DNA from: Escherichia coli
GTDB lineage: Bacteria > Pseudomonadota > Gammaproteobacteria > Enterobacterales > Enterobacteriaceae
Length of the DNA stretch: 53,345 bases
Assembly: GCF_003334405.1 (NCBI RefSeq)
Contig: NZ_QOWM01000021.1
Direction: 5' to 3' (one strand)
Shown here: piece after piece, positions 1-53,345 of the stretch
Layout of the letters: the number at the start of each line of letters is the position of its first letter
How positions within the stretch are numbered: the first letter of the stretch is position 1
Notes under the pieces: model-generated
What the model was told of the DNA's origin: nothing
What the model saw: only the letters and a program-made list of their open reading frames with translations
The model's database searches: none
Program-made: the position numbers and the translations under genes

Positions 1-93
1 CCGCCGGGAGCGGATTTGAACGTTGCGAAGCAACGGCCCGGAGGGTGGCGGGCAGGACGCCCGCCATAAACTGCCAGGCATCAAATTAAGCAG

Positions 94-121
94 AAGGCCA
101 TCCTGACGGATGGCCTTTTTG
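94..121 (+). terminator. rRNA-operon distal (T2-type) intrinsic terminator; bases 1-121 are the 3' flank of an rrn operon
   Basis: Hairpin GGCCATCC-tgac-GGATGGCC (96-115) followed by TTTTT (116-120). Bases 1-121 match from memory the rrnB T1-T2 spacer/T2 sequence carried in expression vectors (ccgccgggagcggatttgaacgttgcgaagcaacggcccggagggtggcgggcaggacgcccgccataaactgccaggcatcaaattaagcagaaggccatcctgacggatggccttttt). Confidence 0.75.
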
Positions 122-140
122 CATTGGCGCAGAAAAAAAT

Positions 141-176
141 GCCGGATGCGACGCTGGCGCGTCTTATCCAGCCTAC
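141..176. repeat. REP (repetitive extragenic palindromic) element
   Basis: gccggatgcgacgctggcgcgtcttatccagcctac matches the REP/PU consensus family seen repeatedly in this window. Confidence 0.5.
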
Positions 177-182
177 TCTTGC

Positions 183-710
183 TTATCCGTTCTGCTTTTG
201 CATCCACTCCACCACAAAATCAGCCAGCCCCTCAACATCATTAATATCCAGTAATGCGACATCAAGATTAAGCGGCACATCACTGGCTACAGCAATAACA
301 TGCCTGTCTATCACTAATTCTTCAGGTCGATGTCCGGCTCCATCGCGAAACAGCACAATCTTTGCGATCTCTTCATGCTTAAACCCTTCGACCAGAATCA
401 AATCCAGCTTTGAGGTATCCATTCGACTTGCGAGAAACTGTAGATCCAGCTCTTCTTCGTCTGGTGTTTCCGTCATCAAGGCCCATCGTTGCTGGCTGGC
501 AACGATGGTTTGTGCCGCGCCAGCCTTGCGCAGCTCATAGCTATCTTTGCCTGGCTTATCAACATCCATATCATGGTGCGTATGCTTAATCAGCCCTGGA
601 CGGATCCCTCTGGCGCATAATGCCGGGATCAGTTTTTTCAAAAGCGTAGTTTTTCCGGTACCACTCCACGCGGCAAAGGCGAGTAACGGTATCATCGTTT
701 TTCCTGCCAT
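183..710 (-). CDS. mobB: Molybdopterin-guanine dinucleotide biosynthesis adapter protein MobB
   Basis: ORF translation has P-loop AWSGTGKTT and the MobB-like sequence [41 protein letters not shown]. Start may be the internal ATG at 695 (MIPLL), which would overlap the mobA stop. Confidence 0.9.
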
Positions 711-1276
711 CGGGCAAGCTCCTCTGGCGTATTCACGTTAACAAATGCATCTTTATGATCGCTGAAATCAACCGCATGACCGCCAGCCAGACGCATAAAT
801 ACCATTACCCGGCGTTCTCCTGCTTGCAGATATTCCAGTAATAAAGGCTCAATAGCGCGGTTTACCAGAGCAATAGTCGGGTGATCGCGTTCACCGTCAT
901 GGACCCACACGACAGGCGCATCTTTGCGCTGATGATTAAGCCTGGCTGCTAAATCAGGGGGAATGTAAGGCGTATCGCACGGGCAAAACAAAAACCACTC
1001 ACCAGCTTCCTGCTGCATTACTGAAAGCATTCCTGCCAGAGGGCCTGGGTAATCCGCCAGTGAATCTTCAATCACTTTCAGACCGCTTGCCTGATAGATT
1101 TCCTGATGACGATTAGCATTAACCACGACGTGAGAGAGCTGCGTCATAAGCGCGTCAGCGACATGTTGCCATAATGGTTTGCCGTTTAATTCAAGCAATC
1201 CTTTATCTACGCCGCCCATTCGTCTGGCTTTACCGCCTGCCAGCACAACGCCTGTTATCGTCGTCATCAGATTCAC
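692..1276 (-). CDS. mobA: Molybdenum cofactor guanylyltransferase MobA
   Basis: 194-aa [25 protein letters not shown]...; nucleotidyltransferase GxxLAGG motif; overlaps mobB start, consistent with a coupled mobAB operon. Confidence 0.95.
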
Positions 1277-1345
1277 CGATATCGCCTCTTTTATTGTGGG
1301 ATTGACCCTGCTAACGTGTCTGTCTCAAGAGTAAGGAGCATCACT

Positions 1346-1615
1346 ATGAAATGTAAACGTCTGAATGAAGTTATTGAACTCCTCCAGCCAGCCTGGCAAA
1401 AAGAGCCAGACCTTAACCTGCTGCAATTTTTGCAGAAACTGGCGAAAGAGTCAGGTTTTGACGGCGAACTGGCGGATTTGACGGATGACATTCTGATCTA
1501 TCACCTGAAAATGCGTGATTCCGCGAAAGATGCGGTGATCCCGGGTTTGCAGAAAGATTATGAAGAAGACTTCAAAACGGCGCTGTTACGCGCTCGCGGC
1601 GTAATTAAAGAGTAA
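1346..1615 (+). CDS. yihD: DUF1040 protein YihD
   Basis: ORF-track frame 1316-1615 trimmed to ATG at 1346 ([24 protein letters not shown]...), which is preceded by SD AAGGAG (1332-1337). Confidence 0.9.
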
Positions 1616-1691
1616 AAGCTTGTAAGCGGCGCCACCAAAATCATCGTGAAATGATATCCTTCGTCATTCGTAATGTTTTCCGGATGATGGG

Positions 1692-2678
1692 ATGAATAAC
1701 AGCGCTTTTACTTTCCAGACACTACACCCGGATACCATCATGGACGCTCTGTTTGAGCATGGGATCCGGGTGGATTCCGGTCTTACCCCGCTTAACAGCT
1801 ATGAAAACCGTGTCTATCAATTTCAGGACGAAGATCGTCGACGTTTTGTCGTCAAATTTTATCGCCCTGAACGTTGGACAGCCGATCAAATCCTCGAAGA
1901 ACATCAATTTGCGTTGCAGCTGGTAAATGATGAAGTTCCGGTCGCAGCACCTGTGGCCTTTAACGGTCAGACTTTATTGAATCATCAGGGATTTTATTTC
2001 GCTGTTTTTCCAAGCGTCGGTGGTCGCCAGTTCGAAGCTGATAATATCGATCAGATGGAAGCGGTTGGGCGTTATTTAGGGCGTATGCACCAGACGGGGC
2101 GCAAACAGCTTTTTATCCATCGCCCGACCATCGGTTTGAACGAATATCTCATTGAGCCACGCAAGCTGTTTGAGGACGCTACACTGATACCTTCCGGGTT
2201 GAAAGCGGCATTCCTGAAAGCGACAGATGAGCTGATTGCCGCCGTTACAGCACACTGGCGGGAAGATTTCACCGTTCTGCGGCTACATGGAGACTGCCAC
2301 GCCGGGAATATTCTCTGGCGCGATGGTCCAATGTTTGTTGATCTGGATGATGCACGTAATGGTCCAGCCGTTCAGGATTTGTGGATGTTGCTCAATGGCG
2401 ATAAAGCCGAGCAGCGGATGCAACTGGAAACTATTATTGAAGCTTATGAAGAATTTAGCGAGTTCGACACCGCTGAAATCGGACTGATTGAACCTTTACG
2501 CGCCATGCGTTTGGTTTATTATCTTGCCTGGCTAATGCGGCGTTGGGCTGATCCCGCGTTCCCGAAAAATTTCCCGTGGTTAACCGGGGAAGATTACTGG
2601 CTGCGACAGACGGCGACTTTTATAGAACAGGCAAAAGTTCTACAAGAACCCCCTTTGCAATTAACACCTATGTATTAA
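1692..2678 (+). CDS. srkA: Stress response Ser/Thr protein kinase SrkA (RdoA/YihE)
   Basis: 328-aa ORF MNNSAFTFQTLHPDTIMDALFEHGIRVDSGL...; kinase-like catalytic motif HGDCHAGNILW and DLDD. Confidence 0.95.
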   Translation: MNNSAFTFQTLHPDTIMDALFEHGIRVDSGLTPLNSYENRVYQFQDEDRRRFVVKFYRPERWTADQILEEHQFALQLVNDEVPVAAPVAFNGQTLLNHQGFYFAVFPSVGGRQFEADNIDQMEAVGRYLGRMHQTGRKQLFIHRPTIGLNEYLIEPRKLFEDATLIPSGLKAAFLKATDELIAAVTAHWREDFTVLRLHGDCHAGNILWRDGPMFVDLDDARNGPAVQDLWMLLNGDKAEQRMQLETIIEAYEEFSEFDTAEIGLIEPLRAMRLVYYLAWLMRRWADPAFPKNFPWLTGEDYWLRQTATFIEQAKVLQEPPLQLTPMY

Positions 2679-2694
2679 TCGGAGAGAGTAGATC

Positions 2695-3321
2695 ATGAAA
2701 AAGATTTGGCTGGCGCTGGCTGGTTTAGTTTTAGCGTTTAGCGCATCGGCGGCGCAGTATGAAGATGGTAAACAGTACACTACCCTGGAAAAACCGGTAG
2801 CTGGCGCGCCGCAAGTGCTGGAGTTTTTCTCTTTCTTCTGCCCGCACTGCTATCAGTTTGAAGAAGTTCTGCATATTTCTGATAATGTGAAGAAAAAACT
2901 GCCGGAAGGCGTGAAGATGACTAAATACCACGTCAACTTCATGGGTGGTGACCTGGGCAAAGATCTGACTCAGGCATGGGCTGTGGCGATGGCGCTGGGC
3001 GTGGAAGACAAAGTGACTGTTCCGCTGTTTGAAGGCGTACAGAAAACCCAGACCATTCGTTCTGCTTCTGATATCCGCGATGTATTTATCAACGCAGGTA
3101 TTAAAGGTGAAGAGTACGACGCGGCGTGGAACAGCTTCGTGGTGAAATCTCTGGTCGCTCAGCAGGAAAAAGCTGCAGCTGACGTGCAATTGCGTGGCGT
3201 TCCGGCGATGTTTGTTAACGGTAAATATCAGCTGAATCCGCAGGGTATGGATACCAGCAATATGGATGTTTTTGTTCAGCAGTATGCTGATACAGTGAAA
3301 TATCTGTCCGAGAAAAAATAA
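2695..3321 (+). CDS. dsbA: Periplasmic thiol:disulfide oxidoreductase DsbA
   Basis: 208-aa ORF with signal peptide [19 protein letters not shown] and active site CPHC in [15 protein letters not shown]. Confidence 0.97.
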
Positions 3322-3339
3322 TTCAATGTAAATTACATA

Positions 3340-3369
3340 AAGCCCGTGAATATTCACGGGCTTTTTTTA
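3340..3369 (+). terminator. Intrinsic terminator downstream of dsbA
   Basis: Hairpin GCCCGTGAATATTCACGGGC followed by TTTTTTT. Confidence 0.7.
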
Positions 3370-3475
3370 TTATTTAATAAATATAAATACATTCTGATAA
3401 TGCATCCTGCCGCTGGACATTATTTCAGCATAAGTGGATATTCAAAGTTTTGCTGTTTTATCAGGGAATATTTAT

Positions 3476-4906
3476 ATGATACGTAAGTCAGCTACAGGTG
3501 TTATTGTTGCGTTAGCCGTAATCTGGGGTGGTGGCACATGGTACACAGGTACGCAAATTCAGCCTGGTATCGAAAAATTTATTAAAGATTTTAACGATGC
3601 TAAAAAGAAAGGTGAACATGCCTACGATATGACGTTAAGTTATCAAAATTTTGACAAAGGCTTTTTTAATTCCCGTTTTCAAATGCAAATGACATTCGAT
3701 AACGGTGCACCCGATCTCAATATCAAGCCAGGCCAGAAAGTTGTATTTGATGTGGATGTTGAGCACGGTCCGTTGCCCATCACAATGTTAATGCATGGTA
3801 ATGTCATCCCAGCACTGGCAGCGGCAAAAGTGAACTTAGTGAATAATGAACTGACACAACCGCTATTTATCGCCGCGAAAAATAAATCGCCCGTGGAAGC
3901 GACATTGCGATTCGCGTTTGGTGGCTCATTCTCTACGACATTAGATGTTGCCCCTGCAGAGTATGGAAAGTTTTCTTTTGGTGAGGGCCAGTTTACTTTT
4001 AATGGTGATGGTAGTTCATTGTCTAACCTGGATATTGAAGGCAAAGTCGAAGATATTGTTCTGCAATTATCACCAATGAACAAAGTAACGGCAAAAAGTT
4101 TTACCATTGATTCTCTGGCGCGATTAGAAGAAAAGAAATTTCCGGTTGGTGAAAGCGAGTCGAAATTTAATCAGATTAACATTATCAATCACGGGGAAGA
4201 CGTTGCCCAAATCGATGCTTTCGTTGCAAAAACCAGGCTGGATCGCGTTAAAGACAAAGATTATATCAATGTCAATCTCACCTACGAACTTGATAAGTTA
4301 ACAAAAGGGAATCAGCAACTCGGTAGTGGTGAGTGGTCATTGATTGCTGAATCTATTGATCCCTCAGCAGTGCGCCAATTTATCATCCAGTATAACATTG
4401 CGATGCAGAAGCAGCTTGCTGCACACCCTGAGTTAGCAAACGATGAAGTTGCTCTGCAAGAAGTGAATGCTGCATTGTTCAAAGAGTATTTACCGTTATT
4501 ACAAAAAAGTGAGCCGACCATTAAACAACCGGTAAGATGGAAGAACGCACTCGGCGAACTAAATGCCAATCTGGATATCAGTATTGCCGACCCAGCCAAA
4601 TCTTCATCATCCACAAACAAAGATATCAAATCGCTCAATTTTGATGTGAAGTTACCGCTTAATGTCGTCACAGAAACCGCAAAACAGCTTAATTTATCTG
4701 AAGGAATGGATGCGGAAAAAGCGCAAAAGCAGGCTGATAAACAAATCAGCGGGATGATGACATTAGGTCAGATGTTTCAGTTAATCACGATTGACAACAA
4801 TACCGCCTCGCTGCAGCTGCGTTATACACCGGGTAAAGTTGTTTTTAACGGACAGGAGATGAGCGAAGAAGAATTTATGTCTCGTGCCGGACGTTTTGTT
4901 CATTAA
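3476..4906 (+). CDS. yihF: DUF945 family envelope protein YihF
   Basis: ORF-track frame starts at GTG 3434; I prefer ATG 3476 (MIRKSATGVIVALAVIWGGGTWYTG..., N-terminal hydrophobic segment), giving 476 aa. Confidence 0.85.
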   Translation: MIRKSATGVIVALAVIWGGGTWYTGTQIQPGIEKFIKDFNDAKKKGEHAYDMTLSYQNFDKGFFNSRFQMQMTFDNGAPDLNIKPGQKVVFDVDVEHGPLPITMLMHGNVIPALAAAKVNLVNNELTQPLFIAAKNKSPVEATLRFAFGGSFSTTLDVAPAEYGKFSFGEGQFTFNGDGSSLSNLDIEGKVEDIVLQLSPMNKVTAKSFTIDSLARLEEKKFPVGESESKFNQINIINHGEDVAQIDAFVAKTRLDRVKDKDYINVNLTYELDKLTKGNQQLGSGEWSLIAESIDPSAVRQFIIQYNIAMQKQLAAHPELANDEVALQEVNAALFKEYLPLLQKSEPTIKQPVRWKNALGELNANLDISIADPAKSSSSTNKDIKSLNFDVKLPLNVVTETAKQLNLSEGMDAEKAQKQADKQISGMMTLGQMFQLITIDNNTASLQLRYTPGKVVFNGQEMSEEEFMSRAGRFVH

Positions 4907-4913
4907 AATACTC

Positions 4914-4946
4914 ACTCGCCTCTGCTCATTCAGAGGCGAGTAAAAC
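4914..4946. terminator. Putative bidirectional terminator between convergent yihF and yihG
   Basis: Inverted repeat CTCGCCTCTG...CAGAGGCGAG lies between the two convergent stop codons. Confidence 0.45.
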
Positions 4947-5879
4947 TTACTTATTCTGACGCTGTGATGACATGAGAGACGTCAGAAGCCGGTCTTTTTC
5001 CTGCCACAATGAGTTCAGCCATTGCTGAAAATGGCGCTTAAAGCTTTTGTCATTGATGTAGTCGCCATGTAACTCATCGGCAATAGGCTGTAAATCCACA
5101 TGTACGACAATCCGCGTCAGTTTACCGCTTAACATATCGAAGAACGGCTGACGGTTATTGTCCGGATAACACAGCGTAACATTAAGCAGTTTATCGAATT
5201 GTTTACCCAGTACATTTAGCGCCATCGCAATGCCTGCCGCCTTTGGTGGCAACAAGTTTTGAAAAGTGGAGTGGGTTTGCTGATGTTTTTCTTGCGTGAA
5301 ACGGGAGCCTTCAACGAAATTGACAATGGTGGTGGGATGCAGGCGAAACTTTTCACAAGAACGCCGAGTGGTTTCAACATCTTTACCACGTCGCTCCGGA
5401 TGACGTAATAAATAAGCGCGGGAATAACGCTTCATAAACGGCATATCCAGCGACCAGCACGCCAGGCCAAGAAATGGCACCCAGGCCAGCTGTTGCTTGA
5501 GGAAATATTTATTCATCGGAATGTGCTTACGAAACAGCACGCACAGTACGACAATATCTGCCCAACTACGGTGGTTACAAATAAGCAGATACCAGTTCTT
5601 CTTACTTAACCCTTCCAGCCCGTGAACTTCCCATTGAAGGTGTGGGTTCAGATGCAGTAATACCGCCAGACCTTCACACCAGCAATACATCATAAAATCA
5701 CAAAAACGCGAAACCTTTCGCCAAATGACTGGCACAGGTAGCAATAGTTTTACAATCCCGGCAATGATGATCGGGACGGAACAAAAAATAGTGACCAAAA
5801 TGGTCAATACGATACTCAGCAAAAGGGTTATCGCAGCGAGTATTCTCGTCATAATGAATTTATTCAAAAGGTTAGCCAT
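4947..5879 (-). CDS. yihG: PlsC-family acyltransferase YihG
   Basis: ORF-track frame (TTG at 5903) trimmed to ATG 5879 ([20 protein letters not shown]...), 310 aa; acyltransferase motif NHRSWADI. Confidence 0.85.
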
Positions 5880-6109
5880 AGACAGTGCGCTAAAGAAGCG
5901 CAAGGCGCAGATTTTAGCAGAAAACGACCCAAATAACGGATGATCCTTAAGGAGAAAAATAATTCATATCTATCCACATTAGAAAAAATCCCATTATCTC
6001 AATTATTAGGGATGGATTTATTTTTAACTGCATGAAAAACAAAGACAAACATCATGCTGTAAAAAGCATGATAATAAATTAAAAGCGATGTAAATAATTT
6101 ATGCACAAA

Positions 6110-6118
6110 GTTATCCAC
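6110..6118 (+). promoter_or_regulatory. DnaA-box consensus 9-mer in polA upstream region
   Basis: TTATCCACA is an exact match to the DnaA box consensus TTATNCACA, about 130 bp upstream of the polA ATG; a second near-match CTATCCACA is at 5970-5978. Confidence 0.45.
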
Positions 6119-6242
6119 ATGACGATTTGCGAGCGATCCAGAAGATCTACAAAAGATTTTCACGAAAAGCGGTGAAAAACTCATGTTTTCATCCTGTCTG
6201 TGGCATCCTTTACCCATAATCTGATAAACAGGCACGGACATT

Positions 6243-9029
6243 ATGGTTCAGATCCCCCAAAATCCACTTATCCTTGTAGATGGTTCATCTTATCTTTATC
6301 GCGCATATCACGCGTTTCCCCCGCTGACTAACAGCGCAGGCGAGCCGACCGGTGCGATGTATGGTGTCCTCAACATGCTGCGCAGTCTGATCATGCAATA
6401 TAAACCGACGCATGCAGCGGTGGTCTTTGACGCCAAGGGAAAAACCTTTCGTGATGAACTGTTTGAACATTACAAATCACATCGCCCGCCAATGCCGGAC
6501 GATCTGCGTGCACAAATCGAACCCTTGCACGCGATGGTTAAAGCGATGGGACTGCCGCTGCTGGCGGTTTCTGGCGTAGAAGCGGACGACGTTATCGGTA
6601 CTCTGGCGCGCGAAGCCGAAAAAGCCGGGCGTCCGGTGCTGATCAGCACTGGCGATAAAGATATGGCGCAGCTGGTGACGCCAAATATTACGCTTATCAA
6701 TACCATGACGAATACCATCCTCGGACCGGAAGAGGTGGTGAATAAGTACGGCGTGCCGCCAGAACTGATCATCGATTTCCTGGCGCTGATGGGTGACTCC
6801 TCTGATAACATTCCTGGCGTACCGGGCGTCGGTGAAAAAACCGCGCAGGCATTGCTGCAAGGTCTTGGCGGACTGGATACGCTGTATGCCGAGCCAGAAA
6901 AAATTGCTGGGTTGAGCTTCCGTGGCGCGAAAACAATGGCAGCGAAGCTCGAGCAAAACAAAGAAGTTGCTTATCTCTCATACCAGCTGGCGACGATTAA
7001 AACCGACGTTGAACTGGAGCTGACCTGTGAACAACTGGAAGTGCAGCAACCGGCAGCGGAAGAGTTGTTGGGGCTGTTCAAAAAGTATGAGTTCAAACGC
7101 TGGACTGCTGATGTCGAAGCGGGCAAATGGTTACAGGCCAAAGGGGCAAAACCAGCCGCGAAGCCACAGGAAACCAGTGTTGCAGACGAAGCACCAGAAG
7201 TGACGGCAACGGTGATTTCTTATGACAACTACGTCACCATCCTTGATGAAGAAACACTGAAAGCGTGGATTGCGAAGCTGGAAAAAGCGCCGGTATTTGC
7301 ATTTGATACCGAAACCGACAGCCTTGATAACATCTCTGCTAACCTGGTCGGGCTTTCTTTTGCTATCGAGCCAGGCGTAGCGGCATATATTCCGGTTGCT
7401 CATGATTATCTTGATGCGCCCGATCAAATCTCTCGCGAGCGTGCACTCGAGTTGCTAAAACCGCTGCTGGAAGATGAAAAGGCGCTGAAGGTCGGGCAAA
7501 ACCTGAAATACGATCGCGGTATTCTGGCGAACTACGGCATTGAACTGCGTGGGATTGCGTTTGATACCATGCTGGAGTCCTACATTCTCAATAGCGTTGC
7601 CGGGCGTCACGATATGGACAGCCTCGCGGAACGTTGGTTGAAGCACAAAACCATCACTTTTGAAGAGATTGCTGGTAAAGGCAAAAATCAACTGACCTTT
7701 AACCAGATTGCCCTCGAAGAAGCCGGACGTTACGCCGCCGAAGATGCAGATGTCACCTTGCAGTTGCATCTGAAAATGTGGCCGGATCTGCAAAAACACA
7801 AAGGGCCGTTGAACGTCTTCGAGAATATCGAAATGCCGCTGGTGCCGGTGCTTTCACGCATTGAACGTAACGGTGTGAAGATCGATCCGAAAGTGCTGCA
7901 CAATCATTCTGAAGAGCTCACCCTTCGTCTGGCTGAGCTGGAAAAGAAAGCGCATGAAATTGCAGGTGAGGAATTTAACCTTTCTTCCACCAAGCAGTTA
8001 CAAACCATTCTCTTTGAAAAACAGGGCATTAAACCGCTGAAGAAAACGCCGGGTGGCGCGCCGTCAACGTCGGAAGAGGTACTGGAAGAACTGGCGCTGG
8101 ACTATCCGTTGCCAAAAGTGATTCTGGAGTATCGTGGTCTGGCGAAGCTGAAATCGACCTACACCGACAAGCTGCCGCTGATGATCAACCCGAAAACCGG
8201 GCGTGTGCATACCTCTTATCACCAGGCAGTAACTGCAACGGGACGTTTATCGTCAACCGATCCTAACCTGCAAAACATTCCGGTGCGTAACGAAGAAGGT
8301 CGTCGTATCCGCCAGGCGTTTATTGCGCCAGAGGATTATGTGATTGTCTCAGCGGACTACTCGCAGATTGAACTGCGCATTATGGCGCATCTTTCGCGTG
8401 ACAAAGGCTTGCTGACCGCATTCGCGGAAGGAAAAGATATCCACCGGGCAACGGCGGCAGAAGTGTTTGGTTTGCCACTGGAAACCGTCACCAGCGAGCA
8501 ACGCCGTAGCGCGAAAGCGATCAACTTTGGTCTGATTTATGGCATGAGTGCTTTCGGTCTGGCGCGGCAATTGAACATTCCACGTAAAGAAGCGCAGAAG
8601 TACATGGACCTTTACTTCGAACGCTACCCTGGCGTGCTGGAGTATATGGAACGCACCCGTGCTCAGGCGAAAGAGCAGGGCTACGTTGAAACGCTGGACG
8701 GACGCCGTCTGTATCTGCCGGATATCAAATCCAGCAATGGTGCTCGTCGTGCAGCGGCTGAACGTGCAGCCATTAACGCGCCAATGCAGGGAACCGCCGC
8801 CGACATTATCAAACGGGCGATGATTGCCGTTGATGCGTGGTTACAGGCTGAGCAACCGCGTGTACGTATGATCATGCAGGTACACGATGAACTGGTATTT
8901 GAAGTTCATAAAGATGATGTTGATGCCGTCGCGAAGCAGATTCATCAACTGATGGAAAACTGTACCCGTCTGGATGTGCCGTTGCTGGTGGAAGTGGGGA
9001 GTGGCGAAAACTGGGATCAGGCGCACTAA
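6243..9029 (+). CDS. polA: DNA polymerase I
   Basis: 928-aa [33 protein letters not shown]...; 5'-3' exonuclease, 3'-5' exonuclease and polymerase motifs (e.g. [17 protein letters not shown]). Confidence 0.98.
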
Positions 9030-9175
9030 GATTCGCCTGAACATGCCTTTTTTCGTAAGTAAGCAACATAAGCTGTCACGTTTTGTGATGGCTATTAGAA
9101 ATTCCTATGCAACAACTGAAAAAAAATTACAAAAAGTGCTTTCTGAACTGAACAAAAAAGAGTAAAGTTAGTCGC

Positions 9176-9284
9176 GTAGGGTACAGAGGTAAGATGTTCT
9201 ATCTTTCAGACCTTTTACTTCACGTAATCGGATTTGGCTGAATATTTTAGCCGCCCCAGTCAGTAATGACTGGGGCGTTTTTTA
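9176..9284 (+). ncRNA. spf: Spot 42 small RNA
   Basis: gtagggtacagaggtaagatgttctatctttcagaccttttacttcacgtaatcggatttggctgaatattttagccgccccagtcagtaatgactggggcgttttttta matches the remembered 109-nt Spot 42 sequence, including the terminal hairpin CCCCAGTCAgtaaTGACTGGGG plus U-tract. Confidence 0.9.
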
Positions 9285-9309
9285 TTGGGCGAAAGAAAAG
9301 ATCCGTAAT

Positions 9310-9390
9310 GCCTGATGCGCTATGTTTATCAGGCCAACGGTAGAATTGTAATCTATTGAATTTACGGGCCGGATACGCCACATCCGGCAC
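9310..9390. repeat. REP pair (BIME) downstream of spf / engB
   Basis: gcctgatgcgctatgtttatcaggcc and gggccggatacgccacatccggcac palindromic units. Confidence 0.5.
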
Positions 9391-9409
9391 AAGCATTAAG
9401 GCAAGAAAA

Positions 9410-10042
9410 TTATTCGCCGTCCTGCGTTTCTTCTACAGGCTGCATCTCGCTAAACCAGGTATCCAGTTTCTGCCGCAGCTTGTCCACGCCTTGTTTCTTC
9501 AACGAAGAAAACGTTTCAACCTGCACATCACCGTTAAACGCCAGTACAGCTTCACGCACCATATTCAATTGCGCTTTACGTGCGCCGCTTGCCAGTTTGT
9601 CCGCTTTGGTCAGCAGCACCAGAACGGCGATATTGCTGTCTACCGCCCACTCAATCATCTGCTGATCCAAATCTTTCAGCGGATGGCGAATATCCATTAG
9701 CACCACCAGACCTTGCAGGCTCTGACGTTTTTCGAGGTATTCGCCGAGCGCACGCTGCCATTTGCGCTTCATCTCTTCCGGGACTTCCGCATAACCGTAC
9801 CCAGGCAAGTCAACCAGACGCTTGCCGTCAGCCACTTCAAACAGGTTGATAAGCTGGGTGCGCCCTGGGGTTTTTGAGGTACGAGCCAGGCTTTTCTGGT
9901 TAGTCAGCGTGTTCAGCGCGCTGGATTTACCTGCGTTGGAACGGCCTGCAAAAGCCACTTCAATTCCGGTATCGGAAGGTAGGTGGCGAATATCAGGCGC
10001 ACTCATCACAAAATGCGTCTGTTGATAATTCAAATTAGTCAA
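9410..10042 (-). CDS. engB: Ribosome biogenesis GTP-binding protein EngB (YihA)
   Basis: 210-aa ORF with G1 motif [15 protein letters not shown], and LTKADK. Confidence 0.95.
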
Positions 10043-10312
10043 AGCGGTCGTCTCCGTCAGTCAAAGCTTTGTGGCGATTATACCTGAACCATAATAAAAG
10101 GCGGATTTTTCGGCGTGAGCGTTGTAAGTAAAAGCCATACGCTTTGTGAGACATTGCCGATAGTCTTTATGCGAAATAGCAGAGAAAATTCTGCGATGCA
10201 TGTCAAATAAGCTATATAAATCAGTGAATTGCTTTTATATAAAACTCTGAAAATGTGCAAATACTGATGGCGGTTGATTGTTTGTTTAAAGCAAAGGCGT
10301 AAAGTAGCACCC

Positions 10313-10556
10313 ATAGAGCGAGGACGCTAACAGGAACAATGACTCAGGATGAGGGTCAGGAGCGCCAGGAGGCGAAGACAGAGGATTGTCAGGAAGACAA
10401 ACGTCCGGAGACGTAATTAAACGGAAATGGAATCAACACGGATTGTTCCGGCTAAAGGAAAAACAGGGTGTGTTGGCGGCCTGCAAGGATTGTAAGACCC
10501 GTTAAGGGTTATGAGTCAGGAAAAAAGGCGACAGAGTAATCTGTCGCCTTTTTTCT
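10313..10556 (+). ncRNA. csrC: CsrC small RNA (CsrA-sequestering)
   Basis: About 244 nt starting atagagcgaggacgctaacaggaacaatgactcaggatgagggtcaggagcgccaggagg..., with about 14 GGA motifs (many as CAGGA), ending in hairpin GGCGACAGagtaatCTGTCGCC plus TTTTTT; lies between engB and yihI as expected. Confidence 0.85.
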
Positions 10557-10623
10557 TTGCTTGCTTTCTGTTAGATTCCGCCGCAAATCTATACTGAATA
10601 AAACGGCTAAAAGACGAACCATT

Positions 10624-11133
10624 ATGAAACCATCATCTTCAAACTCACGCAGCAAAGGTCATGCAAAAGCGCGTCGAAAAACACGCGAGGAGCTGGATCA
10701 GGAAGCTCGTGATCGCAAGCGTCAGAAAAAACGTCGTGGTCATGCGCCGGGCAGCCGCGCAGCGGGCGGAAACACCACGTCAGGCAGCAAAGGCCAGAAC
10801 GCACCAAAAGATCCACGTATTGGCAGTAAAACCCCTATTCCATTGGGCGTGACTGAAAAAGTCACCAAACAGCACAAACCGAAGAGTGAGAAACCTATGC
10901 TTTCACCGCAGGCGGAGTTGGAATTACTGGAAACGGATGAGCGTCTGGATGCGCTGCTGGAACGTCTGGAAGCAGGCGAAACCCTGAGTGCCGAAGAGCA
11001 ATCCTGGGTGGATGCTAAACTGGATCGTATTGATGAGTTGATGCAGAAACTCGGCCTCTCTTATGACGATGACGAAGAAGAGGAAGAAGACGAGAAGCAA
11101 GAAGACATGATGCGTCTGCTGCGGGGCAACTAA
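10624..11133 (+). CDS. yihI: Der GTPase-activating protein YihI
   Basis: ORF-track frame 10561 trimmed to ATG 10624 ([26 protein letters not shown]...), 169 aa; basic N-terminus and acidic C-terminus [14 protein letters not shown]. Confidence 0.9.
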
Positions 11134-21523: not shown

Positions 21524-22789
21524 ATGCTCACGAAAAAGAAATGGGCGTTATTTAGTCTATTAACACTGTGTGGCGGTACAATTTATAAATTACCGTCGCT
21601 GAAAGATGCGTTTTATATCCCGATGCAGGAATATTTCCATTTGACCAATGGTCAAATTGGTAATGCTATGTCGGTAAACTCATTTGTCACCACAGTGGGC
21701 TTTTTTCTGTCTATTTATTTTGCCGATAAACTACCGCGCAGATACACCATGTCATTCTCACTCATTGCGACAGGATTACTGGGTGTTTATTTGACGACAA
21801 TGCCGGGGTATTGGGGCATCCTCTTTGTCTGGGCGCTATTTGGCGTTACTTGCGACATGATGAACTGGCCGGTCTTGCTCAAGTCGGTAAGTCGATTGGG
21901 CAATAGCGAACAACAAGGTCGGTTGTTTGGCTTCTTCGAAACAGGGCGTGGCATTGTCGATACCGTGGTGGCATTTTCTGCGTTGGCAGTATTTACCTGG
22001 TTTGGCAGTGGCTTATTAGGTTTTAAAGCAGGCATCTGGTTCTATTCCCTTATTGTGATTGCCGTAGGCATTATTATTTTCTTTGTCCTGAATGACAAAG
22101 AAGAGGCACCGTCCGTTGAGGTGAAAAAAGAAGACGGAGCATCGAAAAACACCAGTATGACCTCGGTGCTGAAAGACAAAACTATCTGGCTTATCGCTTT
22201 TAACGTCTTCTTCGTTTACGCGGTTTACTGTGGCCTGACATTCTTCATTCCATTCCTGAAAAACATCTATCTATTGCCCGTTGCGCTGGTGGGGGCTTAC
22301 GGCATCATTAACCAATACTGTCTGAAAATGATTGGTGGACCGATTGGTGGCATGATTTCAGATAAGATCCTGAAATCGCCAAGTAAATATCTATGCTACA
22401 CCTTTATCATTAGTACCGCTGCGCTCGTACTGTTGATTATGCTGCCGCACGAAAGTATGCCGGTCTATTTAGGGATGGCATGTACGCTGGGCTTTGGCGC
22501 GATAGTCTTTACACAGCGAGCCGTATTTTTTGCACCTATCGGCGAAGCAAAAATTGCTGAAAATAAAACAGGTGCGGCGATGGCGTTGGGTAGCTTTATT
22601 GGTTACGCTCCGGCGATGTTCTGCTTCAGTCTGTATGGCTACATTCTGGATTTAAATCCGGGGATTATTGGCTACAAAATCGTGTTTGGCATTATGGCCT
22701 GCTTCGCATTCAGTGGTGCGGTGGTTTCCGTAATGCTGGTTAAGCGTATTAGCCAACGTAAGAAAGAGATGCTGGCGGCTGAAGCTTAA
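21524..22789 (+). CDS. yihN: MFS-type transporter YihN
   Basis: 421-aa ORF, highly hydrophobic with multiple predicted TM segments. Confidence 0.85.
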   Translation: MLTKKKWALFSLLTLCGGTIYKLPSLKDAFYIPMQEYFHLTNGQIGNAMSVNSFVTTVGFFLSIYFADKLPRRYTMSFSLIATGLLGVYLTTMPGYWGILFVWALFGVTCDMMNWPVLLKSVSRLGNSEQQGRLFGFFETGRGIVDTVVAFSALAVFTWFGSGLLGFKAGIWFYSLIVIAVGIIIFFVLNDKEEAPSVEVKKEDGASKNTSMTSVLKDKTIWLIAFNVFFVYAVYCGLTFFIPFLKNIYLLPVALVGAYGIINQYCLKMIGGPIGGMISDKILKSPSKYLCYTFIISTAALVLLIMLPHESMPVYLGMACTLGFGAIVFTQRAVFFAPIGEAKIAENKTGAAMALGSFIGYAPAMFCFSLYGYILDLNPGIIGYKIVFGIMACFAFSGAVVSVMLVKRISQRKKEMLAAEA

Positions 22790-22794
22790 TTAAT

Positions 22795-22872
<78 letters not shown>

Positions 22873-22879
22873 TTTCACA

Positions 22880-23572
22880 TCAGAAGAAATACTTCGTCCC
22901 GATACGGATCTGGTTTTGCTCGCGGTGGTACGGTTCGACGTTGCGGTCTAACCAGCGCAATTCGAAATAAGGGAGCCAGTGTTCATTAATACGGTAACGG
23001 AAGGTGTTAGTGATTTCCCAATGATGATCTTTCCCGTTGCTACTATTAAAGTCATTCACTCGCATGAAGTAATGTGGCTCAAATGTATAGGAAAATTTAT
23101 CGGTGATTTTAAAATTCCAGTAGGTGCCAATTTCATAGGTGTCATTATTATCCAGTTCCCCGCTCAAATCTGTTGAACTATAGTTATTATGGTTATAGCG
23201 ATTTCGTACTGTCAGATTAAACCATGGTACAAATTTATAGTTGACGTCCAGATACACTGCACCACCCGAACCGATACTCTTATCATTAATTAAGCCACCG
23301 GGCTGGATGGTTAATTTATCGGTTGGTTTAAATAACGGATACCAGCCTTCAATTTCGTTATATCCATGTTTTAGTTCATCTTCTCGCTGAAAGTTGTAGG
23401 TATTGGTTAACATAATACCCGCGCCCATATCGAAGTTATAACCCACACGTAGCATAACCTCGCCCTGATCGGAGGCAAGATTATATGCCTCCCTGTTTTC
23501 GACGTATGCGCCAGCAAATACCGAGGCAGAGGTCAGAGAAGATAATAAAATTATTGCATTAATCTTTTTCAT
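22880..23572 (-). CDS. ompL: Outer membrane porin OmpL
   Basis: ORF-track frame trimmed to ATG 23572 (MKKINAIILLSSLTSASVFA signal peptide), 230 aa; beta-barrel-like alternation and C-terminal ...IRIGTKYFF. Confidence 0.85.
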   Translation of the reverse strand: MKKINAIILLSSLTSASVFAGAYVENREAYNLASDQGEVMLRVGYNFDMGAGIMLTNTYNFQREDELKHGYNEIEGWYPLFKPTDKLTIQPGGLINDKSIGSGGAVYLDVNYKFVPWFNLTVRNRYNHNNYSSTDLSGELDNNDTYEIGTYWNFKITDKFSYTFEPHYFMRVNDFNSSNGKDHHWEITNTFRYRINEHWLPYFELRWLDRNVEPYHREQNQIRIGTKYFF

Positions 23573-23639
23573 AATAAGTCCATTTTTTAAACGTAGGGAG
23601 GCCGCCACCCACCAGGATGGAAATAGCGGCTATTGACAT

Positions 23640-25043
23640 TTATAACGTTACGGAAGCCGTTTTTTCTTCTGTCGCCATCTCTTTATTTTTGCGTTGGTTG
23701 ATTTCCTCAATAATCAATGCAAACCGTTTTTCATTGAGTGTGTAAAAGAATCCCATCGTCAATGCAGCAATAATTGCCAGTGCACAAGGCCAGATAAAAA
23801 TGAGCTGACGCAAACCCTGTAATGTCGCATCGCTTTGCGCGATGTTGGGAACATAACCAATTTGCGTCAGCATAATGCCTGGCAAGAAGCCAGCAAGTGC
23901 GGCAGAAATTTTACGAAAGAAGGTATAACCGGTATAAACAGAACCTTCGGCACGAATACCGGTTTTCCATTCACCGTAATCTACGGTATCTGGTACCAGT
24001 GCCCAGTTCAGGCTGTTTACAAAGGCCGTGCCAAAAAAGGCGACACAAGAGAACATGACGAAAGTGAAAGAGTTACTTCCCCAGAAATAATTCAGTATAT
24101 CACCCACCGCCCACAGCACCATGCCAGCCAGATAAACCTGTTTTTTACCAAAACATTTTACAGTTAATGGCACCAGTAATACGCCGATGAGGATGCATCC
24201 CATACTGAAGAATCCCATCCACGACAATAAATTAATATCATTCAGCACATACTGGGTGTAATAGACCTGAATCGCCAGTTTGATATTAAATGCCGCCAGG
24301 GTACACAAGTTAGCAATGCATAAAACCAGCAATGGCGGATTCCGAAATATCGCGCAAAATGATTTGAGAATACTGGCTTTATGTCCGGTTGGCGTTGTGT
24401 CCACATAATGCTCTTTGACGCCTCTGTAGCACAGCATCATAAAAATAAAGCCGCCAATGGAGAACATAAGTGCCGCACAGGCATAACCGACGGTTGAGTC
24501 AGAAAAAAGCGACTGCAACGGAATAAACGCCACGGTACAAATCAATAGCCCTATGGTTGCACCACCCTGGCGGTAAGCCGCGAGCTGCGCGCGCTCATTC
24601 GGGTTTTTGGTAATTGCCGGGATCATCGCACCATACGAGCAGTTCATCAGACTGTATGAAAGTCCAAACATCATAAACAGCGCGGTGGCAATCGTCGTTT
24701 TAACCGGCAAACAAAAGGTGGTGGCGATAAACTGGAGCGTTGCAATTAACGCCGCCGGAACCGCTGCATATAAAATAAAGGGACGAAATTTGCCTTTAGG
24801 CCCAATATTTTTCCGCGAGTCGAGTAAAAATCCGGTGAGCATATCGGTAAACGCGGTAAAAAACTTCGCCACCAGAAAGATAATCCCGCCATAGTAAGCA
24901 GGCATCCCTAATTCATCGGTATAAAATTTGAGGAGATACAGAGTACCGATGCAGAGCATTAAATTCGAACCGACGTCGCCCATACCATAGGCGATTTTTT
25001 CCCGCAGATTCAGTTTTAATGTCAGTGGATTATGGTCAGACAT
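23640..25043 (-). CDS. yihO: GPH-family transporter YihO (putative sulfoquinovose / sulfoquinovosyl-glycerol importer)
   Basis: Hydrophobic ORF with GDVGSNLMLCIGTLYLLKFYTDELG; start taken at MSDHNPL (25043), track start is 25049; paralogous to the adjacent yihP. Confidence 0.85.
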   Translation of the reverse strand: MSDHNPLTLKLNLREKIAYGMGDVGSNLMLCIGTLYLLKFYTDELGMPAYYGGIIFLVAKFFTAFTDMLTGFLLDSRKNIGPKGKFRPFILYAAVPAALIATLQFIATTFCLPVKTTIATALFMMFGLSYSLMNCSYGAMIPAITKNPNERAQLAAYRQGGATIGLLICTVAFIPLQSLFSDSTVGYACAALMFSIGGFIFMMLCYRGVKEHYVDTTPTGHKASILKSFCAIFRNPPLLVLCIANLCTLAAFNIKLAIQVYYTQYVLNDINLLSWMGFFSMGCILIGVLLVPLTVKCFGKKQVYLAGMVLWAVGDILNYFWGSNSFTFVMFSCVAFFGTAFVNSLNWALVPDTVDYGEWKTGIRAEGSVYTGYTFFRKISAALAGFLPGIMLTQIGYVPNIAQSDATLQGLRQLIFIWPCALAIIAALTMGFFYTLNEKRFALIIEEINQRKNKEMATEEKTASVTL

Positions 25044-25085
25044 AATCACTCCTTATAACGCCCCGCAGGGCGTCGTTTATTATTA

Positions 25086-26471
25086 TTACGCCGTGCGTTT
25101 ACGGGCTTCTATCTCTTCCACAATGCGGACATACATCTTCTCGTTCAGGCTGTAGAAGCAACCCATCGCCACAATGGTGACTACCGCCAGTGCGCTTGGG
25201 TAGATGAAGATCAACTGGCGTAACCCTTCAATGGTGTGGTCAGCCTGTGCGACGTTCGGCACATAGCCAATTTGCGTCAGCATCCAGCCGGGGAAGAAAC
25301 CAGCCAGCGCCTGAGACACTTTGCGAAAGAAGGTAAAACCGGTGTAGACCGTTCCTTCCGAACGCACGCCGGTGCGCCACTCGCCGTACTCGACGGTGTC
25401 GGAAACCAGCGCCCAGTTCAGGCTGTTAACAAACGCTGAGCCAAAGAACGCCAGGCAGGAGAACGCCACGAAGCTGACCGAACCGCCGCCGAAGAAATAG
25501 TTGAGCAGATCGCCCAGCACCCAAATCAGCAGGCCGCCGATATAAACTTTCTTCTTGCCAAAACGTCTGACTGAGGCAGGCATCAGGAATACGCCGATGA
25601 AAATACAGCCCATGCTGAAAAATCCCATATACGACAACAGGATGGGATCGTTAAGCACGTACTGGGTGTAATAGACCTGGATGGCGAGCTTGACGTTAAA
25701 CGCCCCTAAAGTGCAGAGGTTGGCAATGCACAGAATGAACAGCGGGCGGTTACCCGCAATTGCGCGGAAAGATTGCAGCAGGCCCGGCTTTTGCGCCGGA
25801 TTAGCAGGCTGGGTTTCGACATAACGCTCTTTCACGCCCGAGTAGCAGATCCACATAAACAGCAGGCCAAACAGTGAAAACAGCGTGGCGGCGAAGATAT
25901 AGCCAAGTTGCTGATTACCTTCGATAAGATTCATAACTGGCACGAATCCCACCGTGCACAGCAGCAGGCCCAGCGTAGCGCCGCCCTGACGCCATGCCGC
26001 CAGTGAGGCGCGTTCGTTGGGGTTTTTGGTGATAGCGGGAACCATTGCGCCGTAGGAGCAGTTCATCATGCTGAAAAACAGTCCGTAAAGCATAAACAGA
26101 ATAGTGGCCATCACCGTTTTACCGGTGACATCAAACGGTGTGCCGACAAAGTTGGCGATCGCCAGTAAGGTGACCGGGAATGACGCATACAGAATAAAAG
26201 GACGGAACTTACCTTTTGGACCGATCTTGCGTCGGGAATCCAACATAATGCCGGTACCCATATCGGTAAACGCAGTAAAGAATTTTGAAATCAAAAAGAT
26301 AATGCCGCCATAGGTGCCTGGCAGCCCCAGAACGTCGGTATAAAACTTCAAAAGATAAAGCGTACCGATATCCAGCAGGATGTTAGAGGCCAGGTCGCCA
26401 ATACCGTAAGAGAGTTTCTCTTTAAAGGGCAGGCGTAAAGTTGCTGGATCTTCCGTTGTGATGTGACTCAT
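25086..26471 (-). CDS. yihP: GPH-family transporter YihP
   Basis: ORF-track frame trimmed to ATG 26471 (MSHITTEDPATLRLPFKEKLSYG...), which has SD GGAGA upstream; GDLASNILLDIGTLYLLKFYTDVLG paralogous to YihO. Confidence 0.85.
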   Translation of the reverse strand: MSHITTEDPATLRLPFKEKLSYGIGDLASNILLDIGTLYLLKFYTDVLGLPGTYGGIIFLISKFFTAFTDMGTGIMLDSRRKIGPKGKFRPFILYASFPVTLLAIANFVGTPFDVTGKTVMATILFMLYGLFFSMMNCSYGAMVPAITKNPNERASLAAWRQGGATLGLLLCTVGFVPVMNLIEGNQQLGYIFAATLFSLFGLLFMWICYSGVKERYVETQPANPAQKPGLLQSFRAIAGNRPLFILCIANLCTLGAFNVKLAIQVYYTQYVLNDPILLSYMGFFSMGCIFIGVFLMPASVRRFGKKKVYIGGLLIWVLGDLLNYFFGGGSVSFVAFSCLAFFGSAFVNSLNWALVSDTVEYGEWRTGVRSEGTVYTGFTFFRKVSQALAGFFPGWMLTQIGYVPNVAQADHTIEGLRQLIFIYPSALAVVTIVAMGCFYSLNEKMYVRIVEEIEARKRTA

Positions 26472-26516
26472 CGATGTTCTCCCTTTGCCCATGAGTTTCC
26501 CCACGGGCGGATGTGA

Positions 26517-28553
26517 TTAGATGCTTTTTAACGACGCGAACAGTGCCGCCCATTCGCTATCGGCGCGATAAAAGACCGGCGGCTTGCCGATGGGCGCATT
26601 AACGGTAACTTCCCCGCCCCGGAACGCTTCACCCGTCCAGGCGTGGACCCAGTTATCCTCCGGCAGATAGAGCGTCCAGTCGCTACGGCCTTCTTCATGC
26701 ACCGGAGCGACCAGAATGTCGCGACCTAACAGATACTGATATTTCAGGGTGTAAGTGTGCGCATCGTCTTCGTAATGCAGGAACAGCGGGCGCATAACCG
26801 GCAGGCCGGACTTCGCATTCAGCGCGACGGCCTCTTTCAGGTAAGGTTTCAGGGTGGTGAAGACGGTGGTCATACGGGCGAAATGGGCGATGGTTTCTGC
26901 GTCGCCGTCAAACTGCCAGTTGTCGCCAGGACGGTTACCTTCGTGGGTGCGCATCATCGGCGTGAAGGCGCTGAAATCGCACCAGCGCAGCAGCAGCTCT
27001 TTGCTGCGCTTCATCTCAAACAGGGTGGTGTAACCGCCAATGTCGCTGTGGTGCAGGCCATGTCCGGTCATTGCCAGCGACAGCGCCGCCGGGACAACCG
27101 ACGCCAGGCCATCGTCGAGACTCCAGTCGACGTTCTGGTCGCCCGCCCACATCATGGTGGAGTATTTCTGGCTACCGGTAGAACCGGCGCGCATAAAGAA
27201 AAGGATCTCGCCGAGCTTGCCCGTTTCTTCAAGGGCTTCGTAGTTACACTTCGCCCACAGCGCAGGCCAGGCGTTATGCATAATTTCGGCACTGACGCCG
27301 TTATGCAGGTACGTGTCGGTGGGCAGATACTCGCCGAAGTCAGCCATCCAGCCGCCGCAGCCGAGTTCAATCATGTTCTTTTTGATCACTTCCTTGAACC
27401 AGGCGTAGGCTTCTGGATTAGTGAGATCGACAACGCCGCCGTAAAACTCGCCAAACTCCACCAGATAGTCACCGCCAGAGGCATCTTTTGCCAGATAGCC
27501 GTGTTGTGCCGCTTCTTCGCAGAGATCTTTATCGCTGGCAACATACGGGTTGATATAGGCCAGGAACTGCACGCCCTCCTGATTCCACTGCTTAATGCGT
27601 GAATCCAGTTGCGGGTAGTTTTCGCTGTTCCACTTCCAGTTCCACATCACGCGTTTGCCAAAAGAGGTCATACGAATACCGGACCAGTCCTGCGCCCAGA
27701 TGCCGTTGACCTTCACGCCCGCGTTACGCATGGTGTCCAGTTTCTTCTGGCACACTTCCGTCCCGCCCTGAATGCCGAGCGTTACTCCGTCATAAATCCA
27801 GTCGGGCAGTTCTGGCTGGCGTCCCAGCAGGGCGGTTAATTTTTCCAGCAGGGAAATGTATGTGTCAGCACATTCAAAACGCAGCGTTGCTTTGTCTTCC
27901 CACAGCGCCAGTTCATGGTATTCCGGGGCACTAAAGTCGAAGTTCATATAGCAACTGTTATCAACATGGCAGTAATACTTCTGCGTGCTGACAAACGTAG
28001 GCTGTGGGAAGAAAGTCCAGTAATAGTCGCCGCCCGCATTTTCTTTGCAGTCGGCCTGCCAGGTGACATAGGTTTGTTTGTTGCGACCAACGCCTTGTTC
28101 ACTGGTCCATAGCGGGAACGGTTTGCCACGCAGATCGAAGTAGGAAAACTGTTCGCCGCAGCCGTAGATATGGTCCTCTGGTTGAGCGGCAAGGCGCAGC
28201 CAGATACGGTTGTGGTTAAGGTTGTCGTTTTGTAGTTCCAGCAATAAACGCCCCTGATCGTCGGCAGAGATATTCAGCGTGGCGCTAATGTCAGAACCAC
28301 GGCTGAAATGAATTAACCAACCATCCGGTGACTGGCTGACGATGGCGTCGGTAAGCGCAATTTTCTCCTGTAGTTTATCTTTAATGCTGAAATTACCGCG
28401 GAACATATCGATATCCGCTATACCTGAGCCAATCCATAAACAAGGATTATCTTTGCTATGGGTTAAAATAAGACGTTGTTGAAAATGTAGGGTAAAACTG
28501 TCGTTATTCTGATGAAATTGAAAATCTAATAACTGTGGACGTGGCGTATCCAT
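26517..28553 (-). CDS. yihQ: Sulfoquinovosidase (GH31 family) YihQ
   Basis: 678-aa ORF; GH31-type motifs around GIWAQDWSG and WMADFGEY. Confidence 0.9.
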   Translation of the reverse strand: MDTPRPQLLDFQFHQNNDSFTLHFQQRLILTHSKDNPCLWIGSGIADIDMFRGNFSIKDKLQEKIALTDAIVSQSPDGWLIHFSRGSDISATLNISADDQGRLLLELQNDNLNHNRIWLRLAAQPEDHIYGCGEQFSYFDLRGKPFPLWTSEQGVGRNKQTYVTWQADCKENAGGDYYWTFFPQPTFVSTQKYYCHVDNSCYMNFDFSAPEYHELALWEDKATLRFECADTYISLLEKLTALLGRQPELPDWIYDGVTLGIQGGTEVCQKKLDTMRNAGVKVNGIWAQDWSGIRMTSFGKRVMWNWKWNSENYPQLDSRIKQWNQEGVQFLAYINPYVASDKDLCEEAAQHGYLAKDASGGDYLVEFGEFYGGVVDLTNPEAYAWFKEVIKKNMIELGCGGWMADFGEYLPTDTYLHNGVSAEIMHNAWPALWAKCNYEALEETGKLGEILFFMRAGSTGSQKYSTMMWAGDQNVDWSLDDGLASVVPAALSLAMTGHGLHHSDIGGYTTLFEMKRSKELLLRWCDFSAFTPMMRTHEGNRPGDNWQFDGDAETIAHFARMTTVFTTLKPYLKEAVALNAKSGLPVMRPLFLHYEDDAHTYTLKYQYLLGRDILVAPVHEEGRSDWTLYLPEDNWVHAWTGEAFRGGEVTVNAPIGKPPVFYRADSEWAALFASLKSI

Positions 28554-28751
28554 AACTAATCTCCATAGAGTTGAGAACGAGATTGTTGCCTTCCTGTTAT
28601 TACAGGCTTATGTAAAATGATTCTCATAAAACTGATATATAAAAACTTTACAGAAGCTGAGCTGTTTTTAACTTAATAAATTGAAGATACATAATGTTGC
28701 CTTTAGCGAGTGAAATGTTCTTCAATGATTTTGACTGCTAATCAATACAAG

Positions 28752-29678
28752 TTATTTTCTCTGTCCGTAAATATTAAAAAACAGGCGGTGCGGTTTTCCT
28801 GATTCCAGTAATAATAAGTCGATACCTGAATTAAAGGCGTTAGGCGGGCAACTCATAGGTTCAACTGCCAGTCCCTGACGCTGTAATTTTTCACCGCTAT
28901 AAACCTGCACCCAGAGTTGATCGGAACAAAGGCTTACCGAAAGCGCCTGCTGTGGATGGGTAATGGTCATTTCCCACAAATCATTAGCGGTTTTAAAGGT
29001 GTGGTCGATTTTTGTCGCGGCTATTTTTTTCGCCTGCGTGAAATTTAAATCCAGCTCATCAACGTGGTGAAGCGTTGTCGGATTCGCGTGCTCATCGACG
29101 GCATAAACCTGGTTTGCCGGAAGCTGGAACAGATATTCATCAACAGATGTTAAGTTGCAGGTTAAATAAGGATGAATACCCACGCCATAAGGCGCTGCGA
29201 CAGTGCCGATATTCTGGCTTGCGATCTCAACGGAAAGACCCGTGTGTGCGTTGAGCGAATAAACAACTTGTGAAGCCAGCATAAACGGATAGCCGTAACT
29301 GGGCGGCAGAAAAGCTGTCAGGGTAACGCTGGTGGCGGTTAATTCACTAATTTGCCAGTCTCGCCAGGCAAGCAGCCCGTGAATAGCGGCTTTTGAACTA
29401 TGTTCATTAATGGGTAACTGATATTCCTGCCCCTGATAGCGGTAACAGCCGTTGGCGATCCGGTTCGGCCACGGAATAAGCACTTTACCCAGATGCGCCA
29501 GCGGCATCTCTTCGGGTTTGTGCGGGATGACTAAATGACAACCCTGAAAGGTTAATTCAGCCAGACCAGCACCGACGGTCACAATGGTCGCGTGATAATC
29601 CCCCGCGGCAAGTGAAACGGTCTGTCCACTGCAATGCATATTGGTGATTTGCATACAAGGCACCTTAATTAACGACAT
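28752..29678 (-). CDS. yihR: Aldose-1-epimerase family protein YihR (sulfoquinovose mutarotase)
   Basis: 308-aa ORF in the expected position between yihQ and yihS; family assignment from memory of the K-12 annotation. Confidence 0.85.
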   Translation of the reverse strand: MSLIKVPCMQITNMHCSGQTVSLAAGDYHATIVTVGAGLAELTFQGCHLVIPHKPEEMPLAHLGKVLIPWPNRIANGCYRYQGQEYQLPINEHSSKAAIHGLLAWRDWQISELTATSVTLTAFLPPSYGYPFMLASQVVYSLNAHTGLSVEIASQNIGTVAAPYGVGIHPYLTCNLTSVDEYLFQLPANQVYAVDEHANPTTLHHVDELDLNFTQAKKIAATKIDHTFKTANDLWEMTITHPQQALSVSLCSDQLWVQVYSGEKLQRQGLAVEPMSCPPNAFNSGIDLLLLESGKPHRLFFNIYGQRK

Positions 29679-29699
29679 ACAGCCTCCCGTGAGGCTGAT

Positions 29700-29770
29700 G
29701 TCAAACCCAAAAACTGCACCGGACGGTCCCCTCGCCCCTTTGGGGAGAGGGTTAGGGAGAGGGGAAAACC
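29700..29770. repeat. GC-rich palindromic intergenic element (box C-like)
   Basis: ccggacggtcccctcgcccctttggggagagggttagggagaggggaaaacccgcaccc; resembles a small dispersed repeat family in enterobacterial genomes; the family name is uncertain. Confidence 0.35.
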
Positions 29771-29791
29771 CGCACCCTATTTTCAGATCAG

Positions 29792-31033
29792 TTATTTCGC
29801 ATTAATATCCAGCAGACCCGCTGCAACCGCTGGAGCCATGCCGGGCGCTAACGGGATACGCGGGATCACCAGGCAATGCAGCAGGTGATAAATATCCTGT
29901 TTGCCGTCCCAGACTTTGGTGGTGACCTTATTGTCCGCATCCAGCTCCTGCCACCAGGAACCATTTTCATAGTCCATCAGGTACTTAATGCAGTACTCCC
30001 ACCATGTTTGATACCAGGTTTCATACTGGCGATCGCCAGTGACGGTGTAGAGCGCGTAGGCCGTACCCATTGCTTCGACGATAGGCCAACGTACACGTTC
30101 GCGGACCACCGGTTTTCCTTCCCAGTCAACGGTATAAACAATCCCGTCCGCGCCATCGGGTGCCCAGGCATCGCGCACGGTGGCGTTAAACAGACCTTTG
30201 GCATCTTCTAGCAGCCATGCTGGTGGTTGTTCGCAACGGGCTTCCAGGGCAGCATGGATGTGCAGCATTAAACGGCCCCATTCGATCCAGTGGCCTGGTG
30301 TACCTCCGAACGCGCGGAAGCGATGCGCCGGGTTATCTTTGTTGTAATCCGGCAGCGGATTCCACTGGGTATCGAAGTGTTCGTTAACGCGATAATGATT
30401 ATTTCTGGCGACGTCGTGGATAATCACGGAAGCCACGCGAATCGCGCGATCCAGCCATTTTTTGTCGTGAGTGACGTCATAAACAATCAAGAAAGCTTCC
30501 ACCGCGTGCATATTGGCATTGCCGCCGCGGTACTCTTCGGTTTTGCTGAAGGCTTCGTCCCAGGATTCCAGGCACATCTGCTCTTCTTCGCTCCAGAAAT
30601 ATTTCTCGATAATTTCAATGGTGTAATCGAGCAGCTTGCGCGCTTCCGGGTGACCCGTTGTGACGGCGCTGGCGGCACCCAGCAGAGCAAAGAAGTGTTG
30701 ATAGCCCTGTTTGGAGGCATCCACCACGCCCTCGTCATTCACGCAGGCATACCAGCCGCCATATTTTTTATCACGCAGTGCGCCGTTCATGGCTTTGATA
30801 CCGTGATCAACCAACGAGTAAGCGCCAGGTCGACCCATCGCCGCAGCAACGGAATAAACGTGCAACATACGAGCGGTGATCCACAGATGGGTGCCCATCT
30901 CTTCTTTGATTTGCCCTTTATTGCCTAACCAGCCAAAACCAGTCGGCACTACGGAATTTTTACCAAAATCAAAGATGCGGTCGGTTTCCTGTTCCAGCCA
31001 ACGGTTGTGGCTTAGGGTGTTAAACCATTTCAT
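29792..31033 (-). CDS. yihS: Sulfoquinovose isomerase YihS
   Basis: ORF-track frame trimmed to [21 protein letters not shown] (ATG 31033), 413 aa. Confidence 0.9.
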
Positions 31034-31049
31034 TCCTTTTATCCTCATC

Positions 31050-31928
31050 TTAGCGGCGTTTAGCCATCATTTCGTCGACGATATCGCCAAGTTGTTGTAA
31101 TTTCGGTGCGCAAACGTCACGCAGCATCAGCTCGTTGTCTGGTAAACCGACGACCGATGCCCAGACTGCACGGCCTGCCAGGAATCCCGATGCGCCCGCC
31201 GTCATTGCCACGCGTACGGCACGCGGGAACAGTTTTTCGTCGACACCGGAAGAGAGGATCACCCATGGCATATTGATATGGTCATTCAGACGTTGTGAAG
31301 CACAGAGAAGCTCTTGTTGCGGACCTTTGCCATAAAGCGGCATTTCAACTTTGTAGAGGTCAGCGCCACTGTCGCCCAGCTCTTTGGCGGCATCGATGAT
31401 CGCTTGTTCGCGATCGAATTTATCGCCACGACGCGGTGGGCGGACGACTGGCTCAATGATGCTTACCAGACCGTGTGAGTGGCACAGTTCGTTGAACTCT
31501 TTCACCATATCCAGACGTTGCTGCGCATCTTCATCACTACGCCACAGCACCAGCAGTTTTAAGGCTTTGCCACCGTCTTGTTTGATCTGTAGCGGATTGA
31601 TTTTGCGGTCAATAACCACGCTATCGACCGGAATACCGTTGCCAGGAATGAACTCATCGGCGGCGACAATCATGGCGCAACTTTTGGCAATCGCGTTTTG
31701 CTCAACCACCTGGCGGTAGCAGAATTGTTGATCTACCAGAATCGCCGAGGCATAAGGCGAGAGGGCCTTTGCAGCGTTAACTTTGAAATCAGTTAAAACG
31801 CTATCGGCTACCGGAGCGGGTGCCCCAGCCGCGGCAAACATCATGCGCATGGCTTCGCGCTGATCGACCGCCAGCATGGCAAAACCGCCCGATGCGCGCG
31901 TAATGTCGTTGATGGTGTACTTATTCAT
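31050..31928 (-). CDS. yihT: 6-deoxy-6-sulfofructose-1-phosphate aldolase YihT
   Basis: 292-aa [31 protein letters not shown]...; class I aldolase-like. Confidence 0.9.
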
Positions 31929-31951
31929 TCATTTATTCCTTTATCCAGTCG

Positions 31952-41610: not shown

Positions 41611-44600
41611 TTACACCTTTTCCACATTCACAAGGAAGGACTTAAACTCCGGCGTCTGCGTGTTCGCATCACCAACGAATGGCGTTAAAGTATTGGCAAT
41701 AAAGCCTTTTTTAGCTACGCCTTCATAGCCCCAGTGAATCGGAATACCGATGGTATCGATATCTTTGCCGTTCGCTTTCAGCGTGCGAATACGTTTGGTC
41801 ACCACCGCTTTGGCTTTGATATAGCCACGGTTGGAGGAGACTTTCACGGTATCGCCCTGGGCAATGCCAAGTTTATTCGCCAGCGACTCCCCGATTTCCA
41901 CAAACTGCTCTGGCTGCAAAATCGCGTTCAACAGCGCGTGTTTGGTCCAGTAGTGGAAGTGCTCGGTCAGACGATAGGTGGTTCCGACATACGGGAACTT
42001 ATCGGCTTTACCCAATGCTTCGGCGTCGTCTTTAAAGATACGTGCAGCCGGGTTCGAGATAACGTTTGGATGCAGCGGGTTAGTTCCCAGCGGCGTTTCA
42101 AACGGCTCGTAGTGTTCCGGGAACGGACCTTCCGCCATCTTATCGAGGGCAAACAGACGCCCCATGCCTTCCTGCTGCATGATAAACGGCCCGACGCCGC
42201 TACCCGGAGGCGCTGCGCTGTAGTCCGGAATATCCCAGCCGGTCCACTTAGTGCCGTCCCATTTCAGCAACTGACGCTTCGGATCCCACGGGTTACCCTG
42301 CGGATCTGCGGAGGCGCGGTTATACAGAATGCGGCGGTTAAGCGGCCATGCCCATGCCCAGCCCAGCGTGTTACCGAGGCCAGACGGATCGGCGTTATCA
42401 CGGCGTGCCATCTGGTTGCCTTCCGGCGTCCAGCTACCGGCGAAAATCCAGCAGCCACAGGAGGTTGTACCGTCATCGCGCAATTGGGCGAACGAACTAA
42501 GTTGTTGGCCTTTCTTGACGATAACCGCACCGGTTGCCGGATCGGTAATATCGGCCAGCGCCTTACCGTTGCTCTCCATCGCCACTTCTTCTGAAGATGG
42601 CTCATGCGGAATGGCGTAGTTCCATGTCATGTTCAGCACCTGGTCCGGGTTCGCGCCACCCTGTTCGGCATACATCTTGCGCAAGCGCAGGAAGATACCG
42701 GAGAGGATCTCGCCGTCAGTCAGCGCAATCCCCGGGGCGTCCGCACCTTTCCAGTGCCACTGTAACCAGCGACCTGAGTTAACGATAGAACCGTTCTCTT
42801 CCGCGAAGCAGGTCGATGGCAGACGGAACACTTCGGTCTGGATCTTCGACGAGTCAACTTCGTTCAGCTCACCGTGGTTCTGCCAGAAGTTAGAGGTTTC
42901 AGTGTTCAGTGGGTCGATGGTGACGAGGAACTTCAGTTTCGACAGACAACCGATCACTTTGTTTTTGTTCGGGAATGAGGCAACAGGGTTAAAGCCCTGG
43001 CAGATATAGCCATTGACCTTGCCCTCTTTCATCATCTCGAAGTATTGCAGGACGTCGTAGCCTTTATCCCACTTCGGCAACCAGTCAAAGCCCCAGCTAT
43101 TTTCCGCCGTCGCTTTATCACCAAAGAAGGCCTTCATCATAGAGACGAAGAATTTCGGGTAGTTGCCCCAGTAGTTTACCTGGCCTTCCAGCAGCGGTTT
43201 TGGCGTGTTGGCGGTAAGGTAGGTTTGCAGATCGGTCTGCTTCTCGCTTGGCAGCGTCATGTAACCTGGCAGGCTCTGCGACAGCAGCCCCAGGTCCGTC
43301 AGCCCCTGAATATTGGAGTGACCGCGCAGGGCGTTAACGCCGCCGCCTGCCATCCCCATATTGCCGAGCAGCAGCTGGATCATCGCCATCGTACGAATGT
43401 TTTGCGCACCAACGGAGTGTTGCGTCCAGCCGAGGGCATACAGGAACGAGGCAGTTTTATCGTGAGCACTGGTTTCTGCGATGTATTCGCAGACTTTCAG
43501 GAACGCGTCTTTTGGCGTACCACAGATGTTTTCAACCACATCTGGCGTGTAGCGGGAAACGTGCTGTTTCAGCAAGTTCCACACGCAGCGCGGATGTTGC
43601 AGCGTGGTATCGCGTTTGGCGAAGCCGTTTTCGTCCAGTTCATAAGTCCAGGAGGATTTATCGTACTTGCGTTTTTCCGCGTCGTAGCCGGTGAACAGGC
43701 CATCTTCAAAGCCGTAATCCTCACGCACGATCAGGCTGGCGTTGGTATAGGCTTCGGTGTATTCGCGGTTGAATTTTTCATTGTTCAGCAGGTACAGCAA
43801 TACGCCTGACAGGAAAGCAATGTCAGTACCGGAACGAATAGGGGCATAGTAGTCAGCTACCGCCGCCGTACGCGTAAAGCGAGGATCGATCACAATCAGC
43901 TTCGCGCCGTTGTGAATTTTGGCTTCCATCGCCCAGCGGAACCCGACCGGGTGAGCTTCAGCGGCGTTACCGCCCATCACCACGACGAGGTTGGCGTTCT
44001 TGATGTCGACCCAGTGGTTGGTCATCGCACCGCGACCAAATGTTGGAGCAAGACTTGCTACCGTTGGTCCGTGTCAGACACGCGCCTGGTTGTCGACCGC
44101 GAGCATACCCAGCGCGCGGGAGAATTTTTGCGTTAAATAGCCGGTTTCGTTACTCGACGCGGAAGCACACAGCATCCCGGTGGAGAGCCAGCGGTTAACA
44201 GTCACGCCTTCGGCGTTTTGCGCAATGTAGTTAGCATCGCGGTCTTCTTTCATCAGTTTGGCGATGCGATCAAACGCCTCTTCCCAACTGATTTGCTGCC
44301 ATTTATCAGAACCTGGCGCACGGTATTCCGGAAACTTCAGACGGCTTTCGGAGTGGATGAAATCCACCAGGCCAGCGCCTTTCGGACAAAGTGCACCGCG
44401 GTTGACCGGGTGATCCGGATCGCCTTCGATATGGAAGATAGATGCTTTGGCGTTTTTTGCTCCGTCACCGAGGCTGTACATCAACAGCCCACAGCCTACG
44501 GAACAATAGGTGCAGGTATTACGGGTTTCGCGGGTGCGCAGCAGTTTATACTGCCGGGTTTCCGCGAGTGCTACGCTGGGTGCAAAACCCAGTGCCGCTG

Positions 44601-44661
44601 CCGTGGTGCCTGCCATACCGCCAGCGCAGATCTTAAAGAACTGCCTTCTGCTGACCTGCAT
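41611..44661 (-). CDS. fdoG: Formate dehydrogenase-O catalytic subunit (selenocysteine-containing; in-frame UGA at 44074-44076)
   Basis: Two ORF-track pieces (44074-44661, 195 aa, and 41611-44025) are in the same frame across a single TGA; N-terminus has Tat signal MQVSRRQFFKICAGG; the junction reads ...AVDNQARV-U-HGPTVASLAPTFGRG; total 1016 codons. Confidence 0.9.
44025..44073 (-). other. Putative SECIS element directing Sec insertion at the fdoG UGA
   Basis: Immediately 3' of the UGA the mRNA reads CACGGACCAACGGUAGCAAGUCUUGCUCCAACA, containing a hairpin (GCAAG...CUUGC), analogous to the fdhF SECIS placement. Confidence 0.5.
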
Positions 44662-44854
44662 GGATTGCTCCTTGTTTCGACATTGTCACGTCCCATTTAC
44701 ATTCGCTTGCTGCGTGTGCAGGGAGTGGGAGTTATTTTTCTTTGCGGAAGGGGCCGCAAAGGTCCAGAATTGGCTCAATTTCCCTCCATCCAGGAAGGGT
44801 TTGTAACAGAATACCATAATGTTGGTGTGTGTGTTCTTATCTGGTTAAGAGAAA

Positions 44855-45688
44855 GTGAAAAAAACACAGCGAAAAGAAATCGAAAATGTGACAAATATCA
44901 CAGGTGTTCGTCAAATTGAGTTATGGCGGCGTGATGATTTACAACACCCACGGTTAGATGAGGTCGCGGAAGAAGTTCCCGTTGCGCTGGTCTACAACGG
45001 CATTTCGCATGTGGTGATGATGGCGTCGCCCAAAGACCTTGAGTACTTTGCGCTCGGTTTTTCGCTTTCCGAGGGGATTATCGAAAGTCCGCGCGATATC
45101 TTCGGCATGGATGTCGTTCCTTCCTGTAATGGTCTTGAAGTACAAATTGAGCTTTCCAGCCGCCGCTTTATGGGGTTGAAGGAGCGCCGCCGGGCGCTGG
45201 CGGGACGTACGGGCTGTGGCGTATGCGGCGTGGAGCAACTTAATGACATCGGAAAACCGGTGCAGCCGCTACCGTTCACCCAGACGTTTGATCTCAACAA
45301 ACTGGATGATGCATTACGTCATCTCAACGATTTTCAGCCAGTGGGGCAACTGACTGGTTGTACTCACGCCGCTGCCTGGATGTTGCCATCTGGCGAACTG
45401 GTCGGCGGGCATGAAGACGTGGGTCGCCATGTGGCGCTGGACAAACTGTTAGGCCGCCGGTCACAAGAAGGGGAAAGCTGGCAGCAAGGTGCGGTACTGG
45501 TTTCCAGTCGTGCCAGTTATGAAATGGTGCAAAAGTCGGCGATGTGCGGCGTAGAGATTTTGTTTGCGGTGTCTGCCGCGACCACGCTTGCTGTAGAAGT
45601 GGCTGAGCGCTGTAATCTGACACTGGTAGGTTTTTGTAAACCGGGTCGGGCAACGGTTTATACCCATCCGCAGCGTTTGAGCAATTAA
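44855..45688 (+). CDS. fdhD: Sulfurtransferase FdhD (formate dehydrogenase maturation)
   Basis: 277-aa ORF, GTG start; conserved [11 protein letters not shown] cysteine motif. Confidence 0.95.
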
Positions 45689-45840
45689 TTAAAATAAGTC
45701 CTGCGAAATATATTAAATTGCAGGACTTATTCATTTCGTGAATTTTATTATTTTATTTATAAACAAAATGCGTGTAGTGGCGTTTTCTTTTTTCATTTAT
45801 TATGTTCACTCTCTTATCTATATATTTATAAGGCAATTAA

Positions 45841-46896
45841 ATGAAAAGGAATTTATTATCTTCCGCTATTATAGTCGCCATCATGTCCCTCGGTCTGACG
45901 GGTTGTGATGATAAAAAAGCCGAAACAGAAACGCTCCCGCCTGCCAATAGTCAACCTGCCGCACCAGCTCCTGAAGCGAAACCTACTGAAGCTCCCGTTG
46001 CAAAAGCAGAAGCTAAACCTGAAACACCTGCGCAACCGGTGGTCGATGAACAAGCGGTTTTCGACGAAAAAATGGATGTCTATATCAAGTGCTACAACAA
46101 GTTACAGATCCCGGTACAGCGCAGTCTGGCGCGTTATGCTGACTGGCTGAAAGATTTTAAACAGGGGCCTACCGGTGAAGAGCGTACTGTTTATGGCATC
46201 TACGGCATTAGTGAATCCAACCTCGCTGAGTGTGAAAAAGGCGTAAAAAGTGCTGTGGCGTTAACGCCTGCGCTGCAACCAATTGATGGCGTGGCGGTGA
46301 GTTATATCGATGCTGCCGTGGCGTTGGGTAATACCATTAACGAAATGGATAAATATTACACCCAGGAAAATTATAAAGACGATGCGTTTGCGAAAGGGAA
46401 AACGCTGCACCAGACATTCTTAAAAAATCTGGAAGCCTTTGAACCTGTAGCCGAATCTTATCATGCGGCGATTCAGGAAATTAATGATAAGCGTCAGCTT
46501 GCGGAACTGAAAAATATTGAAGAAAGAGAAGGGAAAACATTCCACTACTACTCTCTGGCAGTCATGATTTCAGCGAAACAAATTAATAACCTGATATCGC
46601 AAGATAAGTTTGATGCAGAAGCGGCAATGAAGAAAGTGTCTGAACTGGAAACGCTAGTGGCGCAGGCCAAAGAAGCGGATAAAGGCGGCATGAATTTCTC
46701 GTTTATTAATTCGGCAGGCCAGTATCAACTCGAGGCTAAAAAATACGTTCGCCGCATCAGAGATAAAGTCCCGTACTCTGACTGGGATAAAGAGCAACTT
46801 CAGGACGCAAACTCAAGCTGGATGGTCGAAGACTCTTTCCCGAGAGCATTACGCGAGTACAACGAAATGGTTGATGACTATAATAGCCTGCGTTAA
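45841..46896 (+). CDS. yiiG: DUF3829-family lipoprotein YiiG
   Basis: 351-aa ORF with lipobox MSLGLTGC after the signal peptide, and a Pro/Ala/Glu-rich linker. Confidence 0.85.
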   Translation: MKRNLLSSAIIVAIMSLGLTGCDDKKAETETLPPANSQPAAPAPEAKPTEAPVAKAEAKPETPAQPVVDEQAVFDEKMDVYIKCYNKLQIPVQRSLARYADWLKDFKQGPTGEERTVYGIYGISESNLAECEKGVKSAVALTPALQPIDGVAVSYIDAAVALGNTINEMDKYYTQENYKDDAFAKGKTLHQTFLKNLEAFEPVAESYHAAIQEINDKRQLAELKNIEEREGKTFHYYSLAVMISAKQINNLISQDKFDAEAAMKKVSELETLVAQAKEADKGGMNFSFINSAGQYQLEAKKYVRRIRDKVPYSDWDKEQLQDANSSWMVEDSFPRALREYNEMVDDYNSLR

Positions 46897-46915
46897 ACGT
46901 TTTTGATGATAAATG

Positions 46916-46944
46916 CAGTGTCGGATGCGGCGCATCCGACACAG
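46916..46944. terminator. Palindromic hairpin between convergent yiiG and frvR (REP-like, possible bidirectional terminator)
   Basis: GTGTCGGATGCGgCGCATCCGACAC, 12-bp perfect stem. Confidence 0.5.
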
Positions 46945-46945
46945 T

Positions 46946-48694
46946 TCACCCCTTGTGAAGTAACTCCATAAATGCCTCATATCCTGTTAACCCGGCAATA
47001 ATCTCCGCCGGATGCTGACACAATATGCTTGCCAGATAGCTAAATATTTTTAGCTCATGACGCGCATCGGCGGCGGCGCAGGCGATCAAGACATGGTTAA
47101 TGACTTCGTTATTCACCTCAACTGGTTGGGCGAGGGTAATAAAAAATCCACGAAAACGTCGCTCCTGTTCGCTCCAGCAATGTGGGATGGCGAGGCGATT
47201 AACAATCAGGTTTTCACCTTCGCCTTCGCGGGCGATGATGCGTTGTGCTTCATCGGCGGTAATATGGTGTTGTGCGACTAATTGCGCACAAATTTGCCGG
47301 GTAATATGTTGCCAGCTTTCACCGCGTACATTCGAATAATGAAAACTTCCGGGGGCAGAGAAAAAACGCTCCGGCTGTTGGCGAATAAATGCCGTCGCCA
47401 GAAAATGTTTTATTTGTTCGATACCGGCAGCCGTAATGATATTTTTTACGGTGATGTAATTATTTACCGCGTCATCCAGTAAATAATGGCTGTTGTTAAT
47501 GATCAATAACGGCTCAATCTCTTCGCGAATGGCAACAAGTTCGCTTAAGCTACGGGCAATAATTACCCGACAATTTAAAACATCGCGCTCAATGGCGAGC
47601 TGATTAATAGTGGCAATCGCGTTCTGGTCCGAGAGCAAAATGATCGGCTGGCGTTCGTTTTGATGCCGCTCCAGCGCACAGGCAAAATACAAACCGATCA
47701 GATCGCTGTCGAAAAGGGGAATATCGAGCTGTTCACGCAGTAGCGTAATAAAGTGCAGACTCATATCAAAGGCCGCAGGCCAGGCGGCTTTCAGGTTATT
47801 CATGCTGCTCTGGCGGTGCTCAGCAATCCACACTGGTGCGGCAAGGCAACGTAATAAATGCCCGGTAATATTCTCAACCAGCTGCGCATCAATAATATTC
47901 AATGACGCGATGCCCGGCACCCTTTGCAGCAACCCCTGCACATTATCGGCTGAAATTACCTGCGCTTGCTGATGCTGTTTCTCTATCAAACCCGTCAGGG
48001 TTCTTACAGCGTTATCACCAAGAAACAGACCGCTATGTTCAACGATTTGTTTTATCTCGTCACCGGGATATTGCGGCCACTCATCGGTCAGTTGATTACG
48101 CAGGGCGTAAATCGCCAGAATCAGGCTGGAGAGATAATCACCCTGCATGAGCGGCCAGCGGTGTTGGTTGTCGCAGGCCGTGGATAAATGCTGAAGGTTG
48201 TCTCGTGTTATGCCCGCCAGCGGAATTAAAAACGGATCTTTGCGCAGCAAGTTCGCCAGCAAGATAACGCGTTTCTCTTCTGTCTCATCAATGAAATGGC
48301 CCAAACCAGGGCGGCTGGCCAGGCAACAAGTGCGTTCATAACGCTGTTTTAACCGGGGCAGACGCTCTGCTACCCACGTTTCTGGCAAATTAAGCGCCGA
48401 GGCGAGTTGCGCACGGGGAGTGAAAGTATTCAGTAATAACAGCGCCAGCAGCCGATCGTCGTTATCGTGCTTTTGCAGCAACTGAAAAAAGCTGCGGCGC
48501 TCGAAGATTTCCAGCTGATAGCCCGCACTGCCACTGGCGAAAATGCGGGCTTTGCCGTTAAGGGTGAAGTTGAGATAGTCAATATCACGCAGGATGGTCC
48601 TGCCTGAAACGCCAGTCTGTTGCGCCAGCTCGCCAGGCGTGCGCGGCTGTTGCTCCAGCAGATCGACAATCTTTAACTGGCGTTCGTTTAGCAT
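46946..48694 (-). CDS. frvR: Transcriptional regulator FrvR
   Basis: 582-aa ORF with N-terminal HTH (ELAQQTGVSGRTILRDIDYL); start ATG overlaps the frvX stop (TAATG). Confidence 0.9.
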   Translation of the reverse strand: MLNERQLKIVDLLEQQPRTPGELAQQTGVSGRTILRDIDYLNFTLNGKARIFASGSAGYQLEIFERRSFFQLLQKHDNDDRLLALLLLNTFTPRAQLASALNLPETWVAERLPRLKQRYERTCCLASRPGLGHFIDETEEKRVILLANLLRKDPFLIPLAGITRDNLQHLSTACDNQHRWPLMQGDYLSSLILAIYALRNQLTDEWPQYPGDEIKQIVEHSGLFLGDNAVRTLTGLIEKQHQQAQVISADNVQGLLQRVPGIASLNIIDAQLVENITGHLLRCLAAPVWIAEHRQSSMNNLKAAWPAAFDMSLHFITLLREQLDIPLFDSDLIGLYFACALERHQNERQPIILLSDQNAIATINQLAIERDVLNCRVIIARSLSELVAIREEIEPLLIINNSHYLLDDAVNNYITVKNIITAAGIEQIKHFLATAFIRQQPERFFSAPGSFHYSNVRGESWQHITRQICAQLVAQHHITADEAQRIIAREGEGENLIVNRLAIPHCWSEQERRFRGFFITLAQPVEVNNEVINHVLIACAAADARHELKIFSYLASILCQHPAEIIAGLTGYEAFMELLHKG

Positions 48695-49764
48695 TAATCC
48701 ACCTGACGGAACTGGCTAAACGCGTTGACTTTCTCCGCAGTTAAGGTCGTCAGAAAACCCCGTATCAGCGTGAGCAGAGCTTCGTAATCGGCTTTTGAAA
48801 TCATACCGCTGTTGGCGTGCAGATAACGAGTTGGCAGACACAGCGCGACAACCGGACGCCCGCCGCCCATCACGTTGTAGCGCCCGCCATCCGTCGCACC
48901 GGTTTTCATGGTGGAAAATTGCAGCGGTAAATCGTTATGTGCGGCACAGCTTTTTAACGCTGCTACCAGTTTCTGGTTGGGGAAGTAGCGCTTGTCAAAC
49001 AGCATCAGCCCCGGCCCCTGGCCCAGTTTCAGCGGGTATTTAATGTTATCAATGCCCGGAACATCGCCCGCTACGGCGGTATCCAACACGATCACGACGT
49101 CCGGTTTAATGTGTTCCGCCGAGGTTTGCGCCCCGCGTAGCCCAACTTCTTCTTCCACACTGCCAACGCCATACAGCGTAATTTCGGGATTATTCACCGT
49201 CTGCAATAGTTCAGCCATCATTGCGCAGCCGATGCGGTTATCCAACGCCTTGCCGACCACTTTATCTTCGCCCCAGCAGGCAAAATTGGCTTCCGGGCTA
49301 ATAAAATTACCAATTTCCACGCCGCGCTTTTCCACCTCTTCGCGACTGTTCGCGCCAATATCAATGAACATCTCATCAAATGACAGCGGTTGTTGCTTTT
49401 GCTTTTCCGTTAACGCATGAGGCGCGACGGAACCAATCACACCAGGGATTTTCACTCCCTTGTGTGTGCGTATGGTTACCCGGTGGTTGAGCATCGACTG
49501 ATTCCACCAGCCGCCAATGGTGGTAAAACGCAGAAAACCGCTCTCGTCGATGTGGGTGACCATAAAGCCGACTTCATCCATATGTCCGACAACGGCAACT
49601 TTTGGACCTTTATTCCCCTTACGGGCAACAAAGCTGCCCAGACCATCGAAGGTGATTTCATTCACGCAAGGTTCCAGCGTGTTTATCAGAATGTCGCGAA
49701 CTTCCTGTTCATCGCCGCTGACGGCGCTGGCTTCGCACAACTGTTGCAGTAACTCAATGTTCAT
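48694..49764 (-). CDS. frvX: M42-family aminopeptidase-like protein FrvX
   Basis: ORF-track frame (TTG at 49770) trimmed to ATG 49764 (MNIELLQQLCEASAVSGDEQEV...), 356 aa, SD GGAG upstream. Confidence 0.9.
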   Translation of the reverse strand: MNIELLQQLCEASAVSGDEQEVRDILINTLEPCVNEITFDGLGSFVARKGNKGPKVAVVGHMDEVGFMVTHIDESGFLRFTTIGGWWNQSMLNHRVTIRTHKGVKIPGVIGSVAPHALTEKQKQQPLSFDEMFIDIGANSREEVEKRGVEIGNFISPEANFACWGEDKVVGKALDNRIGCAMMAELLQTVNNPEITLYGVGSVEEEVGLRGAQTSAEHIKPDVVIVLDTAVAGDVPGIDNIKYPLKLGQGPGLMLFDKRYFPNQKLVAALKSCAAHNDLPLQFSTMKTGATDGGRYNVMGGGRPVVALCLPTRYLHANSGMISKADYEALLTLIRGFLTTLTAEKVNAFSQFRQVD

Positions 49765-51205
49765 GGACAAGCTCCTGTTGCGCGGCTTTCGCTTTGCGGC
49801 GTAACCACAATCCTTTCAGGACGATAATGAATGAAATGTTCAGCGCGAGGCCAATCGCCAGCACCAGATAAAACGAACCCACCGGCGACATCAGGCCGAT
49901 CAGCGGGTCAAAGATACCCAAACCAGGTGCCAGACGTTTGATTCCGAAAGCGATCACCAGCACGCCGGTAATGCCGCCCGCCAGCGTATTGGCGGTAATC
50001 ATCGGCAACGGAGCTGCCAGAGCGTAAGGAATAGCCGGTTCGGTTGCGACTGTGGCACCGACCACAATGGCACTACTGGCAGCCTCTTTTTCCTGTCGGG
50101 TAAACAGTTTGGGCGCAATGAACGTCGCAAGACCCGCCGCGACGGGCGGCATCAGCGCGACAACGCCGACGATGGCGTACCAGTCATAAATGTGTTTTTC
50201 CAGCAGTGAGAAGCAGAAGAACCAGGCGGTTTTATTGATGGGGCCGCCCATATCGAACGCCAGCATCGCACCGACCAGAAACGCTGCCGCAAACTTCATT
50301 GATGGAGGAATGGTATTCAGGAAGTGGAGCAGCCCGCCCATGAGGTCGGACATCACCGGCCCGATAACGTAGTAAGTGAGCACGCCGAAAACCAGCAGAG
50401 TAACGAACGGGATCAGCATTGAACCGAGCAGCGGTTGTAATGCTTTGCCAAGGCGCACTTTGCGGAACCAGAAGACGAAATAGCCAATCGCCAGCCCCAG
50501 CACCACCGCGCCGAGGAATCCCGCACCCGACTGGGTGCCGAGCAGCGCTTTGTCGTTCGCCAGATAGCAAACCAGAAACGCCGGAGCGAAAGCCGGTTTA
50601 TCGGCAATCGACGAGGCAATATAAGCGCCCATGATGGGGATCATAAAGGTGAAGCCAAGGTAACCGATGGATTCAACTACCCAGGTAAACGACGGCGCGC
50701 CTTTCGACATATCGGTATACGGCAAACCGAACTGCACCAGCATGTTGGCAAGCGCCACCAGGATACCACCGCCGATGACAAACGGCAGCGCCGCAGAGAC
50801 GCCCGCCATCAGGTGGCTCATCACGCTACCGCTTTGCACTTCCTGTTTGCCAAGCTTCACGCCGCTATCTGCGGCAAAAAGCTGCGAGTTTGTCGGTAAT
50901 TCGCTGAAAATCTGGTCGATATTTTTCAACGCCTGGGAGATGGCAATCTCATAAACTTTCTTCCCGGCAAACCGCGCGCGATCATCACCGCTCAGGCCAC
51001 GCCCGGTAGCGAGAATGACGTAATCGGCAGCGGCAATCTCTTCGCTGGATAAGCGGTTTTCAACGCCACTGGACCCTTGAGTTTCCACTTTTATGGTATG
51101 ACCGAGAGAACGGGCTTTCTGTTCCAGGGCTTCCGCCACCATGTAGGTGTGAGCGATCCCGGCGGGGCAGTTGGTGATCGCGACAATACGTAAGGATGAC
51201 TCCAT
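49754..51205 (-). CDS. frvB: PTS fructose-like permease IIBC component FrvB
   Basis: ORF-track frame (GTG at 51211) trimmed to ATG 51205 (MESSLRIVAITNCPAGIAHTYM...; IIB active-site Cys in NCPAG), 483 aa; polytopic membrane domain. Confidence 0.9.
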   Translation of the reverse strand: MESSLRIVAITNCPAGIAHTYMVAEALEQKARSLGHTIKVETQGSSGVENRLSSEEIAAADYVILATGRGLSGDDRARFAGKKVYEIAISQALKNIDQIFSELPTNSQLFAADSGVKLGKQEVQSGSVMSHLMAGVSAALPFVIGGGILVALANMLVQFGLPYTDMSKGAPSFTWVVESIGYLGFTFMIPIMGAYIASSIADKPAFAPAFLVCYLANDKALLGTQSGAGFLGAVVLGLAIGYFVFWFRKVRLGKALQPLLGSMLIPFVTLLVFGVLTYYVIGPVMSDLMGGLLHFLNTIPPSMKFAAAFLVGAMLAFDMGGPINKTAWFFCFSLLEKHIYDWYAIVGVVALMPPVAAGLATFIAPKLFTRQEKEAASSAIVVGATVATEPAIPYALAAPLPMITANTLAGGITGVLVIAFGIKRLAPGLGIFDPLIGLMSPVGSFYLVLAIGLALNISFIIVLKGLWLRRKAKAAQQELVHEH

Positions 51206-51215
51206 CGCCACTTCC

Positions 51216-51662
51216 TTATGAGCTGAGGGTTTGATTTAACAAGGCAAGCACCTGGTCGGTATCGCCCTGTTGCAGTTGATGAATAAATTCCTTGTGAATA
51301 ATTTTGCGACACAGTGTGCCGATGATTTTGACCTGATCCTCTTCGCCGCTTTGCGGCACGCCGAGGCAGATCCAGCAATTGACGTCTTCGCCATCGCTGG
51401 CTTTCCAGTCAATAGCCTGCGCTTTGCGGGCGAATAATACGAACGGTTGTTTAACGCAGGCGCTTTTACCGTGCGGCACGGCGACACCGGAACCAAATCC
51501 AGTAGAGTGCATTTTTTCGCGCAGCAGCAGGGTTTGCAGGAACTGGTGTGAGTCGGTGATAAAACCGTTTTGTAACGCTATTGTCGCCAACTGCTTCAGA
51601 ACGGAATAAGCGCCATTGCCCTGAATATTCAGGTCAATACAGCTTGCAGTAAGAGCTGCCAT
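51216..51662 (-). CDS. frvA: PTS fructose-like IIA component FrvA
   Basis: 148-aa ORF; IIA(Fru/Mtl)-type phosphorylation His in GFGSGVAVPHGK. Confidence 0.9.
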   Translation of the reverse strand: MAALTASCIDLNIQGNGAYSVLKQLATIALQNGFITDSHQFLQTLLLREKMHSTGFGSGVAVPHGKSACVKQPFVLFARKAQAIDWKASDGEDVNCWICLGVPQSGEEDQVKIIGTLCRKIIHKEFIHQLQQGDTDQVLALLNQTLSS

Positions 51663-51914
51663 TAATCGGACTCCATAAAATATATTTTAATCAATTGTAA
51701 TGGTGGAGCGATTAAGTGATGAGAGGCGATATGTCGGTAAACAATGACAATTTGAGACAGAGTGAAAGGTCAGATTTGCGGAGTAATGCACATAATGGTT
51801 ATTTAAATAAACCACATGAATCATTAATGGGTTATTCATTATTTTTGTGATTTACTCACAATGTATCAGGGAAATATAACTTACCGGGAGATGTAATATG
51901 TTTAATTTTTCAAA

Positions 51915-51958
51915 TCGAAATTTAAAATATTGTGCCGGAGGCATCTCTGGCACATTGG
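51915..51958 (-). terminator. Putative intrinsic terminator after rhaM
   Basis: On the minus strand, a 9-bp-stem hairpin (TGTGCCAGA...TCCGGCACA) followed by ATATTTTAAATTT. Confidence 0.45.
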
Positions 51959-51962
51959 GCAA

Positions 51963-52277
51963 TTACGGCAGGTAAAACACTTCTTGCAGCTCGCTACTCA
52001 CCGGGCTGTTATCCGGGTTAGCGGGCATAACATCGGTCATATATTTCCACCAACGTTGGCAAACATCAGTGCTGGCAACCGCATTCCAGCGTTCTTCAGA
52101 TTCAATCTCTACCATGGCAAACAGCAGATTACGCGCTTTGTCGAGATAGATGGCGTAGTTATGCGCACCGTGAGATTTCAGCACTGCTTCCAGTTCTGGC
52201 CAGATGGGATTATGCCGACGCTGATACTCTTCGTGGGCGTCGGGGTTTACCTGCATGACAAAGGCTTTGCGGATCAT
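51963..52277 (-). CDS. rhaM: L-rhamnose mutarotase
   Basis: 104-aa [49 protein letters not shown].... Confidence 0.9.
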
Positions 52278-52286
52278 GTTTGCTCC

Positions 52287-53111
52287 TTACAGCGCCAGCG
52301 CACTGGCGAGTGGCGTAACGCCGAAACGCTTGCCGAGCGCTATCAACTCTTCACGGCTGATGGTCTGTTTCATGCCGCCCATCGAATAAACCTTCACTAA
52401 TACTTGTGCTGATTTTTCTGCGGTGTCGATTAAACCGAAGGTTTCATCCAGCGTCGGTCCGCTGCCGAAGACGCCGTGGAAGGGCCACAACACCAGCGAA
52501 TGTTTTTGCATCTCTTGTGCGGTCGCCTGGCCGATTTCGTCCGTGCCGGGCACCATCCACGGCAAAATGCCAACGCCATCCGGGAATACCACCAGACACT
52601 CGGTGCTGCCTTCCCACAGTTGGCGAGTGAAGACCGCGGTGTCGTTTTCAAGTACATAGGTGAGGGCGATCAGGTTGGTGGCGTGGCAGTGCATGATCAC
52701 CCGATCTTTGCCGTTGGTGGCTTTAATGCGCTCGCAGTGGGAAAGGAAGTGAGCCGGAAGTTCGGAAGTGGGGACGGCTTCGTTGGTTAACCCCCAAAGA
52801 ATGTGGTAGCCCGCGCCGTCGCTGTCGACTTTTACGATGCCTAAGTTAGCCGCAGGATCAAGCTGGACGTTACGGAAGAATTTGCCCGAGCCGGTGACAA
52901 TAAACGGTGTATTTGCCAGTAAAGGCATGGGCTGGCTGAGCGGGATATAGCGCGGTTGTTGGTGGAAATTGTCGTGATATGGTGCGATATCGGCGTCATC
53001 CAGGCGTAGCGTCAGGTTGCCGCCGTTGCGCTCATCCCAGCCTTTCAGCCAGGCGTCGGTGGTGGCTTTGATCATTCCCTGGACAAACCAGGACTGAGTA
53101 ATGTTTTGCAT
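52287..53111 (-). CDS. rhaD: Rhamnulose-1-phosphate aldolase
   Basis: ORF-track frame trimmed to [32 protein letters not shown] (ATG 53111), 274 aa; class II aldolase. Confidence 0.9.
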
Positions 53112-53119
53112 GTTCTGTG

Positions 53120-53345: not shown

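Follow-up and report, generated by a model that had tools for sequence, protein, structure and literature searches.

The start of a K-12-like Escherichia coli contig as the distal end of the rrnA operon, with the 3' part of rrA and the terminator T2

The window analysed here, a stretch of 53,345 nt from Escherichia coli (contig NZ_QOWM01000021.1), opens with 121 nt (CCGCCGGGAGCGGATTTGAACGTTGCGAAGCAACGGCCCGGAGGGTGGCGGGCAGGACGCCCGCCATAAACTGCCAGGCATCAAATTAAGCAGAAGGCCATCCTGACGGATGGCCTTTTTG) that were predicted to be the spacer and T2-type terminator following 5S rRNA in E. coli rrn operons. This raises the question of which operon ends here, and of what its tail consists. The first 121 bases were compared with the 3' flanks of all seven rrn operons of MG1655. 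The rrnA and rrnB flanks match them at 121/121, at an offset of 208-328 from the 5S start, and the rrnD flank, taken after the second 5S gene (rrfF), is 94.2% identical. In the other operons the match is confined to shorter parts: to 69-121 in rrnG (94%), where it directly abuts 5S, to 69-93 in rrnC and rrnH, and to 69-88 in rrnE, the parts in the latter three consisting of the 5S 3' end and trailer. By megablast, bases 1-121 match 4363 of 5426 complete E. coli genomes, 3941 of them at full-length cover (E = 6e-56). The match is far beyond chance, and the sequence is specific to dual-terminator operons rather than to rrn operons generally. Hence, the original prediction of a post-5S spacer with a T2-type terminator is borne out by the identity to the rrnA and rrnB flanks and by a T2 hairpin in the folds; the description as typical rrn sequence holds for rrnA, rrnB, and rrnD of K-12 and fails for the other K-12 operons.

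Identity of rrnA and rrnB extends to base 122, and the two diverge from base 123. The end of the 121-nt segment therefore lies close to their divergence point, and since bases 1-122 are the same in both operons, the anchor to rrnA is the sequence from base 123 onward, namely a REP element and mobB. The claim that the segment fixes the genomic position of the window thus stands through this downstream sequence, whereas the 121 nt alone leave rrnA and rrnB indistinguishable. The features of this end of the window are as follows.

1-89, plus strand: 3' part of rrA (RrA sRNA; a 5S-linked tRNA-linked repeat), 100% identical to MG1655 rrnA
1-17, plus strand: stem-loop 1, read from the sequence and cut by the window start
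21-35, plus strand: stem-loop 2 (CGTTGC, loop GAA, GCAACG), present in the minimum-free-energy fold
35-45, plus strand: core motif GGCCCGGAGGG of the tRNA-linked repeats (TLRs), with the counterpart GGCCCGAAGGG in the tyrT TLRs
46-66, plus strand: stem-loop 3 (T-GGCGGGC, loop AGGAC, GCCCGCC-A), present in the minimum-free-energy fold
69-86, plus strand: 18-bp direct repeat AACTGCCAGGCATCAAAT, an 18/18 match to the rrfA 3' end and trailer
92-120, plus strand: T2 intrinsic terminator of rrnA, as judged by the folds, identity to rrnB T2, and a T-run at 116-120
141-175, no strand assigned: single REP element separating T2 from the stop codon of mobB
183-710, minus strand: mobB, an open reading frame annotated in matching genomes and convergent with rrnA

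Downstream of the segment follow mobB, mobA, yihD, srkA, dsbA, yihF, yihG, and polA; the locus is therefore rrnA, as given by mobB, mobA, yihD, srkA, dsbA, and polA. In matching genomes, the upstream order is hemG, 16S, tRNA-Ile (ileT), tRNA-Ala (alaT), 23S, and 5S, which agrees with the expectation of an rRNA operon immediately upstream. In one matching genome (locus L001), the mature 5S rRNA ends at 5913 and window base 1 falls at 6001, about 87-88 nt apart. A 1400-nt query is 100% identical in K-12 strains, and the window is colinear with MG1655 from 4,040,724 at an identity over 99.9%. It carries 6 mismatches in the first 38.4 kb and a 437-bp deletion compared with MG1655; the source is therefore K-12-like and not MG1655 itself. 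Taken together, bases 1-121 are almost certainly the distal end of the rrnA rRNA operon of a K-12-like E. coli, and nothing contradicts this identity.

The same 121 nt were also described as the rrnB terminator of cloning vectors, and this equivalence is correct: the rrnB T1-T2 fragment, among the most used vector terminators (PMC8144298), is identical to them, and it is carried by pMQ and pAK51, small bla/ColE1-type records among sixteen matching plasmid records. In these two, 5S-T1-spacer-T2 has rrnB-specific flanks, with 207 nt on the left and 17 nt on the right exact to rrnB and not to rrnA. A contaminating or engineered vector fragment as the source of bases 1-121 would fit the 121/121 match to rrnB T1-T2 and its presence in small bla plasmids, but has a negligible probability against the unbroken run into the rrnA-specific REP element and mobB, the divergence from rrnB and vector sequence at base 123, the 1-260 junction in 1172 genomes, and the colinearity of the whole window with MG1655; vector contamination is ruled out by the contiguity with mobB.

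A start of the window behind rrnB, rrnD, or rrnG would likewise be compatible with the identity of rrnA and rrnB over 1-122 and with the close likeness of 69-170 to the rrnG tail. The genes that follow, from mobB and mobA through yihD, srkA, dsbA, yihF, and yihG to polA, nevertheless make such a placement extremely improbable: murB follows rrnB, yhdZ follows rrnD, and kgtP follows rrnG. Compared with the rrnA copy, rrnB T1-T2 (Brosius et al. 1981, as cited in PMC8144298; pKK/pTrc-type vectors) has the same order of 5S, T1, spacer, 18-bp repeat, and T2, with the same T2 hairpin and loop, and its part corresponding to the window is identical at 121/121. The copies split at base 123, rrnA leading into the REP element and mobB and rrnB into the murB leader; upstream of the window they differ at one position in the T1 loop (GGAA in rrnA against GAAA) and at one in 5S.

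The T2 hairpin has a core stem of GGCCATCC (96-103) with GGATGGCC (108-115) around a TGAC loop, and an AGAA/TTTT extension lengthens this 8-bp G+C-rich core to 12 bp, followed by TTTTT. The minimum-free-energy fold pairs 92-103 with 108-119, with z = -5.3 for bases 1-130, and the hairpin folded alone has -22.8 kcal/mol. It is identical in rrnB T2 and in the single terminator hairpin of rrnG. A consensus terminator scan of 1-121 on both strands called no terminator, because extension of the stem through AGAA/TTTT consumes the T-run—an artifact of the scan. For rrnB, termination efficiencies of 87% at T1 and 100% at T2 have been reported (Orosz 1991, as cited in PMC8144298). T2 appears to be the primary terminator of rrnA, since it is the sole terminator in strains lacking the cassette described below, and it probably shields the convergent mobB-mobA genes from rrn read-through. 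On the minus strand, bases 80-126 also form a T2 hairpin of -21.6 kcal/mol followed by UUCUGCUUAAUUU, which might allow T2 to end convergent mobA-mobB transcripts past the REP element as well.

The bases ahead of T2 are a spacer in that they lie between two terminators, the T1 hairpin (L001 5917-5960) being located upstream and outside the window. They are not anonymous, however, but constitute the described TLR and sRNA gene rrA (PMC8144298). In rrnA, rrnB, and rrnD, the T1-T2 interval is a member of the TLR family that encodes the sRNAs RrA, RrB, and RrF (Stenum et al. 2021, PMC8144298). K-12 carries 22 TLRs, and in each the terminal 18-19 bp duplicate the 3' end of the stable-RNA gene that precedes it (PMC8144298). 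The RNA ends were mapped for RrB (PMC8144298) and are transferred to the window by position: the 5' end of RrB is an RNase E site 3 nt past 5S, and its 3' end lies 3 nt past the repeated 18-mer (PMC8144298). On this basis, the 5' end of rrA is placed about 84 nt ahead of window base 1 and 3 nt past the 5S 3' end, and the long 173-nt form of RrA ends 3 nt past the 18-bp repeat at about window base 89. Window bases 1-89 are thus rrA itself (PMC8144298; Rudd 1999 as cited there), with about 89 of its 173 nt. Of the five GGA motifs, four fall in this 3' part, along with stem-loops 2 and 3 and the 18-bp repeat; the window start cuts off T1, the first GGA, and the 5' arm of stem-loop 1.

Stem-loop 1 consists of a 5' arm formed by AAAT (upstream of the window) and CCGC (1-4), the loop CGGGA (5-9), and the 3' arm GCGGATTT (10-17). 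The GGA motifs lie at 7-9, 12-14, 40-42, and 55-57, the fifth (the first in order) being located just upstream of the window. The 18-bp repeat comprises the last 13 nt of 5S rRNA (69-81) and 5 nt of trailer, and it recurs with a period of 168 bp (a 150-bp gap), in agreement with PMC8144298. At gathering thresholds, Rfam has nothing in 1-121—Rfam 15 is without a family covering rrA—and neither RefSeq nor PGAP has an annotation at rrA. When bases 1-130 are folded, GGCCCGGAGGG is paired with the repeated 5S 3' end, 36-38 lying opposite 77-79 and 40-43 opposite 71-75; this core motif is also similar to the 5' strand of helix I in 5S rRNA (GCCUGGCGG). Folds of whole repeat units favor a local GCCC-GAA-GGGU hairpin over this pairing.

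Because the repeat ends in 5S sequence, bases 1-81 could be read as the remnant of a second, degenerate 5S gene, decayed from a tandem like that of rrnD, which has two 5S genes; bases 69-81 are indeed the last 13 nt of 5S. This origin is very unlikely: the 5S covariance model (RF00001) has no match in window 1-400 at E values up to 10, in comparison with 90.5 bits for the genuine upstream 5S, and on this ground the reading was rejected. Moreover, the core of 1-68 is common with the tyrT repeats and has conserved hairpins of its own, and the same repeat construction also stands behind tRNA genes (PMC8144298).

As a TLR, the rrnA copy has the properties described for the family: it is placed directly after an rRNA gene of the same operon, its 3' end copies that of the upstream stable RNA (69-86 against rrfA, 18/18), and stem-loops 2-4 of PMC8144298 are conserved, as judged by covariation. 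The founding TLRs, the tyrT-tyrV/rttR repeats (RtT, RF00391), likewise follow a stable-RNA gene and end in its 3' end. The core GAACGTTGC..GCAACGGCCCGRAGGGTG is common to rrA and tyrT-tyrV at 27/32 identity over hairpin and motif (E = 8e-5 against a 950-nt target), and the stem-loop 2 hairpin recurs in the tyrT-tyrV repeat. The tyrT repeats differ from rrA in their flanking hairpins and in ending in the tRNA-Tyr 3' end instead of the 5S 3' end; RtT scores only below its gathering threshold of 45 here, at 19.2 bits (1-76, E = 0.26) and 17.0 bits.

RrB has a length of 173 nt, and a short form of 113-115 nt was found on Hfq (PMC8144298). Its half-life is about 2.5 min, and it binds Hfq and CsrA in vitro, the latter depending on GGA motifs (PMC8144298). 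CsrA binding is predicted for the 5S-linked TLR members only, and the 18-bp repeat was proposed to be an RNase E recognition element (PMC8144298). The published ends and binding were measured on RrB and not on the rrnA copy studied here. By analogy, rrnA transcription would mostly halt at T1, read-through of which amounts to about 13% of rrn transcripts in rrnB experiments (PMC8144298). RNase E would then cut the read-through transcripts past 5S and past the repeated 5S-like end, freeing RrA, and T2 would stop essentially all of the remaining polymerases and protect mobB-mobA. In this scheme, identity and anatomy come from the present analysis, and processing and binding from the literature on the identical rrnB copy (PMC8144298).

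Bases 1-89 might instead be a functionless spacer—a decaying or selfish repeat that recombination at the duplicated 3' end multiplies and deletes, with RrA as a processing by-product and T2 alone being of biological importance. Conservation of rrA and its distribution among strains bear on this possibility in opposite directions. Conservation was followed across GTDB species representatives by one scan with the pattern GGCCCGRAGGGN{15,40}CTGCCAGRCAT, which yielded 83 loci: 78 from Enterobacterales and 5 chance matches. The Enterobacterales loci range from Escherichia, Salmonella, and Citrobacter to Yersinia, Serratia, Rahnella, Erwinia, and Pectobacterium. Two types of repeat body occur. Type I resembles RrA and carries a GGA in the loop of both stem-loop 1 and stem-loop 3, and type II has different hairpins, AAAAGC-GAAA-GCTTTT and GAATCAC-AAA-GTGATTC. 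In an alignment of 68 distinct Enterobacterales sequences (A1), 88% of the cells of the three stems are paired, compared with 73% after shuffling and 33-42% after sliding, and 18 of the 22 stem pairs have changes on both sides, a signal that largely reflects the split between types I and II and hence few independent events. The pairing is highest in stem-loop 3 (98% of cells, with all 8/8 pairs changed on both sides), followed by stem-loop 2 (91%, with 3 pairs changed on both sides); the 76% of stem-loop 1 is an understatement, as the single MAFFT alignment puts the 5' arms of the two types out of register. Within type-I homologs, the arms of stem-loop 1 covary as CCGC/GCGG, GCGC/GCGC, TGGC/GCCA, and TCGT/ACGA. 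The covariation supports the rrA stems. Invariance of GGCCCGRAGGG and CTGCCAGRCAT in this alignment is set by the search pattern and is uninformative on their mutual pairing.

A hairpin and T-run lie 7-12 nt past the repeat in all 37 distinct type-I loci of other Enterobacterales. After type-II bodies comes a terminator (19 loci), tRNA-Thr (about 7), a tRNA-Asp leader (9), or other sequence (5); copies before distal tRNAs have a period of about 139 bp without a T1 hairpin, and end-of-operon copies one of 167-170 bp with it. The 18-mers are identical in 34 of 57 other-Enterobacterales loci, the remainder differing by a few bases. Some Escherichia carry a second, type-II 5S-linked repeat absent from K-12, namely E69, SCPM-O-B-8794, and E. 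whittamii (L077, L019, and L054). This copy lies between 5S and the tRNA-Asp leader in E. coli E69 and before tRNA-Thr in E. whittamii, in both cases without a T1 hairpin. In MG1655 rrnD (L006), a G-to-A variant, CCAGACAT, is found in the rrfF 3' end and in the repeated end of the TLR alike, with a compensating TGTCTGG in the rrfF 5' end; the repeat therefore follows the 5S variant. This pairing of variants recurs in Citrobacter loci with yhdZ downstream, and the rrnD and Citrobacter pairings may go back to a single old event.

Among E. coli strains, the picture is one of presence and absence. The variable unit is a 168-bp T1+rrA cassette, which corresponds to window 1-86 plus 100 nt upstream (L001 5919-6086), and it was counted in the 5426 complete genomes with queries whose 80% cover can be reached by cassette-bearing alleles alone. 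It is present at rrnA-mobB in 1172 genomes (21.6%; query: the 1-260 junction), at rrnB-murB in 2522 (46.5%), and at rrnD-yhdZ in 3245 (59.8%). Irrespective of locus, 3946 genomes (72.7%) have a type-I body, the median copy number being 2, and about 27% have none at megablast sensitivity; all these percentages carry the limits of that sensitivity and a sampling bias due to many K-12 laboratory strains and clonal pathogens. Most E. coli strains thus lack bases 1-68 at rrnA. In cassette-less alleles the match begins exactly at the 18-bp repeat and overlaps the annotated 5S gene, and in E. coli D2 the rrnA tail is the K-12 sequence with exactly one 168-bp unit left out. Over window 69-170 (5S end, T2, and REP element), the D2 rrnA tail is 100% identical, and the rrnG tail, at 94%, is the same sequence; neither rrnG nor cassette-less rrnA has the cassette or a counterpart of window 1-68. 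Since the stretch from T2 to the REP element recurs behind MG1655 rrnG, paralogy between the tails of rrnA and rrnG reaches past the terminator.

At rrnA of Nissle 1917 the cassette is missing too, and the hairpin that follows 5S is a different one. This hairpin (L010 401-460) is a hybrid terminator directly after 5S, its lead and tail being T2-like and its stem, GGCCCAGTC-GGAA-GACTGGGC, resembling the inner T1 stem. T1 and T2 have the frame CATCAAAT.AA.C..AAGGC...GCCTTT in common.

Outside E. coli strains of this survey, a TLR-family repeat adjoins mobB in eleven loci from ten genera of other Enterobacterales: Escherichia sp. MOD1, a Pseudocitrobacter MAG, Citrobacter portucalensis, Enterobacteriaceae bacterium UBA7338, Salmonella diarizonae, Pseudescherichia vulneris, Klebsiella indica, Enterobacter sp. 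JUb54, Serratia nevei, Rahnella victoriana, and Rouxiella silvae, the last two with a type-II body. For this reason, the cassette was likely lost from rrnA in most E. coli, which is the most economical reading. Its absence from many strains argues against an indispensable role of RrA, because about 78% of the complete genomes are without the cassette here and about 27% without any type-I copy.

A repeat devoid of function is well compatible with this clean presence/absence pattern, bounded by the 18-bp repeat at rrnA, rrnB, and rrnD alike, with the genomes having no type-I copy, with the absence of a PGAP annotation at rrA, and with the short half-life of the RNA and the modest, partly counter-intuitive phenotypes of RrA/B/F, for which deletion and overexpression act in the same direction (PMC8144298). 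It does not account well for the pairing of all three stem-loops, kept by compensatory changes across Enterobacterales genera, for the GGA retained in the loops of stem-loops 1 and 3 of type-I copies from Yersinia to Escherichia, for the repeat adjoining mobB in ten further genera, or for the requirement of GGA motifs in CsrA binding in vitro (PMC8144298). On balance, a mere by-product is a real possibility that falls short of being probable. The assignment of bases 1-89 to rrA holds irrespective of the use the cell makes of the RNA.

The remainder of the window contributes further observations. The naRNA4/BIME pair family (RF02564) matches 112-173 at 31.7 bits, below its gathering score of 59.5; this sub-threshold match is produced by the single REP element, the T2 hairpin standing in for the first stem. 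yiiE is lost through the 437-bp deletion, which lies at about window position 38,470 between fabY and yiiF; the deletion seems to have formed between short repeats (ATCTGGAAAACGCCTCGCAAAAA) that precede yiiE and yiiF. Gathering-level Rfam matches elsewhere are Spot 42, CsrC, naRNA4/BIME (three copies), ES222, STnc370, and the fdoG SECIS, at 9166-9284, 10313-10566, 12810-12887, 17495-17602, 19492-19560, 44021-44079, and 53158-53320. About 10 kb separate CsrC, a CsrA sponge, from rrA, the RNA of which is likewise bound by CsrA in vitro; the proximity is probably coincidental.

The T1-T2 region, the TLR family, and the sRNAs RrA, RrB, and RrF are all already known, and the finding at the window start is correct but ordinary. 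It anchors the window at rrnA-mobB, at about 4.04 Mb in MG1655 coordinates, and marks the K-12-like strain as a bearer of the rrA cassette there; the repeat-rich rRNA sequence just upstream of the window serves as a warning. One modest addition is the population data, which show that E. coli can do without the T1+rrA cassette and that its copy number varies across the species. Prior reports of this strain polymorphism were not found in the literature searched, which covered few subscription journals and is weak evidence in this respect. The cassette appears to be an accessory module gained and lost via recombination at the 18-bp repeat. That it is recombination-labile and no constant component of rrn operons, with insertion or deletion precise at the duplicated 18-bp 5S end and 0 to 3 (or more) copies per strain, is a tentative proposal and, as it stands, a rather doubtful one. 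A still more speculative idea is that the 3'-end homology carried by TLRs could allow the whole family to spread from one stable-RNA operon to another. The variability of the cassette bears on the routine use of the same fragment as a vector terminator and on the in vivo role of RrA/B/F, a question raised in PMC8144298. If the proposal is true, the dosage of RrA/B/F, and with it any tuning of CsrA tied to rRNA synthesis, would be a strain-variable trait of E. coli.

Follow-up and report, generated by a model that had tools for sequence, protein, structure and literature searches.

Conserved arrangement of DnaA boxes around a known DnaA operator upstream of polA in Escherichia coli and related Gammaproteobacteria

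The window analysed here, a 53,345-nucleotide stretch of E. coli DNA, carries yihG and polA in divergent orientation on either side of an AT-rich intergenic region (Table 1). Window positions 4277-11777 match NC_000913.3 4045000-4052500 of E. coli K-12 MG1655 with no differences, so that a genome coordinate is the window coordinate plus 4040723. Three DnaA boxes are found in the intergenic region, all belonging to the 9-mer class TTATNCACA with no more than one or two mismatches to the consensus TTATCCACA. A sequence-only reading of this DNA had proposed two of them. The one-mismatch box CTATCCACA lies on the plus strand at 5970-5978, exactly as that reading gave it. The exact box is also present, but it had been placed at 6110-6118, which is off by one from its true site at 6111-6119; both boxes do fall in the yihG-polA intergenic region, as was claimed. 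What was overlooked is a third box, TTATGCACA, located 3 bp 5' of the exact box. These two boxes share the same orientation and are separated by the spacer AAG, and they constitute a double DnaA box, which is defined by a spacer of 2 or 3 bp. The remaining box, here called the distal box, is without a partner box 2-3 bp away. On the minus strand, the sole match near the polA boxes is TTATTTACA at 6089, which has two mismatches and is not conserved.

Table 1. Features of the yihG-polA region, in window coordinates.
Feature	Position	Strand	Remarks
yihG	4947-5879	-	start codon at 5879
yihG-polA intergenic region	5880-6242		363 bp, 35% GC
Distal single DnaA box CTATCCACA	5970-5978	+	one mismatch, at position 1
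AT-rich inter-box spacer	5979-6098		120 nt, 25% GC; length conserved, sequence not
IHF-like core position (WATCAANNNNTTR on the minus strand)	6025-6037	-	E. coli plus strand TAACTGCATGAAA, degenerate, 7/9
Weak partner box TTATGCACA, upstream half of the double DnaA box	6099-6107	+	one mismatch
Consensus DnaA box TTATCCACA, downstream half of the double DnaA box	6111-6119	+	exact
TTGCGA	6127-6132		just after the exact box; conserved in Enterobacteriaceae
GATC (Dam) pair	6135-6138 and 6144-6147		second within AGATCT 6143-6148
TGTGGCATCCT, TRTGG-CATSCT motif, candidate extended -10	6199-6209	+	predicted start near 6216
CATAAT	6215-6220		conserved in Enterobacteriaceae
polA CDS (DNA polymerase I, regulated gene)	6243-9029	+	b3863, NC_000913.3 4046966-4049752

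Binding of DnaA at this locus has been demonstrated in vivo. A ChIP-seq analysis of DnaA in MG1655 reported 16 bound regions, including one named "polA" at 4046831 with a 123-fold signal over control (Stringer, Fitzgerald & Wade 2024, PMC11317965). Table 1 of that study lists a polA "double DnaA box", tTTATGCACAaagTTATCCACAt, which includes TTATGCACA and is identical to window 6098-6120. The footnote of the published table cites NC_000913.2; its oriC and mioC entries, which we checked against NC_000913.3 3925600-3926700, fit NC_000913.3, and we therefore used NC_000913.3 numbering to map the polA peak. The peak centre then falls at window 6108, within the 3-bp spacer of the double box. These published data show that DnaA strongly occupies the double box TTATGCACA-aag-TTATCCACA (6099-6119) in vivo, and they provide the ChIP-seq occupancy that the sequence-only reading had named as a check. 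A single peak was called at polA, on the double box, at a resolution that does not separate the distal box (PMC11317965). At the double box of purH, which has the same design, binding needs both boxes and the 2-3 bp spacing (PMC11317965). The functional partner of the exact box at polA is TTATGCACA and not the distal box.

The strength of the polA signal deserves attention. DnaA binds just 13 of the genome's 32 exact boxes in vivo, and the signals at bound regions span a wide range, from 4-25-fold at dnaA, rpoH, nrdA and mioC to 78-218-fold at oriC, datA and DARS2 (PMC11317965). The nrdA double box is similar in sequence quality to that of polA, yet its signal is 14-fold rather than 123-fold (PMC11317965). 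A difference of this size between boxes of like quality suggests that auxiliary elements raise the occupancy of the polA site.

A regulatory effect on polA has also been reported. Quinones et al. 1997 (PMID 9106210), as cited by three papers, described stimulation of polA by DnaA in stationary phase, and the evidence for polA activation consists of this one study, as conveyed by those citations. Together, the ChIP-seq peak (PMC11317965) and the stimulation reported in 1997 support the suggestion that polA is subject to DnaA-dependent modulation. The size of the effect is uncertain, because in a 2025 proteome study the deletion of datA, DARS1 and DARS2 left most proteins of the DnaA regulon at wild-type levels; PolA is not named individually there. 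The authors of the proteome study also raised the possibility that promoter boxes may titrate DnaA. How DnaA activates transcription has been described as poorly understood (PMC11317965). The boxes are thus real, and a DnaA site upstream of polA was already known; as originally worded, the finding adds nothing new, since both DnaA binding at this place and an effect on polA had been published before. The comparative data below concern the surroundings of that known site.

We took polA loci from 80 gammaproteobacterial species, using the first 200 residues of PolA as the query. In 34 genomes, E. coli among them, an exact TTATCCACA stands on the polA strand 92-185 bp upstream of the start codon. 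Every culture-named Enterobacterales genome in the sample has it, as do all of the Vibrionales and almost all of the Alteromonadales; within the 80-species set, it was not found in Pasteurellaceae, Orbaceae, Pseudomonas, Halomonas and other groups. In nearly all of these 34 genomes, a weak partner box that fits xxxxxxACA stands just upstream of the exact box, across a 3-bp spacer that fits (A/G)A(G/C). Almost every genome with the module also has the distal box, in the form nTnTCCACA and on the same strand, and this box is unpaired in the relatives too. The distance from the distal to the exact box is 141-143 bp in Enterobacterales and Vibrionales and 127-148 bp in Alteromonadales, where most genomes have 143-148 bp, and Pseudoalteromonas and Psychromonas have 127-134 bp. 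It is this conservation that suggests that the distal box is a functional site. A literature search of limited reach returned no account of this box and its constant spacing, or of the IHF core and the promoter motif discussed below, and the conservation of the distal box, of its fixed 141-143 bp spacing and of the promoter motif across three orders seems to be undescribed.

The DNA between the distal box and the double box is constrained in an unusual way. Its length is 120-122 nt throughout Enterobacterales and Vibrionales, and its sequence appears free to vary: pairwise identity between taxa is 0.53-0.59, against 0.54-0.58 for shuffled sequences, and within Enterobacterales alone it is 0.59 against 0.58. 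A segment that is held to a length and not to a sequence suggests a spatial relation between the proteins that bind at either end. One element inside the spacer does recur. An IHF-like core lies at an offset of 55-56 from the distal box, near the midpoint between the boxes, and it is complete (9/9) in Enterobacter sp. Bisph1, two Photorhabdus species, Providencia, Acerihabitans, Aliivibrio and Enterovibrio. A core of at least 8/9 is found in 8 of 26 taxa, where 5000 shuffles gave a mean of 0.3 and never more than 3, and all 11 Enterobacterales have at least 7/9 at the fixed offset. Several Alteromonadales have an 8/9 core on the opposite strand, at an offset of approximately 66-71. Based on these matches, an IHF site likely stands at the centre of the spacer in many relatives, and in E. 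coli this site would be degenerate. A central TTGAT motif was considered as a promoter and rejected on inspection of the sequences, as no consistent -10 follows it.

Downstream of the double box, a second conserved element is found close to the gene. Of the 34 genomes that carry the module, 31 have the motif (T/C)(G/A)TGG-CAT(C/G)CT, with the core GGCAT[C/G/T]CT, at 35-69 nt ahead of the polA ATG. Where the module is missing, this core appears once only, at -162 in a single genome. The motif reads as TRTGn followed by a hexamer in which A-11 and T-7 are retained; a usable -35 is missing, and the motif is probably an extended -10 promoter element. An extended -10 that is without a usable -35 would be expected to form a weak, activator-dependent promoter. 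A generic sigma-70 scan of 5800-6350 returned no promoter. Two other identities for the conserved element were rejected: a sigma-54 promoter at TGGCAT, since the -12 GC position varies among the sequences, and a second, inverted DnaA box formed by TGTGGCAT, since the CCACA part varies (TATGG, CATGG, CGTGG) while GGCATSCT is constant. It is also possible that Enterobacteriaceae have a lineage-specific promoter, for which the conserved TTGCGA and CATAAT hexamers (Table 1) are the candidates.

The position of this motif relative to the double box varies between genomes in steps. Distances from the exact box to the motif cluster at approximately 50, 60, 72, 83 and 91 bp, which corresponds to a period of about 10.5-11 bp. 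A Rayleigh test of helical phase gives p values of 0.006-0.02 on the 15 distinct distances, a statistic that is weakened by the shared ancestry of the genomes; over all taxa, which are not independent, the p value is far smaller. Clustering at about 10.5-11 bp is what would be expected if DnaA must share one face of the helix relative to RNA polymerase.

Taken together, we consider it likely that the conserved features are the parts of the known polA DnaA operator, in which DnaA binds primarily at the double box and the distal box has an auxiliary part, acting across a bent or looped spacer, and that DnaA held in this arrangement activates a weak extended -10 promoter in helical register. In the mechanism that we propose, DnaA would bind cooperatively and, from the double box, stimulate transcription of polA, reportedly mainly in stationary phase. 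The core promoter would be the weak extended -10 TGTGG-CATCCT, which has no good -35; its conservation is what suggests this role. The double box would act from approximately 100 bp upstream of the promoter and on one helical face, as a class I-like upstream activator does, again judging from the conserved distances. The distal box, 141 bp away, may serve as an auxiliary element that stabilises the DnaA complex through DNA bending or looping, a role to which its fixed spacing points. In many relatives, the central IHF site would serve this bending, and in E. coli this site appears degenerate. If this proposal holds, the conserved auxiliary box, the length-constrained spacer, the likely IHF bend and the in-register weak promoter together offer a handle on activation by DnaA, and the auxiliary features may explain why occupancy is about tenfold higher than at the nrdA double box.

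It is also conceivable that the arrangement does more than activate a promoter. An ancient DnaA-IHF-DnaA module shared by three orders, made up of the single box, the spacer of about 120 nt with its central IHF site and the double box, and accompanied in Enterobacterales and Vibrionales by Dam sites at fixed offsets, could assemble a higher-order bent complex like those of datA, DARS2 or oriC, beyond a simple activator site; we regard this extension as tentative, and as rather doubtful at present. If true, such a module would act on DnaA availability or on the DnaA nucleotide cycle, or would couple polA expression to passage of the replication fork.

A related reading, which we consider unlikely although it is the most serious of the alternatives, is that the module is mainly an element of DnaA homeostasis, either a titration site or a datA-like locus for the balance of DnaA-ATP and DnaA-ADP, and that any effect on polA is secondary. 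The published occupancy is in keeping with this reading, as the polA signal is comparable to those of oriC, datA and DARS2 and well above those of the 4-25-fold promoter sites. The surroundings are as well: the polA site is 121 kb from oriC, and the window contains 21 boxes with at most one mismatch to TTATCCACA where 10.4 are expected, a number that was reached in 1 of 100 shuffles and in 1 of 1000 Markov simulations of the window. This excess fits the dense DnaA boxes reported around oriC. A homeostatic function is also favoured by the proteome data, in which disturbing the DnaA cycle left most of the regulon unchanged, and by the suggestion of the same authors that promoter boxes may also titrate DnaA.

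A structural parallel for such a function is datA. This locus carries out datA-dependent DnaA-ATP hydrolysis, for which DnaA boxes 7, 2 and 3 and an IHF site are needed. Both loci have a double box of one design (TTGTAAACAgagTTATCCACA in datA), a further direct box and, between the boxes, a minus-strand IHF core or, at polA, an IHF-like one, and both show very high ChIP occupancy. The parts are, however, arranged differently. In datA the double box is 5' of the IHF core and the single box is 3' of it, an order that is reversed at polA, and the span is 162 bp in datA and 141 bp at polA. The IHF core is a 9/9 match in datA and only a 7/9 match in E. coli polA. The polA module is tied to a promoter, which that of datA is not: it is always attached to polA, whatever the neighbouring gene may be, and the promoter motif accompanies it, approximately in helical phase. 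These associations argue against a mainly homeostatic role. We also know of no replication phenotype for the polA DnaA site.

Attachment to polA bears equally on the question of whether the distal box belongs to yihG. According to this second alternative, the distal box, which lies 91 bp from the start codon of yihG, serves a divergent promoter of that gene and is unrelated to polA. The box is indeed nearer to the yihG start (5879) than to polA. yihG, however, is the upstream neighbour of the module only in Enterobacteriaceae proper. In other groups, its place is taken by dsbA, a hemB-like gene, an elbB-like gene or others, which may point in either direction, and in Photorhabdus, Providencia, Vibrio, Rheinheimera and Bowmanella, whose neighbouring genes differ, the distal box nevertheless keeps its fixed distance. 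Two natural insertions in E. coli separate the candidates further. In strain CE0011b, an IS1 lies in the yihG-polA spacer, and its 9-bp target duplication is exactly the distal box CTATCCACA; in strain EC590, an ISApl1 lies at window 5952/5953, 17 bp upstream of the distal box. Both insertions split yihG from the module and leave all three boxes joined to polA. The distribution of the box among genomes and around these insertions indicates that it goes with polA rather than with yihG, and we find a role for yihG to the exclusion of polA very improbable. A dual role of the distal box in E. coli, for yihG and polA, is possible.

The remaining alternative is that the boxes are functionless chance matches in AT-rich intergenic DNA. 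At least one exact box appeared in 27% of first-order Markov simulations of the 53-kb window, so that a single exact box is unremarkable, and the in vivo data also show, as noted above, that most exact genomic boxes are not bound. The arrangement at polA is a different matter. Not one of 1000 simulated windows contained three boxes on the same strand within 150 bp, each with at most one mismatch. Nor did any of the 1000 contain an exact box with a partner of at most one mismatch 2-3 bp away, a pairing that arose in 1 of 20000 simulations with intergenic composition. The polA boxes are the only cluster among the 21 boxes of the window; nearly all of the others are intragenic, and the only intergenic ones outside the polA cluster are at 17539-17547, in the glnA-bipA spacer, and at 31039-31047, in the yihS-yihT spacer. 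With these simulations set beside the direct ChIP-seq peak at polA (PMC11317965) and the conservation of the boxes across three orders amid otherwise randomised sequence, chance can be dismissed with near certainty.

Several smaller features of the intergenic region were also considered. The pair of GATC (Dam) sites that follows the double box recurs at fixed offsets: in Enterobacteriaceae, GATC lies at +15/16 and +24/25 after the proximal box (six genomes), and in Vibrionales, at +6 and +17 after the distal box (four genomes), where about 0.1-0.2 GATC per 60 nt would be expected. In the Alteromonadales sampled, no GATC pairs were found at box-fixed offsets. A link of these pairs to hemimethylation or to SeqA would be speculation. 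The AGATCT at 6143 was examined as a conserved 6-mer for ATP-DnaA and rejected, as relatives have CGATCG or GGATCC at this place. Between the double box and the TGGCAT motif, at 6155-6198, lie the near-palindromic A/T-tract elements CAAAAGATTTTC and GAAAAACTCATGTTTTC, which are conserved within Enterobacteriaceae only and could be a binding site or bent DNA.

Within the inter-box spacer, an inverted repeat with a 9-bp stem, CATCATGCTGTAAAAAGCATGAT, lies at 6050-6072 and has a terminator-like score on the minus strand. It was ruled out as a terminator or an RNA because it is missing in Citrobacter, and for the same reason it is probably incidental. An Rfam search of 5700-6400 returned no RNA family. 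An 80-aa ORF on the minus strand at 5999-6241 was rejected as a gene, its sequence being unconserved even within Enterobacterales.

The polA site was also compared with other DnaA loci. In the left half of oriC, which comprises R1, an IHF site, R5M and low-affinity sites, a high-affinity box cooperates with distant boxes across an IHF-bent, AT-rich segment that bears GATC. The polA region is similar in that it also has a high-affinity box and a distant box across an AT-rich segment; it differs in being without a low-affinity array at an 11-bp period and without a 13-mer unwinding element, and its spacer sequence is unconserved. The core of a DARS locus consists of the oppositely oriented DnaA boxes I and II together with box III. 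No DARS-type core is found at polA, where the three boxes (at most one mismatch) are all on the plus strand.

Two further loci contain box arrangements that resemble parts of the polA region. In datA (NC_000913.3 4392677-4392926), ATATCCACA, the variant that also forms the distal polA box of most Enterobacterales, lies 67 bp 5' of the double box, and the minus-strand 9/9 IHF core lies 65 bp after the exact box. The purH site, like that of polA, has an exact box with a weaker partner 3 bp upstream, is located in the box-dense zone around oriC and gives nearly the same ChIP signal (124-fold at purH and 123-fold at polA); its double box is on the minus strand and belongs to a different gene. Upstream of purH (NC_000913.3 4207701-4207885), a box with two mismatches, TGATTCACA, lies 135 bp 5' of the double box on the same strand and recalls the distal box of polA.

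Follow-up and report, generated by a model that had tools for sequence, protein, structure and literature searches.

Spot 42 RNA has been known since the 1970s; its targets were described between 2002 and 2011, and the small protein encoded within it has been known since 2022. With Hfq, the RNA represses the translation of galK and of other genes for secondary carbon sources (quoted in PMC8916003). Its gene, spf, is repressed by cAMP-CRP (Polayes 1988, as cited in PMC3295665), a sigma-70 -10 element has been marked upstream of its +1 (PMC8916003), and the gene order polA-spf-yihA also occurs in Aliivibrio (PMC3295665).

Here we analyse the copy of this gene found in the window, that is, the whole stretch of 53,345 nt of E. 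coli DNA under study. Compared with spf (RF00021, b3864) and spfP (b4837) of K-12, its sequence is 100% the same and its boundaries are the same, and the two loci share the three-hairpin structure, the terminator, the polA-spf-yihA synteny, the CRP site, SpfP and the complementarity to galK. There is no difference of substance between them, the coordinates that diverge being the RefSeq 3' end (9286) and the Rfam start (9166). We hold it to be practically certain that 9176-9284 (+) is spf, the gene for Spot 42, with its own promoter, its own terminator and a dual function as RNA and as the source of SpfP. This copy is already known in full, being the K-12 sequence unchanged. The interpretation given in an earlier note on this DNA was right but incomplete, as it mentioned neither the embedded 15-codon spfP gene nor the dual function. 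The features of the locus are collected in Table 1.

Table 1. Features of the spf locus and its surroundings, in window coordinates
Feature	Position	Strand	Basis and remarks
polA (DNA polymerase I, b3863)	6243-9029	+	928-aa ORF; same coordinates annotated in NC_000913.3
Mechanical ORF, 63 codons, ATG start	8974-9165	+	ORF list; judged non-coding
Upstream block GTAAGTAAGCAACATAA	9054-9071		about -122 to -105; 17 nt, end maybe one base over
cAMP-CRP site TTTTGTGATGGCTATTAGAAAT	9081-9102		centred at -84.5; same as published E. coli spf site
A-tract block TGAAAAAAAATTACAAAAAGTGCTTT	9117-9142		-59 to -34; alignment
-10 hexamer TAAAGT (probable)	9163-9168	+	7 nt before +1
Stem-loop 1 (nt 1-48)	9176-9223	+	MFE and RNAalifold
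spfP Shine-Dalgarno GAGG	9186-9189	+	read from sequence; 4 nt before AUG
spfP (b4837)	9194-9241	+	15 codons and TGA; translation MFYLSDLLLHVIGFG
Single-stranded linker (nt 49-60)	9224-9235	+	unpaired in MFE and consensus structures
Stem-loop 2 (nt 61-77)	9236-9252	+	MFE; spfP UGA stop in 5' arm
Intrinsic terminator	about 9252-9283	+	terminator scan; 10-11 bp G+C-rich hairpin and U6 tail
REP-like palindrome	9310-9334		7-bp arms GCCTGAT...ATCAGGC
REP-like palindrome	9368-9388		7-bp arms GCCGGAT...ATCCGGC
yihA/engB (b3865)	9410-10042	-	ORF and annotation; convergent downstream neighbour
CsrC sRNA (b4457)	10313-10566	+	Rfam, 278.7 bits; about 1 kb downstream of spf

Identity, boundaries and surroundings of spf

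The earlier note had read 9176-9284 as Spot 42, immediately downstream of polA and ending in a Rho-independent terminator, and had proposed a search with the Rfam Spot_42 covariance model as the check. That search, now run, bears it out: RF00021 matches the 53-kb window at 9166-9284 (+) with 122.8 bits (E 3e-24), against a curated gathering score of 80 bits, and the match takes in the entire model (positions 1-115 of 115). A permissive local Rfam scan of both strands of 8900-9450 reproduced the Spot_42 match and returned no competing RNA family or antisense feature on either strand of that interval, the other families falling far under threshold. About 10 nt of 5' flank are built into the Rfam model, whose match accordingly starts at 9166, and for this reason 9176 fits the annotated transcription start better than 9166 does. 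The 109 nt of 9176-9284 (+) begin with GTAGGGTACAGAGG and end with GGGGCGTTTTTTA (in longer reads of the two ends, 5' GTAGGGTACAGAGGTAAGATGTTC and 3' GACTGGGGCGTTTTTTA). They are 100% identical to spf of MG1655, and the 391 bp surrounding the gene are 100% identical to MG1655 and to many other strains; the window comes from a chromosome of K-12-like type and is in register with NC_000913.3 from position 4040724 of that record. In NC_000913.3, spf (b3864, "small regulatory RNA Spot 42") occupies the stretch corresponding to 9176-9286, its 3' end falling at the T-run 2 nt beyond the classical 109-nt RNA.

Of 5426 complete E. coli genomes, 5425 carry Spot 42 as a single copy with at least 99% identity. 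One of the 5426 gave no Spot 42 match, and two of the 5425 matches sit on records labelled plasmid. Most RefSeq/PGAP records of E. coli have nothing annotated where Spot 42 lies, which means that automated pipelines still miss the gene; spfP is annotated in some of the E. coli records only, and the legacy note 'spot 42 RNA' appears in one. The value of the present analysis is one of annotation quality, with exact boundaries confirmed and spfP added beneath the "non-coding RNA" label. Its discovery value is small, the additions being the embedded spfP gene and the documented grounds against ORF 8974-9165.

The position next to polA also stands: the RNA starts on the same strand 146 nt past the polA stop codon, and the locus as a whole has the order polA-spf-yihA/engB. 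This closeness, with no terminator in between, is what would speak for the element being merely the 3' UTR and terminator of polA and no independent gene, a reading to which we give next to no probability and which the comparative data have already refuted. Among the matches listed, 97 of 117 homologous loci have the polA C-terminus immediately upstream on the same strand, whereas in Aeromonas, most Photorhabdus, Providencia, Proteus, Morganella and Tatumella no polA lies within 700 nt. Both the RNA and its promoter are conserved at listed loci of this second kind (Aeromonas, Providencia, Proteus and others), and since Spot 42 is kept there without an adjacent polA, it is not simply a polA 3' end. 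Against the UTR reading there also stand the annotated transcription start at 9176 and, upstream of it, a conserved promoter block, a -10 box and a CRP site. We thus take spf as a gene in its own right.

Several further observations concern the neighbourhood. The single GGA of the linker, at 9230-9232, is at least 90% conserved among the matches listed and has been described as a CsrA site, the binding of CsrA coming from Lai et al. 2022 as reported in PMC8916003. In a Salmonella study, CsrC was up-regulated by Spot 42. As Spot 42 is reported to raise CsrC, and CsrA to bind Spot 42, the neighbouring spf and CsrC genes are functionally linked. The two REP-like palindromes occupy the spacer from the spf terminator to the yihA stop; neither was picked up by the Rfam naRNA4 model, nor by the repeat finder with the length cut-off that it applies. 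Two minus-strand ORFs, 9247-9396 and 9282-9392, lie in this REP-containing spacer and are unannotated. The other above-threshold Rfam matches in the window, at 17495-17602 (+), 19492-19560 (+), 44021-44079 (-), 12810-12887 (+) and 53158-53320 (+), belong to the ES222 sRNA (upstream of bipA), STnc370 (overlapping the bipA 3' end), a SECIS element (within fdoG) and three naRNA4/REP-type elements, and the K-12 annotation has the GlnZ sRNA at window position 15705-15898 (-). Relative to MG1655, the window is without about 438 bp containing yiiE (b3889), near 38430-38600, while the paralog yiiF is retained. The MG1655 equivalent of the deleted region is 38430-38870 of the locus numbered L003, and the junction falls within a direct repeat of about 84 nt whose two MG1655 copies are 75% identical. 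Scattered SNPs against MG1655 are found at 3569, 12786, 26733, 27308, 32869 and 37418.

RNA structure and its conservation

The minimum free energy of Spot 42 is -40.6 kcal/mol, against -23.1 +/- 3.4 kcal/mol in 200 dinucleotide shuffles (z -5.08, with none of the 200 as good). The fold consists of a long 5' stem-loop, a short second hairpin and a Rho-independent terminator with its U-tail. The terminator named in the earlier note was recovered by a terminator scan as an 11-bp stem at 9252-9277 followed by a T-run: eight of its pairs are G-C, its 11-nt arms are 100% complementary, and the stem runs into TTTTTTATTG. It is the only terminator-like site of the scan in 8900-9500, and its stem is the only strong inverted repeat in 9030-9415. 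The U-tail of the terminator and the A/U-rich linker are features of the Hfq type, and would suit the binding by Hfq that is recorded in literature cited in PMC8916003.

For the comparison with homologs, species-representative genomes were scanned with a pattern over nt 12-37 that left six positions free, giving at least 120 loci. The matches listed belong to Enterobacterales, Vibrionales and Aeromonadales, plus Bowmanella and Aliagarivorans, two genera that we take to be Alteromonadales. Across orders, nt 1-41 are nearly invariant among the matches listed; since the pattern fixed nt 12-37, the invariance there is partly one of ascertainment, yet nt 1-11 and 38-41, which lie outside the pattern, are also essentially invariant in this set.

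When the structure of Spot 42 from the window was applied to 80 distinct homologs of three orders among the matches listed, 98.7% of the cells were paired. Ten compensatory pairs were observed in these homologs, compared with 5.0 +/- 1.3 in shuffles (none of 500 as high). Slid controls left 39-52% paired, a figure to be read as coming from a biased control, because the structure tested was drawn from the window's own MFE. The covariation is confined to the terminator and stem-loop 2. In the terminator, 8 of 10 pairs are compensatory and 99.1% of the cells are paired among the 80 sequences; in stem-loop 2 there are two compensatory pairs and 94% of the cells are paired, with G-C replaced by A-U in 11 of the listed sequences as an example. 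Stem-loop 1 has 100% of its cells paired in the same set, with changes limited to G-C becoming G-U and U-A becoming U-G, and it shows no compensatory change because it hardly varies. Working independently on the homologs listed, RNAalifold recovered stem-loop 1 and the terminator; it did not call stem-loop 2, which is thus the weakest helix.

Two of the more distant genera carry reduced forms. In Bowmanella yangjiangensis (L059:12966-13038, minus strand) we found a 73-nt Spot 42-like gene, below the Rfam threshold, whose first 40 nt, forming stem-loop 1, are invariant and are joined straight to the terminator, with the linker, stem-loop 2 and the SpfP frame absent. The RNA of Aliagarivorans (L101) passes RF00021 at 86.8 bits, but with a frame of 10 codons.

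The promoter region and the overlapping ORF

A generic sigma-70 scan of 8900-9500 returned no full -35/-10 pair, from which it follows that the spf -35 is non-consensus; the promoter elements were accordingly assigned by conservation and from the literature. (i) The probable -10 reads TA[A/G]AGT throughout the listed Enterobacterales and TACAGT or TACATT in the listed Vibrionales and Aeromonadales. (ii) The A-tract block is highly conserved in Enterobacterales, Vibrionales and Aeromonadales among the matches listed, and its position, together with general knowledge of promoters, suggests that it is UP-element-like. (iii) The CRP site of E. coli spf has been given as TTTTGTGATGGCTATTAGAAAT (Hansen et al. 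2012, PMC3295665), and the identity of 9081-9102 to it points to a promoter of its own under CRP control. No other stretch of the spacer comes as close to the 22-bp CRP consensus, from which this site departs at 5 positions (a fit as good was reached by 14 of 500 shuffles), and TTTTGTGA within it is invariant in the 34 Enterobacteriaceae sequences among the matches listed. As a separate observation, the A-tract block, highly conserved elsewhere, has lost TTACAAAAAG in E. albertii (L009) through an 11-nt deletion, and Spot 42 expression might be altered in that species.

Further upstream, the block at 9054-9071 is conserved in the alignment of the 34 Enterobacteriaceae sequences among the matches listed. 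Its core, GTAAnnAnnn[A/T]AC[A/G], stands at -121 +/- 1 in nearly all the Enterobacterales listed, even where polA is non-adjacent; a second copy of the core occurs at -58 in the listed Yersinia, Serratia, Rahnella, Hafnia and Edwardsiella, and in the listed Yersinia, Photorhabdus and Proteus the block takes the form of a palindrome, ATGTA-N7-TACAT. As a second CRP site, 9054-9071 was rejected, its 9 mismatches in 22 positions being background. In Morganellaceae and Yersinia among the matches listed, the place of the Enterobacteriaceae CRP site is taken, at about -77, by GCTGAATCG, which lies at a fixed -76 to -78 in 15 listed loci of these groups (L005, L006, L018, L030, L037, L050, L054, L056, L072, L082, L097, L103, L112, L113 and L118), where about 0.09 would be expected by chance. 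To our eye this motif resembles the left half-site of Cra/FruR. From these sequence patterns one could propose, tentatively and with the chances well against it, that the -121 block is a site for a transcription factor or nucleoid protein new to spf, and that the carbon-status input has been rewired between families. Of what is seen at spf, only these conserved upstream blocks at fixed positions are mildly new.

The same DNA is crossed by the 63-codon ORF, which the earlier note had described as overlapping the promoter region and as likely spurious. Both descriptions agree with what we find. The ORF opens in the final 56 nt of polA, +1 relative to the polA frame, crosses the CRP site and the A-tract, and ends in the -10 box, where its TAA stop takes up the first three bases. 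That it, or a 3' part of 25-40 codons (candidate starts: ATG 9043, ATG 9088 and an adjacent GTG), should be a real small-protein gene read from polA read-through transcripts seems to us extremely improbable, even with the points that can be made for it: the intergenic part of the ORF has tblastn matches in the same frame, at 50-80% identity, across many Enterobacteriaceae, a frame of 25-26 codons with a start codon is open in 24 of the 34 sequences among the matches listed, and read-through mRNA is plausible, as no intrinsic terminator separates polA from the ORF region. What decides against such a gene is, first, the absence of the marks of coding sequence. In the 34 Enterobacteriaceae listed, the three codon positions have variabilities of 0.204/0.292/0.207, the third showing no excess. 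Ten of these 34 have the frame broken or shortened, and at most 4 keep it open to the upstream limit of the alignment (45 codons). The closest relatives have indels that are not multiples of three (-11 nt in E. albertii, +1 in C. youngae L061 and -1 in Pseudescherichia). Reading of the sequence revealed no purine-rich Shine-Dalgarno ahead of any candidate start, the protein matches no family (best NCBIfam score 14 bits, against a cut-off of 110 bits), and the ORF is unannotated in the K-12 reference, which does include newly validated small proteins, spfP among them. In periodicity, indels, start signals and family membership alike, then, the ORF does not have the character of a coding gene. 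Second, the conserved remnant is made of regulatory DNA: it begins with the invariant GTGATG of the CRP half-site and stops in the -10 box, and its conserved EKKLQKVL is the A-tract, which is conserved even in the Vibrio and Aeromonas promoters among the matches listed. As the segments of the ORF coincide with the CRP half-site, the A-tract and the -10, their conservation is explained as that of regulatory DNA, and ORF 8974-9165, being put together from promoter elements, should not be called a gene.

SpfP, target pairing and comparison with other dual-function RNAs

Before 2022 Spot 42 was held to be non-coding, a view reportedly set out by Rice et al. in 1987. The window carries a Shine-Dalgarno, an in-frame AUG, 15 codons including His10 and a UGA, the combination that marks a dual-function RNA encoding SpfP. 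The frame is labelled "dual-function small protein SpfP" in NC_000913.3 and is also present in NZ_CP042893.1 (WP_071892919.1). A Shine-Dalgarno followed by the AUG has been described for spfP (PMC8916003). Among the matches listed, 111 of 119 usable loci retain the 15-codon frame and 117 of 119 retain His10.

How much this conservation says of the protein needs care, since spfP codons 1-6 and the first base of codon 7 were inside the search pattern and the rest is overlapped by RNA constraints. With so few substitutions, the conservation of the frame is inseparable from constraint at the level of the RNA; it is compatible with selection on the protein and is no proof of it. One could hold from this that Spot 42 is only a non-coding, base-pairing RNA and that the 15-codon frame is an accident of RNA constraint. 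The frame lies wholly within nearly invariant RNA, so its conservation could be a by-product; stem-loop 1, which also holds the target-pairing sequence, sequesters the Shine-Dalgarno and AUG in the predicted fold; and, among the matches listed, Bowmanella, Aliagarivorans, two Yersinia, V. breoganii and V. ezurae, as well as single Vibrio and Photorhabdus loci, have lost the frame or carry it in altered form. We nonetheless consider the accident very unlikely. Chromosomally made SpfP has been detected by means of a tag, with more of it at 42-45 C (Aoyama et al. 2022, PMC8916003). In the same study, a recoded construct producing only the protein blocks growth on galactose and a stop codon abolishes the effect, His10 is critical, and SpfP co-purifies with, and binds, CRP; the sequence used in those experiments is identical to that of the window. 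Besides, spfP is now annotated in RefSeq, and among the matches listed three of the five differences between E. coli and Vibrio outside the pattern-constrained codons are synonymous. The dual-function reading of spf is thus the one we keep.

For the base-pairing function, we modelled the duplex with the galK initiation region, taken from the K-12 galT-galK junction. As full-length Spot 42 let the terminator pair with the mRNA, nt 1-62 were used instead. Nucleotides 8-62 are predicted to pair with galK from -20 to +30, spanning the GGAG and the AUG, at -39.0 kcal/mol, against -21.2 +/- 3.7 kcal/mol for dinucleotide-shuffled Spot 42 (z -4.77, none of 1000 as good) and -20.7 +/- 4.3 kcal/mol for Spot 42 with 32 gene starts in the window. 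Spot 42 thus has antisense complementarity to the translation-initiation region of galK, in agreement with its published translational repression. An additional target, yihS, was tried and set aside: its duplex, at -30.8 kcal/mol, lies just about 2.4 sd from the mean of the window gene starts.

These elements can be arranged in a mechanism in which spf would be transcribed from its own promoter, in the 146-nt spacer between polA and spf, and its own intrinsic terminator would end the transcript. Under glucose scarcity, cAMP-CRP would bind at 9081-9102 and repress the gene, so that Spot 42 should be abundant on glucose. With Hfq, the exposed and partly structured 5' two-thirds of the RNA would then pair with the ribosome-binding regions of mRNAs whose products take up and break down non-preferred carbon sources, and would block the translation of these mRNAs; galK is the classic example. 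The same RNA would also serve as the mRNA for the 15-residue SpfP, which would bind CRP, and base-pairing and protein together would form a feed-forward loop reinforcing catabolite repression. Identity, boundaries, structure, covariation, synteny, the SpfP frame, the sequence of the CRP site and the complementarity to galK come from the present analysis, and CRP repression, Hfq dependence, target repression, the translation of SpfP and its binding of CRP from the literature on the identical K-12 sequence.

Among other known systems, CyaR is likewise an Hfq-dependent sRNA under cAMP-CRP control, but it is activated by CRP, whereas Spot 42 is repressed by it; CyaR belongs to another RNA family and another locus, and by Rfam is absent from the window. 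Carbon metabolism has further dual-function RNAs in SgrS/SgrT and AzuCR of E. coli and VcdRP/VcdP of Vibrio cholerae, in which one transcript likewise combines base-pairing with a small protein, although they are unrelated to Spot 42 in sequence and structure; SgrS, AzuCR and VcdRP have no Rfam match in the window. In these systems the small protein acts in the pathway of the base-pairing RNA (PMC8916003 and PMC8672173). They differ from Spot 42 in what the protein acts upon: SgrT, AzuCR and VcdP target a transporter or an enzyme, whereas SpfP, with its 15 residues, targets a transcription factor, CRP.

Follow-up and report, generated by a model that had tools for sequence, protein, structure and literature searches.

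The GGA-rich region at 10313-10558 on the plus strand is the gene csrC, whose noncoding product of ~245 nt is the second small RNA of Escherichia coli K-12 that antagonises CsrA; we put the probability of this reading at about 0.99. By computation, we established the identity of the gene, its boundaries, the number of its motifs and their conservation and unpaired context, its terminator, the sequence of its UvrY site, its synteny and its lack of coding potential. The gene is already known as csrC of E. coli K-12 (Weilbacher et al. 2003, cited in PMC8151843 and PMC7652899), and nothing about it is new.

The region matches CsrC over its full length

To place the region among known RNA families, we scanned the whole stretch of DNA analysed (53,345 bases, hereafter the window) with Rfam 15. 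RF00084 (CsrC) matched at 10313-10566 on the plus strand with 278.7 bits (E = 5.3e-88; gathering score 61), CsrC being the best-scoring Rfam family here within clan CL00106. The match covers positions 1-255 of the 255 in the model, is not truncated and carries posterior probabilities of ~1 throughout. It extends to 10566 because the model takes in the downstream T-rich flank. Furthermore, a 4,001-bp stretch of MG1655 (NC_000913.3) is present exactly in the window, whose position 1 corresponds to MG1655 4,040,724. The ncRNA csrC of that record (b4457, 'small regulatory RNA CsrC', 4,051,036-4,051,281) coincides with window positions 10313-10558 and is identical over all 246 nt:

10313-10558, plus strand: csrC transcript, 246 nt (RF00084, MG1655 annotation, folding energy)

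An initial annotation had named the region csrC and proposed an Rfam search; the name is borne out both by that search, with its full-length CsrC match, and by the 100% identity to b4457. The boundaries it had given, 10313-10556, agree with the annotation at the 5' end and stop 2 nt before the annotated 3' end at 10558. Compared with CsrC of E. coli K-12, the sequence (100%), the 5' end, the flanking genes, the terminator and the upstream UvrY site are all alike, and we found no difference.

A 601-bp query around csrC found a match in each of the 5,426 complete E. coli genomes, with 100% identity in many, and the csrC RNA itself was present in 5426 of 5426. With these two queries, a few E. coli genomes gave a second partial match, and two matches were located on plasmids. 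In strain Z1322HEC0002 (NZ_CP148581.1, 2851858-2852107), csrC is 87.3% identical to that of K-12, every other genome reaching at least 95%; this strain is possibly a cryptic-clade or misassigned Escherichia.

GGA motifs are concentrated on the csrC strand

A direct count gave exactly 14 GGA motifs within the 244 nt from 10313 to 10556, spaced 6-32 nt apart and starting at the following positions:

Plus strand: GGA at 10322, 10333, 10347, 10359, 10368, 10383, 10392, 10407, 10423, 10429, 10440, 10457, 10487 and 10519

Ten of the 14 are preceded by A (AGGA) and six read CAGGA, so that the earlier description 'often CAGGA' was fair. The complement, TCC, occurs only twice in the same 244 nt against 14 GGA, and the enrichment is therefore strand-specific. 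Over all 244-nt segments of the 53,345 bases, the background averages 3.1 GGA (sd 1.9) on the plus strand and 2.8 on the minus strand. Fourteen is the maximum on both strands of the 53 kb and is reached at the csrC locus alone. The estimate of about 14 motifs in 244 nt, far above background, thus proved exact. The next-best segments hold 12 motifs inside yihQ, 11 inside yihI and 11 opposite glnA, all in coding sequence. Under a Poisson distribution, the probability of at least 14 motifs (λ = 3.13) is 5e-6, or ~0.002 when allowing for ~437 segments. Scored against the SELEX consensus RUACARGGAUGU, the csrC sites match at 4-8 of 12 positions each, a moderate agreement that does not help to rank them.

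Such a density could also be read as a chance by-product of a purine-rich intergenic region without function. A first-order Markov model trained on the csrC region itself, and hence carrying its dinucleotide content, produced 8.7 GGA on average and 14 or more in 4.3% of simulations. The GGA excess over the region's own purine-rich dinucleotide composition is modest, although this control is partly circular, because the GGA motif and its repeats create that very composition.

GGA number and position are conserved among csrC homologues

Species-representative genomes (298 Gb) were scanned with the most conserved 16-mer, AGCGCCAGGAGGCGAA, and homologues were picked by nhmmer and then aligned. Among the matches listed, ~100 of 120 loci were chance matches in unrelated G+C-rich genomes, because a 16-mer pattern is too short for 298 Gb. 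We obtained at least 16 csrC homologues, of which one belongs to a further E. coli strain and the other 15 to seven genera (Citrobacter, Enterobacter, Kosakonia, Pluralibacter, Pseudescherichia, Superficieibacter and Pseudocitrobacter) and one MAG, which together with the window gave 17 sequences; the set is small, biased towards an identical core sequence and without Salmonella, Klebsiella and Yersinia. Every one of the 17 sequences contains 13-15 GGA motifs. For 12 of the 14 sites in E. coli, all 17 show a GGA at most a few columns away. With the search seed and the terminator excluded, mean column identity was 0.92 for GGA and 0.73 for other unpaired columns (p = 1.4e-7).

These data speak against chance, as seven genera share GGA count and positions but differ in the unpaired bases around them. 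The full-length covariance-model match to CsrC, the ratio of 14 GGA to 2 TCC, a folding z-score of -6.2 (see below) and the presence of the RNA in every complete E. coli genome argue in the same direction. Conservation among the homologues settles the reality of the GGA enrichment despite the Markov caveat. The chance explanation is refuted by the RF00084 match, the GGA conservation in homologues and the column identity test, and we assign it no probability.

Most GGA motifs are unpaired in the csrC fold

With csrC as the identity of the region, its structured parts were delimited as follows:

10322-10521, plus strand: GGA-rich body with candidate CsrA-binding sites (count, consensus structure, conservation)
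10518-10557, plus strand: Rho-independent terminator with an 18-pair stem (7 G-C pairs), a 4-nt loop and a U-run (terminator scan)

Projection of the Rfam consensus structure onto the sequence placed six of the 14 GGA motifs in hairpin loops (10322, 10347, 10368, 10383, 10407 and 10487), five in single-stranded linkers (10333, 10359, 10392, 10423 and 10429) and three at or in helices (10440, 10457 and 10519, the last buried in the terminator stem). The latter three may not be functional sites. In this consensus, 86% of the GGA bases are unpaired compared to 54% of all csrC bases. A thermodynamic ensemble calculated independently of Rfam gave a mean unpaired probability of 0.63 for GGA bases and 0.41 overall. 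The initial annotation had expected the motifs in hairpin loops and had named a missing Rfam match with paired GGA motifs as the outcome that would speak against csrC. We found the Rfam match and 11 of 14 motifs unpaired, yet five of these lie in linkers rather than loops and three further motifs touch helices.

The fold itself is stable and conserved. The minimum free energy of csrC is -85.4 kcal/mol compared to -58.1 kcal/mol for shuffled sequences (z = -6.2). Across the 17 sequences, the Rfam structure is retained in 89.2% of cells, as opposed to 40-47% when the 3' partners were slid by 1-3 columns. The terminator is invariant or nearly so in all 17, helix 10 being paired in 98.9% of cells. 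Compensatory changes occur in six pairs of the Rfam CsrC structure, e.g. A-U to G-C at the base of hairpin 1 in seven sequences and U-A to C-G in hairpin 5 in three. Covariation lends the Rfam structure real but modest support, given how similar the homologues are (mean column identity 82%) and that the tested structure derives from a family with E. coli among its members.

RNAalifold predicted a helix that is absent from the Rfam CsrC consensus, in which the four bases at 10450-10453 (GGCU) pair with 10478-10481 (GGCC) on the plus strand. It crosses the long 3'-domain helix of Rfam (10433-10445 with 10463-10475). The four pairs are formed in 95.6% of cells, compared to 12-57% in slid controls, and two of them show compensatory changes (G-C, C-G and U-A in one; U-A and C-G in the other). 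Covariation is stronger here than in the conflicting Rfam helices, which are 76-81% paired; this comparison is subject to selection bias, as the helix has few pairs and the alignment that served to predict it also served to test it. It would represent a second conformer, or else the CsrC family structure would need correcting. If the helix is true, the accepted 3'-domain fold would be wrong, or the domain would switch between two conformers.

csrC is a discrete transcription unit between yihA and yihI

The following genes flank csrC:

9410-10042, minus strand: yihA (engB), divergent upstream neighbour (NCBIfam TIGR03598 'ribosome biogenesis GTP-binding protein YihA/YsxC', 252 bits)
10624-11133, plus strand: yihI, downstream neighbour on the same strand (NCBIfam NF003560, 169 bits)

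We take engB to be a synonym of yihA. With yihA divergent and yihI co-oriented, the engB-yihI location that had been called canonical for csrC is indeed the one observed. Of the homologous csrC loci, 16 of 16 have a co-oriented yihI downstream, and the 14 that reach far enough all have yihA upstream in the opposite orientation. A published survey (PMC1488887) gives this yihA/yihI context for the csrC genes of E. coli, Salmonella, Shigella and Yersinia and describes it as invariably tied to csrC homologues.

The conserved position in front of yihI could mean that the stretch is no independent sRNA but the 5' leader of yihI, i.e., a CsrA-responsive cis-regulatory UTR with read-through. The start of yihI lies 65 nt downstream on the same strand, an order kept in all 16 loci, and a promoter scan of 10559-10623 found no separate consensus yihI promoter. 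Against this stands the invariant 18-bp G+C-rich stem with its U-run, which closes the transcript at 10557/10558, and a discrete RNA of ~245 nt is given both in the curated MG1655 record and in publications (PMC8151843, PMC7652899). Any read-through of the terminator into yihI would supplement the function of the sRNA and not replace it. We therefore regard a mere leader as very unlikely and csrC as a gene of its own.

Spot 42 (spf) is encoded just upstream of yihA on the plus strand (Rfam RF00021 at 9166-9286, 122.8 bits; annotated at 9176-9286). The MG1655 record places spfP, the 15-codon ORF of this dual-function RNA, at 9194-9241. Thus, csrC and Spot 42, two global regulatory sRNAs, lie at most 1.4 kb apart. 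Weak UvrY/SirA crosslinking near spf has been reported (Zere et al., PMC4682653).

The scan of the window returned further RNA elements. ES222 (17495-17602, plus strand, 135.3 bits) lies between glnA and bipA, directly upstream of bipA, and STnc370 (19492-19560, plus strand, 55.6 bits at a threshold of 54) overlaps the stop and 3' end of bipA; both are without annotation in MG1655. GlnZ, an sRNA from the 3' UTR of glnA, is annotated in MG1655 at 15705-15898 on the minus strand, a position at which no Rfam family reached its gathering score in the whole-window scan. SECIS_3 (44021-44079, minus strand, 84.3 bits), a selenocysteine insertion element, was matched within fdoG, in keeping with the product of this gene, the selenoprotein formate dehydrogenase O alpha subunit. 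Three plus-strand matches to naRNA4 (RF02564, 75-77 bits) are presumably REP-type extragenic repeats, one in the hemN-yshB intergenic region (12810-12887) and two in tandem near the end of the window (53158-53228 and 53250-53320).

The upstream region carries a weak core promoter and the UvrY site

A scan of 10040-10640 for consensus sigma-70 promoters returned no site. Manual scoring of hexamers and comparison with published sequences yielded the following elements:

10300-10305, plus strand: likely -10 hexamer TAAAGT (-13 to -8; manual hexamer scoring)
10278-10283, plus strand: best candidate for the -35 hexamer, TTGTTT, a poor one with a 16-nt spacer (manual hexamer scoring)
10145-10162, plus strand: UvrY-binding imperfect inverted repeat TGTGAGACATTGCCGATA, -168 to -151 from the 5' end (exact match to the published sequence)
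10123-10128, plus strand: half-site TGTAAG, 16 bp upstream of the inverted repeat (exact match)

TAAAGT is likely the -10 element of csrC, as judged from its sequence and position, and a weak core promoter of this kind would fit an activator-dependent gene. In csrC, the inverted repeat and the half-site lie within the UvrY ChIP-exo region from -223 to -143 and are protected by UvrY from DNase I (Zere et al., PMC4682653). Both the repeat and TGTAAG are identical here to the footprinted site, a comparison made at the level of sequence. A 78-codon ATG ORF on the minus strand (10078-10314) runs across the csrC promoter and UvrY region; without an NCBIfam match or an annotation in MG1655, it is probably spurious.

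No reading frame is conserved in csrC

RefSeq annotation by PGAP lists no ncRNA at the csrC position. Instead, it carries a pseudogene CDS at 10339-10505 on the plus strand ('hypothetical protein; frameshifted; internal stop'). Among the matches listed for the 5,426 complete E. coli genomes, which include re-annotations of K-12, a 'hypothetical protein' underlies csrC in all rows, and only the curated NC_000913.3 record carries ncRNA csrC. This call appears to be a systematic artefact of annotation that originated in a spurious protein, a translation of the GGA-rich RNA.

Taken at face value, the feature would imply that the region encodes a small protein, either from the 25-codon ORF at 10339-10416 (MTQDEGQERQEAKTEDCQEDKRPET) or as the pseudogene product at 10339-10505, with GGA/AGGA being Shine-Dalgarno-like or codon-driven. 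Besides the frameshifted PGAP CDS found over csrC in RefSeq E. coli genomes, several ORFs of 15-39 codons on the plus strand of csrC and the neighbouring Spot 42, now annotated as dual-function and encoding SpfP, could be cited for it. The comparison of homologues points the other way. Only E. coli and Superficieibacter have an ATG at 10339; six of six Citrobacter sequences read ACG there, and the remaining homologues lack the start codon. The frame is disrupted by indels in Citrobacter R56, Superficieibacter and Pluralibacter and interrupted by stop codons in Pseudocitrobacter and Enterobacter asburiae. The conservation of a QERQEAKT peptide is merely apparent and reflects the invariant nucleotide core. 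Moreover, the PGAP feature is itself flagged as broken, and the curated MG1655 record holds an ncRNA and no CDS. Since neither ATG, frame nor stop of the 25-codon ORF is conserved and no ORF is common to the 17 sequences, we rejected the small-protein reading as extremely unlikely.

A related possibility is that CsrC is dual-function in E. coli, like Spot 42 with SpfP, and also encodes the acidic 25-residue peptide of 10339-10416, which we consider very improbable. If it were true, CsrA on the AGGA at 10332-10335 would gate translation of the peptide.

A model for CsrA sequestration by CsrC

The following account takes CsrA binding, sequestration of CsrA, activation by UvrY and turnover through CsrD/RNase E from the literature. 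BarA-UvrY activates csrC synthesis (PMC4682653). Phosphorylated UvrY on the inverted repeat ~160 bp upstream would activate the weak core promoter, and the resulting transcription would end at the strong intrinsic terminator. The body presents its 14 GGA motifs mostly in the loops of short hairpins of 4-6 bp or in the stretches that connect these hairpins.

CsrA dimers bind single-stranded GGA with a preference for short hairpin loops (SELEX consensus as above) and bridge two sites 10-63 nt apart (PMC7652899). The spacing of 6-32 nt found here is compatible with dual-site bridging by several dimers. As a dimer with its two RNA-binding surfaces could bridge two GGA sites, one CsrC would therefore tie up several CsrA dimers. 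The number of CsrA sites is given as 18 for CsrB and 14 for CsrC (PMC8151843), and a CsrA CLIP-seq peak has been observed on CsrC in vivo (PMC5694010). CsrB and CsrC sequester CsrA from lower-affinity mRNA targets (PMC7652899; PMC5694010); CsrC would thus compete CsrA away from lower-affinity mRNA leaders and relieve CsrA-mediated regulation.

RNase E, PNPase and CsrD are all needed for the decay of CsrC, for which unphosphorylated EIIA-Glc is the trigger (PMC7652899). On a preferred carbon source, unphosphorylated EIIA-Glc would bind CsrD and lead to decay of CsrC by RNase E and PNPase. By analogy to CsrB, the entry site of RNase E may be the unstructured stretch that immediately precedes the terminator (about 10499-10517).

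Relation to other CsrA-binding RNAs

CsrB (Rfam RF00018, clan CL00106) is the major CsrA sponge of E. coli and likewise sequesters CsrA through GGA sites in hairpin loops. As with CsrC, its synthesis is activated by BarA-UvrY via an upstream 18-nt inverted repeat and its decay depends on CsrD and RNase E (PMC4682653, PMC7652899). CsrB differs from CsrC in its yqcC/syd locus and its higher number of sites (18 vs 14; PMC8151843), and also in a near-perfect UvrY palindrome and an IHF site, no counterpart of the latter being apparent at csrC (PMC4682653). The two sequences cannot be aligned by homology search (PMC1488887).

RsmX, RsmY and RsmZ of Pseudomonas and RsmB of Pectobacterium are similar in that they are GGA-repeat decoys titrating proteins of the CsrA/RsmA family under the control of GacS-GacA, the BarA-UvrY orthologue (PMC1488887, PMC7652899). 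Unlike CsrC, they have unrelated sequences and other genomic contexts, and their species are without CsrD, their sRNAs being long-lived (PMC7652899).

Significance

Experimental work on CsrC goes back to 2003, the gene is curated in MG1655, and the RNA has its own Rfam family; its identification here thus advances no open question. In the PGAP-annotated complete E. coli genomes inspected, the broken-pseudogene label set in place of ncRNA csrC can mislead analyses that rely on annotation. The value of the finding lies in quality control, as a textbook regulatory RNA was recognised correctly from motif density and gene context alone.

Follow-up and report, generated by a model that had tools for sequence, protein, structure and literature searches.

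Base composition and evolution of the tandem permease genes yihO and yihP in the sulfoquinovose cassette of Escherichia coli

The adjacent genes yihO and yihP of Escherichia coli encode two GPH-family permeases that are similar in protein sequence and visibly different in base composition. Does such a contrast betray separate origins of the two genes? The question arose from a first-pass annotation of a 53,345-nucleotide stretch of E. coli DNA (the window), which had taken the contrast as an argument against a recent in situ duplication and had proposed either independent acquisition or long divergence. The studied stretch matches E. coli K-12 MG1655 at 100% identity. Gene names and limits given here are those of the RefSeq annotation of the identical MG1655 stretch; the spacer and hairpin were read from the sequence and the AT-richer block was delimited by composition. 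The features discussed below are:

19508 to 25043, no strand assigned: AT-richer block containing yihL, yihM, yihN, ompL and yihO (GC 0.445)
22880 to 23572, minus strand: ompL, porin gene, last of the yihP-yihO-ompL run
23640 to 25043, minus strand: yihO, GPH-family permease of 467 amino acids, the AT-richer paralogue
24588 to 24644, minus strand: codons of the MNCSYGAM-PAITKNPNERA motif in yihO, approximate crossover zone of P::O hybrids
25044 to 25085, minus strand: yihP-yihO spacer, 42 nt
25058 to 25073, minus strand: GC-rich hairpin (6 bp) inside the spacer
25086 to 26471, minus strand: yihP, GPH-family permease of 461 amino acids, the GC-richer paralogue
26007 to 26063, minus strand: the same motif in yihP, partner site of the hybrid crossover
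26517 to 28553, minus strand: yihQ, sulfoquinovosidase gene, upstream of yihP

In the spacer, the hairpin is followed by an AAGGAG ribosome-binding site. By annotation, both permease genes belong to the sulfo-EMP (yih) sulfoquinovose cassette, and a like neighbourhood was found in 72 related loci. No mobility genes are annotated near yihO in the K-12 neighbourhood.

Base composition of the pair in K-12

The contrast noticed by eye was borne out by the numbers. GC content is 45.0% in yihO and 52.4% in yihP, with values of 0.451 and 0.511 at first codon positions, 0.402 and 0.407 at second positions, and 0.498 and 0.654 at third positions (GC3). The two GC3 values, whose similarity would have spoken against the observation, differ markedly (two-proportion test, z = 4.8, p = 1.5e-6). 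The two DNA strings quoted as illustrations each occur once, at 25089-25109 in yihP and 23641-23666 in yihO. In order to control for protein sequence, GC3 was compared at 285 aligned degenerate codons specifying an identical amino acid. It was 0.453 in yihO and 0.635 in yihP, with 83 versus 31 discordant sites (McNemar exact p = 1.2e-6). At four-fold sites, GC was 0.605 versus 0.706. The yihP excess is mainly due to third-position C (0.364, as compared to 0.237 in yihO). The AT shift of yihO also extends to first codon positions and to amino-acid content. Most of the GC3 contrast lies past codon ~150, and it is weak in the first 150 codons.

The step between the two genes was located by maximum likelihood. 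When 19600-28300 was scanned, a range leaving out the AT-rich yihQ-yihR spacer, the best single change point fell at 25059, within the 42-nt spacer, with GC 0.445 on the left and 0.542 on the right (2*dlnL = 76). A scan of 22000-29000 returned position 28359, in the yihQ-yihR spacer itself. The block running from yihL to yihO, about 5.5 kb, has a GC of 0.445, as compared to 0.524 for the stretch from yihP to fabY. With a GC3 of 0.641, yihQ stands on the GC-rich side of the step, like yihP. In K-12, ompL has the lowest GC3 of the cassette (0.459), and in other species it averages -0.148 relative to the core enzymes. Neither yihO nor yihP is a compositional outlier singly: relative to the 34 genes of the window (mean GC3 0.553, sd 0.074), yihO lies 0.7 sd below and yihP 1.4 sd above.

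Age of the duplication and co-inheritance

YihO and YihP share 65% identity and 81% positives over 456 residues (BLASTP), and the four long peptide stretches reported as common are indeed present in both. Identity at third codon positions is only 41%, these positions being saturated. Orthologues are 72-93% identical, versus 65% between the paralogues. Within a genome, the O-P distance averages 0.434 (minimum 0.359), whereas between-species distances are 0.211 inside the O clade and 0.157 inside the P clade; the within-genome distance was the larger in 63/63 species. A recent tandem duplicate would show unsaturated synonymous divergence and paralogues closer than orthologues; yihO and yihP show neither. 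Recent gene conversion in K-12 was also rejected, as the longest identical run between the two genes is 20 nt and no 50-codon window has raised identity.

Trees were built by neighbour-joining on corrected p-distances, not by maximum likelihood. YihO and YihP formed separate clades, each spanning the sampled Enterobacterales, and 200/200 bootstraps joined the two to the exclusion of every other GPH protein. The P clade was recovered in 198/200. Support for the O clade was modest (65% without distant outgroups, 32% with them), the O copy of Anaerobiospirillum falling outside. One sequence from Symbiopectobacterium endolongispinus, chimeric or single-copy and 73% identical to both proteins, was left out of the tree; with it, O and P monophyly seemed broken. 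Among 1.84 billion representatives, the next full-length relatives of the pair are 51%, then at most 39% identical.

Gene order points the same way. The arrangement yihQ-yihP-yihO-ompL is kept in 63 of the 72 loci, across about 30 genera, and yihO is always accompanied by yihP and ompL. Overall, the two genes are tandem paralogues of ancient origin that enteric bacteria have inherited as a pair. The argument against a recent in situ duplication thus holds. Of the two origins first proposed, long divergence stands, whereas independent acquisition of the paralogues is contradicted by the conserved tandem order, by the joint monophyly and by the host-tracking GC3 described below; the phylogeny identifies sister lineages and not recent duplicates. 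Both genes would stem from a single duplication in a small subfamily of GPH proteins specific to the sulfoquinovose cassette, and would then have been inherited and transferred together as yihQ-yihP-yihO-ompL.

Selective constraint, proposed recombination and rival explanations

Of the two genes, yihP has the higher GC3 in 60/63 species (mean gap 0.051, Wilcoxon p = 8e-12) and in 29/30 genera (sign test p = 6e-8), figures to be read knowing that species share ancestry and are not phylogenetically independent. The gap keeps its sign in hosts of very different GC, for instance in the 34% GC Anaerobiospirillum. Escherichia is its extreme, at 0.16-0.18 (z ~4), and divergent E. coli alleles as well as E. 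whittamii show the same contrast. GC3 of both genes follows that of the host cassette, with slopes of 1.10 for yihO (r = 0.89) and 1.04 for yihP (r = 0.93). A slope of about 1 is unlike a recent foreign gene.

The gene-specific part of the contrast goes along with constraint. Over the 10 genes of the cassette, the GC3 offset rises with the degree to which the protein is conserved (Spearman 0.85, p = 0.0016). In 20/20 close species pairs, dN/dS was higher for yihO than for yihP (median 0.048 versus 0.019) at similar dS, meaning that yihO is under purifying selection about 2.5-fold weaker. Faster evolution and lower GC3 are found together in yihO, ompL, yihR and yihV in almost every genus, and GC3 of yihP stays at the level of the cassette core enzymes. 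The link from weaker constraint to lower GC3 is correlative; AT-biased mutation may be countered less effectively in the less constrained yihO.

A second layer, of about +0.10, would be specific to Escherichia. In 200/200 bootstraps, the YihO of Escherichia falls together with UBA5654 and Citrobacter wls619; for YihP, a group of these four taxa was recovered in 0/200. Gene by gene, yihP and, weakly, yihQ are closest to cassettes of the Enterobacter/Citrobacter/Kosakonia type, which have a GC3-rich yihP. The yihO, yihR and yihS genes come nearest to the cassette type of UBA5654/Citrobacter wls619/Superficieibacter, in which yihO is AT-richer. The K-12 GC3 values are bracketed by those of these two donor-like groups. 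Such discordant affinities suggest an old homologous replacement within the Escherichia cassette. Homologous recombination has likely replaced one gene block by another allele in the distant past, a nuance in favour of the initial reading. The junction would lie near the yihP/yihO boundary; the affinity of yihO switches about 80 codons inside the gene, not exactly at the spacer. A more doubtful possibility is that the sharp compositional step in the spacer is itself the junction of an ancient recombination between genera, in a cassette recombining at paralogous motifs. Since dS between Escherichia and other genera is about 1 or more, donor composition would be partly erased, and the proposed replacement carries neither date nor direction. 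Recent inter-genus transfer was rejected, dS being at least 0.95 for every gene and species outside Escherichia.

Could expression-linked codon selection account for the contrast instead? The yihP gene would be translated more, for example because the spacer hairpin lowers expression of the downstream yihO, and would carry more optimal codons ending in C or G. The hairpin is indeed present, the excess of yihP is mainly third-position C, and the frequency of optimal codons is 0.588 in yihP versus 0.502 in yihO, with 3.6% versus 5.2% rare codons; these codon figures, based on the optimal codons of Ikemura and Sharp-Li, are indicative only. However, both genes fall far below the highly expressed genes of the window, glnA (0.78) and typA (0.81), and sulfoquinovose induces yihO and yihP jointly (log2FC at least 5; PMC12608037). 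The gap also has the same sign in hosts of very different GC and codon preference. We therefore regard this explanation as unlikely.

Separate horizontal acquisition of yihO and ompL, perhaps with yihLMN, from a lower-GC donor into Escherichia, without amelioration since, appears more improbable still. It would accommodate the 5.5-kb AT-richer block with its change point in the spacer, the AT shift at first positions and in amino-acid content, the variability of the typA-ompL interval among E. coli strains and the long branch of Escherichia YihO (mean distance 0.26, as compared to ~0.16 for Citrobacter and Enterobacter). Against it stand the same P-O tandem in about 30 genera, the sister relationship of the two lineages, the tracking of host cassette GC3 by yihO and the small deviation of its GC3 from the window mean. 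Moreover, yihO has no close nucleotide relative outside Escherichia (dS at least 1.37), and the differences in yihLMN from one E. coli strain to another are independent of ompL-yihO. The affinity that yihR and yihS share with yihO makes yihP, not yihO, the phylogenetic odd one out. Indeed, in composition, host tracking, distribution and mobility genes, yihO lacks the marks of a recently acquired foreign (genomic-island) gene. Finally, the idea that two compositionally ordinary genes, each within 1.4 sd of the window GC3 distribution, differ by chance is refuted by the paired test, by the sign repeated across genera and by the change point coinciding with the spacer.

The explanation that we consider probable is that of ancient co-inherited paralogues whose contrast reflects unequal constraint together with the Escherichia mosaic. 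Neither layer specifically predicts the weak contrast in the first 150 codons. The GC contrast would follow from unequal selective constraint and old recombination as an ordinary by-product and would not point to a new system; these are known genes with ordinary compositional heterogeneity. The significance is modest: when neighbouring paralogues differ visibly in GC, this is no evidence, taken alone, that they were acquired separately by horizontal transfer. In the present case the contrast occurs alongside strict co-inheritance and tracks unequal purifying selection and old intra-cassette recombination.

Strain variation, function and comparison with known systems

Among 5426 complete E. coli genomes, yihO was found in 3891 and yihP in 3892, which fits a cassette absent or truncated in many strains. 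Long and short yih cassettes have been described in E. coli, with frequent recombination inferred (Kaznadzey et al. 2025, PMC12608037). Within the species, divergence is very uneven (dS 0.24 in yihP versus 0.07 in yihO), and yihP of K-12 and of O157 have diverged to the same degree as E. whittamii, which leaves no usable outgroup for polarising GC-to-AT against AT-to-GC changes within Escherichia.

Rare natural P::O hybrid genes also occur, for example in GCA_029211745.1; the TauE-bearing cassettes that carry them have no other GPH transporter. In 45-nt mismatch windows, the hybrid resembles yihP up to alignment nt 405-450 and yihO from there on, and a chimera pattern is also seen in the protein. 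The hybrid junction is absent from the 5,426 complete E. coli genomes, where the best full-length matches are only 85% identical. At two loci (L048, L071), a TauE gene takes the place of yihP, which fits an exporter role for YihP and is no proof of it.

In the literature, on genetic and contextual evidence, YihO is treated as the sulfoquinovose (SQ) importer, growth on SQ being absent in a delta-yihO mutant, while YihP is "most likely" a DHPS exporter, a putative assignment (PMC6278857, PMC12890257). The possibly different specificities first suggested for the two permeases match the distinct roles already proposed, as putative, in the literature (PMC6278857). Only 9 differences between YihO and YihP are fixed by clade, all conservative and with no charge change. 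A possible but rather doubtful alternative would make YihP a second importer with another sulfosugar specificity or affinity (e.g. SQ versus SQ-glycerol), ancestral export by TauE/SafE having been lost in K-12; it would fit the nine conservative differences, the two Tyr/Phe exchanges at the pocket described below and the hybrids acting as sole GPH transporter. The slow evolution of YihP, the nine fixed differences, the hybrids and the TauE-bearing long cassette may serve as leads on the division of labour between YihO and YihP. In the literature on the yih cassette, we found no report of the O/P rate asymmetry, of P::O hybrids or of the TauE-bearing long form. Base composition of the pair is not discussed in the literature searched, and "GC content" occurs 0 times in PMC12608037.

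Both proteins belong to the family TIGR00792, with scores of 529 bits for YihO and 537 bits for YihP (cut-off 231.35), and precomputed Pfam matches on close homologues are PF13347 and PF07690. YihO matches over its full length the melibiose permease MelB, the GPH/MFS_2 prototype (PDB 4M64, 7L16/7L17); with phmmer, residues 11-439 align to 3-438 of chain 4m64_A (E = 8.3e-40). In the alignment, MelB Asp59, Thr373 and Lys377 are kept as Asp67, Thr374 and Lys378. In contrast, Lys18/Asp19, Asp55, Asn58, Asp124 and Trp128 are replaced by Ser26/Asn27, Thr63, Thr66, Asn134 and Gly138, and YihP has the same residues as YihO at those sugar and cation positions. The MelB Na+ cation triad Asp55/Asn58/Asp59 thus corresponds to Thr63/Thr66/Asp67, with only the Asp59 equivalent kept, within an FTAFTDM motif common to YihO and YihP, so that the full triad of a Na+-coupled MelB-type symporter is not present. 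The acidic sugar ligands of MelB being neutral in both, the pocket would suit an anionic sulfonate substrate. With the sugar-pocket positions of PMC8329300, 2 of the 9 fixed differences fall in the pocket: Tyr130/Phe133 on MelB Tyr120 and Tyr373/Phe379 on Gln372. One of them adjoins the C6 substituent, the site of the SQ sulfonate.

As for the cassette, the present pair consists of the very genes known from the sulfo-EMP cluster of E. coli, ompL-yihOPQRSTUV-csqR, and is no different from them (PMC6278857, PMC8006165 and PMC12608037, all citing Denger et al. 2014). K-12 carries the long form of the cassette as in PMC12608037. Beyond that description, the long cassette of O157:H7, WP4 and E. whittamii includes a TauE/SafE gene, placed between yihQ and yihR, that K-12 lacks.

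Composition of the yihO-yihP pair

The features under study are the following:
23640-26471, minus strand: studied interval, whose ends coincide with the yihO stop codon and the yihP start codon
23640-25043, minus strand: yihO, encoding YihO (467 residues)
25086-26471, minus strand: yihP, encoding YihP (461 residues)

In the RefSeq annotation, ompL, yihO, yihP and yihQ lie on the minus strand within the sulfoquinovose (SQ) cluster ompL-yihOPQRSTUV-csqR. E. coli K-12 MG1655 and many further K-12 derivatives carry the 4-kb region around the pair with 100% identity. YihO and YihP score 529 and 537 bits with the GPH model TIGR00792 (curated cut-off 231), and both give full-length matches to MelB structures. 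Between the two proteins, identity is 65% and similarity 81% across 456 residues. All four long peptides that the first-pass annotation had quoted as common to both permeases are indeed present in each, and its two DNA strings were found, with one occurrence each.

That annotation had also noticed a different base composition of the two genes, and computed GC3 bears this out (z = 4.8 for the difference).

Base composition of the two permease genes in K-12
yihO: GC 0.450; GC1 0.451; GC2 0.402; GC3 0.498
yihP: GC 0.524; GC1 0.511; GC2 0.407; GC3 0.654

The effect of protein sequence was removed by using only the 285 aligned degenerate codons at which yihO and yihP encode an identical amino acid. 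At these codons, GC3 was 0.453 in yihO as compared to 0.635 in yihP, with G/C ending in yihP only at 83 sites and in yihO only at 31 (McNemar p = 1.2e-6). The third-position excess of yihP is mainly C. The contrast is weak in the first 150 codons and strong beyond. A single-change-point likelihood scan of 19600-28300 placed the GC step at 25059, in the 42-nt yihO-yihP spacer, with a GC value of 0.445 on its left side and 0.542 on its right. To the AT-richer side belongs a 5.5-kb block of yihL, yihM, yihN and ompL, with yihO at its end. Among the 34 genes of the window (mean GC3 0.553, sd 0.074), neither yihO nor yihP alone is an outlier. Overall, the composition contrast is correct and statistically solid. 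A GC-rich hairpin with a perfect 6-bp stem and a loop of 4 nt (ACGCCC-TGCG-GGGCGT, coding strand) also lies in the spacer, at 25058-25073, directly before the yihO ribosome-binding site. The hairpin is terminator-like only on the antisense strand and could modulate the relative expression of yihO and yihP.

GC3 is higher in yihP than in yihO in 29 of 30 genera and, at the species level, in 60 of 63, the mean difference between species being 0.051 (sd 0.040). Each gene tracks the GC3 of its host's cassette (slopes close to 1; r = 0.89 for yihO and 0.93 for yihP), and both are therefore host-adjusted, without a foreign signature. Each gene keeps across species a characteristic mean GC3 offset from the core enzymes: -0.148 for ompL, -0.091 for yihV, -0.080 for yihR, -0.060 for csqR, -0.042 for yihO and +0.009 for yihP. 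Over 10 cassette genes, this offset correlates with protein conservation (Spearman 0.85). In all 20 closely related species pairs, yihO had the higher dN/dS (median 0.048, as compared to 0.019 for yihP), with similar dS. Thus, both genes are clearly functional, with a roughly 2.5-fold weaker constraint on yihO. AT-biased mutation pressure would be opposed less effectively in the faster-evolving yihO, and the AT-shifted first positions and amino-acid content of this gene fit such a bias. The phenomenon is ordinary compositional heterogeneity in a recombining catabolic cassette, and the genes are well known.

Age and origin of the pair

The first-pass annotation had argued against a recent in situ duplication, and had proposed long divergence or independent acquisition. 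At third codon positions, yihO and yihP are saturated (41% identity), and they share no identical run longer than 20 nt. Protein searches showed orthologues in many Enterobacterales with identities of 72-89% for YihO and 85-93% for YihP, all above the 65% between the paralogues. Scanning a single genome for each species yielded 72 loci. About 30 genera are represented, among them Escherichia, Yersinia, Serratia, Pantoea and Budvicia, together with an Anaerobiospirillum MAG of 34% GC. In 63 of the 72, both permease genes stand in the same order, yihQ-yihP-yihO-ompL. In neighbour-joining trees the YihO (O) and YihP (P) clades are apart. With distant outgroups, bootstraps supported O+P monophyly (200/200) and the P clade (198/200). 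Monophyly of the O clade is less firm (32-65%), owing to the basal position of the Anaerobiospirillum copy. The next full-length relatives among 1.84 billion representative proteins are 51% identical, then at most 39%. Within a genome, the O-P distance averages 0.434 (minimum 0.359), and in every species it exceeds the between-species distance inside the O clade (0.211) and inside the P clade (0.157).

Recent sister duplicates are therefore not what the phylogeny contains, and the proposed long divergence holds. Independent acquisition of the two genes is rejected on account of their shared subfamily origin and the co-travelling tandem. From the conserved order, the trees and the distances, it follows that the pair is the product of a single old duplication in a small cassette-specific subfamily and has since moved as a unit. 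In GC-rich Chimaeribacter spp. (three loci, L064, L067 and L068), the gene after the yihP orthologue is no yihO orthologue and encodes a much more distant GPH protein, sharing 46-48% identity with YihO as well as with YihP.

Allelic histories in Escherichia

Escherichia shows the largest GC3 contrast of all genera (0.156 in K-12, 0.185 in E. whittamii; z ~4), and divergent E. coli alleles, e.g. O157:H7 and WP4, show it too. The second largest is that of Salmonella (0.14), where the yihO value is based on a partial gene, since the longest ORF in S. enterica subsp. diarizonae (L005) lacks roughly the first 150-190 residues of the alignment. This short ORF is suggestive of frameshift, truncation or misassembly.

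Escherichia YihO lies on a long branch, with a mean distance to others of 0.26 as compared to ~0.16 for Citrobacter and Enterobacter. In 200/200 bootstraps it grouped with Citrobacter sp. wls619 and UBA5654, an uncultured member of the Enterobacteriaceae. For YihP, a grouping of these four taxa occurred in 0/200, Escherichia YihP being nearest to Enterobacter and Kosakonia. In a per-gene scan, K-12 yihS, yihR and, from about residue 80, yihO were closer to the UBA5654/wls619/Superficieibacter type, whereas yihP and slightly yihQ were closer to the Citrobacter/Enterobacter/Kosakonia type. GC3 is 0.40-0.58 for yihO of the former group and 0.61-0.82 for yihP of the latter, bracketing the K-12 values. 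On account of these discordant affinities and bracketing values, we think that an old homologous replacement inside the cassette adds to the Escherichia contrast. With dS to every other genus at ~1 or more, such a replacement must be old. The two Escherichia genes seem to have differing allelic histories.

Of 5426 complete E. coli genomes, 3891 have yihO and 3892 have yihP, in agreement with the reported long and short cassette forms (PMC12608037). Between K-12 and O157:H7, nucleotide identity is about 99-99.8% in flanking genes, 89.3% in ompL, 98.1% in yihO, 94.7% in yihP, 96.0% in yihQ and 94.6% in yihR. The corresponding dS is 0.07 for yihO and 0.24 for yihP, the latter being on a par with the distance to E. 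whittamii. Divergence is thus very uneven, so recombination breakpoints flank yihO inside the species too. Against the O157:H7 (L074) and WP4-S18-ESBL-09 (L075) loci, it is unusually deep in ompL (22950-23250, one stretch having 28-34 mismatches per 150 nt between K-12 and O157:H7) and in yihP-yihQ (25086-28553). The typA-ompL interval (19724-22789 in the window) is strain-variable. It holds yihL, yihM and yihN in K-12 and O157:H7, a six-gene cluster in WP4 (L075 4081-9615) annotated as a Cof-type HAD hydrolase and STM4011-4015-family proteins, two of them radical SAM, and no genes in a strain bearing a hybrid permease gene (L076 10173-10277).

Hybrid genes and transporter function

Of the results on yihO/yihP, the most useful are the side observations. 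In rare E. coli and E. albertii proteins (P0003-P0014, P0017, P0018), the first ~150 residues are identical to YihP and the remainder to YihO. In E. coli GCA_029211745.1, the hybrid (L076 8001-9413) is the sole GPH gene of a cassette ordered yihQ, hybrid, ompL, typA, with a TauE gene present. The switch (about nt 405-450) falls within the MNCSYGAM-PAITKNPNERA motif, encoded in the window at 24588-24644 (yihO) and 26007-26063 (yihP). Unequal crossing-over between the tandem paralogues at this motif would produce such a structure. The hybrid gene is absent from all 5,426 complete E. coli genomes. Similar O/P intermediates occur in S. bongori (P0086) and Symbiopectobacterium endolongispinus (L046).

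A TauE/SafE family permease gene (291 residues) is carried by 17 of the 72 loci. It also occurs, between yihQ and yihR, in O157:H7 (L074 15576-16451), WP4-S18-ESBL-09 (L075 15579-16454) and E. whittamii. K-12 is without it, having there a 198-nt spacer (28554-28751, GC ~0.33). Two loci (L048, L071) lack yihP and have TauE immediately upstream of yihO.

In the literature, YihO is the assigned SQ importer, the delta-yihO strain showing no growth on SQ, and YihP is putatively, 'most likely', the exporter of DHPS; these reports contain no transport assay (PMC6278857, PMC8006165, PMC8873060, PMC12890257). Among 455 columns of the O/P alignment, 217 have the same conserved residue in both clades, and only 9 show clade-fixed differences, all conservative and none charge-changing. 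By phmmer alignment, Tyr130 of YihO and Phe133 of YihP correspond to MelB Tyr120, and Tyr373 and Phe379 to MelB Gln372, both being pocket positions in MelB. The sulfonate of SQ is borne by C6. In MelB, Gln372 is no more than 5 A away from the C6-OH of the sugar (PMC8329300). The two Tyr/Phe differences at these aligned MelB positions may thus be taken as a lead to specificity.

Follow-up and report, generated by a model that had tools for sequence, protein, structure and literature searches.

Consecutive protective hairpins give rise to graded transcript abundance in menBCE, with malE-malF and papBA serving as models (PMC5927463). The closest described systems to the element reported here are the protective 3' stem-loops of the mal/men type, namely the REP hairpin of malE-malF and, behind menB and menC, a run of consecutive hairpins (Dar and Sorek 2018, PMC5927463), and the 5' stem-loop of the papBA type, which results from RNase E cleavage (Bricker and Belasco 1999, cited in PMC5927463). 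Here, we describe a stem-loop, H1, in the spacer between the yihP and yihO genes of Escherichia coli. The window analyzed is a stretch of 53,345 nt that holds the yih (sulfoquinovose) region, with the genes in the minus-strand order yihU-T-S-R-Q-P-O-ompL.

H1 resembles the mal/men type in being a sense-strand stem-loop at a cistron boundary that is conserved among enterobacteria, is one of several in its operon, and accompanies an abundance that steps down along the transcript, features which in the case of yih are known from sequence and read counts. It differs in that it is not a REP element, being present as a single copy in the window and having no Rfam match, and in that it is intergenic and adjoins the next Shine-Dalgarno (SD) sequence, whereas most structures in PMC5927463 are found some 100 nt into the ORF that follows. 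With the papBA type it shares the placement of a hairpin between an AU-rich single-stranded stretch and a downstream RBS; in contrast to that type, the AU-rich linker of yih is not conserved beyond close relatives, and yihO is not more abundant than yihP. While this kind of element is well known, H1 itself appears not to have been described before: the papers searched that mention yihO and yihP contain no description of the hairpin, of processing at the junction, or of 3' ends.

Organization of the yihP-yihO junction

The junction comprises the following features.

25077..25088, minus strand: end of yihP, with the stop codon TAA (25088..25086) and three further in-frame TAA forming (TAA)4, as given by the sequence, the ORF end, and RefSeq
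25075..25085, minus strand: AU-rich linker UAAUAAUAAAC from the stop codon to the hairpin, unpaired in the predicted folds
25057..25074, minus strand: hairpin H1, with 5' arm GACGCCC (25074..25068), loop UGCG (25067..25064), and 3' arm GGGCGUU (25063..25057)
25049..25054, minus strand: yihO Shine-Dalgarno sequence AAGGAG, ending 5 nt before the ATG
25041..25043, minus strand: yihO start codon ATG, from the RefSeq annotation of the identical sequence, with N terminus MSDHNPL

By the RefSeq start of yihO (ATG at 25043), the spacer is 42 nt long, and the 36 bp given for it in the initial annotation correspond instead to a GTG at 25049 taken from a mechanical ORF call. The N terminus of YihO is conserved across species as MSDH(N/D)PLTLKL, and GAGGA or AAGGA is kept at the yihO SD position in all species compared. 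AAGGAG begins 2 nt past the 7-bp stem of H1, or 3 nt past the 6-bp stem originally proposed. The linker sequence between the yihP stop and the stem is not kept between genera. At the end of yihP, both the repeat number and the sequence of the (TAA)4 differ among E. coli strains, in the form of 3-nt and 2-nt indels and TAATTATAA variants.

The two transporters, encoded within 23640..26504 of the window, share about 65% identity by tblastn. A scan that took a single genome for each species with YihO yielded 72 loci, 61 of which carry yihP and yihO in tandem and provided the spacers used below. A few genomes (L051, L053, and L076) have a single copy instead of the pair.

Folding and stability of H1

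The 16-mer ACGCCCTGCGGGGCGT (minus strand, 25073..25058) folds as RNA into a 6-bp stem closed by a UGCG loop (-11.7 kcal/mol; z = -3.7), a stability matched by 0 of 200 shuffles, and addition of the pair G25074.U25057 extends the stem to 7 bp with five G-C pairs and -13.4 kcal/mol. The presence of a GC hairpin on the minus strand just before the yihO SD, as recognized in the initial annotation, is thereby confirmed at 25074..25057. The 42-nt spacer folded alone gives a z of -3.2, again with 0 of 200 shuffles as stable, and in a 125-nt context the core pair of H1 forms with a probability of 0.885. The window holds 22 spacers of 15 nt or more between genes on the same strand; in stability, the hairpins of the yihQ-yihP and yihP-yihO spacers come fourth and fifth among them, and above them stand only one 852-nt gap and apparent real terminators.

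No repeat family was found for H1 within the 53 kb, and by its copy number in the window it is not a REP/BIME element. The stem pattern CGCYYNNNNRRGCG has four matches in the 53 kb versus 1.4 expected by chance, with a palindrome at H1 only, and the yihP-yihO junction occurs once per genome. Rfam returned no match up to E = 10 for positions 24500..25600.

Conservation and covariation

The junction is present in 3881 of 5426 complete E. coli genomes. Its absence from the other 1545 fits the published short yih cassette; separately, E. coli XJ5.2 (L006, NZ_CP074354.1) carries an IS1 directly after a truncated yihP-like MFS gene, with yihO-ompL-yihN missing. In six E. coli lineages, H1 is invariant despite a divergence of as much as 6% in the 250 nt around it, apart from G25074>A, a change that converts the G.U pair into A-U.

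A hairpin lies at the same position in 41 of the 61 tandem Enterobacterales species, with spacers of 36 to 51 nt and with stem sequences that vary among loci (ACGCCC, GCGCUC, GGUGCCC, GCGCCG, GGCGCC, and others). Another 9 loci have spacers of 69 to 239 nt with different, larger structures, and in the remaining 11 the hairpin is missing and the spacer measures 9 to 25 nt. This clean loss indicates that whatever role the hairpin has is dispensable. What resembles a precise excision of the palindrome, with flanks and SD intact, is seen in Rahnella (L045 versus L044), Pantoea (L054 versus L049), and Atlantibacter (L018/L022/L071), amounting to at least three independent losses. In Rahnella victoriana and Pantoea stewartii the deletion is precise when a sister species is taken for comparison. 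In Atlantibacter hermannii, the yihQ-yihP hairpin is kept and the yihP-yihO hairpin lost.

We assessed covariation in an unguided MAFFT alignment of 37 spacers, each from a different species. An 8-pair helix is paired in 94.3% of cells, compared with 40 to 53% when the partner is slid, and 5 of the 8 pairs show compensatory changes on both sides. The observed covariation score is attained by 0 of 500 shuffles, and RNAalifold predicts the same helix. The three central pairs (the CGC/GCG core) are constant in the 37 species save for one U.G, while the flanking pairs covary. H1 is a real mRNA stem-loop that is maintained by compensatory mutation in dozens of enterobacterial species, and purifying selection clearly acts on it in the sense transcript.

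The sense strand folds

That H1 is an RNA structure of the yih mRNA follows from the G.U bias of the stems, the stability of the sense fold, and the tetraloops. The sense stems contain 19 G.U pairs, for which the opposite strand would give A.C mismatches, and the sense fold is stabler than the antisense fold in 28 of the 31 distinct hairpins. UNCG loops account for 19 of these 31 hairpins and GNRA loops for 2, and the complements of such loops are not special; the sequences seen are UGCG, UUCG, UACG, GUGA, GCAA, and AUAA, as well as 5-nt loops. Both UNCG and GNRA are RNA tetraloops of extra stability, of the kind that typically caps terminators and protective hairpins.

It is most improbable, given this asymmetry, that the element is instead a DNA-level palindrome, an antisense terminator on the plus strand, or a neutral relic. 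In E. coli, CGTTTATTATTATTA comes after the hairpin on the plus strand, and a terminator scan lists H1 as terminator-like on that strand; however, the call stems from the AAU-repeat linker, which is not conserved, and the T-rich antisense tail is confined to the group with such linkers. The antisense terminator was dropped on account of both the strand asymmetry and the unconserved tail. In addition, the stem sequences change across species, which argues against a sequence-specific DNA operator, and the covariation of the stem excludes a neutral relic.

Related hairpins along the operon

Two further spacers at the transporter end of the operon contain hairpins.

26487..26508, minus strand: yihQ-yihP hairpin, GCCCGUGGG-GAAA-CUCAUGGGC; 9 bp, -16.9 kcal/mol
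23601..23630, minus strand: yihO-ompL composite hairpin, GCCG..CCAUCC-UGGU-GGGUGG-CGGC; predicted fold

The yihQ-yihP hairpin lies 15 nt before the yihP ATG (26471) and has the same stop-hairpin-SD layout as H1. Over 29 species, 98% of its cells are paired and 6 of its 9 pairs are compensatory, values that 0 of 500 shuffles reach. It occurs in almost every species, with mainly GNRA loops and with GCCCG/CGGGC kept, and the linker UGAUAAGGCUC ahead of it is likewise conserved. The yihO-ompL hairpin is located about 30 nt from the ompL start, and by inspection of the folds the Citrobacter and Enterobacter groups have a hairpin with other stem sequences in the equivalent position, the stem of the latter group being CCCUUCCUG..CAGGAGGG.

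The near-invariant center of H1 within covarying flanks, together with the kept GCCCG/CGGGC of the yihQ-yihP hairpin, could be taken to mark a binding site for a structure-recognizing RNA-binding protein such as ProQ, or for an operon-specific factor that would read the CGC/GCG core. ProQ binds stable hairpins and protects them against exonucleases. We nonetheless judge such a site very unlikely, since selection for stability alone would also be expected to produce an invariant GC core in a stem this short, and the loop sequences vary, as listed above.

Transcription past H1

The initial annotation suggested that the hairpin could attenuate read-through from yihP. H1 does share a GC-rich stem and a UNCG/GNRA tetraloop with intrinsic terminators, but no U-tract follows the stem: the E. 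coli tail reads UAUAAGGA, all 37 distinct enterobacterial junctions have only 0 to 3 U in the 8 nt past the stem, and a terminator scan of the sense (minus) strand does not list H1. In K-12 grown on sulfoquinovose, yihO received 149 and 169 raw reads and yihP 204 and 212 (PMC12608037 supplement). From that supplement we compute 0.113 reads per nt for yihO and 0.150 for yihP, a ratio of 0.75 at low raw counts in one published data set, and a marked drop of the transcript past H1 is not seen in these data. An intrinsic terminator is rejected on the basis of the missing U-tract and this ratio, and the proposed attenuation of read-through is poorly supported on both counts.

A milder version of the same idea is that H1 acts as a weak transcription attenuator or RNA polymerase pause hairpin, at which some polymerases would stop or pause after yihP and thereby lower yihO-ompL transcription. 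It would account for the yihO read density being 25% below that of yihP and for the terminator-like tetraloop on a GC-rich hairpin, and it has a counterpart in an Anaerobiospirillum MAG (L074:2399-2473), where the orthologous junction has a 14-bp hairpin with U8 behind it, which makes a canonical terminator such as no enterobacterial junction shows. We consider it unlikely, however, in view of the U content and the sense-strand scan given above, and because the genes yihU to yshA are treated as one operon in Salmonella (PMC3913822) and all genes from yihU to ompL, with yihO and ompL among them, are induced together on sulfoquinovose (PMC12608037). An internal promoter that would make H1 a primary 5' end was also discarded, as no promoter-like minus-strand site is present near 25090-25200.

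Structures at the yihO start

The second mechanism suggested at the outset was sequestration of the RBS. Like RBS-masking hairpins (translational operators and thermometers), H1 lies within 3 nt of the SD, and its neighbor H2 pairs the AUG. Unlike in such hairpins, the SD (25054..25049) and the AUG (25043) lie wholly outside the H1 stem (25074..25057), which speaks against sequestration by H1. Direct pairing of an arm with the SD was dropped, since by inspection only 3 bases are complementary, and inspection likewise revealed no alternative pairing of either H1 arm with the SD. Hence, the general idea that a functional hairpin may make the expression of the two paralogs differ still stands, the structure being under selection, while both specific mechanisms put forward for it fare poorly.

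25024..25050, minus strand: hairpin H2, located where translation of yihO initiates; AGUGAUUAUG-UCUGAC-CAUAAUcCACU, with a free energy of -6.6 kcal/mol and a pair probability of 0.88

In H2, which is weaker than H1, codons 4 to 7 (His-Asn/Asp-Pro-Leu) form pairs with the AUG and with the final 2 nt of the SD. In 17 species, 94.7% of its cells are paired and two pairs show compensatory change, of which one is clear (E. coli GUG/CAC versus Citrobacter GCG/CGC); the covariation support is modest, as the region is mostly coding and varies little. In the Enterobacter group, an SD-proximal GGAUCG pairs instead with the UGAUCC of the Asp-Pro codons of yihO.

The yihP-yihO spacers of Yersinia, Hafnia, Mixta, and Serratia are 87 to 141 nt long and hold a two-stem element (L050:2355-2485, L070:2355-2485, L056:2398-2494, L048:2393-2485, and L061:2342-2488). 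Its conserved 5' internal loop GGCAGG complements CCUGUC between the yihO SD and AUG, with GACAGA and UCUGUC as the counterparts in Serratia microhaemolytica, and judging from this complementarity the element may mask the yihO start region. An Rfam scan of the long spacers of other genera gave nothing relevant. One could go further and regard the stop-hairpin-SD modules and the start-region structures (H2 and the GGCAGG element) as a dedicated post-transcriptional control that sets or switches the transporter ratio, which might act via an RNA-binding protein specific to it, via processing at defined sites that would yield separate mRNAs for the transporters, or via a fold responsive to a ligand or condition; we hold this to be quite unlikely.

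A proposed nuclease-resistant boundary or insulator of translation

Read densities computed from the PMC12608037 supplement are 0.34 reads per nt for yihQ, 0.15 for yihP, 0.11 for yihO, and 0.03 for ompL, such that the density steps down at all three hairpin junctions and ompL lies 4-fold under yihO. The stop-to-stem distance, counted from the first base of the stop codon, is 6 to 21 nt (median, 14), and where it is short, the outermost stem pairs are A-U; in every species the GC core begins 11 nt or more past that first base. At this distance, and given the known ribosome footprint, a ribosome terminating on yihP should not melt H1.

Our preferred reading, which we put forward tentatively, is that H1 is one of several nuclease-resistant hairpins that punctuate the operon and set the stability of its segments, and that it flanks the yihO RBS. 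We infer this role from the extra-stable tetraloops, the invariant GC core, a position that the terminating ribosome should not reach, the recurrence of hairpins along the operon, and the read densities that fall step by step, all of which fit a nuclease barrier. H1 would fold in the polycistronic yihUTSRQPO-ompL mRNA as one of three spacer hairpins at the transporter end and would halt exonucleases that move 3' to 5' from an endonucleolytic cut made farther down the transcript, so that the upstream yihP-containing segment would outlive yihO-ompL. As H1 adjoins the yihO SD, no naked RNA would be left between the hairpin and the ribosome-covered start. Since it abuts the SD, H1 could in addition act as a cap-like hairpin at the 5' end of yihO once the upstream linker is cleaved, although an AU-rich linker suited to RNase E is not kept outside the Escherichia-Citrobacter-Salmonella group. 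The net result would be a fixed, stepwise tuning of mRNA amounts along the operon. Against the barrier reading, yihO falls only slightly below yihP (25%, at about 150 to 210 raw reads per gene), a difference that could reflect ordinary polarity.

The main rival concerns translation. In nearly all species the stem lies 10 to 14 nt from the AUG, and the stem-to-SD distance is 0 to 4 nt; so tight a stem-to-AUG distance is needless for a pure exonuclease barrier and points to a link with translation initiation. H1 may thus be a translational insulator or standby element that locks the G/C-rich spacer and presents the SD in a short single-stranded linker between H1 and H2. Initiation at yihO could then be independent of yihP translation and of upstream sequence, and re-initiation after yihP termination could be blocked. 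Engineered insulators such as RiboJ place a hairpin just upstream of the SD. H1 resembles the 3' hairpin of RiboJ in being short, stable, and placed immediately 5' of an SD, whose accessibility is predicted to rise slightly; it differs in being natural and in having no ribozyme.

Insulation explains the tight hairpin-SD spacing better than the barrier reading does, the stop-to-stem distance being looser, and the yihQ-yihP hairpin repeats the layout, with a distance to the yihP ATG that stays at 15 nt. The short spacers of the hairpin-less species (9 to 25 nt) are compatible with coupling instead. Opening the region from SD to AUG is computed to cost 6.5 kcal/mol with the hairpin versus 7.3 in its absence. 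The hairpin lowers this cost in 32 of 42 sequences, although the P value overstates the effect because the sequences are related. Yet the predicted effect on accessibility is small (0.8 kcal/mol), the extra-stable tetraloops and invariant GC core exceed what insulation would need, and the yihO-ompL hairpin, some 30 nt from the ompL start, does not stand at the SD. We therefore regard insulation as possible but rather doubtful, and continue to favor the nuclease-resistant boundary.

Implications for the transporter pair

The YihO/YihP tandem of sulfoquinovose transporters occurs across the Enterobacterales. The conserved RNA structures between yihP and yihO and before yihP indicate that their relative expression is set after transcription. 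This matters when the pathway is engineered or measured, or when one of the two genes is deleted on the assumption that the other is left untouched. The yih operon provides a clean, covariation-backed example of intra-operon hairpin punctuation, and may serve as a test case for distinguishing an exonuclease barrier from RBS insulation.

Follow-up and report, generated by a model that had tools for sequence, protein, structure and literature searches.

By its sequence, the GC-rich stretch that separates yihS from yihR in this Escherichia coli contig is a copy of the repeat catalogued as BoxC, PIT or TMECO, and as such it was already known. We regard it as probably a repeat that is prone to form structure and is largely neutral or selfish; in the yihS-yihR spacer it would be a lineage-specific variant and not a dedicated regulatory site. 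In the window, that is, the whole 53,345-nt stretch of DNA that was analysed, the GC-rich string occurs once, at 29729-29764 on the + strand, and it matches the family pattern exactly. The core reads CCCTCGCCC-CTTTG-GGGAGAGGG-TTA-GGGAGAGGG-G and is composed of block 1 (CCCTCGCCC, 29729-29737), loop 1 (CTTTG, 29738-29742), block 2 (GGGAGAGGG, 29743-29751), loop 2 (TTA, 29752-29754), block 3 (again GGGAGAGGG, 29755-29763) and a terminal G (29764), all on the + strand. A C-rich block thus comes first, and the two G-rich blocks after it are mirror images of one another. With TTA as the second loop and one mismatched triplet, the core belongs to type A, subtype 'A mm'. Block 2, loop 2 and block 3 together also make up a four-run G-tract, GGGG-AGA-GGG-TTA-GGG-AGA-GGGG.

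The TMECO intrastrand triplex motif has been defined as CCCTCNCCC-N3-6-GGGNGAGGG-N3-GGGNGAGGG (Holder et al. 2015, PMC4666352). This published pattern has one exact match in the window, at 29729-29763 on the + strand, against a chance expectation of 0.00 mean matches in 100 dinucleotide-preserving shuffles. According to Holder et al. (PMC4666352), TMECO is the same element as the earlier BoxC (Bergler 1992) and PIT (Hoyne and Maher 2000); BoxC is the first of these names and PIT a later one, and further work under them is found in Bachellier 1999 and Hoyne & Maher 2002. Descriptions of the family go back to 1992, and the very copy studied here stands in two published tables. The identical 36-mer is TMECO no. 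21 of 23 in E. coli K-12, listed as 'A mm' at NC_000913.3 4,070,452-4,070,487 on the + strand (Table 1, PMC4666352), and the yihS-yihR site is HPGQ 48 of the HPG1 class, placed between yihR (operon gene 4/4) and yihS (3/4) (Kaplan et al. 2016, PMC5100583). The yih copy carries A, not T, at the fourth base of block 3 and is the sole K-12 copy to do so (Table 1, PMC4666352), with the result that blocks 2 and 3 form a perfect mirror repeat.

The initial annotation had described the stretch as a BoxC-like small intergenic repeat that is unlike REP. The first part of this description is borne out by the exact BoxC/PIT/TMECO consensus fit, by flanks shared with nine other K-12 copies and by the two catalogue entries, and the second by alignment with BoxC copies over ~70 nt, by the three-block motif and by the lack, on inspection, of a REP-type palindrome in 29700-29791. 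The covariance models of Rfam 15, run over 28500-31000, returned only two chance-level matches (E = 4 and 9.9), far below the gathering score, and thus no matching RNA family.

The element is strictly intergenic. Both flanking genes, yihS (29792-31048) and yihR (28752-29678 as the longest ORF, with a PGAP start at 29654), lie on the - strand within the sulfoquinovose cassette yihQ-yihR-yihS-yihT-yihU, in agreement with the earlier placement of the repeat between two co-directional catabolic genes. The core is located inside the 113-nt spacer between the yihS stop codon (TAA, 29792-29794, - strand, from the ORF list and the annotation) and the upstream yihR ATG, 27 nt past the former and about 49-50 nt ahead of the latter; the distance to the stop codon agrees with Suppl. 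Table S2 of PMC4666352, where TMECO no. 21 lies 27 nt from yihS and 49 nt from yihR. Because the yih genes are on the - strand, they are transcribed from the G-rich + strand as template, and their mRNA carries the C-rich complement of BoxC.

The repeat extends beyond the core. Ten K-12 type-A copies, the yih copy and nine single copies taken from NC_000913.3, were compared ungapped and in register. Over the last ~21 nt left of the core, column agreement climbs from a background of 3-5/10 to 6-10/10, giving a conserved left flank at 29708-29728 (+ strand, consensus cAAaAacG.Gc.CGgACGGTC), while on the right the similarity runs ~14 nt beyond the core (consensus GAAcAgcccggcac), with a conserved right flank at 29765-29777 (+ strand, consensus (G)AAcAgcccggcac). 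All ten copies, including that at fabI/envM, keep the 5' flank ...CGGACGGTC and the 3' flank GAA...GCAC. From these shared flanks (~21 nt left, ~14 nt right) the repeat unit spans ~29708-29777 in the window, or ~70 nt. One of the nine compared copies adjoins fabI (envM), the site of the original BoxC description, and a second K-12 copy inside an operon lies between pstA and pstB. Copies of the family are found in both orientations relative to transcription.

The sequence is far from unique in the genome, as the earlier description had anticipated. With the 113-nt spacer as query, blastn found 18 places in K-12 MG1655, the same number as the published genomic sites, the published K-12 list holding 23 motifs at 18 sites with five inverted pairs (PMC4666352). 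Each of the 5426 complete E. coli genomes has matches, at a median of 16 places, and 47 of the 78,468 places are on plasmids.

At individual loci the repeat may be present or absent. Among the 5426 complete genomes, a BoxC-bearing yihS-yihR spacer is present in 2248-2334 (2212 at >=99% identity) and a BoxC-free spacer in ~1645, the latter alleles being diverse (80-100% identity). Most of the remaining genomes are without yihS-yihR entirely, in line with the 'short yih cassette' of PMC12608037. Measured from the PGAP yihR start, the spacer is 67 nt without BoxC and 137 nt with it, and this 70-nt difference equals the BoxC unit defined by the family alignment. Strain TCM3e1 has a truncated copy in which the perfect block 1-block 2 hairpin is kept and block 3 is missing; Holder et al. 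report a like decay of TMECO copies (PMC4666352). Other loci behave differently from one another. BoxC is present at zntA-tusA in nearly all genomes, and at adk-hemH the BoxC-free strains carry a wholly different 53-nt spacer compared with the 157-nt K-12 spacer. The K-12 type of adk-hemH spacer is seen in ~2900 genomes and the other type in ~2500, and the 53-nt type has a terminator-like hairpin. The BoxC-free yihS-yihR spacer contains the stretch ...TGTAGCCTGATATGCCG..., which we take to resemble the GTAGGCCTGATAAG tail of REP and which may be a decayed REP.

A discrete ~70-nt unit with conserved flanks that equals the indel at the locus, many near-identical copies per genome with a copy number that differs strongly between strains, and the frequent inverted pairs in E. 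coli and in Mitsuaria (below) are what would be seen if BoxC units were non-autonomous mobile elements copied into new spacers by a trans-acting enzyme, as REP/REPIN sequences are by RAYT transposases. We consider this very unlikely. No target-site duplication or clean empty site was found at yihS-yihR, where ~20 nt adjoining the unit also differ, or at adk-hemH, where the spacer is replaced wholesale. A tblastn search with E. coli RayT of the 1.07 Mb that surround 166 copies in other phyla recovered no homologue, and a published search found no association of the family with transposons, phages or plasmids, in keeping with the small plasmid-borne fraction given above.

Rather than a clean insertion, the locus shows turnover of the surrounding DNA. 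A comparison of K-12 with an O157 strain gives 93.9% identity for yihR, against 97.2% (12 kb left) and 98.0% (8 kb right) for the flanks. The diverged yihR patch of ~1.2 kb, at 28610-29780, is bounded by two spacer indels or polymorphisms, of which the BoxC spacer is one, and its sequence suggests that it may have been imported by recombination. At the other end of yihR, between it and yihQ, O157 AR-0430 carries an additional gene of 876 nt whose annotation is TauE/SafE-family sulfite exporter (12317-13192 of the compared locus). This gene is missing from K-12, whose yihQ-yihR spacer (window 28611-28743) is AT-rich and unrelated; the idea that this spacer is a remnant of the O157 gene was dropped, as similarity does not extend past the first ~66 nt. 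'TauE' does not occur in the 2025 publication that describes the long and short yih cassettes. TMECO loci are reported to sit in unusually variable spacers (Holder et al., PMC4666352), and the K-12/O157 and spacer variation fits that variability, which is a correlation and not proof that BoxC causes it. The persistence and spread of the repeat may be tied to such local sequence turnover, as the published correlation would imply.

The same three blocks occur in multiple copies well outside E. coli. A consensus scan of GTDB species genomes found them in at least 120 stretches from at least four organisms, Mitsuaria chitosanitabida, a Methylomirabilota MAG, Candidatus Contendobacter and another MAG, and the TMECO motif had already been reported in 262 genomes (Holder et al., PMC4666352). 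Among the loci listed, Mitsuaria chitosanitabida (Burkholderiales) holds most of the 166 motif matches. Its copies are often head-to-head inverted pairs 50-230 nt apart, with a constant loop GCTTGC and a tail TCTTCGGG. Across E. coli, Contendobacter, Mitsuaria and the Methylomirabilota MAG, the stem blocks are nearly invariant among the matches listed, while loops and flanks are lineage-specific. Such conservation of the three stem blocks in distant phyla looks, from the sequences, like the outcome of selection, for structure or for a recognition site, and not like neutrality, and it speaks against a purely passive repeat. Read as sequence recognition and not self-folding, it would make BoxC the binding site of a putative DNA- or RNA-binding protein. 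We hold this to be extremely unlikely, as no known transcription-factor motif matches the element (Kaplan 2016, PMC5100583), the neighbouring genes share no common function or distance, and the pattern of loops and spacing is what a fold-back structure requires.

Folding of BoxC has been shown in vitro for the family. In the yih copy, ViennaRNA predicts that blocks 1 and 2 pair as a Watson-Crick hairpin and that block 3 stays free, at -8.6 kcal/mol (z -2.2) as DNA and -16.1 kcal/mol (z -2.7) as RNA, and the whole yihS-yihR spacer folds with z -3.7. In addition, CCCGCACCC in the right flank can pair imperfectly with block 3, giving a second small hairpin in both the predicted DNA and RNA folds. 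Oligonucleotides of the G-rich strand of the family fold, by CD and NMR, as a very stable intramolecular purine-motif triplex; the 'A mm' oligonucleotide has a Tm of 74 C and 18 imino signals by NMR, the yih variant with A in block 3 being outside the measured set (PMC4666352). Depending on the ions, such oligonucleotides also adopt a G-quadruplex or a hairpin (PMC5100583), and they stall polymerases in vitro.

These data can be combined into a mechanism. When single-stranded, the G-rich + strand would pair blocks 1 and 2 as a hairpin, and block 3 could fold back as a third strand to form the intramolecular purine-motif triplex shown in vitro for family oligonucleotides; a G-quadruplex of the G-rich part is a possible alternative. 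From the location of the element on the map, clockwise of oriC, its G-rich + strand would serve as lagging-strand template and thus be transiently single-stranded. A replication-strand bias of the family was considered and found not convincing, since the G-rich strand is the lagging-strand template in 8 of 13 single copies (Table 1, PMC4666352). Two further observations speak against the structure-prone reading: the one copy probed by in vivo DMS footprinting, TMECO no. 3, gave no detectable triplex protection (PMC4666352), and the link between the family and instability is correlative. In the transcript the possibilities are fewer, as the purine-motif triplex cannot form in RNA according to the literature, and BoxC in the mRNA would therefore be only a GC-rich hairpin without a U-run. 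The C-rich complement would be transcribed in this plain form within the sulfoquinovose-induced yihUTSR message, with transcription passing on into yihR.

Several lines of evidence indicate that transcription does pass. Promoter and terminator scans of both strands over 29600-29800 gave no terminator-like site and nothing in the spacer, and the nearest U5 run lies 17 nt past the RNA hairpin. In RegulonDB yihU-T-S-R is one operon with yihR as gene 4/4, and in MG1655 yihR reads rise on sulfoquinovose from 0 to 142 and 148 (PMC12608037 Table S3). Since yihR is induced downstream, the element is not an efficient terminator. The same shallow data set gives, on sulfoquinovose, ~467 reads per kb for yihS and ~156 for yihR, a drop of about 3-fold, along with ~192 for yihU, ~336 for yihT and ~338 for yihQ, from low counts in which adjacent genes vary 2-3-fold (PMC12608037 Table S3). 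The drop from yihS to yihR is weak evidence of a partial barrier or of differential stability. The initial annotation had proposed to check for a transcript 3' end at the element; the scans and reads speak neither clearly for nor clearly against one.

Such a drop raises the possibility that BoxC is an intercistronic RNA element, its C-rich hairpin, alone or with the adjacent 12-bp hairpin, acting in a REP-like manner to shield yihS from 3' exonucleases or to terminate in part, so that YihS would be made in excess over YihR. The stable predicted RNA hairpin, the low z of the whole spacer and the second intra-operonic K-12 copy at pstA-pstB are consistent with this. Nevertheless, the hairpin is followed by no U-tract, the read counts are low with 2-3-fold variation among the other adjacent yih genes as well, and copies exist in both orientations relative to transcription. 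Reporter studies of the family likewise found no promoter, terminator or conjugation effect. Moreover, a strong hairpin is already present in the BoxC-free alleles, and BoxC is therefore unnecessary for such a role. We judge this explanation unlikely.

The hairpin in question adjoins the repeat. The initial annotation had noted a DNA hairpin, CAGCCTC-ccgt-GAGGCTG, at 29680-29697; it is real, and as - strand RNA it extends to 12 pairs. This locus-specific RNA hairpin (29674-29702, - strand, GACAUCAGCCUC-ACGG-GAGGCUG(U)AUGUC), of which 29680-29697 is the upper 7-bp stem, has a predicted energy of -19.1 kcal/mol (z = -5.5), which none of 200 shuffles reaches. Its absence from the other nine K-12 copies shows that it does not belong to BoxC. 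In BoxC-free alleles a different, equally strong hairpin occupies a like position (~275-310 of the loci), at -20 to -25 kcal/mol versus -19 in K-12. The base of the stem is homologous between alleles (GACAU/AUGUC), the upper part differs, and the hairpin lies directly 5' of the yihR ribosome-binding site. These features suggest that the hairpin, and not BoxC, is the conserved intercistronic feature of the yihS-yihR spacer. On the opposite strand, O157-type alleles show a hairpin followed by a T-run.

The position of the hairpin bears on the start of yihR, as its 3' arm contains GGAGG and the ATG at 29678. The K-12 annotation of a 308-aa yihR starts at this ATG (29676-29678). In BoxC-free alleles the upstream ATG is 28 nt from the next ATG and out of frame, and it is missing in TCM3e1. 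The PGAP start codon (29652-29654, - strand, 300 aa) is conserved, with a Shine-Dalgarno sequence AAGGTG (29661-29666, - strand) six bases upstream of the ATG at 29654. Because the ATG at 29654 and its AAGGTG are conserved and the ATG at 29678 is not, the 300-aa PGAP start is the better supported.

Two more active roles can be imagined at this locus: BoxC and the adjacent hairpin might together be an RNA barrier that sets the ~3:1 yihS:yihR message in K-12-type strains, or BoxC might mark the breakpoint of the ~1.2-kb yihR patch by promoting recombination. We consider these decidedly unlikely. The RNA barrier, if true, would be a REP-like post-transcriptional role of BoxC that earlier reporter tests missed. 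Overall, the exact consensus, the multi-copy status, the indel equal in size to the unit, the lack of a terminator or Rfam signal in the scans described and the local turnover make a passive repeat the best explanation, and for the family as a whole BoxC is most likely a passive, structure-prone repeat without an established function; a search of the literature after 2016 for a newly assigned one yielded none, the matches concerning the unrelated rRNA boxC. The label BoxC/TMECO repeat suits the stretch best in an annotation, and it should not be entered as a terminator or regulatory site of the sulfoquinovose operon. For comparisons of yih expression across strains it is relevant as the mark of a spacer that varies among E. 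coli lineages, and its location inside an inducible operon is the only special handle that the yih copy offers on family function.

Comparison with known systems places the element as follows. REP and BIME sequences are similar in being short GC-rich palindromic repeats of E. coli spacers, sometimes within operons, and an intra-operonic REP can stabilise the upstream mRNA. They differ in consensus, which is unrelated, and in architecture, REP being a two-arm palindrome and BoxC a three-block mirror plus complement. REPs also have their own RAYT transposase, and proteins that bind them are known; we know of no dedicated transposase or binding protein for BoxC. The mirror repeats of H-DNA resemble BoxC in their homopurine mirror and complement, in the possibility of a purine-motif triplex and in polymerase stalling in vitro. 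All three BoxC strands, however, lie on one DNA strand, and folding thus requires single-stranded DNA, unlike the supercoil-driven extrusion of H-DNA. The boxC of the rRNA antitermination signal and the boxC subunit of pneumococcal BOX elements share the name only, being unrelated in sequence, organism and function. The HPG1 class is the same element, read by Kaplan et al. (2016, PMC5100583) as a switch between G-quadruplex, hairpin and duplex and not as a triplex. With BoxC/PIT/TMECO itself the yih copy agrees in exact consensus, 'A mm' subtype, intergenic position, flanks and multi-copy status, and it differs by one base only, block 3 being GGGAGAGGG instead of GGGTGAGGG, which places an A*A-T triad where the family has T*A-T.

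Follow-up and report, generated by a model that had tools for sequence, protein, structure and literature searches.

The fdoGHI locus and its in-frame TGA codon

The window analyzed in this work is a 53,345-nt stretch of an Escherichia coli contig (NZ_QOWM01000021.1). It carries the genes for the three subunits of formate dehydrogenase-O (FDH-O) together with two accessory genes, arranged as follows:

39138..40067, minus strand: fdhE, accessory protein (NF002925, 604 bits, cut-off 426)
40064..40699, minus strand: fdoI, cytochrome b556 gamma subunit, which tells FDH-O from FDH-N (NF007924 and NF007558)
40696..41598, minus strand: fdoH, iron-sulfur beta subunit (TIGR01582, 478.7 bits, cut-off 334.7; K-12 annotation)
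41611..44661, minus strand: fdoG, catalytic alpha subunit of FDH-O (translation; identity to the K-12 CDS; TIGR01553; 1KQF chain A)
44855..45688, plus strand: fdhD, divergent accessory sulfurtransferase (TIGR00129, 340 bits, cut-off 140.9; K-12 annotation)

In E. coli K-12 MG1655 and in many other strains, one annotated CDS shows 100% identity to the 3051-nt stretch of the alpha subunit gene, whose product matched the model TIGR01553 over profile positions 1-1009 of 1009 (1574.6 bits, cut-off 814.2). RefSeq/PGAP annotates the gene as one CDS under the label "fdnG / formate dehydrogenase-N subunit alpha", a name that follows from TIGR01553 being an equivalog model for both paralogues. This label was ruled out by the gene order and by the gamma subunit. 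In K-12 the fdoG locus has fdhD, divergently transcribed, on one side and fdoH, fdoI and fdhE downstream, and the window encodes these same neighbours, each scoring above its own NCBIfam cut-off; the true fdnGHI operon sits elsewhere, adjoining yddG. Furthermore, the gamma subunit passed the FDH-O cytochrome b556 model NF007924 (453.3 bits vs. a cut-off of 341) but fell short of NF007558, the model of the gamma subunit of FDH-N (243.6 bits vs. a cut-off of 339), the gamma subunits of the two enzymes being different NCBIfam equivalogs. Together, the K-12 identity, the synteny and the gamma-subunit models identify the gene as fdoG, in agreement with a sequence-only reading of this DNA that had assigned it to the catalytic subunit of FDH-O. 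Each of the three formate dehydrogenases of E. coli requires the divergent fdhD (PMC6239281).

Translation of the minus strand from 44661 to 41611 gave 1016 codons with an ATG start, a TAA end and a sole internal stop at codon 196, a TGA at 44076..44074 followed by C (UGAC). A mechanical list of open reading frames cuts fdoG at this codon into a 195-aa frame (44074..44661) and an 804-aa frame (41611..44025), the latter beginning at the first ATG after the TGA, 48 nt downstream of it. The sequence-only reading had described the two frames as contiguous across a single TGA, which the translation confirmed. It had also warned that a naive annotation would call two genes or a pseudogene; this concern holds for the mechanical list, but not for the current RefSeq record with its single CDS. 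The window contained five pairs of long open stretches flanking one stop, most of them adjacent genes sharing a frame; such a pair is therefore not specific by itself, and we dropped this pattern as a signal.

The features of fdoG that are considered below are these:

44632..44652, minus strand: Tat (twin-arginine) motif S-R-R-Q-F-F-K at residues 4-10, in the signal peptide of FdoG (translation)
44074..44076, minus strand: UGA codon 196, almost certainly read as selenocysteine (sequence; aligned to X196, the selenocysteine of 1KQF FdnG)
44021..44079, minus strand: full SECIS with lower stem, apical stem-loop and conserved 3' tail (RF01989, SECIS_3)
44045..44062, minus strand: minimal apical hairpin, GG-U-AGCAA-GUC-UUGCU-CC (fold; fdhF positions; apical helix pairing)
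44009..44079, minus strand: 71-nt tract identical in fdoG and fdnG, from -3 to +67 relative to the U of the UGA (pairwise comparison)

The UGA codon is aligned with the selenocysteine of FdnG

A search of solved structures, in which the query was the translated FdoG with Cys put in at the stop, gave FdnG as the best match (PDB 1KQF chain A, 1902 bits, residues 1-1015). The alignment over residues 1-1015 was free of gaps and placed the UGA opposite the crystallographic selenocysteine X196, which in 1KQF FdnG lies in the context AVDNQARV-U-HGPTVASLAPTFG; the FdoG peptide at codon 196 reads ...ARV-U-HGPTVASLAPTFGR. In E. coli fdnG the TGA also occupies codon 196 and in fdhF it occupies codon 140, both genes encoding ARV-U-HGP and both having a C after the TGA. 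The alignment to FdnG and FdhF that had been suggested as a check of the read-through thus puts the UGA on the selenocysteine of FdnG, and FdhF shares the V-U-H-G-P context.

Residues His197, Arg446 and Cys50/53/57/92 are present in FdoG. From the FdnG structure, we take Sec196 to be the ligand of molybdenum, Arg446 to be catalytic and the four cysteines to bind a [4Fe-4S] cluster. The N-terminus of FdoG is near-identical to that of FdnG in 1KQF, and a hydrophobic stretch with A-L-A at its end follows the Tat motif. Peptides of this kind are established as Tat signals, and FdoG is expected to use it as such. A selenocysteine ligand is used by the catalytic subunits of all three E. coli formate dehydrogenases (PMC6239281), and this residue has been described as a ligand of the Mo bis-MGD cofactor (PMC6239281, PMC8124441).

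A SECIS element within the coding sequence of fdoG

The Rfam model SECIS_3 (RF01989) matched 44021..44079 over its full length (model positions 1-59 of 59) with 84.3 bits, a gathering score of 63 and E = 5e-20, a score that is not fully independent evidence since close relatives underlie the model, which also takes in the UGA. The UGA corresponded to model positions 4-6 and the frame was open on both sides. Membership in SECIS_2 (RF01988) was ruled out, at 28.1 bits vs. a gathering score of 70. The element lies within the coding sequence and is translated too, as V-U-H-G-P-T-V-A-S-L-A-P-T-F-G-R-G-A-M-T.

Numbering from the U of the UGA, the apical hairpin begins 11 nt past this codon with G15 and G16, followed by a bulged U17 (44060) and a 5-bp stem, while G23 (44054) and U24 (44053) are bases of the apical loop and belong to the Ser codon AGU; six or seven pairs form in the apical stem-loop. 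According to published work, the minimal SECIS consists of a 17-nt upper stem-loop located 11 nt from the UGA, in which U17, G23 and U24 are essential (PMC8659212), and the fdoG hairpin conforms to these rules. It also resembles the SECIS of fdhF, the gene of FDH-H and the bacterial reference, with which it shares the UGAC, the 11-nt spacer, G15-G16, the bulged U17, the loop bases G23-U24 and the V-U-H-G-P peptide. In contrast to fdhF, where the stem above the bulge has four pairs and the predicted loop four nucleotides (GGUC), that of fdoG has five pairs and a loop of three nucleotides (GUC). The lower-stem sequences of the two elements also differ, and FdhF, unlike FdoG, is cytoplasmic, has 715 aa and lacks a Tat signal.

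Although the apical helix of fdoG followed the SECIS_3 consensus, the lower stem deviated from it: in the Rfam consensus register positions 8-48 and 12-44 were non-canonical, and in the minimum-energy fold the E. coli lower stem was shifted by one relative to that register, with G47 bulged. The lower stem was reported to be dispensable (PMC8659212), and a weaker, shifted lower stem fits this report.

The sequence-only reading had placed a hairpin immediately 3' of the TGA and proposed to fold this region in search of a SECIS-like stem-loop. In a 57-nt fold a stem-loop did form just 3' of the TGA, with a minimum free energy of -14.6 kcal/mol, and with the SECIS_3 match it can be recognized as SECIS-type. 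However, its stability alone proves little, as 73 of 200 dinucleotide shuffles were as stable or better (z = -0.22), and folding energy was dropped as discriminating evidence.

The geometry of the element was more informative. A motif defined as UGA, 11 nt, GGU, G23-U24 and six pairs occurred once on both strands of the window, with an expectation of 0.02 occurrences per first-order Markov resample; any match to it was found in 6 of 300 resamples. The peptide H-G-P-T-V-A-S-L-A-P can be encoded in 1,179,648 synonymous ways, of which only 0.5-0.6% gave the motif, and three of the six apical pairs were forced by the peptide alone, so that part of the hairpin structure of fdoG stems from coding constraint. 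From these two results, the protein and the RNA are a joint solution, in which the choice among synonymous codons is non-random.

Homologues with a selenocysteine or a cysteine codon

We compared fdoG with 15 diverged homologues from a collection of plasmids and chromids, with DNA identities between 94% and 67%. They came from Salmonella, Proteus, Burkholderia, Caballeronia, Variovorax, Pseudomonas, Sinorhizobium, Ensifer, Roseomonas, Paracoccus, Azospirillum, Pseudosulfitobacter and an E. coli IncF plasmid. Twelve of the 15, which span the alpha-, beta- and gammaproteobacteria, had a TGA with C after it at the aligned position, and all 12 scored 78-84.3 bits with SECIS_3; U17, G23 and U24 were invariant across the TGA-bearing homologues.

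The remaining three carried a cysteine codon and fell below the SECIS_3 threshold of 63. The genes of E. coli pCFSAN004180G (TGT) and Azospirillum sp. TSH58 (TGC) scored 44.7-44.8 bits and a more distant Cys-type gene of Pseudosulfitobacter 18.5 bits, a drop that is due in part to the absence of the UGA that the model includes. The first two belong to the same FdnG/FdoG enzyme family and encode active-site peptides near-identical to that of FdoG (HGPTVAALAP and HGPTVSALAS); in contrast to fdoG, they have TGT or TGC for TGA, lack G23-U24 and have lost the apical pairing. Because the peptide is kept nearly unchanged, these loci serve as natural negative controls.

When scored on the 10 distinct sequences with a TGA, the Rfam structure was paired at 92.5% overall, with 98.6% in the apical helix and 87.8% in the lower stem, whereas sliding the 3' partners by 1-3 columns as a control left only 26-50% of the cells paired. 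Three of the seven apical pairs had changed on both sides in this set (G-C/A-U, G-C/U-G and A-U/C-G). One of these covariations joins two amino acid replacements, Ala to Ser with Ala to Gly, preserving the pair 22-32, a coupled change for which RNA pairing is the only explanation.

Alternative readings of the internal stop

We considered whether a near-cognate tRNA (Trp or Cys) might read the UGA without SelB, the hairpin being a side effect of the conserved protein sequence. The apical pairs dictated by the peptide are in line with this proposal, as is the C after the UGA, since UGAC is a leaky stop context. Nevertheless, an effect of the peptide would be expected to leave the hairpin in the Cys-type homologues, which encode near-identical residues without the loop bases and the helix; it also sits badly with the small fraction of synonymous encodings that yield the motif and with the paired Ala replacements that keep a base pair, and the residue aligned in 1KQF is selenocysteine. 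We regard SelB-independent read-through as highly improbable.

Two further readings deserve hardly any credence. The first is that fdoG represents two genes, one for a 195-aa N-terminal Fe-S protein ending at the TGA and another for an 804-aa protein starting from the ATG at 44025. Such an ATG does exist close behind the TGA, and under selenium starvation termination at the UGA would be expected, so a truncated by-product may occur. However, homology to the single-chain FdnG runs unbroken over the TGA, the TIGR01553 match covers the whole protein, the 16 codons from the TGA to the ATG are 100% conserved, and the ATG itself lies within the conserved 3' tail of the SECIS, corresponding to Met212 of the mature enzyme. 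The second, that the TGA is a genuine nonsense mutation in an fdoG pseudogene or a sequencing error, draws on the splitting of the gene by the mechanical ORF caller and on the unremarkable energy of the hairpin, but is effectively refuted by the presence of fdoG, over 80% or more of its length, in all 5426 complete E. coli genomes searched, by an identity of 99% or more over the 71 nt with the TGA in 5433 of the 5434 E. coli records that matched, by the TGA that fdnG, fdhF and the 12 homologues of three proteobacterial classes share at this codon, and by the full homology of both halves to a functional, crystallized enzyme.

All three alternatives are thus contradicted by the conservation of the TGA in the alpha-, beta- and gammaproteobacteria, by the unbroken homology, and by the contrast between the hairpins of the Sec- and Cys-type genes.

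Decoding of codon 196

The in-frame UGA at codon 196 of fdoG is, judging from the comparisons above, almost certainly recoded as selenocysteine by means of the SECIS. The sequence-only reading had interpreted the split frame in the same way, and its interpretation is borne out by the alignment with the selenocysteine of FdnG, by the SECIS_3 match and the geometry of the element, by covariation, and by the loss of the element in Cys-type homologues. Decoding of UGA through a SECIS, dependent on SelB, and the presence of Sec196 in FdoG have been established for about three decades.

According to published work, the SECIS located 11 nt downstream of the UGA would hold SelB with GTP and Sec-tRNA(Sec), SelB touching U17 in the bulge and G23 and U24 in the loop. 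Competing with release factor 2 (RF2), SelB would then bring Sec-tRNA(Sec) to the A site, after which the ribosome would melt the hairpin and translate it as H-G-P-T-V-A-S-L-A-P. Sec196 would become the protein ligand of molybdenum in the bis-MGD cofactor, and the Tat signal peptide would send the folded FdoG, accompanied by FdoH, to the periplasmic side of the membrane, with FdoI anchoring the complex there. For FdoG, the binding of SelB, the incorporation of selenium, the ligation of the metal and the export are inferred from this published work, which for SelB binding and Sec insertion concerns fdhF and fdnG. The window contained no tRNA gene, and hence no tRNA(Sec), and no sel gene was found in the annotated context, which implies that this machinery is encoded elsewhere in the genome, as we assume from the organism.

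The selenocysteine codon and the SECIS of fdoG are textbook biology, with a single CDS already in RefSeq and annotation in all 5426 complete E. coli genomes searched, and nothing in them is novel. The case has value only as a quality check, in which true recoding is distinguished both from a pseudogene and from a gene that is split. The criteria that served well for this purpose were the geometry of the motif, the covariance-model score and the comparison of Sec- and Cys-type genes, whereas the presence of a stable hairpin was a poor criterion.

A 71-nt tract shared with fdnG

The paralogue fdnG shares with fdoG the UGA at codon 196, the local peptide, the Tat signal motif and the 71-nt tract around the UGA, and differs from it in its locus (yddG-fdnGHI vs. 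fdhD/fdoGHI-fdhE). The two enzymes also differ in their reported regulation, FDH-N being nitrate-induced and anaerobic and FDH-O being expressed at a low level and also under aerobic conditions (PMC6239281). Overall, fdoG and fdnG were 77% identical as proteins and 74.9% identical as DNA, and the 71-nt tract was the only exact run of at least 30 nt in the part of the two genes that could be compared position by position. Its first 60 nt were identical also in the Salmonella and Proteus homologues examined.

It is conceivable, though we consider it unlikely, that this identity reflects more than the binding of SelB, such as repeated gene conversion between fdoG and fdnG, or a further constraint on the 3' tail at the RNA level, which could involve the spacing to the mRNA entry channel of the ribosome or regulation by SelB occupancy. 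Ordinary purifying selection, acting on a highly conserved active-site peptide that uses preferred codons and on the SECIS, explains the tract equally well. The tract extends about 20 nt past the SECIS hairpin.

Homologues of fdoG and their annotation

Some E. coli strains carry, on conjugative IncF plasmids, a third FdnG-like gene with a DNA identity of about 71%. In the copy of plasmid pCFSAN004180G the position of the selenocysteine codon is occupied by a cysteine codon (TGT), and the SECIS, the hairpin element that lies 3' of the UGA in the selenoprotein genes, is decayed, scoring 44.7 bits.

NZ_CP012500.1 147236-150286: FdnG-like gene of pCFSAN004180G

In E. coli RefSeq records the chromosomal fdoG (41611-44661) is called "fdnG / formate dehydrogenase-N subunit alpha" by PGAP, whose equivalog model covers both paralogues without telling them apart; the adjacent fdoH and fdoI are correctly named in these records. 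In several plasmid and chromid records an fdnG/fdoG homologue carries the TGA and a good SECIS, yet the gene listing over the locus is "none", in a PLSDB gene table that is itself incomplete; one such record still has 2229 annotated features.

CP063167.1 933222-933945: unlisted TGA-bearing homologue in Variovorax paradoxus

These unlisted loci fit the idea that such genes were missed or flagged as pseudogenes, a reading that the incompleteness of the table leaves unproven.

Strain background

A segment of 438 nt with yiiE, present in the MG1655 assembly (positions 14209-14646 of the comparison sequence L001), is absent from the window at 38453-38511, leaving yiiF alone at this junction. When the window is aligned with MG1655, the blocks flanking the missing segment share 59 nt of the window (38453-38511), an overlap that suggests a repeat at the junction. 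Just 64 E. coli records match the yiiE-less junction at 99% or more; together with the difference from MG1655, this result led us to conclude that the window comes from a non-K-12 strain of E. coli. Despite this difference, its fdoG is identical to that of K-12.

The fdoG leader

An Rfam search gave a match over the whole length of RF02778, the FdoG-1 5' UTR thermometer, with 36.4 bits (E = 7.5e-7), below the gathering score of 50.

44632-44868 (-): fdoG 5' UTR and fdhD-fdoG intergenic region, sub-threshold RF02778 match

The predicted fold of this region has an energy of -59.9 kcal/mol (z = -1.49). It may be that the fdoG leader of E. coli is homologous to the RF02778 thermosensor but has diverged from it.

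Other elements of the window

The molybdenum cofactor that FdoG requires is in its guanine-dinucleotide form, which MobA and MobB produce. The corresponding genes lie about 40 kb from fdoG, within the same window; this is the usual K-12 gene order and implies no functional link.

About 1-700 (-): mobA and mobB

Spot 42, CsrC, ES222, STnc370 and three copies of the REP-type naRNA4 were all above their Rfam gathering thresholds, as is expected for the polA-glnALG-typA region of E. coli.

9166-9284, 10313-10566, 17495-17602, 19492-19560, 12810-12887 and 53158-53320 (+): these small RNAs and repeats, jointly

Follow-up and report, generated by a model that had tools for sequence, protein, structure and literature searches.

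The four genes frvA, frvB, frvX and frvR, located on the minus strand of the 53,345-nucleotide stretch of Escherichia coli DNA analysed here (the window), on balance probably form a self-contained and functional PTS module for uptake and processing rather than a relic. A conjugate of a sugar and an amino compound would be imported and phosphorylated by this module and subsequently hydrolysed by FrvX. More specifically, and only tentatively, we suggest a dedicated route for an aminoacyl- or peptidyl-sugar conjugate, possibly with cysteine and of a nutrient type so far not known among PTS substrates, in which FrvX would act as a phospho-conjugate amidase instead of a protein-turnover peptidase and which a PatB C-S lyase would complete in Firmicutes. 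The gene set itself is not new, as frvABXR is a long-annotated E. coli operon.

Positions 46946-51662 contain four intact open reading frames, all on the minus strand: frvA (51662-51216, 148 aa), frvB (51205-49754, 483 aa counted from the ATG), frvX (49764-48694, 356 aa, also counted from the ATG) and frvR (48694-46946, 582 aa). Over this span the sequence shows 100% identity to K-12-type genomes in which the genes are annotated as frvA/frvB/frvX/frvR, and each of the four proteins scored above its own NCBIfam equivalog cutoff, in agreement with the initial annotation of four frv genes in this order. Direct reading of the sequence also confirmed that they are tightly packed. The frvA TAA and the frvB ATG are separated by 10 nt, frvB and frvX overlap by 11 nt (ATGAACATTGA), and frvX and frvR overlap by 1 nt (TAATG), the last A of the frvX TAA being the first of the frvR ATG. 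Since the identical 11-nt and 1-nt overlaps are also present in Citrobacter and Klebsiella, the tight packing is conserved rather than a product of chance. Directly 3′ of the frvR stop codon, between the convergent genes yiiG and frvR, a hairpin with an 11-bp stem was detected at 46918..46942 (RNA fold −22.7 kcal/mol, z = −5.4 against shuffles), which is likely a bidirectional terminator or a REP-like element closing the operon. A literature search yielded no functional study of the frv operon and no publication on FrvX activity. As a 2023 review enters frvA and frvB only as 'putative, fructose-like', the earlier statement that the substrate is undefined still holds.

The FrvX clade, comprising 42 species loci with FrvX at an identity of at least 59%, extends over Enterobacterales and nine Listeria. 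In all 42 loci, frvA and frvB are located directly upstream and a frvR-like gene downstream of frvX, whereas 37 out of 38 M42 genes with at most 44% identity to FrvX are without a Fru-type PTS neighbour. Judged from these gene neighbourhoods, the pairing with a PTS is evidently obligatory for the FrvX clade. The initial view that the combination of a PTS with an M42 hydrolase is unusual has to be revised, as the pairing recurs throughout this clade and all three M42 genes of a K-12-type E. coli genome sit in PTS operons. FrvA and FrvB of Listeria riparia passed the E. coli-derived equivalog cutoffs (164.7 versus 151 and 889.6 versus 806, respectively). A low-GC bacterium carries a fused FrvAB-like EIIABC, which obtained 735.6 bits on the FrvB model compared to 258 for FruA and the gene of which overlaps a FrvX-like M42 gene by 8 nt. 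A gene encoding a PatB-family C-S lyase lies right after frvX in every Listeria locus and likewise in the low-GC bacterium; processing of cysteine conjugates in two steps, first by a peptidase and then by a PatB lyase, is well established (PMC7385124). The chromosomal site of frv varies, with the cassette lying between xdh-like genes and ispH in Hafnia and among surface-protein genes in Listeria.

FrvA is a PTS EIIA of the fructose/mannitol/Ntr type (NCBIfam NF007389, 289.9 bits versus a cutoff of 151; TIGR00848, 146.6 versus 103.5), and its predicted phospho-acceptor His64 within the GVAVPHG motif shows no variation among E. coli, Enterobacter and Hafnia. FrvB represents a fructose-family PTS EIIB-EIIC (NF008493, 1034 bits versus a cutoff of 806), which passes the TIGR00829 and TIGR01427 domain cutoffs, contains a complete EIIC(Fru) domain and carries a predicted phospho-Cys, Cys13 in the motif NCPAGIAHTYM, that is invariant from E. 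coli to Hafnia. The frvB gene is the best-conserved gene of the cassette, its product showing 77-78% identity to the Listeria orthologues. On the model of the fructose permease FruA (NF007984), FrvB obtained a score of 271, below the equivalog cutoff of 793, and the term 'fructose-like' is therefore the name of a family and not that of a substrate. Likewise, FrvB remained far below the cutoff of the MngA model (256 versus 763).

FrvX matched Pfam Peptidase_M42 (PF05343) with E = 1.9e-102 over model positions 1-292 of 292 and scored 843.6 bits on NCBIfam NF007367 (cutoff 569). The initial annotation had made its proposal depend on the metal-binding catalytic residues of FrvX, and these are retained without exception: the metal ligands H61, D175, E206, D228 and H316, the catalytic E205 and D63 are all present and invariant from E. 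coli to Hafnia. Across 83 M42 sequences, the ligand columns are invariant save that of D228, where 73 sequences have Asp and 10 have Glu. The ligands are spaced exactly as in PhTET2, with a numbering offset of 7. The catalytic Glu of PhTET2 is E212 (PMC3511314). Scores below the respective cutoffs were obtained for FrvX as glutamyl aminopeptidase (TIGR03107, 217.9 versus 469.7), as archaeal lysyl aminopeptidase (NF040822, 200 versus 700) and as YpdE-type enzyme (NF007421, 280.6 versus 412). Twenty-nine residues are fixed only in the PTS-linked FrvX clade, seven of them basic and one acidic, and several flank catalytic motifs (H316-A-N; D257-K-R-Y). This excess of basic residues would suit an anionic substrate, possibly one that is phosphorylated. 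Since all biochemically characterised M42 enzymes, even the former 'cellulases', are ordinary peptide aminopeptidases (PMC3511314), a sugar-conjugate substrate would be unprecedented for the family.

The only Pfam matches of FrvR are HTH_11 (residues 5-60) and PTS_EIIA_2 (E = 3.4e-13), and its N-terminus weakly matches that of AcpB/EbpR/MafR. The AF2 model (pLDDT 85.8) predicts a winged HTH at residues 1-63, a second one at 66-135, two helical PRD-like bundles at about 139-343 and an EIIB(Gat)-like alpha/beta domain without Cys at 349-439; an EIIA-like domain with His505 spans 451-581. Foldseek retrieved MgaSpn (5way, E = 3e-10 over 490 columns), AtxA (4r6i, 1.3e-9) and 3sqn (1.4e-9) with whole-chain TM values of just 0.35-0.44, as expected for multidomain chains. 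The C-terminal domain aligned to PtsN/EIIA-Mtl with TM 0.72-0.75, H505 coinciding with the 'AIPH' motif of PtsN. Among 29 homologues, no variation was seen at H76, H279, C339, H505 and C539.

Two N-terminal HTH domains, the overall fold HTH-HTH-PRD-PRD-EIIB-like (according to the AF2 model and Foldseek) and an EIIA(Mtl)-like domain at the C-terminus with its conserved His (H505 in FrvR, His599 in MtlR) are features of MtlR/LicR-type regulators that are found in FrvR. The PRDs yielded no Pfam PRD match and no PRD protein in a profile-versus-PDB search, however, and of the four conserved phosphorylatable PRD histidines sought, H279 alone is invariant in the helical region. The regulatory Cys (Cys419 in MtlR) is absent from the EIIB-like domain, where Ser, Asp or Ala follows the first strand. 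Because the PRDs are not detectable by sequence and the EIIB-like Cys is missing, an MtlR-style phosphorylation logic for FrvR is an analogy. In comparison with the architecture of MtlR, PCVRs end at the EIIB-like domain and are without an EIIA-like domain (PMC8560693). Assignment of FrvR to the PCVRs (Mga/AtxA layout) was rejected, as the C-terminal EIIA-like domain is present. By analogy, FrvR would work like the PCVR class, yet with a layout closer to that of MtlR.

Upstream of frvA, a series of potential control elements was identified on the minus strand. A Shine-Dalgarno sequence, GGAG, was read directly at 51671..51674, 8 nt before the ATG, and a −10-like hexamer, TACAAT, with a poor −35 is located at 51694..51699, 37 nt upstream of the ATG; TAnnAT occurs at about −37 in 29 out of 33 loci. 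A consensus scan revealed no complete sigma-70 promoter upstream of frvA, which is consistent with activator dependence. The inverted repeat TGTCA-N8-CGACA at 51732..51749, which begins 87 nt ahead of the frvA start codon, is a candidate FrvR operator. In five genera its arms are unchanged, whereas the spacer is free to vary. Of the 33 species loci of the Enterobacterales type, 27 have the repeat at −86 to −88, and it takes the form TGTCA-N9-TGACA in all nine Listeria loci and in Rahnella. Within the 53-kb window the repeat occurs once, compared to 0.14 occurrences expected. Tracking FrvR across phyla, TGTCA-N8/9-nGACA is the probable FrvR operator. A further element, TGTGC-ATTACT-CCGCA at 51777..51792 (130 nt upstream of the ATG), is termed CRP-like on the basis of its resemblance to the consensus; TGTGn-N6-nCrCA was found at about −130 in 29 of the 33 Enterobacterales-type loci and is absent from the Listeria loci. 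The conserved promoter architecture argues for regulated rather than dead expression of frv.

Among divergent E. coli alleles with all reading frames intact, dN/dS amounted to 0.08-0.36 for frvA, 0-0.056 for frvB, the lowest of the four genes, 0.02-0.10 for frvX and 0.07-0.11 for frvR, and hence to 0.00-0.36 overall, mostly below 0.15, at dS 0.08-0.31. All four frv genes are under purifying selection, and the decay that was initially considered as a counterargument is not seen where the operon is present. The locus is kept in 4179-4185 of 5426 complete E. coli genomes, about 23% being without it. Deletions and IS1/IS4/IS5 insertions were observed among E. coli genomes, and a truncated FrvR allele of 448 aa is common. 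The frv locus is dispensable in E. coli.

As permease, M42 hydrolase and regulator together with its probable operator are co-inherited from Enterobacterales to Listeria under strong constraint, the peptidase appears to be integral to the frv pathway. Based on family membership and the conserved phospho-sites, phosphate would be transferred from PEP via EI and HPr to FrvA His64 and from there to FrvB IIB Cys13, and FrvB IIC would phosphorylate the sugar moiety during its passage. Strict co-inheritance and translational coupling suggest that FrvX acts on the phosphorylated product; it would cleave an amide bond (aminoacyl, peptidyl or N-acyl), releasing a sugar phosphate for central metabolism and an amino compound. 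In Listeria and the low-GC bacterium, the amino compound might then be passed to the PatB-type PLP C-S lyase. The cassette contains no other sugar-phosphate enzyme, and therefore the sugar product must additionally be assumed to be a common metabolite. Its fold, His505 and His279, and the phylogenetic footprint point to FrvR as an MtlR-like, PTS-controlled DNA-binding activator, which presumably binds the TGTCA-N8/9-nGACA repeat upstream of the weak promoter of frvA and which PTS phosphorylation would switch depending on the supply of substrate. In Enterobacterales, the CRP-like site may add catabolite control.

Alternatively, FrvX might be a general cytoplasmic aminopeptidase that simply shares a transcript with a PTS taking up a free fructose-like sugar, with expression being coupled (e.g., for carbon/nitrogen balance) and the substrates chemically unrelated. 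The FrvX paralogue YpdE is said to be a broad-specificity aminopeptidase in work by Zheng et al. of 2005, the closest solved relatives of FrvX are TET-type aminopeptidases, and the FrvA and FrvB models carry the names 'fructose' or 'fructose-like'. That the characterised M42 enzymes all cut peptides (PMC3511314) supports this explanation as well. We nevertheless consider it rather unlikely, as such a loose nutritional link predicts neither co-inheritance in every locus of the clade nor translational coupling across phyla. It would equally leave unpredicted that the PTS-M42 pair is transferred together while the regulator differs (FrvR or RpiR), that stand-alone M42 enzymes exist without PTS neighbours and that clade-specific residues are fixed beside the active site, and FrvB falls far short of the cutoff for a true fructose permease. 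Following older M42 annotations, FrvX could also be a glycoside hydrolase of the 'endoglucanase/cellulase M' type that cuts a phospho-glycoside; a glycosidase is the conventional partner of a PTS, and several PDB relatives of FrvX are still labelled 'endoglucanase'. However, CelM and TmPep1050, the source of this annotation, are cobalt-activated leucine aminopeptidases without cellulase activity, and CelM is unlike any CAZy family (PMC3511314). Together with the full dinuclear metallopeptidase site of FrvX, this effectively refutes a glycosidase function.

Doubts of a different kind concern the operon as a whole. In E. coli, frv might be a silent leftover, cryptic in the strict sense, that is kept by drift or hitch-hiking and is heading to loss. 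Its absence from nearly a quarter of the complete genomes, the deletions, insertions and truncated FrvR alleles, the missing consensus sigma-70 promoter and a literature search that found no report of a phenotype would fit such a scenario. It is improbable in view of dN/dS values far below 1 in four genes, catalytic and phospho-sites that are all intact, promoter, operator and CRP-like elements that hold their position across genera, and retention of the cassette in dozens of species at different loci. Even less credible is a mainly regulatory phosphorelay like the Ntr-PTS, with FrvA, FrvB and FrvR sensing a signal and FrvX as the regulated output enzyme. Although FrvA and the C-terminal domain of FrvR resemble EIIA-Ntr/PtsN and the operon encodes no downstream sugar-catabolic enzyme, the EIIC permease domain of FrvB is complete and, among the four genes, frvB is the one that purifying selection constrains most. 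Moreover, frvR is located inside the operon by its own conserved candidate operator, the usual layout of substrate-specific catabolic systems.

E. coli, although studied more thoroughly than any other bacterium, has several orphan PTS systems, of which frv is one. If the proposed conjugate route is true, it would for the first time give an M42 enzyme a physiological role on a small molecule and probably explain the fry/ypdE and sgc/sgcX pairings too. Solving the substrate could uncover a new class of nutrients used by bacteria of the gut and the soil and account for the location of all three E. coli M42 enzymes in PTS operons.

In the same genome, the operons fryB-fryC-ypdF-ypdE-fryA and sgcXBCQAER likewise carry an M42 gene within a PTS operon. 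YpdE and SgcX are 36% and 29% identical to FrvX, respectively, and their metal ligands and catalytic Glu are identical to those of FrvX. Unlike frv, the fry operon contains an extra M24 peptidase and its own EI-HPr-EIIA protein, and the sgc operon a galactitol-family PTS, an epimerase, BtpA and a DeoR regulator; both are without an FrvR-type regulator. FrvR in turn is found mainly in Gram-negative Enterobacterales, in contrast to MtlR/LicR/ManR of B. subtilis and Mga/AtxA. The TET/M42 aminopeptidases (B. subtilis YsdC, 1VHE; P. horikoshii PhTET2, 1Y0R; TmPep1050; CelM) share the fold family and the dinuclear site with FrvX and align over the full length with E-values from 1e-86 (1vhe) to 1e-53, PhTET2 reaching 4e-67. 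They are stand-alone peptide-trimming enzymes, whereas FrvX is encoded in a PTS operon and differs by the 29 residues fixed only in its clade, most of which are polar or basic and which lie near the catalytic motifs.

The mngR-mngA-mngB system takes up 2-O-alpha-mannosyl-D-glycerate via a PTS, and its hydrolase splits the phospho-conjugate into a sugar phosphate and the aglycone. Like frv, it combines a minimal Fru-family PTS with one cytoplasmic hydrolase and a regulator, and MngA is among the best-scoring other models for FrvB and the fused low-GC homologue. MngB, however, is an alpha-mannosidase and FrvX a predicted amide-bond metallohydrolase, and MngR is a GntR-type repressor, unlike FrvR. 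In malX-malY, a PTS permease is combined with a PatB/MalY-type C-S lyase, a link for which we know of no explanation. The frv loci of Listeria and the low-GC bacterium similarly place a PatB lyase after the peptidase gene, whereas E. coli frv is without a lyase gene. The sequence of peptidase and PatB has been documented on cysteine conjugates, namely Cys-Gly S-conjugates (PMC7385124); in this body-odour pathway uptake is mediated by a peptide transporter, in frv by a PTS.

The four genes lie on the minus strand as open reading frames for frvA (51662-51216), frvB (51205-49754), frvX (49764-48694) and frvR (48694-46946). Reading of the sequence showed that frvA and frvB are 10 nt apart, that frvB and frvX overlap by 11 nt (ATGAACATTGA) and that the frvX stop and the frvR start overlap in TAATG. 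At 100% identity, the 4.7 kb span matches laboratory E. coli chromosomes of the K-12 type in which exactly frvA/frvB/frvX/frvR are annotated; together with the reading frames and junctions, this confirmed the frvABXR operon and the overlaps proposed in the initial annotation at 46946-51662. It is flanked by yiiG/fdhD on one side and rhaM/rhaD on the other, and a hairpin with an 11-bp stem (46942-46918; -22.7 kcal/mol, z = -5.4) is located 3′ of the frvR stop codon. All four products passed their own NCBIfam equivalog cutoff. frv is a known, annotated operon, and its earlier recognition was correct. It was reportedly described by Reizer et al. in 1994, and the literature searched contained no functional work on the frv genes. 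Elsewhere in the window, a 195-aa ORF (44074-44661, minus strand) ends with '...DNQARV' at an in-frame stop within the 1016-aa alpha subunit of formate dehydrogenase annotated there; this stop codon is the selenocysteine UGA of that enzyme.

FrvA is an EIIA of the fructose/mannitol/Ntr type with His64 in a PH motif, and FrvB is a fructose-family EIIB-EIIC in which Cys13 is present. FrvB scored 271 against the model of the true fructose permease (cutoff 793) and 256 against that of MngA (cutoff 763); as both scores are far under the cutoffs, 'fructose-like' has to be read as a family label and not as a substrate. Pfam Peptidase_M42 covers FrvX from end to end (E=1.9e-102), the closest solved structures being B. 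subtilis YsdC (1e-86) and TET aminopeptidases. A loss of metal-binding residues, which the initial annotation had named as a possible objection, was not found, since FrvX retains the ligands H61, D175, E206, D228 and H316 as well as the catalytic E205 and is in this respect catalytically complete. The respective columns are invariant across an alignment of 83 M42 sequences, the one exception being D228, where ten sequences have Glu. An endoglucanase function was rejected, as this label of the M42 family has been biochemically disproved (PMC3511314). Moreover, 29 residues are fixed in the PTS-linked FrvX clade but seldom occur in YpdE, SgcX or the stand-alone M42 enzymes. Of these residues, seven are basic (H71, H94, R99, K123, K258, R259, R303) and one is acidic, and several adjoin catalytic motifs (H316-A317-N318, D257-K258-R259-Y260); judged from the alignment, they fit a specialised, possibly anionic substrate. 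Among the representatives nearest to FrvX, the proteins P0245, P0248, P0255, P0259, P0264 and P0273 (~700-790 aa) carry two M42-like stretches and are apparently tandem M42 fusions.

The combination of a PTS permease with an M42 hydrolase had been called unusual. In the K-12-type genome, both M42 genes besides frvX are also located within PTS operons (fryB-fryC-ypdF-ypdE-fryA and sgcX-sgcB-sgcC-sgcQ-sgcA-sgcE-sgcR); YpdE and YpdF are reportedly the subject of a paper by Zheng et al. from 2005. A survey of 80 loci, with one genome per species, demonstrated that in 42 out of 42 loci encoding an FrvX with at least 59% identity, this gene is directly preceded by frvA and frvB and followed by an frvR-like gene. 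Nine of these loci are from environmental Listeria species and 33 from Enterobacterales-type species, among them Salmonella diarizonae, Citrobacter, Klebsiella, Kluyvera, Trabulsiella, Buttiauxella, Atlantibacter and Rahnella. For M42 genes with identities of 44% or less, a fructose-family PTS neighbour was absent in 37 of 38 cases, only the fructose family being detectable and some contigs being short. The conservation analysis therefore revises 'unusual' to recurrent and, for this clade, obligatory.

The cassette moves as a unit, given that its chromosomal positions in Hafnia, Klebsiella and Listeria are unrelated. FrvB of E. coli and Listeria are 77-78% identical, and FrvA and FrvB of L. 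riparia exceed the equivalog cutoffs derived from E. coli. The GC content of the cassette is close to that of the flanks in each host, which points to old transfers followed by strong protein constraint. In a low-GC bacterium that is more distant still, the gene for a fused FrvAB-like EIIABC (735.6 bits on the FrvB model versus 258 for FruA) shares 8 nt with an FrvX-like gene (43-44% identity), under a regulator of the RpiR/SIS type. In Hafnia alvei (L003/L004, 7085-11917), the cassette lies between xanthine-dehydrogenase-like genes and ispH with 44.8% GC, below the 50% of its flanks, consistent with acquisition by transfer. The contig labelled Chryseobacterium sp. 18061 (L044) carries an Enterobacteriaceae-type cassette (FrvX 76%, FrvB 88%) nearly identical to that of 'Citrobacter sp. 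18056' (L062) from the same project, and probably represents a mislabelled or contaminated assembly.

Directly 3′ of frvX, a gene for a PatB-family PLP-dependent C-S lyase (357.9 bits in L. riparia, cutoff 340) is present in every Listeria locus and in the low-GC locus. Cysteine conjugates are known to be processed in two steps, by a peptidase and then by a PatB lyase (PMC7385124). Besides this lyase, no catabolic gene accompanies the cassette in the species loci compared. A gene for a polysaccharide-lyase family 8 protein (PL8, hyaluronate/chondroitin lyase-like) was found just downstream of frv in five of nine Listeria loci (L053:12091-14454; L055, L059, L060, L063). This PL8 lyase, a flanking LPXTG protein and an SdrD-like surface protein vary from species to species and gave no hint of the substrate. 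Many non-K-12 E. coli encode a 464-aa RafY-type glycoporin (Pfam Porin_8, E=5e-152) divergent from frvA at a distance of 477 bp (reference locus E. coli O157:H7, L020:5952-7863). The porin is lost in K-12, and homology to O157 breaks between window positions 51850 and 51962. It was rejected as a core frv component because K-12 has frv without it, frv-minus strains keep it and it is absent from the other genera. Only the K-12-type haplotype contains a TGTGA-N5-TCACA palindrome (51846-51860), which lies 198 nt upstream of frvA and spans the junction of the porin deletion.

A consensus scan upstream of frvA did not find a sigma-70 promoter. Promoter elements were found instead by phylogenetic footprinting in a five-genus alignment, in which a CRP-like TGTGn-N6-nCrCA site (51792-51777, at -130), an inverted repeat TGTCA-N8-nGACA (51749-51732, at -87) and a TAnnAT -10 box (51699-51694, at -37) are conserved at fixed offsets from the start codon. 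Of the 33 Enterobacterales-type loci, 27 have the repeat at -86 to -88; Rahnella and all nine Listeria loci have it as TGTCA-N9-TGACA. The CRP-like site was detected in 29 of the 33 Enterobacterales-type loci and in no Listeria locus. The arms of the repeat are constant and its spacer varies freely, and the pattern occurs once in the window (0.14 expected). As the repeat tracks FrvR across phyla, it is probably the FrvR operator. The C in the right arm of E. coli (CGACA versus TGACA) was discarded as a cause of silence, since the same base varies (T, C, G, A) in other species. An Rfam scan of 46700-52100 yielded two sub-threshold chance matches only, and hence no leader or antiterminator RNA.

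Compared with four divergent alleles of E. coli (94-97% identical at the DNA level), the ORFs were intact throughout, with dN/dS values of 0.08-0.36 for frvA, 0-0.056 for frvB, 0.02-0.10 for frvX and 0.07-0.11 for frvR. Where present, the operon is consequently not decaying, contrary to a possibility raised earlier. It is retained in 4179-4185 of 5426 complete E. coli genomes, and ~23% are without it. Among the frv-minus genomes examined (L021, L022, L002), two blood and clinical isolates have lost part of yiiG in the deletion as well, and strain YZMc10-2 carries IS1 in place of the operon between yiiG and rhaM; IS insertions were also found inside the frv region. A 448-aa FrvR ending cleanly after ...RFFSAP (residue 448, ~window 47351) is devoid of the whole EIIA-like domain; its cluster (P0151) comprises 1875 member sequences and could represent a widespread nonsense allele or a contig-end artefact. 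Further truncated or frameshifted FrvR clusters are P0175, P0210 and P0213. The operon is dispensable in E. coli, and this pattern fits an accessory module that is nevertheless functional. That it is a mere relic in this species appears very improbable, this explanation being weakened by the selection and footprint data. The dS of frv within E. coli is high (0.08-0.31; 46946-51662 versus L007-L010), and the frvA promoter region occurs in two clearly different haplotypes with the repeat spacer TTGTTTAC or CGACTTCA, suggesting old allelic lineages or recombination.

We slightly favour a model in which FrvAB would import and phosphorylate a sugar-containing conjugate, FrvX would hydrolyse an amide bond of the phosphorylated product, and FrvR would activate the operon from the conserved repeat under the control of PTS phosphorylation, with a CRP input added in enterics. 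As the main alternative, FrvX might be an ordinary aminopeptidase merely co-expressed with the PTS; given its aminopeptidase-like structural relatives on the one hand and its clade-specific residues on the other, we consider this rather unlikely. Leads toward the substrate are the putative operator and phospho-sites of FrvR, the residues specific to the FrvX clade and the Listeria version with its PatB gene.

Within FrvR, Pfam matched HTH_11 (5-60) and PTS_EIIA_2 (455-560) only. Searched as a single sequence, it had no PDB relative, and a profile search found PtsN only; the assignment of PTS regulation domains (PRDs) therefore rests on the predicted fold. The AlphaFold model (29 homologues, pLDDT 85.8) contains two winged HTH, two helical bundles, an alpha/beta domain and an EIIA-like domain. 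Using Foldseek, the whole chain matched MgaSpn, AtxA and a protein of the Mga family from Enterococcus (E-values of 3e-10 to 1.4e-9), and the C-terminal domain matched PtsN and EIIA-Mtl (TM 0.72-0.75).

As a whole, frv resembles the mngRAB design, which we take to be its working analogue with a putative amidase replacing the glycosidase. FrvR differs from the virulence regulators of the Mga/AtxA type in possessing an EIIA-like domain, which the latter lack (PMC8560693). Its domain layout is shared with B. subtilis MtlR; however, the FrvR PRDs are undetectable by sequence, its EIIB-like domain has no Cys, and, among the histidines of the helical region and of the EIIA-like domain, only H279 and H505, respectively, are invariant.
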